A stretch of 21,499 nt of DNA from a bacterium (GTDB taxonomy: Bacteria; Patescibacteriota; Minisyncoccia; JAUYLV01), in assembly GCA_030699565.1 (NCBI GenBank), contig JAUYLV010000023.1, forward strand, positions 1 to 21,499, written 5' to 3'. Under the pieces are notes generated by a model. The model saw only the letters and a list, made by a program, of their open reading frames with translations, searched no databases and was not told the origin of the DNA. The position numbers and the translations under genes were made by a program. Below are positions 1 to 21,499 of this stretch, one piece after another (within the stretch, counting starts at the first letter, position 1; each line of letters opens with the position of its first letter).

Positions 1-211
1 CAAGGCGCTTGTGGCGCGAGCCCGAAAGATTCAGAAATTCCTGGCACAGCCGTTCTTCGTTGCCGAAGTGTTTACGGGCAAAAAGGGCGCGTATGTTTCG
101 CGCGAGGATACGGTTCGCGGATTCCGTGAGATCCTGGAAGGCAAATACGATGATAAGCCCGAGCAGGCGTTTTACATGAAGGGAAGTATTGAAGAAATCT
201 CTCAAGGATAA
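1..211 (+). CDS. atpD: ATP synthase F1 beta subunit, 3' end (5' partial, runs off the window)
   Basis: The frame is open from the window edge. The translation ...[60 protein letters not shown] matches the conserved beta-subunit C-terminus (E. coli ...[58 protein letters not shown]). Stop TAA at 209-211. Confidence 0.9.
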
Positions 212-244
212 AAAAGATGGCGACAGCTTGCATGCTGTCGCCAT
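210..244 (-). terminator. Intrinsic terminator in minus orientation: 11-bp perfect stem ATGGCGACAGC/GCTGTCGCCAT (217-227 / 234-244) with loop TTGCAT, followed on the minus strand by CTTTTTT (plus A-run 210-215). It overlaps the atpD stop codon
   Basis: Inverted repeat read directly. The U-run exists only in the minus orientation; the plus side has no T-run, so atpD transcripts are not expected to terminate here. Confidence 0.6.
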
Positions 245-251
245 GATCCTG

Positions 252-425
252 TTAGGAAGTGCGATTATCCTTCTTTCCGCCCTTGCCTTTCTTCGCGCTC
301 TTGTCGGCCTTCTTGGTCTGACTGGCCAAGCTGGGCCCGTTTCCTTTCATCGAAAACGTGTGGTCGCAGTTTTTGGGGCCGCAGTTGCAACCTCCACCGA
401 TCGTTCCACCACGCAGAAATGGCAT
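252..425 (-). CDS. Small 57-aa Cys-containing, Lys-rich protein (MPFLRGGTIGGGCNCGPKNCDHTFSMKGNGPSLASQTKKADKSAKKGKGGKKDNRTS), antisense to the atp operon. It is not in the ORF track because it is under 60 aa
   Basis: Minus-strand ATG at 425-423. It is preceded by GGGAGG (reverse complement of plus 434-439) with 8-nt spacing. Stop TAA is the reverse complement of 252-254. A minus-oriented terminator lies 7 nt downstream of the stop. A consensus TTGACA-17-TAATAT promoter lies upstream at plus 459-487. Hand-translated codon by codon. Confidence 0.55.
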   Translation of the reverse strand: MPFLRGGTIGGGCNCGPKNCDHTFSMKGNGPSLASQTKKADKSAKKGKGGKKDNRTS

Positions 426-458
426 GTAAAGAACCTCCCACTATTTTTTTACTTTAAG

Positions 459-487
459 ATATTAATACTTATAAATAAAAATGTCAA
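459..487 (-). promoter_or_regulatory. Sigma70-type promoter on the minus strand: -35 TTGACA (reverse complement of 482-487), 17-nt spacer, -10 TAATAT (reverse complement of 459-464). The -35 overlaps the atpC start codon
   Basis: Exact consensus hexamers with optimal spacing. The predicted transcription start near plus 452 gives a 27-nt leader containing the GGGAGG site of the 57-aa ORF. Confidence 0.5.
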
Positions 488-723
488 TAGCCCTAAAGAT
501 CTATAGCATAGACAAGACCCTCTACGAAGGAGAGGCTGATGCCATAACCCTTCCGGGCTCCGATGGGGAGCTTGGGGTGCTTGCTATCCACACCCCCTTG
601 ATTTCTAATCTAAAGCATGGTATAATAAAGATTCGCAATAAAGATGCGGAAAAGTTCATTGAAATAAACGGTGGATTTGTCGAAATCCAGCCGGAAAGCA
701 AGGTTATAGTGCTCGCAGACTAA
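481..723 (+). CDS. atpC: ATP synthase F1 epsilon subunit, short 80-aa form containing only the N-terminal beta-sandwich domain
   Basis: MSIALKIYSIDKTLYEGEADAITLPGSDGELGVLAIHTPLISNLKHGIIKIRNKDAEKFIEINGGFVEIQPESKVIVLAD aligns with the epsilon N-terminal domain (E. coli ...[29 protein letters not shown]...[22 protein letters not shown]). The ORF stops right after VLAD. No Shine-Dalgarno site; the upstream sequence is AT-rich. Confidence 0.85.
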   Translation: MSIALKIYSIDKTLYEGEADAITLPGSDGELGVLAIHTPLISNLKHGIIKIRNKDAEKFIEINGGFVEIQPESKVIVLAD

Positions 724-754
724 CAATTTGCCTTAAGGAGGGCGCTTCGTATCT

Positions 755-1330
755 ATGGGAAAAATTTCCGCTTCAGATTTTAAGAGCATCGTCGAACTTC
801 GTAAATTCGGGGTACTTGCCGATGTGGATCCGCATCGTCTTCCACAGAAGGAAGGCGTTATCGCGACTCCTTGTGCAGACGGGGATCAAATGATCGACGT
901 TTTCACAAGGCAGGTGGAGTATGCCGCGCAAGCGGGTCATGCGCCTCGTCCTCATATGCTCGCGCTCAATGGGGGTGCATTGCTCATCGCTGAAGATTCT
1001 CCGCTAAACAAGAAGTTGCGGGAGGATCTGGTGTACATTGAGCACATCAAGGGCGGCATTATGCTGAAGGGCATGCGAACTATCGTCCTTTACACACATG
1101 CCCCGTGCGGTGCGGCAGGCCTCGTGAAATTGTCCTTTGTGGAATGCATTGAACTGCTCATAAAGGCCAAAGCACGTATCTCTAGTGAAATTCCCGATGC
1201 GAAAGTCGTGTGTTTCTGTCATATCGACCGCGAGACAGACGGAAAGCACAAAAAAAATACGTACTTTGTGGATGAAGAGCGCTGGGCTGAATGGCAGCGC
1301 AAGCATCCGATGGAGGTGGAGGTCGCATGA
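755..1330 (+). CDS. Hypothetical 191-aa protein with putative zinc-ligand motifs (PCADGD around residue 40 and HAPCGA around residue 115)
   Basis: AAGGAGG site at 735-741 with ATG at 755. It lies 31 nt after atpC. The Cys...His-x2-Cys spacing of about 75 aa resembles the beta-carbonic-anhydrase ligand arrangement, but the CxDxR arginine is replaced by Asp. Confidence 0.6.
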   Translation: MGKISASDFKSIVELRKFGVLADVDPHRLPQKEGVIATPCADGDQMIDVFTRQVEYAAQAGHAPRPHMLALNGGALLIAEDSPLNKKLREDLVYIEHIKGGIMLKGMRTIVLYTHAPCGAAGLVKLSFVECIELLIKAKARISSEIPDAKVVCFCHIDRETDGKHKKNTYFVDEERWAEWQRKHPMEVEVA

Positions 1331-1536
1331 CCGCTGAAAAGAAACGAGTTATCAAGCGTGTTGGCAGGGGATTGTTTTGGACGGGCGCTACGATTTCCGG
1401 AGGCATCCTTGCCTTCATCGCAGTCAAGGGTGTTCTGAAAATCATGGAGCGGGATTTGAAGGCTTCGGATGCGGATACCTGTCGGCGATCGTCCGGTAAT
1501 TGTGATGATGACTCCCAGCTTTTCATAGGGAGTTGA
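1327..1536 (+). CDS. Small membrane protein of 69 aa with one predicted TM helix
   Basis: An ATGA overlap with the upstream stop suggests translational coupling. GGAGGTGGAGG precedes the ATG at 1327. The hydrophobic segment is GLFWTGATISGGILAFIAV. Confidence 0.5.
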   Translation: MTAEKKRVIKRVGRGLFWTGATISGGILAFIAVKGVLKIMERDLKASDADTCRRSSGNCDDDSQLFIGS

Positions 1537-1550
1537 AGTCTAAGTATCAA

Positions 1551-1583
1551 CCGCCTCGGCATATGCTGGGGCGGACTTTTTAT
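1551..1583 (+). terminator. Intrinsic terminator: imperfect GC-rich hairpin CCGCCTCGGCAT/ATGCTGGGGCGG followed by ACTTTTTAT
   Basis: Inverted repeat plus T-run, 15 nt after the stop at 1536. Confidence 0.5.
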
Positions 1584-1592
1584 AATATATCC

Positions 1593-1621
1593 TTGACGCA
1601 AGCACTGCAGGCTGCTACCAT
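1593..1621 (+). promoter_or_regulatory. Putative promoter: TTGACG (1593-1598), 17-nt spacer, TACCAT (1616-1621)
   Basis: Hexamer match and spacing. It sits upstream of the small gene at 1666. Confidence 0.3.
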
Positions 1622-1665
1622 GCTTTTTCAGCAGAATGCGGTTTTACCGAAGAAAAGGGGTGACA

Positions 1666-1833
1666 ATGAAGGACCATGAAAAAAATTCCAGGCTCGCGTA
1701 CTGTACGGGGCCTATATGTGGTTACAAGAAAAAGGAAGAGCGAGAAATGGTCTTGACCGCGGGAGCGTATTGCGATCAGTGCAATAAAGCGGCTTCCGAT
1801 CAGGCTCGCGGTAAAAAAGCTTCATCGAAGTGA
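1666..1833 (+). CDS. Small 55-aa zinc-ribbon-like protein with CTGPIC and CDQC motifs
   Basis: AAAAGGGG site 5 nt upstream of ATG 1666 (the ORF-track ORF from 1636 is in frame; the internal Met at 1666 has the ribosome-binding site). Two Cys pairs. A terminator follows. Confidence 0.5.
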   Translation: MKDHEKNSRLAYCTGPICGYKKKEEREMVLTAGAYCDQCNKAASDQARGKKASSK

Positions 1834-1861
1834 TCTGTGGCAGTAGAGGCAGAACATATTT

Positions 1862-1889
1862 CCGCGAGAATTATCTCGCGGGTTTTTTA
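1862..1889 (+). terminator. Intrinsic terminator: stem CCGCGAGA/TCTCGCGG with loop ATTA, then G and TTTTTT
   Basis: Perfect 8-bp stem plus a 6-T run, 29 nt after the stop at 1833. Confidence 0.7.
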
Positions 1890-1903
1890 TGGCCCGTGTT
1901 GGC

Positions 1904-1931
1904 TTGACAAGTGAGCCATTTTTGCTATATT
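1904..1931 (+). promoter_or_regulatory. Sigma70-like promoter: TTGACA (1904-1909), 16-nt spacer, TATATT (1926-1931)
   Basis: Consensus -35 and a good -10, upstream of the lipoprotein gene. Confidence 0.5.
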
Positions 1932-1976
1932 AGGTACTTGCCCAATGAAGATCTTTGAAATTCTGGGAGGAATGCA

Positions 1977-2444
1977 ATGCTTTGTAAATCGGAAACAATT
2001 CTCTGCACAGCATTTGCCGCCGTGCTATTGTCGGCGCTTACGATGCTTGGCTGTGGGGATAGTCGGGTTAATGAGGCTGGCCCCGCAAAAAAGTCAATCG
2101 AAAAAGTGGCGGACAATGCGGAGGTTCCGCCGAAGTTTTTTACGGTGGACGGCTGGGTGCTTAACCCTCATACGGAACTTGGTCATACGGTCATAGGTTT
2201 TCGTACTACAGATGACCGCCTGCTCAATCTCGTATTTGCGGGCATGCACCAGCAATTGACGGATGGCATGTATTGCCGCATTGCCTACCACCAACTCGTT
2301 GACGATAAGCATCTGCCGGACATGCTGCGGCAGTATACGCGGCAAGCCGACATCAATTATCTGGTGTTGGATAGCGTGGAACTTCTGCCCGCACCGAGGG
2401 ATAGTGGGTCGGGAATCAGGCCTAAACAAAAAAAGGAGGATTAA
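1977..2444 (+). CDS. Putative lipoprotein of 155 aa, with signal peptide and lipobox LTMLGC
   Basis: GGGAGG 6 nt before ATG 1977. The N-terminus MLCKSETILCTAFAAVLLSALTMLGCGDS has a lipobox with Cys. Confidence 0.65.
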   Translation: MLCKSETILCTAFAAVLLSALTMLGCGDSRVNEAGPAKKSIEKVADNAEVPPKFFTVDGWVLNPHTELGHTVIGFRTTDDRLLNLVFAGMHQQLTDGMYCRIAYHQLVDDKHLPDMLRQYTRQADINYLVLDSVELLPAPRDSGSGIRPKQKKED

Positions 2445-2447
2445 ATC

Positions 2448-2843
2448 ATGGTTGGACTACTCATCGCGGTGATTTTTGCAGCGTTTTTGGCCGTAAAAGG
2501 CAGAACGTTGCAGGAGACGTATCTGTCTTCGACGAATTTTCTCTTCTGGTGGTATGTCATTTGCGGAGTGGCAACGTTTCTTTTTCTGTCTATCGGAGTC
2601 GTAGCGGGCACCGCGCTTGCAAGCCTTCTCATGGGACCCTTTGCGGCGCTTCTGGGAGCGGGTATCGCTACGGTAGCCATTCTTGCCATCGTTACCATGT
2701 TATCGTTTCTCCAGATGTTCGGCGCATACTTGCTCAATACCGCGCTGCACCAGAAAGTTACCGGGGCTTATGAATGGAAGGTTGCCCGTCTGGTCATCGG
2801 CATTGCCCTGGTGGTAGTCGGCACCCTAAAGCTTTCAAGCTGA
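2448..2843 (+). CDS. Integral membrane protein of 131 aa with about 4 TM helices
   Basis: AAGGAGG at 2432-2438. It starts 3 nt after the upstream stop. Hydrophobic throughout. Confidence 0.65.
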   Translation: MVGLLIAVIFAAFLAVKGRTLQETYLSSTNFLFWWYVICGVATFLFLSIGVVAGTALASLLMGPFAALLGAGIATVAILAIVTMLSFLQMFGAYLLNTALHQKVTGAYEWKVARLVIGIALVVVGTLKLSS

Positions 2844-2856
2844 TTGGCAAGGCGGC

Positions 2857-2906
2857 AAAAAAATAAAAAGGCCTGCAAGGTTTTACCTGCAGGCTGTTTT
2901 CTTTTT
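2857..2906. terminator. Bidirectional intrinsic terminator: hairpin GCCTGCA...TGCAGGC (2871-2894) flanked by an A-run (2857-2870) and TGTTTTCTTTTT (2895-2906)
   Basis: It lies between the convergent genes ending at 2843 (+) and 2914 (-). U-runs are present on both sides. Confidence 0.55.
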
Positions 2907-2913
2907 CATGTGT

Positions 2914-4197
2914 CTAGGTGTCCGGTCCCGTTGTTTCGGTATTCGATGAATCTTTCTCCGCGGCACCCTCGGGCTTTACATCGTCTTCATCGCCGGAGAA
3001 AAGTTCTACGATAAGCCTTGCCCGTTCCAAAGCGTCATAGTTGCCACTGTCTCGCAATTCCTCGTCAAATTCATCCGCATCCACTTCTGCTTCGCTGATG
3101 AACCTGGCAATGCTGGCTTTAGGCGCCTTAGCTTGGAGCGCGGCTCGCACGACGTCGAAGGCCGTTTCATCTGTGCAGTGATGAAGAGCTTTCAGCACCC
3201 CGGGAGTCGGATAGCAGTTTGCGGCAATAATGGCTTCCAGAACTTCGTCGAGATCTTCGAGTTCCTCGTTGGCGTTCAGACAATACACCATGTTTTCCGC
3301 ATCCGCTTCGGAGGCATGCAAAGCGCGGATGATATCGGCAAGGTTAAGATCAAGATCATCCCGCAACGCGGTGTATTCCTCTTCTTCATCGAGATTCAGT
3401 TTGATCATTTTTACTAGTTCGCCGATCGCTTGCGGTAGAGGCCGCTTTTCCTTAGGAAAGGCCGCCAGGATCGTTCCCAATCGTCTATCGGTTTGGTGGT
3501 AGAGAAGTTCGGCGATGCTTTCCACGGCCCAGCCCCCGCAGAGGAGCGGTTCGATGAAATCGTCGGGGTCGGTATCGTAGTCACCGTCATTCCAATCGCA
3601 TTCCTCGGCGTGCTGTAAAGCGGAAAAAACGCTTTCAACTTTCTCTTTTTGTGTTTGGCCATTCGCTATCGGGAGCAGGGATGCGAGCCATTGATCCGCA
3701 CCAGGTCTGTAGGAGTTCTCCAGTATCTCGGCGATATCAGTGAGCGCATAACTGTGCTCCGCAAGGCATGCGGCAAGCTCTTCCGGCCTTGTGCCCGTCT
3801 CTACAAGCGCATCTATGATTTCATCCCGCGCTTCAGTCGAATCATCTTGGGCAATCAGAGCAGTAAAGATTTCTTTTGCGCGTTTTCCTGTACCGTGAAA
3901 TTCCGCTACCTGTTTTCGCAGCAGGGCTCGCTTATGCGGGTTGCTTGGTGTCGTAGTCGGTCCAGTATTGGAGTGCAATGCCGCATCTTCATTCAATGTC
4001 TGGGCGGTTTCGTTGGGCTGTGCGCCCTCTGGCGGAAAAGAATAATTAACTGTCGAAGCCTTTGTTGGCTCCGCAGTGGAGCGCCCTTGTGACGCTTTTT
4101 TTCGGGCAGATTGTATCAATGTCCAAAGCGGCCATGCTATTGCCCCAAGAATTACCATTAACACCATGACAAGCTTTGCGATCTGCTCTGCGCTCAT
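2914..4197 (-). CDS. Acidic membrane-anchored hypothetical protein of 427 aa, with an N-terminal TM helix and a D/E-rich soluble domain
   Basis: GGAGG (reverse complement of 4205-4209) 7 nt upstream of ATG (reverse complement of 4195-4197). The N-terminus LVMVLMVILGAIAWPLWTL is hydrophobic. The remainder is strongly acidic with no recognisable catalytic motif. Confidence 0.7.
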   Translation of the reverse strand: MSAEQIAKLVMVLMVILGAIAWPLWTLIQSARKKASQGRSTAEPTKASTVNYSFPPEGAQPNETAQTLNEDAALHSNTGPTTTPSNPHKRALLRKQVAEFHGTGKRAKEIFTALIAQDDSTEARDEIIDALVETGTRPEELAACLAEHSYALTDIAEILENSYRPGADQWLASLLPIANGQTQKEKVESVFSALQHAEECDWNDGDYDTDPDDFIEPLLCGGWAVESIAELLYHQTDRRLGTILAAFPKEKRPLPQAIGELVKMIKLNLDEEEEYTALRDDLDLNLADIIRALHASEADAENMVYCLNANEELEDLDEVLEAIIAANCYPTPGVLKALHHCTDETAFDVVRAALQAKAPKASIARFISEAEVDADEFDEELRDSGNYDALERARLIVELFSGDEDDVKPEGAAEKDSSNTETTGPDT

Positions 4198-4238
4198 TTT
4201 TTGCCTCCATTTAGCTTATATTTTAAAGAGCGAAATTT

Positions 4239-4267
4239 ATATTAATAATAAATCATGAAAATGTCAA
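4239..4267 (-). promoter_or_regulatory. Promoter for the 2914-4197 gene: -35 TTGACA (reverse complement of 4262-4267), 17-nt spacer, -10 TAATAT (reverse complement of 4239-4244)
   Basis: Consensus hexamers with 17-nt spacing on the minus strand. Confidence 0.45.
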
Positions 4268-4290
4268 TATTTGGCTTAAAAACGGAACTA

Positions 4291-4319
4291 TTGACATATT
4301 CATATTTATTTGCTATTTT
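4291..4319 (+). promoter_or_regulatory. Promoter for the NfeD-flotillin operon: -35 TTGACA (4291-4296), 17-nt spacer, -10 TATTTT (4314-4319)
   Basis: Hexamers with 17-nt spacing. Together with the minus promoter it forms the 9-bp inverted repeat ATGTCAATA...TATTGACAT (4261-4269 / 4289-4297). Confidence 0.4.
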
Positions 4320-4411
4320 AGCTAGTCCGCTGAAATGCTGTCCACAGCTATTGGTGGAAAATCTGAACATTGTCAATCGAAAAAACTGACAAGGAAAGGA
4401 GAAATTGCCTT

Positions 4412-5026
4412 ATGGAGCATACGGCTTTGTTCGGAATGCTGTTCGCTTCTCCATGGTCGCGTATGGGCCTGTCGATGTTCTTTTTCTGGCTCACCTTCGT
4501 GGCTTTGGCAGCGCTATCGATCTCGTTGCTCTTGGGACATGATCATGACGCGGATCATGACATGGACCACGATGCGGATAACGACCACGATACGGATCAT
4601 GACGGATCGGGAAATATGAGTTTTATTTCGATCAGGATCCTGCTGATGTTCGTTGCGGGGTTTGGTGCCGGAGGATACTTCGGCGCTCGCGCGGACTATG
4701 ACGTGGCGGGGAGTTCATTCTTTGGAGTCGTTGGCGGCTTGATACTTGCCGCTATCGGCTACGTATTTCTCAACTGGCTGTACAGGCACCAAGCAACATC
4801 CACGGTAAAAACCCGCGATGTTATCGGGAGCATCGCTGTTGTTTCGATTGCGATCGCGCCCGACGGAGTGGGAGAAATCGTATGTGCGGTGGGGGATCGT
4901 CAGGAATGGTTTTCCGCACGGACAACCCAGCCGACGACTATTCCAATCGCTTCACGCGTACGCATCACTGCCGCGATGGGCTCAATGCTGGTTGTGGAGT
5001 CTGCCGGCGAAACAAAACAAAACTAA
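4412..5026 (+). CDS. NfeD-family membrane protein (short form, YuaF-like): TM helices plus a C-terminal OB-fold beta-barrel, with a His/Asp-rich loop
   Basis: AGGAG upstream of ATG 4412 (the ORF-track TTG at 4370 is in frame). The C-terminus DVIGSIAVVSIAIAPDGVGEIVCAVGDRQEWFSA...ITAAMGSMLVVE is NfeD-like. A flotillin gene follows immediately, as in the conserved nfeD-flotillin operon. Confidence 0.7.
   Translation: MEHTALFGMLFASPWSRMGLSMFFFWLTFVALAALSISLLLGHDHDADHDMDHDADNDHDTDHDGSGNMSFISIRILLMFVAGFGAGGYFGARADYDVAGSSFFGVVGGLILAAIGYVFLNWLYRHQATSTVKTRDVIGSIAVVSIAIAPDGVGEIVCAVGDRQEWFSARTTQPTTIPIASRVRITAAMGSMLVVESAGETKQN
4538..4609 (+). repeat. In-frame low-complexity codon repeat encoding HDHDADHDMDHDADNDHDTDHD (CAY-GAY hexamer periodicity) inside NfeD
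   Basis: catgatcatgacgcggatcatgacatggaccacgatgcggataacgaccacgatacggatcatgac, read directly. Confidence 0.6.
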
Positions 5027-5054
5027 ACCAAATCCAACAAGGAGGAAATACCAA

Positions 5055-6791
5055 ATGCAATTTGCTACTCTTGCGGCTCTCATGCTATTCCAAGGCGTGG
5101 GCGGTACGGTTGACTCGGTCTGGGCGACGTTTTCTACGCCGCTCATCATCATCTTCATTCTCGCGGTGATCGGCCTTCTGGTGCGCACAGGAGTCAAGCG
5201 GTATGTGAAAGTGCCGCCGGAAAGGGCGCTCATCATCTACGGCGGCGGAAAAACCCGCGTCGTATCCGGCGGGGCAAAGTTCGTCATGCCGCTGATGGAA
5301 GACTTCTATATGCTGGAACTCGAAGCGTTCCAGTTCGACGTGTCGCTCAATAACGTTCCGAATAAGGATAACGTTCCGATCAACGTCAAAACATCGGTGA
5401 CCTGCAAGATCTCGAACAAGGAAGAACTTCTTCCGGTCGCTGCCGGCGCATTCGGGCGGAAAAATCTGCAGCAAATCGCCGCCATGGTGCAGGGCGTCAT
5501 CGACGGCCACATTCGCGTGCTCATCGGGAAAAGCTCCATGGAAACCGTGTTGCGCGACCAGGACACCTTCAAGGAAAGCATCCAGAAGGAGGTTACGCAG
5601 GAATTGGCCAAGGTCGGTTGCGAAGTGGTGGTGCTGAACATCCAGGAAGTCAGCGATCCGGGTGGCGTTATCGCCGCGATGGGCAAACCGGAAACGGCGA
5701 AGGTCAAGGCTGAAGCCGAAATTCAGGAAGCGGAACAGAACCGCCGTAAAACCGTGCAGACCACCAAGGCGAACATGGAAGCGGAGACCACGAAGGCCGA
5801 GAATGAGGGGTTGACCGCTAAAGCGCAACGCGATCTCGATATCCAAAAAGCCGACTATAATGCCGAGACGGCAAGAGCAAGGGCAAAGGCTGCTCAGGCC
5901 GAACCCCTGGCAACTGCCGATGCGCGCAGAGCCGTTGTGCTTGCGGAAGTCGAAGTCAAGAGAACCCAAACCGTGGCGGAGACCACGTTGCAAGAAGCGG
6001 TCGCCGCTAAGACGGAAGCCGAGCTGAAGGCAACGGTGCTCAAGCAGGCAGATGCCGAGAAGCAGAAGCTGGTAATCGTCGCCGAGGGAGAAAGGTCAAG
6101 GGCTACGATCACCGCTGAAGGCGAGGCCCAAGCACGGAGAACTACCGCTTCAGCGGAGCGAGAAGCGCTTGAGAACGAGGGTGAAGGCCAGGCCAAGAAG
6201 ACTCGTGCTATCGGTTTTGCCGACGCTGATGTGAAAAAGAGCGTTGGAGAATCCGAGGCGGCCGCCGAGCAGGCAAGGCTTGTTGCGCAAGCCGAAGGCA
6301 GGAAGCAGCAGCTTCTTGCTGAAGCAGACGGTACAAGGGCACAGCTTCTCGCTCAAGCGGAAGGTCAGGAAGCACAGGCCAAGGCGACCAAGGCAATGCT
6401 GGATGCCTACAAGGGCATGGATGAGGAACAGCGCAGGCTCTTCGTCATCAAGATGATCCTCGAGCAGCTTCCCCAGACGGTCGATGCGCTCGGCAATGCC
6501 GGCGAGAAGATCATGGGTGAGATCGCCAGAACCGTTACCGCTTCCTTGAGCCAGATCGACAATCTGACGGTCTATGACTCCGGCTCGAACGGTAATGGCG
6601 GAATGGCCCGGACGCTCAAGGTGGCGCCCGAAGTGATGTTCGAAATATTTCAGACACTCAAGGCATCCGGAATGTTGCCCGTAGTCGCCGGGCTTGCGGC
6701 AAAACTGGGATTTGATCTCAGTACCATGGTGCCCGGACTGAACGGTTCCGAAAGCACCGAAGTCGCATCGACATCAGCGTCCAAAGCCTAA
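5055..6791 (+). CDS. Flotillin-like SPFH/band-7 protein of 578 aa
   Basis: AAGGAGG at 5039-5045. There is an N-terminal TM segment. SPFH-like core (IIYGGGKTRVVSGGAKFVMPLMEDFYMLELEAF...). The long EA/AQ-rich coiled coil is typical of flotillins. The ORF-track ORF from 4818 is an in-frame upstream extension overlapping NfeD. Confidence 0.85.
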   Translation: MQFATLAALMLFQGVGGTVDSVWATFSTPLIIIFILAVIGLLVRTGVKRYVKVPPERALIIYGGGKTRVVSGGAKFVMPLMEDFYMLELEAFQFDVSLNNVPNKDNVPINVKTSVTCKISNKEELLPVAAGAFGRKNLQQIAAMVQGVIDGHIRVLIGKSSMETVLRDQDTFKESIQKEVTQELAKVGCEVVVLNIQEVSDPGGVIAAMGKPETAKVKAEAEIQEAEQNRRKTVQTTKANMEAETTKAENEGLTAKAQRDLDIQKADYNAETARARAKAAQAEPLATADARRAVVLAEVEVKRTQTVAETTLQEAVAAKTEAELKATVLKQADAEKQKLVIVAEGERSRATITAEGEAQARRTTASAEREALENEGEGQAKKTRAIGFADADVKKSVGESEAAAEQARLVAQAEGRKQQLLAEADGTRAQLLAQAEGQEAQAKATKAMLDAYKGMDEEQRRLFVIKMILEQLPQTVDALGNAGEKIMGEIARTVTASLSQIDNLTVYDSGSNGNGGMARTLKVAPEVMFEIFQTLKASGMLPVVAGLAAKLGFDLSTMVPGLNGSESTEVASTSASKA

Positions 6792-6798
6792 AAACGCC

Positions 6799-6829
6799 AT
6801 GGGGAGGAGGGCAACCTTCTCCCCATTTT
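6799..6829 (+). terminator. Weak terminator or attenuator: stem ATGGGGAG/CTCCCCAT with a 12-nt loop, then TTTT
   Basis: 8-bp stem, a large loop and a short T-run. Possible partial termination before the next gene. Confidence 0.35.
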
Positions 6830-6859
6830 CAAAATCAGTTATTGATTTGAAAGGAGAAT

Positions 6860-7387
6860 ATGGAAGCACAGACATATCCTGCATACGAAATACCCGCTGC
6901 GACAACACTCGCGACAATCGGTCAGGCATCAAAAACCTATCCGTTACAAACGGGGGCTCCGGATGCGCTGGTATTACATTGTTCCGATCCGCGGTTTCAG
7001 GAGGCCTTTCACGACTTCATCCATGGGGAGCTTGGCATACAAATGCCCGCTCCGATCTGCATTCCCGGAAGTTCCGCGGCGTTCGGCGTGCAAACGGTTC
7101 TGCCGAAGGGGTGGAACGCGCTGCGTCGCCAGCTGGAGCTTCTGACCAAGGACAGCAAGTTTTCCAGAGTCGTTCTTATCAATCACGACGATTGCAAGGG
7201 ATACGGTTCTATCGCCCAGTATCTAGGTGGGCTTGCCAGGGTGGGCAAGGAACAAAAAACCCATCTGAAGAAACTCGCGACGTTCATCTTGAGCGAGTAT
7301 CTGCCCGGCGCGCGTCTGGAACTTTACCATGCGCGAATCGTGCAGAATGGCGGCGAGAAGGCGGTTCAGTTCGAAAAGGTTCTTTAA
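6860..7387 (+). CDS. Beta-carbonic-anhydrase-like protein of 175 aa (HCSDPR ... HDDCKG motifs)
   Basis: AAGGAG before ATG 6860. C41-S-D-P-R45 and H109-D-D-C112 match the beta-CA zinc-ligand and Asp-Arg dyad motifs (CxDxR ... HxxC) with similar spacing, but the protein is short for a beta-CA. Confidence 0.6.
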   Translation: MEAQTYPAYEIPAATTLATIGQASKTYPLQTGAPDALVLHCSDPRFQEAFHDFIHGELGIQMPAPICIPGSSAAFGVQTVLPKGWNALRRQLELLTKDSKFSRVVLINHDDCKGYGSIAQYLGGLARVGKEQKTHLKKLATFILSEYLPGARLELYHARIVQNGGEKAVQFEKVL

Positions 7388-7414
7388 GTTTCATAGCGGG
7401 CATATTGCCCAAAC

Positions 7415-7446
7415 CCGGATCCATCCAAGGATCCGGTCTTTTATTA
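7415..7446 (+). terminator. Intrinsic terminator: stem CCGGATCC/GGATCCGG with loop ATCCAA, then TCTTTTATTA
   Basis: 8-bp perfect stem followed by a T-rich tract, 28 nt after the stop at 7387. Confidence 0.7.
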
Positions 7447-7506
7447 TATGGGCTTTATGCCCGAGCCATTGCTGTATCTTGACATCGGTGGTAGGATGGA
7501 AGTTAA

Positions 7507-7583
7507 CCCCGACGTATCATTGTTTAAATCATTGAACGGTCGGGATCCCGACTTCCTTATTGTATTGGTATGGACCGTCGGGG
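7507..7583 (+). promoter_or_regulatory. Structured uvrA leader with nested inverted repeats: CCCCGAC (7507-7513), perfect 14-bp palindrome GTCGGGATCCCGAC (7539-7552), and GTCGGGG (7577-7583)
   Basis: The four segments can pair alternatively (1:2 with 3:4, or 2:3 with 1:4). They sit 24-100 nt upstream of the uvrA ATG. Candidate operator (SOS-like) or RNA switch; no known LexA-box consensus matched. Confidence 0.3.
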
Positions 7584-7606
7584 CCATATCTATTTCAAAT
7601 TTTTTC

Positions 7607-10600
7607 ATGGACAAGCGAACCAATCATGGGGAGTATATACGGATCCGGGGAGCCAAGGTCCACAATCTTAAAAATGTGGACGTTGATATTCCGCGGAACA
7701 AGCTTACGGTCATTACCGGGCTTTCCGGCTCCGGTAAAAGTTCGCTTGCCTTCGATACCATTTATGCGGAGGGTGAACGGCGATTCGTGGAATCGCTATC
7801 GAGTTACGCCCGGCAGTTTTTGGGCGTAAAGGAAAAACCGGAGGTTGACTCCATTGAGGGATTGTCGCCGGCCATTTCAATAGACCAAAAGAGCGTCTCG
7901 CGCAATCCGCGTTCCACGGTAGGCACGATCACGGAGGTATACGATTACCTCCGTCTTTTGTTCGCCCGTGCCGGGCGGCCGCACTGCCCTAATTGCGGAA
8001 AACCCGTCGAAAAGCAATCCGTGTCCCAGATCGTTGCAAAGGTTCTGGCGCTTCCGGAAAAGACGGATATCGCGGTTTTGGCGCCCGTGGTGCGGGACAA
8101 GAAGGGAGAGCATAAGGGGGTTCTGAAGCGAATATTGGAAGGCCGCTACGTGCGCGTGCGCGTGGATGGCACGATCATGCGCGTGGACGAGGCCGTGGCA
8201 GGCGATCTTGATCCGAAAAAAAAGCATTCGATCGAGATCGCGATCGATCGGCTTGCGATCGAACCCGACATCGACAAAGCCCGTCTTGCCGATTCATTGG
8301 AACAAGCATTAAAGCTGGGAGATGGTATGGTGATCGTGCAGGCGCAAAGGTACGCAAGTACCGAAGTGCCTAAGTACCAAAGTACTTCGAATCATCAGGA
8401 AGTGCATCCTGATGACTCCATGCACACAGGCACTCAAGCACCGAGGCGCTCAAGTACTTCTGAAAATCTGATCTTCTCCGAGCGATTTGCCTGTTCCACA
8501 TGTGATACGAATCTTCCGGAGATCGAGCCGCGGCTTTTCTCGTTCAACAGCCCGCATGGCGCCTGCCCGTCCTGTACGGGCTTGGGCATAAAGCTCGAGG
8601 TGCATCCGGATCTGGTCGTTCCCAATCCGCGCCTTACCATCGCCGAAGGTGCTATACGCCCTTGGGCGTCGGCATCCCATCGCGTAGGGCGGCAGGGATG
8701 GTATGAATATATGCTCACGGAACTCGCCCGAAAGATGCGGTTCTCGCTTAATACACCCGTAAAAGATCTGCCGAAGCGCATTGTCGATTTGTTGCTCTAT
8801 GGCGATAGGGGTGAAGGGAACGAAAAGGGCTTCGAAGGGGTTATACCGAATCTTGAGCGCAGGTATCGCGAGTCGGAGTCGGACTATACCAAGGCGGAGA
8901 TTGAACAGTACATGATCGAAAAAATTTGCGAGATGTGCGAGGGCAGGCGATTGAAAAAAGAGGCATTGGGCGTGCTCTTTTTGGGACAGAACATTCATGA
9001 AATAATTTCACTGACGAGCGCGGACGCCATGAGGTTTTTTGGCACCATCGCCGCAGACCTGTCGATCCGTATGGCGCCGGGCTCCGCAATAAAAACGCCC
9101 GCTTCCCCAAGCGCAAAACACAGCGCGCAGATGCTGACGAAAAGCGAGATACAGATCATAACACCCCTCATAAAAGAAATTTTGACGCGTTTGCAATTTT
9201 TGGTGGATGTGGGCCTGGATTATCTGACATTGAATCGTTCGGCCAAGACGCTTGCGGGAGGCGAGGCGCAGCGCATCAGGCTTGCCACACAAATCGGCTC
9301 GCAATTGGTCGGCGTGCTCTATATTCTGGACGAGCCGTCCATCGGTTTACATCCGCGCGATCATGATCGGCTTATCCATTCCATAAAAAAACTTCGCGAT
9401 CTGGGCAATACGGTCATCGTGGTCGAACACGACCGCGAGACGATCTTGGAGGCCGATTGGGTGGTTGATGTCGGCCCGGGTGCCGGCCGCCATGGCGGCG
9501 AGATCGTTGCAAGCGGCACTCCGGCGGCGATGAAGAGATGCCATACGCTTACGGGAGATTATCTTTCCGGCCGGAAACAGATCGAAGAGCCGAAATCGTT
9601 TCGCAAGGGGAACGGTAAAAAACTGATCGTCGAGGGTGCCGCGGAACACAATCTTAAAAACATCACCGTTGCCTTTCCGCTCGGAAAGCTGGTGAGCGTT
9701 ACGGGCGTGTCCGGATCGGGAAAATCCACGCTTGTGATCGATATTCTGGCCCGGGCGCTTTCCCAGAAGTTTTATCATGCCAAGCAGCCGCCGGGACGGC
9801 ATAAGGATATCGAGGGGCTTGAGCATATCGATAAAATGGTTCACGTAGACCAATCGCCCATCGGCCGCACGCCTCGTTCGAATCCTGCTACCTACATCGG
9901 GGCATTTACGCATATTCGGGATTTATTCGCCAAGACGGAAGAGGCGCGTATTCGCGGATATCAGGCTGGTCGGTTCAGCTTCAACGTGAAAGGCGGGCGA
10001 TGCGAAGTATGTCGTGGCGAGGGTGTTCGAAAAATCGAGATGCATTTTTTGCCCGATATGCATGTGGAGTGCGAAGAATGCCACGGCAAGCGCTACAACC
10101 GCGAGGCGCTCGAAATCCTGTATAAGGAAAAGAATATATTCGACGTTTTGGATATGACGGTTGAAGAGGCGCTTAAGTTTTTTGAGGCCATCCCGCCCCT
10201 GAAGCAGAAATTAAAAACCTTGTTGGATGTCGGTTTGAGCTATATTAAGGTAGGGCAGCCGGCCACCACGCTTTCGGGCGGAGAGGCGCAGCGGGTGAAA
10301 CTCGCCAATGAACTTGCCAGGCGCGACACGGGTCGGACGCTGTATATTCTTGATGAGCCGACAACGGGCCTCCATTTCGATGACGTGCGGAAATTATTGG
10401 GGGTACTGCAGAAACTGGTCGATAAAGGCAATACCGTGCTGGTTATTGAACACAATCTCGATGTCATAAAATGCGCGGATTGGGTTATCGATCTGGGGCC
10501 TGATGGCGGCAGCGGGGGAGGCGAGATTATTGCCGAAGGAACACCGAAGGATATTATGAAGGCGAAGCGGAGCTATACGGGTCAGTGGCTGAAGAAGCAG

Positions 10601-10609
10601 GAATCGTAA
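7607..10609 (+). CDS. uvrA: Excinuclease ABC subunit A (UvrA, class I), 1000 aa
   Basis: [51 protein letters not shown]... has two ABC ATPase modules (GLSGSGKSS and GVSGSGKST), signature LSGGE motifs, and zinc-finger Cys clusters. The ORF-track ORF from 7448 is an in-frame upstream extension. Start chosen at Met 7607 by homology; no Shine-Dalgarno site. Confidence 0.9.
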
Positions 10610-10641
10610 GTCCAAAATCAAGAATTAAGAATTCGGAATTA

Positions 10642-10669
10642 AAAAACCGCGTCTTATGACTCGGTTTTT
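10642..10669. terminator. Weak AU-rich hairpin (AAAAACCG...CGGTTTTT) after uvrA, overlapping the stop of the convergent minus gene
   Basis: An A-run and T-run flank a short GC core. Stem stability is low. Possibly a bidirectional terminator. Confidence 0.3.
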
Positions 10670-11364
10670 GCATTCAATGAAGCGGTGCAATTCGCGTATT
10701 CCTTGAATACCATAATATGAAATACCGCCTGATTGAATTCTTCGATGACCTCGATGCATCCGGCATCGCGCAGGCGCTTCAGGTAGTCACGCATCCAGCT
10801 GATGTCCGCTGCGGGCAGAAATGTCCGTTTGCCGGTCTTTTTATTCAGGGGCATTTTGGCAATGTCTATCGTCGAGGCATAAAGATGCGATGATGCTTCC
10901 GGACCTTCGTAGTCGGCGGCATTGGCGTTACGCCCTACGCGTATCCAGCGCTTGTTCCGTTTGACGAGGCGTCCTTCTTTCAATTCACGCTGATGTTCGA
11001 CGGTTCGGACCGCGGAGTTGACCTGATTTACACGCTTTCGCTCTTTGAGAAAATCTTTGCCAAAGTCCTCGAGAAAATCAATGGCCCAATGTGTTACATA
11101 GCGAAACTTCTTCTCTAGTCGATCATCCACGACGTTATGCGCATTGTGGGGCAACGGTATCAAAAAGCCCGATGTTTTCAAGGGATCCAGATCGGTTTCC
11201 CAAATGCGCTGCAAGCCTTCCTGCTCGGCTTGTCTGACGAATTTTTGCCGGATTTCTGCTGAGCCGGGGAATGGCGTTGTCTGCGCATTGCCCTGAACAC
11301 ATAAAAATCCAAAGACGATAATTCCGGCGACTGCCAGCATCCGCCGCGCGATTAATGTGCGCAT
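10654..11364 (-). CDS. Secreted protein of 236 aa, possibly a LAS/M15-like zinc peptidase (SSHLYASTIDIA: His-x6-Asp)
   Basis: GGAG 5 nt upstream of ATG (reverse complement of 11362-11364). Signal peptide MRTLIARRMLAVAGIIVFGFLCVQGNA. SxHxxxxxxD resembles the VanY/M15 motif SxHxxGxAxD, and a later FH could supply the second His. The family assignment is tentative. Confidence 0.6.
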   Translation of the reverse strand: MRTLIARRMLAVAGIIVFGFLCVQGNAQTTPFPGSAEIRQKFVRQAEQEGLQRIWETDLDPLKTSGFLIPLPHNAHNVVDDRLEKKFRYVTHWAIDFLEDFGKDFLKERKRVNQVNSAVRTVEHQRELKEGRLVKRNKRWIRVGRNANAADYEGPEASSHLYASTIDIAKMPLNKKTGKRTFLPAADISWMRDYLKRLRDAGCIEVIEEFNQAVFHIMVFKEYANCTASLNAKTES

Positions 11365-11411
11365 CGCAACTCCATCCTATGTTAAATTTGAATGAACGAG
11401 GTATGATAGGC

Positions 11412-12623
11412 ATGATACGTATGAAAACCGACATGGTCAATTCCCCTTACTATTCACCGCTATTGGCGACTATCGTCTATCACGATCTTTTCGATATTCC
11501 GCTTACCGCATGGGAGGTGTTTAAATATCAGATCGTCGATCATAAAGCATTAAACACGGAGTATGCCCAGACCATGGAAGCGAGTCATTGCGAGGAGGAA
11601 CGACGAAGCAATCCTATTCATAAAGTATCCCCTGGGCGCATTTCATTCTTGGAAAACATGGATGCCGCCCGTGAAATGCTCTCCCAGAGCATTTCACCCA
11701 CGCCTTCGCAGAGTACCGCGTCGGCTCGCGATGACAAGCGGAATATTATCGCGTACCCAGCAATAATAAATGCATTGAATGTATTAGCTGATCAAGGCAT
11801 TATCGCCGAAAAGAACGGCTATTATTTTTTAAAGGGGCGGGATGCTATATATGAAATTCACATCGAGCGGTTGAAGATCGCGGAAGAAAAATGGCATGCG
11901 GTGCGAAATGTTGTGCAATGGCAGGCTGCCGTTCCATTCGTGCGGGCTATTTTTGTTTCCGGATCGGTCGCAATGGGGAATGCCAACGCTTCCAGCGATG
12001 TGGATCTTTTTATTATAACGGAACATGGTCGCATATGGACGGCGAGATTTCTTCTTATCGCGCTGACGTTCTCTTTCGGAAAACTTCGGTCATCACGACT
12101 CGGAGGCTCCACGGCCTCAAAATGCTGTCTGAATCATTTTATCACCACAAAATCCCTCGGCTTAAGGGCGCAGAGTCTTTATAACGCGGCTACCTACGCG
12201 AGGCTCATTCCGGTCGCAGGCGGGGAATGGCTAACCCGTTTTTATGAGGTAAATGCCTGGGTTGGAGATCATCTGCCGTGGTATGCACGCGGAAATGACG
12301 GCAGAGAGCATGCAGCTTCATCGAATCGAAAATTGATGCAGAGTGCCTGGCGAGGCAGGATGCAAAAGGCCCTTGAGATACTCCTTGCGGGATTGATCGG
12401 AAATATGGTTGAGGCGGCCTTGCGATCGATCCAGAAGGCGCTTATTGCGCGCAATGCCTTGACGCCAGCCTCCGTGACGGCGGGAAGGGTTGTGGCGAGC
12501 GATGAGGAACTTGCGTTTCATCCTGAATCTCCGGAGCGTACAATTCTTGACAATTATGCCAAAATAATGCTAGAATCAAACTTCGGGAAAATACCCGAAA
12601 TCCGATCTTATACAAAAAAATAA
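11412..12623 (+). CDS. Pol-beta superfamily nucleotidyltransferase-domain protein of about 400 aa, with a central winged-helix-like segment and a GS-x10-DVD motif
   Basis: GSVAMGNANASSDVDLFIITEH matches the nucleotidyltransferase signature hG[GS]x9-13Dh[DE]h. The start is uncertain: ATGs lie at 11355, 11379, 11403, 11412, 11421 and 11433; 11412 has GAGG 10 nt upstream; 11355 would overlap the divergent gene. Confidence 0.65.
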   Translation: MIRMKTDMVNSPYYSPLLATIVYHDLFDIPLTAWEVFKYQIVDHKALNTEYAQTMEASHCEEERRSNPIHKVSPGRISFLENMDAAREMLSQSISPTPSQSTASARDDKRNIIAYPAIINALNVLADQGIIAEKNGYYFLKGRDAIYEIHIERLKIAEEKWHAVRNVVQWQAAVPFVRAIFVSGSVAMGNANASSDVDLFIITEHGRIWTARFLLIALTFSFGKLRSSRLGGSTASKCCLNHFITTKSLGLRAQSLYNAATYARLIPVAGGEWLTRFYEVNAWVGDHLPWYARGNDGREHAASSNRKLMQSAWRGRMQKALEILLAGLIGNMVEAALRSIQKALIARNALTPASVTAGRVVASDEELAFHPESPERTILDNYAKIMLESNFGKIPEIRSYTKK

Positions 12624-12635
12624 AGGAGAAATCCA

Positions 12636-14195
12636 ATGGGAAACGGAGGAAAGCGAGCTGATGACCATGCCGCCTCGCTGCTCGAATTTGTCGACTGTCT
12701 TATAAATTTGACCGATCTGAAGATGGCGAATTTGCCCGTGGCGATATGTTCCCTTCCGGCGGAAGGGTTGTACCAGGATATGGCAAGACATTTGGAGATA
12801 CGCGCGTATCCCACGTGCATACTGCAAATCTTGTTGCCGAGCGCCTTCAGCGCCGAAAAAGTTCCCTTCTATGTGGCGGTGCAGCATTCGCGCCGCATGA
12901 CCTTATCCAATGCCCCTTTGGCAATGCAGGGTATCCGCATTCTCAATGCGGAAAAATTGGTCAAGAACCATGAGGGTGCGTGCATGGATGCGCGAAGCAT
13001 GGTGCATGGCCAATATCCGATCATTGGCGAGGGAGGAGCGTCCGAAGTGGATGCGGTTGCGTTGAATATCGCATCCCGAATTGGATGCCTTATCTATACC
13101 AAGCTCAACGACAAAACGCAGCCGATGCTTATTGAATGGTTTAAGGAACTTATCTGGCGGCGTATGAGCGGGTTCAATACCGAACGCGACACGGTCGAGG
13201 TGATACAGTGGATGGAAAGGCACGAGAAACGCTTCGTAAACCTGGCAACATCGTTCAATGATCCAAAGCAGGATAAGAAGCGCGGTGCCGATTTCCTGAT
13301 GAAGCTATGGCGGAATGGTCAGAAGGGTACCGTGACATTTCGTCTTCAAGTGAAGGCTCACTGGCGCGAAATTCCGTGGCATGCGCTCCATCATCCCCGC
13401 GTGTCGGCTTTGGTGCGCAGTAAAAATCCGTCATCCCTGACCGATGAGGCGTATGGGCGTCTTGATTTTCAGGAGCGCTCGCTGCTACGGGAGGGCGGCA
13501 AAGCCTTGCTGCAGGAGGATTTGTTTCTGGCAATGCGACACTTCCTTGAAGCGAAGAAGCCGTACATTCCCTATGCACATCCGATTCTTACGTGGTTGAC
13601 CGAACTGATAAAAAGCAATGATGCTCCTCTTCGCGCGTTTCGTGTAGAGGCGGATTGGAAAACCCCGGGGGATGATACCCATGCGGTTTGCAGGGCCAAG
13701 GTAGTGCTGACCGGCGCGGAACGGCAAATCGCAGAACTGTATCTTGTCGCGCTGCCGGAACGGTTCATGGACTTTTGCGAAAAACGCCCGGACGCCACCG
13801 CGTTCGAGTTGAAAGTTGAAATGACGGACGAAGACAAGAAGCGGTTCATTGCGGCCGTTTCGAAAGTATTGCGTCAATCCGCAGAAATACGGCTTGCGCG
13901 CGCGCAGCATCTTCCCGCGCGTAAAAGCACCTTTCTCAGCCGCGTTTCCCGCTTCAATAATCGATGCTTACCGGCGGGGGATATTACGGAGGTTGCGCAG
14001 CTGGTCTTCGGAAGCCTTTATCGGTGCATGGAGGAGGCGCAAGTTTTGGCAACGATGCGGTCGGGCGGGCAGTGGCTCTTCTCGGCCGAAGAGCTGAGCT
14101 CGTTCAACAGTAAAAATTCGAAAGCCAATGGCGTCGCCTCAAGGGCATTGGAAATACTAAAATCCACCGGAAAGCTTGATCTGCTATCCGCATAG
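12636..14195 (+). CDS. Hypothetical cytoplasmic protein of 519 aa, co-operonic with the nucleotidyltransferase gene
   Basis: AAGGAG 7 nt before ATG 12636, which lies 12 nt after the upstream stop. No TM segment and no motif I recognise. A strong terminator follows. Confidence 0.7.
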   Translation: MGNGGKRADDHAASLLEFVDCLINLTDLKMANLPVAICSLPAEGLYQDMARHLEIRAYPTCILQILLPSAFSAEKVPFYVAVQHSRRMTLSNAPLAMQGIRILNAEKLVKNHEGACMDARSMVHGQYPIIGEGGASEVDAVALNIASRIGCLIYTKLNDKTQPMLIEWFKELIWRRMSGFNTERDTVEVIQWMERHEKRFVNLATSFNDPKQDKKRGADFLMKLWRNGQKGTVTFRLQVKAHWREIPWHALHHPRVSALVRSKNPSSLTDEAYGRLDFQERSLLREGGKALLQEDLFLAMRHFLEAKKPYIPYAHPILTWLTELIKSNDAPLRAFRVEADWKTPGDDTHAVCRAKVVLTGAERQIAELYLVALPERFMDFCEKRPDATAFELKVEMTDEDKKRFIAAVSKVLRQSAEIRLARAQHLPARKSTFLSRVSRFNNRCLPAGDITEVAQLVFGSLYRCMEEAQVLATMRSGGQWLFSAEELSSFNSKNSKANGVASRALEILKSTGKLDLLSA

Positions 14196-14219
14196 AGCGA
14201 TGCTCTATGCGGTTTTTTA
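14188..14219 (+). terminator. Strong intrinsic terminator: 11-bp stem CCGCATAGAGC/GCTCTATGCGG with loop GAT, then TTTTTT. The stem overlaps the stop codon
   Basis: Perfect stem plus a 6-T run. Confidence 0.8.
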
Positions 14220-14233
14220 TTGTTTTGTCAATA

Positions 14234-14254
14234 AAAAGGTGTCAGACACCTTTT
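14234..14254. promoter_or_regulatory. Perfect 21-bp palindrome AAAAGGTGTC-A-GACACCTTTT
   Basis: Read directly. Its half-site GACACCTTTT recurs at 14388-14397 inside the main groES promoter. Candidate operator or hairpin. Confidence 0.35.
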
Positions 14255-14270
14255 CCGGCGGCGAGGGGGG

Positions 14271-14299
14271 TTGACCCCATTAGAGAGCGGAAGTATTAA
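14271..14299 (+). promoter_or_regulatory. Putative upstream promoter P2: TTGACC (14271-14276), 17-nt spacer, TATTAA (14294-14299), inside GGGGTTGACCCC
   Basis: Hexamers and spacing. The 9-mer GGGGTTGAC is shared with the main promoter (14267-14275 and 14382-14390). Confidence 0.35.
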
Positions 14300-14385
14300 A
14301 AGTGTTGAGAATAATTGGGTATATTCACAATACATCAAAAAAATCAATACTTTTGCTGTTTTTGTTGCAATTATCTCTAACGGGG

Positions 14386-14413
14386 TTGACACCTTTTTTG
14401 GCGCGTTTATAAT
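14386..14413 (+). promoter_or_regulatory. Consensus sigma70 promoter P1 of groES-groEL: TTGACA (14386-14391), 16-nt spacer, TATAAT (14408-14413)
   Basis: Both hexamers are exact consensus. The CIRCE operator lies 17 nt downstream. Confidence 0.7.
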
Positions 14414-14429
14414 GCTTTCGTAATCTAAT

Positions 14430-14456
14430 TTAGCAGTCTAAAGGTCAGAGTGCTAA
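14430..14456 (+). promoter_or_regulatory. CIRCE (HrcA operator): TTAGCAGTC-N9-GAGTGCTAA
   Basis: It matches the consensus TTAGCACTC-N9-GAGTGCTAA with one mismatch. It sits between the promoter and groES, the canonical position. Confidence 0.85.
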
Positions 14457-14533
14457 CATCACAAGGCATGGAACTTGAAGCTTGAAGCATAAATTTATGT
14501 TTCATGCCTCATGCTTCATGTTTTATGAAATAT

Positions 14534-14824
14534 ATGAAGTTGAAGCCTTTACGCGATAACGTGGTCATCGAGCCCTTAAAAGCGGAGGAGAAGACCAAAA
14601 GCGGCATTGTGCTGCCGGATACGGCAAACAAGGAGCGTCCGGAACAGGGTAAGGTCATTGCCGTGGGAGAAGGAAAGTTGTCCGATGACGGCAAGAAACT
14701 GCCGCTTACGGTCAAAGTCGGTGATACGGTACTGTTTACCAAGTATGGTCCGAGCGAGGTGAAGGTCGACAATAGGGAATACTTGATCTGCAAGGAAGAA
14801 GACGTTCTTGCGATCCTGGAATAA
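14534..14824 (+). CDS. groES: Co-chaperonin GroES (about 96 aa)
   Basis: [48 protein letters not shown]... is GroES-like. Start taken at ATG 14534 (MKLKP); in-frame alternatives are ATG 14525 and ATG 14504. No Shine-Dalgarno site. Confidence 0.9.
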
Positions 14825-14827
14825 TCA

Positions 14828-16563
<1,736 letters not shown>

Positions 16564-16590
16564 GTATAGAGGCGGAAAGACGCAGATAGT

Positions 16591-16628
16591 GACGCGGAAT
16601 AACGCGGAATGAATAACGCGGAATGAAA
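16591..16628 (+). repeat. Short tandem repeat: ACGCGGAAT three times (GACGCGGAATAACGCGGAATGAATAACGCGGAATGAAA), in 10/14-nt units
   Basis: Read directly. It lies between the groEL stop and the terminator. Confidence 0.5.
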
Positions 16629-16665
16629 ATACCCGATGCGATCTAACGCATCGGGTATTTGTTTT
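16629..16665 (+). terminator. Intrinsic terminator: 12-bp stem ATACCCGATGCG/CGCATCGGGTAT with loop ATCTAA, then TTGTTTT
   Basis: Perfect stem plus a T-rich tract after groEL. AAAA upstream may give weak activity for the convergent minus gene. Confidence 0.7.
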
Positions 16666-16688
16666 AACGCCTTCGAATGTCGCAGACG

Positions 16689-17381
16689 TTAGTTTACGTT
16701 TGTCGACATTTCGTAGAAGCGCAACTGAAGGACCTTAAGGCCATTGTTGTCGTAGCTCCAGAAATAATCCTGAAGTTCATCGGCGAAGAGGTTGTATCGC
16801 TCTGCCGTTCCATCGCCATCAAGGTCAACGAAAATATAGAGCAATTCGCGGCTCACATTTTCGAATGAGGATTTTCCCTTCGTCCGTTCCACGGTCAAGG
16901 TTTCCGTGGAGCAGACTTCCTCGTCATCCGCGGTGCCGAAAATGCCATCCTCGCCCGGTGCGGTCGCGCAGGTTGCAATCATGGCATTTCCGCCGGGAGT
17001 GCCGAGCGCGCGCGCGTAAACGGAATAGACCGTAATGCCGTCATTATCCGGATCCGGGTTGGGTAATTGGAATTTAGCGCCATTACCGTCCGTGCCATTG
17101 GCATCAAGCACGTTGAAGGTTTCGCCTTCCGAGAGCAAGATCTTGGTGTTGCCATCCAGTTTCACGAAGATGCGGTGGCCGTCATTGCCGTCCATGGGGG
17201 CGGTTTTGTCTTTGGCAACGCCGATTATGTTCAGATTATAATGCGCGCCGGAAGGTGCGCCATTGCCGCCTGCGCTCGTGATCGCCGGGATCATGGAGGC
17301 GATCAGCGCCAGCGTGGTGGTGACGGCCACGACGGTCGTGGTCGACATGGTTATTTTCGAGGAAGAATTTGTTTTTTCCAT
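16689..17381 (-). CDS. Secreted hypothetical protein of 230 aa, with a signal peptide and a DxDGDG Ca-binding-like motif
   Basis: N-terminus MEKTNSSSKITMSTTTVVAVTTTLALIASMIPAITSA. The alternative start at ATG 17348 is in frame. Asn/Asp/Gly-rich. No Shine-Dalgarno site. Confidence 0.6.
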   Translation of the reverse strand: MEKTNSSSKITMSTTTVVAVTTTLALIASMIPAITSAGGNGAPSGAHYNLNIIGVAKDKTAPMDGNDGHRIFVKLDGNTKILLSEGETFNVLDANGTDGNGAKFQLPNPDPDNDGITVYSVYARALGTPGGNAMIATCATAPGEDGIFGTADDEEVCSTETLTVERTKGKSSFENVSRELLYIFVDLDGDGTAERYNLFADELQDYFWSYDNNGLKVLQLRFYEMSTNVN

Positions 17382-17538
17382 ATGTATTTGGTTTAAATAT
17401 TAACGTAAGTAATAACAAGATCGACCTTTGTGCGTGCGCCGGGCATTTATGAGGAAAGCCGTAAGGCGACGCGTGCAGCATACGAAGTTGGGATGAAGAA
17501 TGTATTAACATGATGATTTCATGGTGCCCACATATATC

Positions 17539-17564
17539 AAAAAACCGCAAATCAATGCGGTTTT
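17539..17564 (-). terminator. Terminator for the 17591-17914 gene: stem ACCGCA/TGCGGT with loop AATCAA; on the minus strand it is followed by TTTTTT (plus A-run 17539-17544)
   Basis: Hairpin plus a U-run in minus orientation, 27 nt past the stop. Confidence 0.6.
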
Positions 17565-17590
17565 AAAGGTTCCTAAAAAACGTATTCGTC

Positions 17591-17914
17591 TCAATTCCAC
17601 CAAGCGTCTTCTTCACTGAAGTATGGTTTAATGTCTTCGTCTTCGGACGTTTTATATACCACATCGCCCTTTTTGGCGTGGTGAGTGATTTTTATTCCGA
17701 TCGATTGGCCGGGTCGGCCTCGTTCAATGGCAACGTGGTTCTGCTGCATGGACGCCACTTGTTCATTGAAGTTGCCTGCCTGGCTGGCAAAACGAAGCGT
17801 ATCGCCCAGCGCGATGTCGTCATTAAGATGTACAACAGCGACACCCAGGTGGGGATAAAAATGCTCAACTTCACCGACACGCTTTGCCGTATCCTTTTTT
17901 GGTCTGGTTTCCAT
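17591..17914 (-). CDS. Small hypothetical protein of 107 aa with an EF-Tu domain-2-like beta-barrel signature
   Basis: METRPKKDTAKRVGEVEHFYPHLGVAVVHLNDDIALGDTLRF...VAIERGRPGQSIGIKITHHAKKGDVVYK shows the G.V..GV.VV...G.I..GD.L pattern. The ORF-track start (TTG 17941) is in frame; the ATG at 17914 is preferred. Confidence 0.5.
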   Translation of the reverse strand: METRPKKDTAKRVGEVEHFYPHLGVAVVHLNDDIALGDTLRFASQAGNFNEQVASMQQNHVAIERGRPGQSIGIKITHHAKKGDVVYKTSEDEDIKPYFSEEDAWWN

Positions 17915-17963
17915 GATAGTTGCTAGTATATTCCATGGCAATCCGTTGGTTATGGGTCCCTGC

Positions 17964-18167
17964 CTACGCGGTCATAAGGCTCTTTTCAATCGCGGCGTGC
18001 ATTTCGCCAACGGACACGATGGGTTCACCCGGATGCATATCTTCCATGTGTTGCTTGATAGCCTTTTCGTCCATCATGATTTTCATCTTGTCCACGGCTT
18101 CTTTCCGATCCGCCGCCTGGACGGGTATTTCATGGCCGCACGTGCATGTAAAAATGAATTTTTGCAT
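17964..18167 (-). CDS. Small 67-aa Cys/His-containing protein, possibly a DUF1059-like metal-binding protein
   Basis: GAGG 3 nt before ATG (reverse complement of 18165-18167). MQKFIFTCTCGHEIPVQAADRKEAVDKMKIMMDEKAIKQHMEDMHPGEP has a CxC motif and a His-rich helix. Confidence 0.55.
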   Translation of the reverse strand: MQKFIFTCTCGHEIPVQAADRKEAVDKMKIMMDEKAIKQHMEDMHPGEPIVSVGEMHAAIEKSLMTA

Positions 18168-18251
18168 AGACCTCGCGTTAGAATGTATTAATGCTTAAAA
18201 GCATACAGATGCGTCGTGAATATGGAATGAATGCGCATTTTCGCCAATGCC

Positions 18252-18292
18252 AAAAAAACATCAAGCTCCCTTTTTGGGGGAGCTTGATGTTT
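18252..18292 (-). terminator. Strong terminator for the 18321-19949 gene: 15-bp stem AAACATCAAGCTCCC/GGGAGCTTGATGTTT with loop TTTTTGG; on the minus strand it is followed by a T-run
   Basis: Perfect long stem. The plus A-run 18252-18258 becomes the minus U-run. Confidence 0.7.
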
Positions 18293-18320
18293 CAGGTTTG
18301 ATGACTTGCGTCATGAGGGC

Positions 18321-19949
18321 TCAAGGCAATGGCGCAATCTTGAAATTTTTGAATTTCAGATTGGTGTTATCACCTCGTATGCCCGATTTTCCGCCAGCTC
18401 GGATGGGGGATCCGCCCGTACCCGCGTCGGTGACGTTGAGAATGACCGAACCGTTCACGGATAGTGTGATCGTAACCGATCCGTCGGTATTATTTTTGAT
18501 CGTTGCGCGCACCGCTTGCCACGCGTTATACGGCACCGTAAATGTTTTTGTGTTGCCGATGTTGTAGTACGTTCCGCCATTGGAGGGTCCGCCCGGAACC
18601 TTCTTTTTGACGACAACCGAGTTATCGCGACGGTTGATACTTGCATAATACAGGCTTTCCTCGTTCTGGTATCGCAGGAACACGTGTACCCCATCCCAGG
18701 CGACTGCGGGTGTCTGATTCGTCGATACCAATCCCTGGTTCAATAGATCGAATGAAACGGATACGTTCTGGAATTCGGCCTGCTTGGTGGTGAGGCGGAA
18801 TATGGCCGAGTTATTGGCATTTGAGGAGTCCGCGTTCGGCGTTCCCGCATCGGGTACACCCGTCCAGCCTGCGTCATCTTGCGCATATAGCGATCCGGAA
18901 GTCATCTCCCATAGTGGCGATTGTTTTGCGCCTGCCGCGGTCGGATTCCAGTATGCGAATTCGTTCGTAATCAATCCGTCGGCATATTGGCTGAAAGGAT
19001 CGTTGAATAGCGTAGTGGGAGCCGGTGAAGGAGATGGAGTGGGAGTGGGAGTGGGCGAGGGAGTGGATGAAGCGGCAAAGAGCGTGATGGCGTAGTCGTC
19101 CATTCGAATATCCATGAAATCGCCGAAGATCCCATTGAGTCCTGCGCCGGTGATGGGGCTTCCGCCCGCGCTTCCGGTATCATGCGCCTCGGCAGCAAGT
19201 TTCCATGACCCGGTTTTTCCGATGTCGACGTAGAATCGGATGGTGACCGATCCGTCCGCAGCGGTTTCCGTATCGCTTCGCAATACGATAGGCTTATCCT
19301 CGGGCAGCAGGCTCGGGTTGGCGATGCTATCATATGTTCCGGCTAAAACCTTCGAGCTTGCGAGGGTGTAATACTGGTTTGCCGTCTTTTTCTTTATGAC
19401 GGCTGTGCCGTCCATGCGGAGACTTGCCAGGTAGAAGGTTGTGCTGTCCCGGTAACGGCTTATCAGCGAGAGTGCGTTCCATGGATGGACGTTATCAGCC
19501 GCGTAGAGATTCTGACCGCTTATCGTTGCGGTAATCTGTTGGCTGCCGTTTTCCCATGCCGATTTGGTGAGTAATTTGAACAGGTTTTGCGGATGAAAGC
19601 CGTTATCGCTTAATCCCGGAGTCTTTTTTGCGTAAGCGATGCGCAGGGGATCGGCGGCGGAAAGATCGCCTTGGATGGTATTGCCCGCGCCGCCGCTTAT
19701 GGTGAGCAAGCCCCCCGATTGCAGCCACCAATAGGGGCTGGTGCTATCGTTCTTTGCGGATGTTTCGCGCAAAATACCGTTCGAGGTGAAAGGATACGTG
19801 AACGCCGGAGCGGATGCCAGCGTTGAGGCGAAGGTTGTTTTTATGCCCGCGCTGATCAGCGGCAGCACCAGCTGCACGCCCAATCCCATGATAAGCGCCA
19901 AAGGCATCATCTGTGCCATACGGGTTTTGTCGGTGCGATTGCGTTCCAT
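18321..19949 (-). CDS. Secreted protein of about 542 aa with two homologous beta-sandwich (lectin/LamG-like) domains joined by a Pro/Thr/Ser linker
   Basis: Signal peptide MERNRTDKTRMAQMMPLALIMGLGVQLVLPLISAGIKTTFA. Internal repeats share YYAS..R.D..V.KKK...DGSVTI...DAGTGGSPI.AG..GIRGD. The linker is STPSPTPTPTPSPSPAPTT. Start taken at ATG 19949 (the ORF-track TTG at 19955 and ATG 19919 are alternatives). Confidence 0.7.
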   Translation of the reverse strand: MERNRTDKTRMAQMMPLALIMGLGVQLVLPLISAGIKTTFASTLASAPAFTYPFTSNGILRETSAKNDSTSPYWWLQSGGLLTISGGAGNTIQGDLSAADPLRIAYAKKTPGLSDNGFHPQNLFKLLTKSAWENGSQQITATISGQNLYAADNVHPWNALSLISRYRDSTTFYLASLRMDGTAVIKKKTANQYYTLASSKVLAGTYDSIANPSLLPEDKPIVLRSDTETAADGSVTIRFYVDIGKTGSWKLAAEAHDTGSAGGSPITGAGLNGIFGDFMDIRMDDYAITLFAASSTPSPTPTPTPSPSPAPTTLFNDPFSQYADGLITNEFAYWNPTAAGAKQSPLWEMTSGSLYAQDDAGWTGVPDAGTPNADSSNANNSAIFRLTTKQAEFQNVSVSFDLLNQGLVSTNQTPAVAWDGVHVFLRYQNEESLYYASINRRDNSVVVKKKVPGGPSNGGTYYNIGNTKTFTVPYNAWQAVRATIKNNTDGSVTITLSVNGSVILNVTDAGTGGSPIRAGGKSGIRGDNTNLKFKNFKIAPLP

Positions 19950-20176
19950 ATGCAAGAATTACATTAACCAATAGCATCGTATTGAATAAGTTCACGATAA
20001 AGTCCTTATCGCGCGATGATCCGGAGTCGGGAACAAATCCCAGACAGCGCTCGATCGTGCAAGAGAACTGATTGCGAATGTTCATGCGACCGTTAGGAAC
20101 AATCACTCACTCTAGCAAATTCACCGCAACCTCACAAGGGTTTTTATGAAAAAATTCATGAAGTGCGCTCGGCAAA

Positions 20177-20205
20177 CATAAAAACCCCGCCACGGCGGGG
20201 TTTTT
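20177..20205 (-). terminator. Terminator for the deacetylase gene: hairpin CCCCGCC...GGCGGGG (20185-20200) flanked by ATAAAAA and TTTTT
   Basis: GC-rich stem with an A-run and T-run on either side, about 65 nt past the stop at 20265. Confidence 0.65.
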
Positions 20206-20264
20206 ATATGAAGATTATTTTATCGCATTTGATCGCCGATCCTATCGGCGAGCGCGATCCAAAT

Positions 20265-21499
20265 TTAATTGCTCCTAAATAGTTCCAAGCCCTCCTTTAC
20301 CGTTGCGGTGCGGGTATTCGTGGTTTGCAGATGATCAATAATCTCCTGAAGCATTGCGGGAGGCGTGCTGTATGCCGATCCGTCGTTATCGATCCGATGG
20401 AGTGCCAGGATGAGCCATGTCTTTTCCTCACGAGCCTCGTCGATCCAGGTTTTGATTTGCGCCGCAGTGACGCTGTTGTCGGCCCGGTGCCGCTTGAGCG
20501 CAAATGCATCCAGCATAGTGGGAATATTGGCGCCGTTATCCGTGGAGCGTGCGGCGACAAATCCCTCATTACGGAGAATTTGTTTCAGCCCGTCGTTGTA
20601 GGCGCCGAACGGATAGGCGAACGTTTTTACGGAATGGACGCCAATGGAGATAAGATCATCGCGCGAACCGGCTATTTCTTCCGTCGCTTCCGCCAGGGAC
20701 ACCGTCGTCAAATCCCGGTGCGTTCGGGAGTGCGCTCCGATCTCATGGCCTTCATTTTGCATCGCGATGACTTCGGTCGGGGTGATATACGCGGGAAATC
20801 CCAGATATCCCGTTGCGATATATTGAGTGCTTTTAATACCCGCCCCGCGCAGCATCGGGATGGCATTTTCGTATATGCTTTTCCAGCCATCATCGAATGT
20901 GAGGGTTACGATGCCTTCGGTCGGATCGCCGCCGGATGCCGCAACCAGCCCATAATCATCAATCGTAAGCGTTCCCACCGTATTAATCAGGTGAAAGATC
21001 GTTACCGAAACCGTTCCCTGAGGCGCGGTGAACGTCACATCCGTTCCCTGTGGTCCGGCAGCCGCCGTATGCCGCATCAGATCCTCGTATAAGAATTGTC
21101 CGTTGCCGAGCGCGAAACGCGCGGTGATGGTGCTGGGAATGTTCGCGACGAAGCGGTCGGTGAAGCGCCATGAACTTCCCGGCGTTATCGGCACATCCGC
21201 AAAATACCATTTTGCGTCTCCCGATGTGCGCGATGTCAGCGCGACACGCGCGGCGCGTGCTCCCTCCAGGCCGGCTACAGGGTAGGTGAATACCGCGGTA
21301 TTCGTTCCCCATCGTCCACGGAACCATCCTTGTGGATCTCCAGAAGTGGCGGCGGTTTCAAGCGACGGATTGGCGATTCGGTTGGGGCCCGAATCAGGCA
21401 GGACTTCCTGCAGCCCATAATCATCAATCGTAAGCGTTCCCACCGTATTAATCAGGTGAAAGATCGTTACCGAAACCGGTCCCTGAGGCGCGGTGAACG
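20265..21499 (-). CDS. Polysaccharide deacetylase (CE4/NodB domain) with at least two N-terminal CBM4/9-like domains; the 5' end runs off the window
   Basis: TLTFDDGWKS ... HSRTH ... are CE4 motifs 1 and 2. The upstream domain (NPSLE...GDPQGWF...) is CBM-like. The frame stays open to the window edge; the ORF-track 'M' at 21443 is an internal GTG. Confidence 0.8.
   Translation of the reverse strand, partial: FTAPQGPVSVTIFHLINTVGTLTIDDYGLQEVLPDSGPNRIANPSLETAATSGDPQGWFRGRWGTNTAVFTYPVAGLEGARAARVALTSRTSGDAKWYFADVPITPGSSWRFTDRFVANIPSTITARFALGNGQFLYEDLMRHTAAAGPQGTDVTFTAPQGTVSVTIFHLINTVGTLTIDDYGLVAASGGDPTEGIVTLTFDDGWKSIYENAIPMLRGAGIKSTQYIATGYLGFPAYITPTEVIAMQNEGHEIGAHSRTHRDLTTVSLAEATEEIAGSRDDLISIGVHSVKTFAYPFGAYNDGLKQILRNEGFVAARSTDNGANIPTMLDAFALKRHRADNSVTAAQIKTWIDEAREEKTWLILALHRIDNDGSAYSTPPAMLQEIIDHLQTTNTRTATVKEGLELFRSN
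20946..21034 (-). repeat. Copy A of an 89-nt near-identical direct repeat (copy B is at 21411-21499, offset 465 nt, 88/89 identical) encoding FTAPQG(T/P)VSVTIFHLINTVGTLTIDDYGL at the ends of consecutive CBM-like domains
   Basis: Direct comparison of the two stretches; the single difference is t/g at 21014 versus 21479. Confidence 0.8.

Follow-up and report, generated by a model that had tools for sequence, protein, structure and literature searches.

The gap between atpD and atpC in the window, that is, the whole 21,499-nt stretch of DNA analysed here, probably contains a genuine small gene on the opposite strand, monocistronic and transcribed on its own, and the 57-codon ORF at its centre is very probably a real, expressed protein-coding gene. 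A predicted unit of promoter, ribosome-binding site, ORF and intrinsic terminator, all in one orientation, is conserved at three loci, and all three copies lie head-to-head with atpC, with the -35 box on the atpC start codon. Judged from their sequences, the three products form an undescribed orphan small-protein family, all of whose members derive from metagenomes; the two carriers besides the window are both uncultivated bacteria. A metal-binding (CCCH), polybasic nature is a possible, tentative prediction for the product.

Reading of the sequence together with the ORF list places the gap at 212–480, with the length of 269 nt first reported for it. The partial gene on its left matches the C-terminal part of the F1 beta family (NCBIfam TIGR01039, E=1.9e-26, profile positions 394–456 of 462) and aligns with the atpD of two relatives (L004, assembly GCA_030649025.1, and L006), and the gene on its right matches the epsilon families PF02823 (E=9.4e-22) and TIGR01216 (E=8e-21, profile positions 2–79 of 130). 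The sequence upstream of atpC is A/T-rich and lacks a Shine-Dalgarno site. By eye, a weak candidate for an atpC promoter, TTTACT-16-TATAAA, lies at 448–475 in the window, and another weak match, TTGACT-17-TATCCT, precedes atpC at one of the homologous loci (L009); both would give nearly leaderless mRNAs, and no claim is made for either. The elements of the minus strand are listed with the flanking genes in Table 1.

Table 1. Features of the atpD–atpC junction in the window
Feature	Position	Strand	Details
atpD, 3' end (F1 beta subunit)	1..211	+	stop TAA 209–211; gene truncated by the left end of the contig
Hydrophobic 105-aa ORF	189..506	+	antisense shadow of the Lys/Gly-rich gene; not deemed a gene
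Predicted intrinsic terminator	207..244	-	hairpin 244–217; U-run 216–207, overlapping the atpD stop
57-codon ORF with stop	252..425	-	MPFLRGGTIGGGCNCGPKNCDHTFSMKGNGPSLASQTKKADKSAKKGKGGKKDNRTS; from the ORF list
Predicted Shine-Dalgarno site GGGAGG	434..439	-	8 nt before the start codon (ATG, 425)
Predicted -10 hexamer TAATAT	459..464	-	promoter scan; 17-nt spacer to TTGACA
Predicted extended -35 box TATTGACAT	481..489	-	core TTGACA 487–482
atpC (F1 epsilon subunit)	481..723	+	80 aa; beta-sandwich domain only

The earlier note had described a TTGACA-17-TAATAT promoter, a GGGAGG site, a 57-codon ORF and a terminator over the atpD stop codon, and each of these is present where it was placed. Its further observation that the -35 box overlaps the atpC start also holds, in that the opening three codons of atpC, ATG-TCA-ATA (ATGTCAATA), read TATTGACAT on the opposite strand. 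From the position of the -10 hexamer, transcription is inferred to begin near 452 and to yield an RNA of about 240 nt. Spanning roughly 452 to 207, the predicted transcript would be antisense only to a read-through atpD–atpC transcript; the term antisense used in the earlier note is a loose one, the overlap with atp coding sequence being limited to the atpD stop codon.

The promoter scan gave 10 of 12 consensus matches for TTGACA-17-TAATAT, a near-consensus promoter of the sigma-70 type. Three promoter matches were found in 1.5 kb against 1.4 expected, and a single match is not significant on its own. The case for a promoter beyond chance comes from the recurrence of the unit at two other loci and from two patterns within the window. 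Exact TTGACA boxes in promoters with at least 10 of 12 matches occur at six sites, the small-gene promoter itself included, and each of them lies just 5' of a same-strand ORF. For the extended box TATTGACAT there are three occurrences against 0.16 expected, a count reached in none of 100 shuffles, and all three occurrences are promoter-like sites. An identical TTGACA-17-TAATAT at 4267–4239 drives a 427-aa gene. At the other end of the unit, the terminator scan identified a hairpin of 11 pairs, seven of them G-C, with the tail CTTTTTTATC; its energy is -22.9 kcal/mol (z = -4.8), the scan ranks it among the three strongest terminators of the window, and on the plus strand the hairpin is followed by no U-run.

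The small ORF has a single possible start, the ATG at 425, and its sequence is exactly as first quoted. It is already present in the NCBI annotation as a hypothetical protein (Q8Q39_01300). The 57-residue product is rich in Cys and Lys. In the alignment of the three members, M1, G10–G12, C13, C15, C20, H22, F24, S32, K45 and K46 are invariant, and the shared motif reads GGG-C-x-C-x(4-6)-C-x-H, followed by a conserved Phe and a Lys-rich tail; the invariant residues thus include all four candidate metal ligands (C13, C15, C20 and H22) in three of three members. AlphaFold2, run with the two-sequence alignment, returned a poor model without secondary structure (pLDDT 53), which is still compatible with a helix induced by binding. 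The codon-usage score of the ORF, trained on the genes of the window, is 0.02, at the 7th percentile of true frames. This low value is tentatively attributed to the odd Lys/Gly composition.

An exhaustive, unbiased HMMER search of 1.84 billion representative proteins returned one credible non-self match, P0017 (E=1e-7, 50% identity). At its locus, L010, a divergent atpC N-terminus is present (MSITLSVYTIEKKLYEG...), and a TTGACA-17-TATAGT promoter (11 of 12) sits on the atpC start; the Shine-Dalgarno site is weaker than in the window and at L009. In the 3' flank of L010 (438–545), inspection by eye revealed no atpD likeness in any frame. The third member, at L009, was located by synteny upstream of the atpC of a relative, where it is uncalled as a gene and another frame is called in its place. 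Among 6482 six-frame segments, a two-sequence HMM from which it was left out picks it up with E=2.3e-5. Its promoter, TTGACA-17-TATAAT, matches at 12 of 12 positions and again lies on the atpC start, and its Shine-Dalgarno site AGGAGG stands 8 nt before the ATG, the same distance as in the window. Beyond the small gene at L009, the neighbour is another minus-strand gene, and the small gene lies between atpD and atpC in the window only. Folding energies of the three terminator hairpins correspond to z-scores of -4.8, -5.1 and -5.7, and at the DNA level the three genes have diverged strongly. The two homologues with their matching layout support the proposal of the earlier note, a unit on the opposite strand predicted to carry every element needed to express a real small protein.

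The earlier note could name no family that the protein resembles; Pfam and NCBIfam gave no match for any of the three members at thresholds of E<=1 to 10, and PDB sequences gave none at E<=10. When 5.8 billion proteins were searched through a word index, the peptide as query returned only itself, and the two-sequence alignment only the two known members. The IMG/VR, phage and plasmid collections yielded no match, and neither did the JGI metagenomes when scanned with the alignment of the small protein. The atpC alignment retrieved 60 loci from the JGI metagenomes, one of them above 50% identity, and the small gene was found at none; the atpC scan of GTDB genomes reached distant relatives only (29–36% identity). 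One further protein, P0018 (2031 aa, E=5e-6), contains 10 repeats of the type ...NCSGPNCDQ.SYSWSGNG... and is regarded as a summed weak match to Cys/Gly/Asn-rich repeats, not as a homologue.

The nearest relatives have atpD–atpC gaps of 13, 19, 45, 1 and 2 nt without an ORF. In DNA alignments, positions 212..463 are present in the window and absent from the nearest relatives L006, L004 and L005, with which the similarity picks up again some 17 nt ahead of the atpC start codon. The extended -35 box TATTGACAT is conserved in L009, L010, L004 and L006, and relatives without the gene retain AAAATGTCAATA and the spacer, everything from the -10 onward being missing. Whether the cassette is conserved specifically between atpD and atpC was a question raised at the outset; homologues were found, but a conserved atpD–atpC cassette was not. 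The short gaps without an ORF in the nearest relatives are the outcome that the earlier note had named as an argument against a conserved gene, and they indicate that the gene is accessory and patchy rather than a fixed component of the atp locus. When the loci are ordered by atpC identity, carriers alternate with non-carriers. This interleaving, together with the -35 box and spacer left in non-carriers, suggests that the ancestor of the clade carried the gene, which may have been deleted several times since.

Several alternatives were weighed against a protein-coding gene on the minus strand. The hydrophobic plus-strand ORF (189–506, or from an ATG at 243) might itself be the real gene, encoding either a small membrane protein made from a transcript shared with atpD and atpC or a type I toxin, in which case the minus-strand promoter would supply the antisense RNA. 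The plus frame is open at all three loci, its product is hydrophobic, and its codon-usage score of 0.25 is host-like. However, a gene rich in AAG and AAA codons is expected to leave an open frame on its antisense strand, the plus frame lacks both a Shine-Dalgarno site and a conserved start, it would overlap both atpD (23 nt) and atpC (26 nt), and promoter, Shine-Dalgarno site and terminator point the other way at three of three loci. The pN/pS values are lowest in the minus frame (0.56, 0.76 and 0.65, against 1.31, 0.96 and 0.95 in the plus frame), a comparison that leans to the sense frame because the alignment was built on the sense protein and synonymous sites are nearly saturated. BLOSUM scores are also best in the sense frame for three of three pairs (134, 86 and 68; the next-best frame scores 85, 78 and 53), with a small margin for the window versus L009 (86 vs 78). 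Since its pN/pS is about 1, and with BLOSUM scores lower in every pair, the plus-strand ORF reads as the antisense shadow that the earlier note took it for, and its being a gene is highly improbable. It is also very unlikely that the gap is a neutral remnant, either a leftover or a recent insertion, in which the ORF and its signals arose by chance and the NCBI call is a false positive. Such a remnant would fit the absence from the closest relatives, the want of a family match, the low codon-usage score and the non-significance of the lone promoter match, but it is largely refuted by two independent homologues with matching signals and position, and the invariant Cys/His residues and the lowest pN/pS in the sense frame speak against it as well.

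A different possibility is that function resides in the RNA or in its transcription, with a strong promoter firing against the atp operon and yielding an RNA that would pair along its full length with the atpD–atpC intercistronic stretch of read-through transcripts. Expression of epsilon would then be lowered or uncoupled through polymerase collision, occlusion of the atpC start or cleavage of double-strand RNA, the peptide being secondary or both functions being combined. The position of the -35 box on the atpC start codon at all three loci favours it, as does the convergence of small-gene transcription with atpD in the window. In L004, moreover, a separate opposite-strand gene uses a -35 box on the atpD start codon, so opposite-strand promoters on atp starts recur in the clade. 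Yet conservation is at the protein level, with a strong Shine-Dalgarno site at two loci and a weaker one at L010, while the DNA of the three genes has diverged greatly, and the minus-strand neighbour at L009 means that there is no adjacent atpD read-through to oppose. Nor does the gap as a whole (z = -2.1) carry a structured-RNA signal besides the terminator; Rfam gave no match in the window at the gathering score, the one weak match below that score pairing the terminator hairpin with CsrC (11 bits, gathering score 61). A functional RNA or transcription act as the main product is accordingly judged unlikely. The patchiness among close relatives and a weak 20-nt inverted repeat (75% complementary, 196–215 and 444–463) near the boundaries could point to a miniature mobile element or a phage- or plasmid-borne cassette. 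This is extremely improbable: no second copy exists in the 21.5-kb contig, with a single copy in the window and in 75 loci; the viral and plasmid collections gave no match; and the position relative to atpC is identical at three diverged loci. The repeat was rejected as a transposon end, being 75% complementary over 20 nt with its left arm within conserved atpD coding sequence.

On the preferred reading of a small protein-coding gene, the product would be an abundant small protein holding one metal ion, most likely Zn(II), with Cys13, Cys15, Cys20 and His22 as candidate ligands in a glycine-rich knuckle and with a disordered polybasic tail that may bind a polyanion, either nucleic acid or an acidic protein surface. 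Both the metal binding and the polyanion binding are suggested by the residue pattern only. The unit would break the tight atpD–atpC coupling of the relatives, and atpC might then be made from read-through transcripts facing oncoming polymerases, or from its own weak promoter as a nearly leaderless mRNA. Initiation on the minus strand and expression of atpC may interfere with each other. A further, very doubtful possibility is that the peptide is a trans-acting regulator of the F1Fo ATP synthase, whose knuckle would sense metal or redox state and whose tail would sit on an acidic surface of the F1 head, conditionally replacing the lost C-terminal domain of epsilon; its expression would be opposed to that of epsilon via the promoter on the atpC start. 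If the peptide does act on the ATP synthase, it would represent a new class of regulator in organisms with a truncated epsilon.

That one of three members was uncalled, with another frame annotated in its place, illustrates how small genes can escape detection. The first three codons of atpC are a coding start that would double as the -35 box of the opposite strand, with a parallel on the atpD start of L004, and the history proposed above suggests that a normally tight atpD–atpC junction may come apart and be restored several times in a single clade.

Among known systems, the small inhibitors of ATP synthase, AtpTheta of cyanobacteria (bioRxiv 10.1101/2021.07.30.454416), zeta of alphaproteobacteria (PMC8039183), mitochondrial IF1 and the helical C-terminal domain of epsilon, are comparable to the small protein, which has about 50–70 residues and a basic segment. 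The small gene is also genetically linked to an atp gene, in a host whose epsilon lacks the inhibitory C-terminal domain; relatives with an equally short epsilon are without the small gene. None of the three members matches the family models of the epsilon C-terminal domain (PF00401), IF1 or zeta, hhalign to a full-length epsilon (P0016) gave a probability of 0.2%, and no helix appears in the poor AlphaFold2 model. To our knowledge, the gene for AtpTheta lies outside the atp operon, and we know of no counterpart of the Cys/His motif in AtpTheta, zeta, IF1 or the inhibitory epsilon C-terminal domain.

A second likeness is to ribosomal protein bL36, with its CCCH ligands, and to retroviral nucleocapsid zinc knuckles with basic flanks; the small protein has three Cys and one His, all invariant, within 10–12 residues beside a polybasic tail, and it is very small, with signals suggesting high expression. 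The spacing in bL36 is C-x2-C-x12-C-x4-H and that in CCHC knuckles C-x2-C-x4-H-x4-C, whereas that of the small protein, C-x-C-x(4-6)-C-x-H, differs from both, and no family model was matched. The arrangement of a short hydrophobic ORF opposite a transcript with a strong promoter and a terminator recalls type I toxin-antitoxin systems, but at this locus it is the hydrophilic ORF that is conserved and looks translated, and no constraint is seen in the hydrophobic frame. Finally, no regulator site was identified at the divergent promoter and atpC start, and the layout is like that of back-to-back divergent promoters, with the -35 box on the first codons of the divergent gene, such that a bound polymerase would cover the DNA of the atpC start. 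Unlike in such promoter pairs, the neighbour here is an internal gene of a normally tightly coupled operon.

The 269-nt gap between atpD and atpC carries, on the strand opposite to the atp genes, a complete unit for the expression of a 57-aa Cys/Lys-rich protein. The promoter, GGGAGG site, 57-codon ORF and terminator over the atpD stop codon described in the earlier note, together with the length of the gap, are all present in the sequence, and its reading of an opposite-strand expression unit for a small protein essentially holds: this is a real small gene, one of a family of three members that had not been described. The ATG at 425 is the sole possible start in its frame, and the terminator hairpin has a folding energy of -22.9 kcal/mol (z-score -4.8 against shuffles). 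The gene is already annotated at NCBI as 'hypothetical protein Q8Q39_01300'. Orphan small genes are in themselves unsurprising in metagenome-assembled genomes; the neat points are the protein family and a promoter whose -35 box coincides with the atpC start codon.

Features of the small-gene unit and its surroundings in the window, and of the units at L009 and L010, the two other loci with family members
Feature	Locus	Position	Strand	Description
atpD 3' end	window	stop TAA 209-211	+	window begins inside the gene; last 66 codons against TIGR01039 positions 394-456/462, E=1.9e-26
atpC (epsilon)	window	481-723	+	80 residues; PF02823, E=9e-22; TIGR01216 positions 2-79/130
Promoter	window	TTGACA 487-482, TAATAT 464-459	-	17-nt spacer; read from sequence, promoter scan
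Shine-Dalgarno	window	439-434	-	GGGAGG; read from sequence
Small ORF	window	ATG at 425, stop 252-254	-	57 codons; ORF list
Terminator hairpin	window	244-217	-	11 pairs, then CTTTTTTATC across the atpD stop
Exact-TTGACA sites	window	1904, 4267(-), 4291, 12547, 14386, 487(-)		each just upstream of a same-strand ORF
TATTGACAT copies	window	481-489; two in divergent intergenic region 4198-4369		no others in window
Family member	L009	173-379	-	68 aa, MEWIGGGCSCRAKGQLCTHQGPSGFSKKAGGPSFTQKAAAAEKKGKKKG...; ORF list
Shine-Dalgarno	L009			AGGAGG, 8 nt before ATG
Promoter	L009			TTGACA-17-TATAAT (12/12) on atpC start
Terminator	L009			22-pair hairpin (outer and inner stem), then U-rich tract; z=-5.7
P0017 gene	L010 (545 nt)			divergent from ORF beginning MSITLSVYTIEKKLYEGDADSLQLPG, the atpC N-terminus
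Promoter	L010			TTGACA-17-TATAGT (11/12); -35 on atpC start codon
Terminator	L010			hairpin and U-run after stop; -20.2 kcal/mol, z=-5.1

A word-indexed protein search with the small peptide returned no match beyond the query itself, and an exhaustive HMMER search gave one convincing match among 1.84 billion representatives, the 68-aa protein P0017 encoded on contig L010 (E=1e-7, with 50% identity across residues 3-46). An HMM built from these two sequences alone was run on the 6482 six-frame segments from 76 sequences; it detected the L009 ORF at E=2.3e-5 and no other segment below E=1. The columns M1, G10-G12, C13, C15, C20, H22, F24, S32, K45 and K46 are invariant in the three-way alignment. 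The atpC of L009 is 74% identical to that of the window and is annotated with a start at 484 rather than 445, which removes 13 codons. The public annotation of this locus has instead of the family member a 124-aa product (3-374), read in a different frame and extending past the contig end; it masks the family member, so small proteins of this family are under-represented in the databases. The small peptide was also matched at E=5e-6 by P0018, a 2031-aa protein, at residues ~1024-1059 and nine other repeats. Its ten copies of ...NCSGPNCDQ.SYSWSGNG.SQQGQT... resemble CNCGPKNCDHTFSMKGNGPSLASQT, and the local likeness is striking; the match is probably compositional or a sum of weak matches.

Conservation of the ORF frame in relatives, which had been proposed as a check, favours the minus strand in each pair of loci. 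BLOSUM62 local alignment of all frame pairs placed the small-ORF frame on top, with scores of 134, 86 and 68 against 85, 78 and 53 for the best other frame. The pN/pS of this frame (Nei-Gojobori proportions on a codon alignment guided by the sense protein, with synonymous sites near saturation) was the lowest of the six, at 0.56, 0.76 and 0.65, while the hydrophobic 105-aa plus-strand ORF at 189-506 gave 1.31, 0.96 and 0.95. The promoter, Shine-Dalgarno site and terminator point in the minus direction at all three loci. A codon-usage score trained on the genes of the window favours the plus frame (0.25 vs 0.02), and the low value of the small ORF is tentatively attributed to the unusual Lys/Gly content of the peptide, since such a score includes amino-acid composition. 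Sequence comparison thus indicates that the minus-strand ORF is the gene and the plus-strand ORF its antisense shadow, as had been proposed. A type I toxin-antitoxin system was also tested and is unsupported by the same plus-frame pN/pS values, as are a mobile element by repeat and inverted-repeat analyses and a structured RNA by Rfam and folding of the gap.

Three promoter-like matches were found in 1.5 kb vs 1.4 expected, and a single match is non-significant alone. The small-gene promoter is lifted above chance on three grounds: a six-site pattern, enrichment of an extended box and recurrence of the whole unit at other loci. An exact TTGACA with at least 10/12 matches occurs at six sites across the whole window, the small-gene promoter among them, and the host organism appears to use canonical promoters because every site precedes a same-strand ORF. 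Three copies of the extended box TATTGACAT are present vs 0.16 expected, a count reached by 0/100 shuffles. Two of the copies belong to back-to-back promoters at 4267-4239 (-) and 4291-4319 (+), the former being TTGACA-17-TAATAT, identical in form to the small-gene promoter. In this clade, TATTGACATTTT may serve as an extended -35 signature. The near-consensus promoters at all three loci, the Shine-Dalgarno sites (strong at two loci, weaker at L010) and the strong terminators suggest high expression of the small gene.

The atpC homologues were gathered and their contigs fetched to compare the atpD-atpC gaps. Relatives lacking the small gene have gaps of 13 nt (L006, atpC identity to the window 80%), 19 nt (L004 and L005, 69%), 45 nt (L011, 65%), 2 nt (L016, 63%) and 1 nt (L012, 61%). 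Such short-gap, ORF-less relatives had been expected to argue for a lineage-specific insertion; they do exist, and the gene is accessory and patchily distributed, not a fixed component of the atp locus. DNA alignment places the extra stretch at ~212-463. Homology with the short-gap relatives restarts ~17 nt before the atpC ATG, i.e., over the promoter spacer and -35 box, and the non-carriers retain AAAATGTCAATA and the spacer, with everything from the -10 onward missing. In terms of atpC identity, the carriers are not mutually nearest: the nearest to the window is L006 and the nearest to L010 is L012, both without the gene. The simplest reading would be an ancestral unit lost by deletion several times. 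The alternative, in which a cassette inserted repeatedly with its -10 falling 17 nt from a pre-existing -35, requires a coincidence every time; the -10 hexamers differ (TAATAT, TATAAT, TATAGT), all with a spacer of exactly 17 nt to the same -35. Spread by recombination through the atpC flank is possible. The small gene is dispensable for close relatives.

The earlier note had asked whether the cassette is conserved specifically between atpD and atpC; the window is the only one of the three carrier loci with the gene in that position. Its neighbour on the far side at L009 is a further minus-strand gene that has a TTGACA promoter of its own, and the far flank of L010 does not resemble atpD by eye. 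The small gene is tied to the start of atpC and not to the gap as such. Between atpG and atpD of L004 (918-1648) lies a minus-strand gene for a 215-aa product with no recorded Pfam hit; its promoter, TTGACA-17-TATTAT (11/12), has a -35 overlapping the atpD start ATGTCAA, a layout that parallels the arrangement at the atpC start.

Read on the plus strand, the terminator hairpin has an A-run before it and no U-run after it, so it should stop atpD transcription poorly. Read-through polymerases from atpD would collide head-on with the small-gene promoter, and the read-through RNA would share ~240 nt of complementarity with the small mRNA. The atpC gene has no Shine-Dalgarno site in the window or its relatives. 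Weak plus-strand promoter matches lie just upstream of it (TTTACT-16-TATAAA in the window, by eye; TTGACT-17-TATCCT in L009), and these candidates could yield a nearly leaderless atpC mRNA. A polymerase bound to the minus-strand promoter would extend over the start of atpC on the DNA, and regulation of epsilon by the small-gene unit is possible.

Several other features were observed. A 191-aa gene downstream of atpC, common to L004 (3344-3919) and the window (755-1330), is kept in the clade (L016 681-1136, L009 868-1290); it has no Pfam match at E<=1, and C-x-D ... H-x-x-C-G-A motifs seen by eye recall the zinc ligands of beta-carbonic anhydrase. Inside atpC, a promoter-like TTGATT-17-TATAAT with an upstream TG (598-626, +, 10/12) could act as an internal promoter of this downstream gene; L009 has a similar site at the corresponding position (562-590). 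Imperfect 12-nt tandem repeats (GATCATGACGCG...) at 4541-4603, in frame with ORF 4370-5026, encode a His/Asp-rich run. An 89-nt direct repeat is present at 20946-21034 and 21411-21499 (99% identical, 465 nt apart). Its second copy stops precisely where the contig does, within ORF 20265-21443(-) or at its start; the repeat could reflect either a duplicated segment of the protein or a contig-end assembly artefact.

The small protein had been said to resemble no recognisable family, and searches of Pfam, NCBIfam and PDB sequences were indeed empty, as were those of the plasmid, phage, IMG/VR and JGI metagenome collections. AlphaFold2 with the two-sequence input gave a pLDDT of 53 and no secondary structure. 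A glycine-rich stretch carries C-x-C-x(4-6)-C-x-H, with all four candidate ligands invariant; there is also a conserved Phe, and the tail is ~40% Lys in the window copy. Since this pattern fits established patterns in small zinc proteins, the product may be a small metal-binding knuckle, probably for zinc, with a polybasic tail that would bind a polyanion. The window atpC encodes the beta-sandwich domain only, the C-terminal helical domain of epsilon being missing; epsilon is 80 aa here and 77-86 aa in all close relatives, so the inhibitory C-terminal helices are missing clade-wide. A role of the small protein as ATPase inhibitor is disfavoured by relatives that have an equally short epsilon without the small gene at the atpC locus, and hhalign of the small family against a full-length epsilon gave nothing. 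Membership in the modelled families of ATPase regulators or zinc-binding basic proteins failed on sequence. In functional terms, the nearest candidates are the small F-ATPase regulators (AtpTheta, zeta, IF1 and the epsilon C-terminal domain) and small zinc-binding basic proteins.
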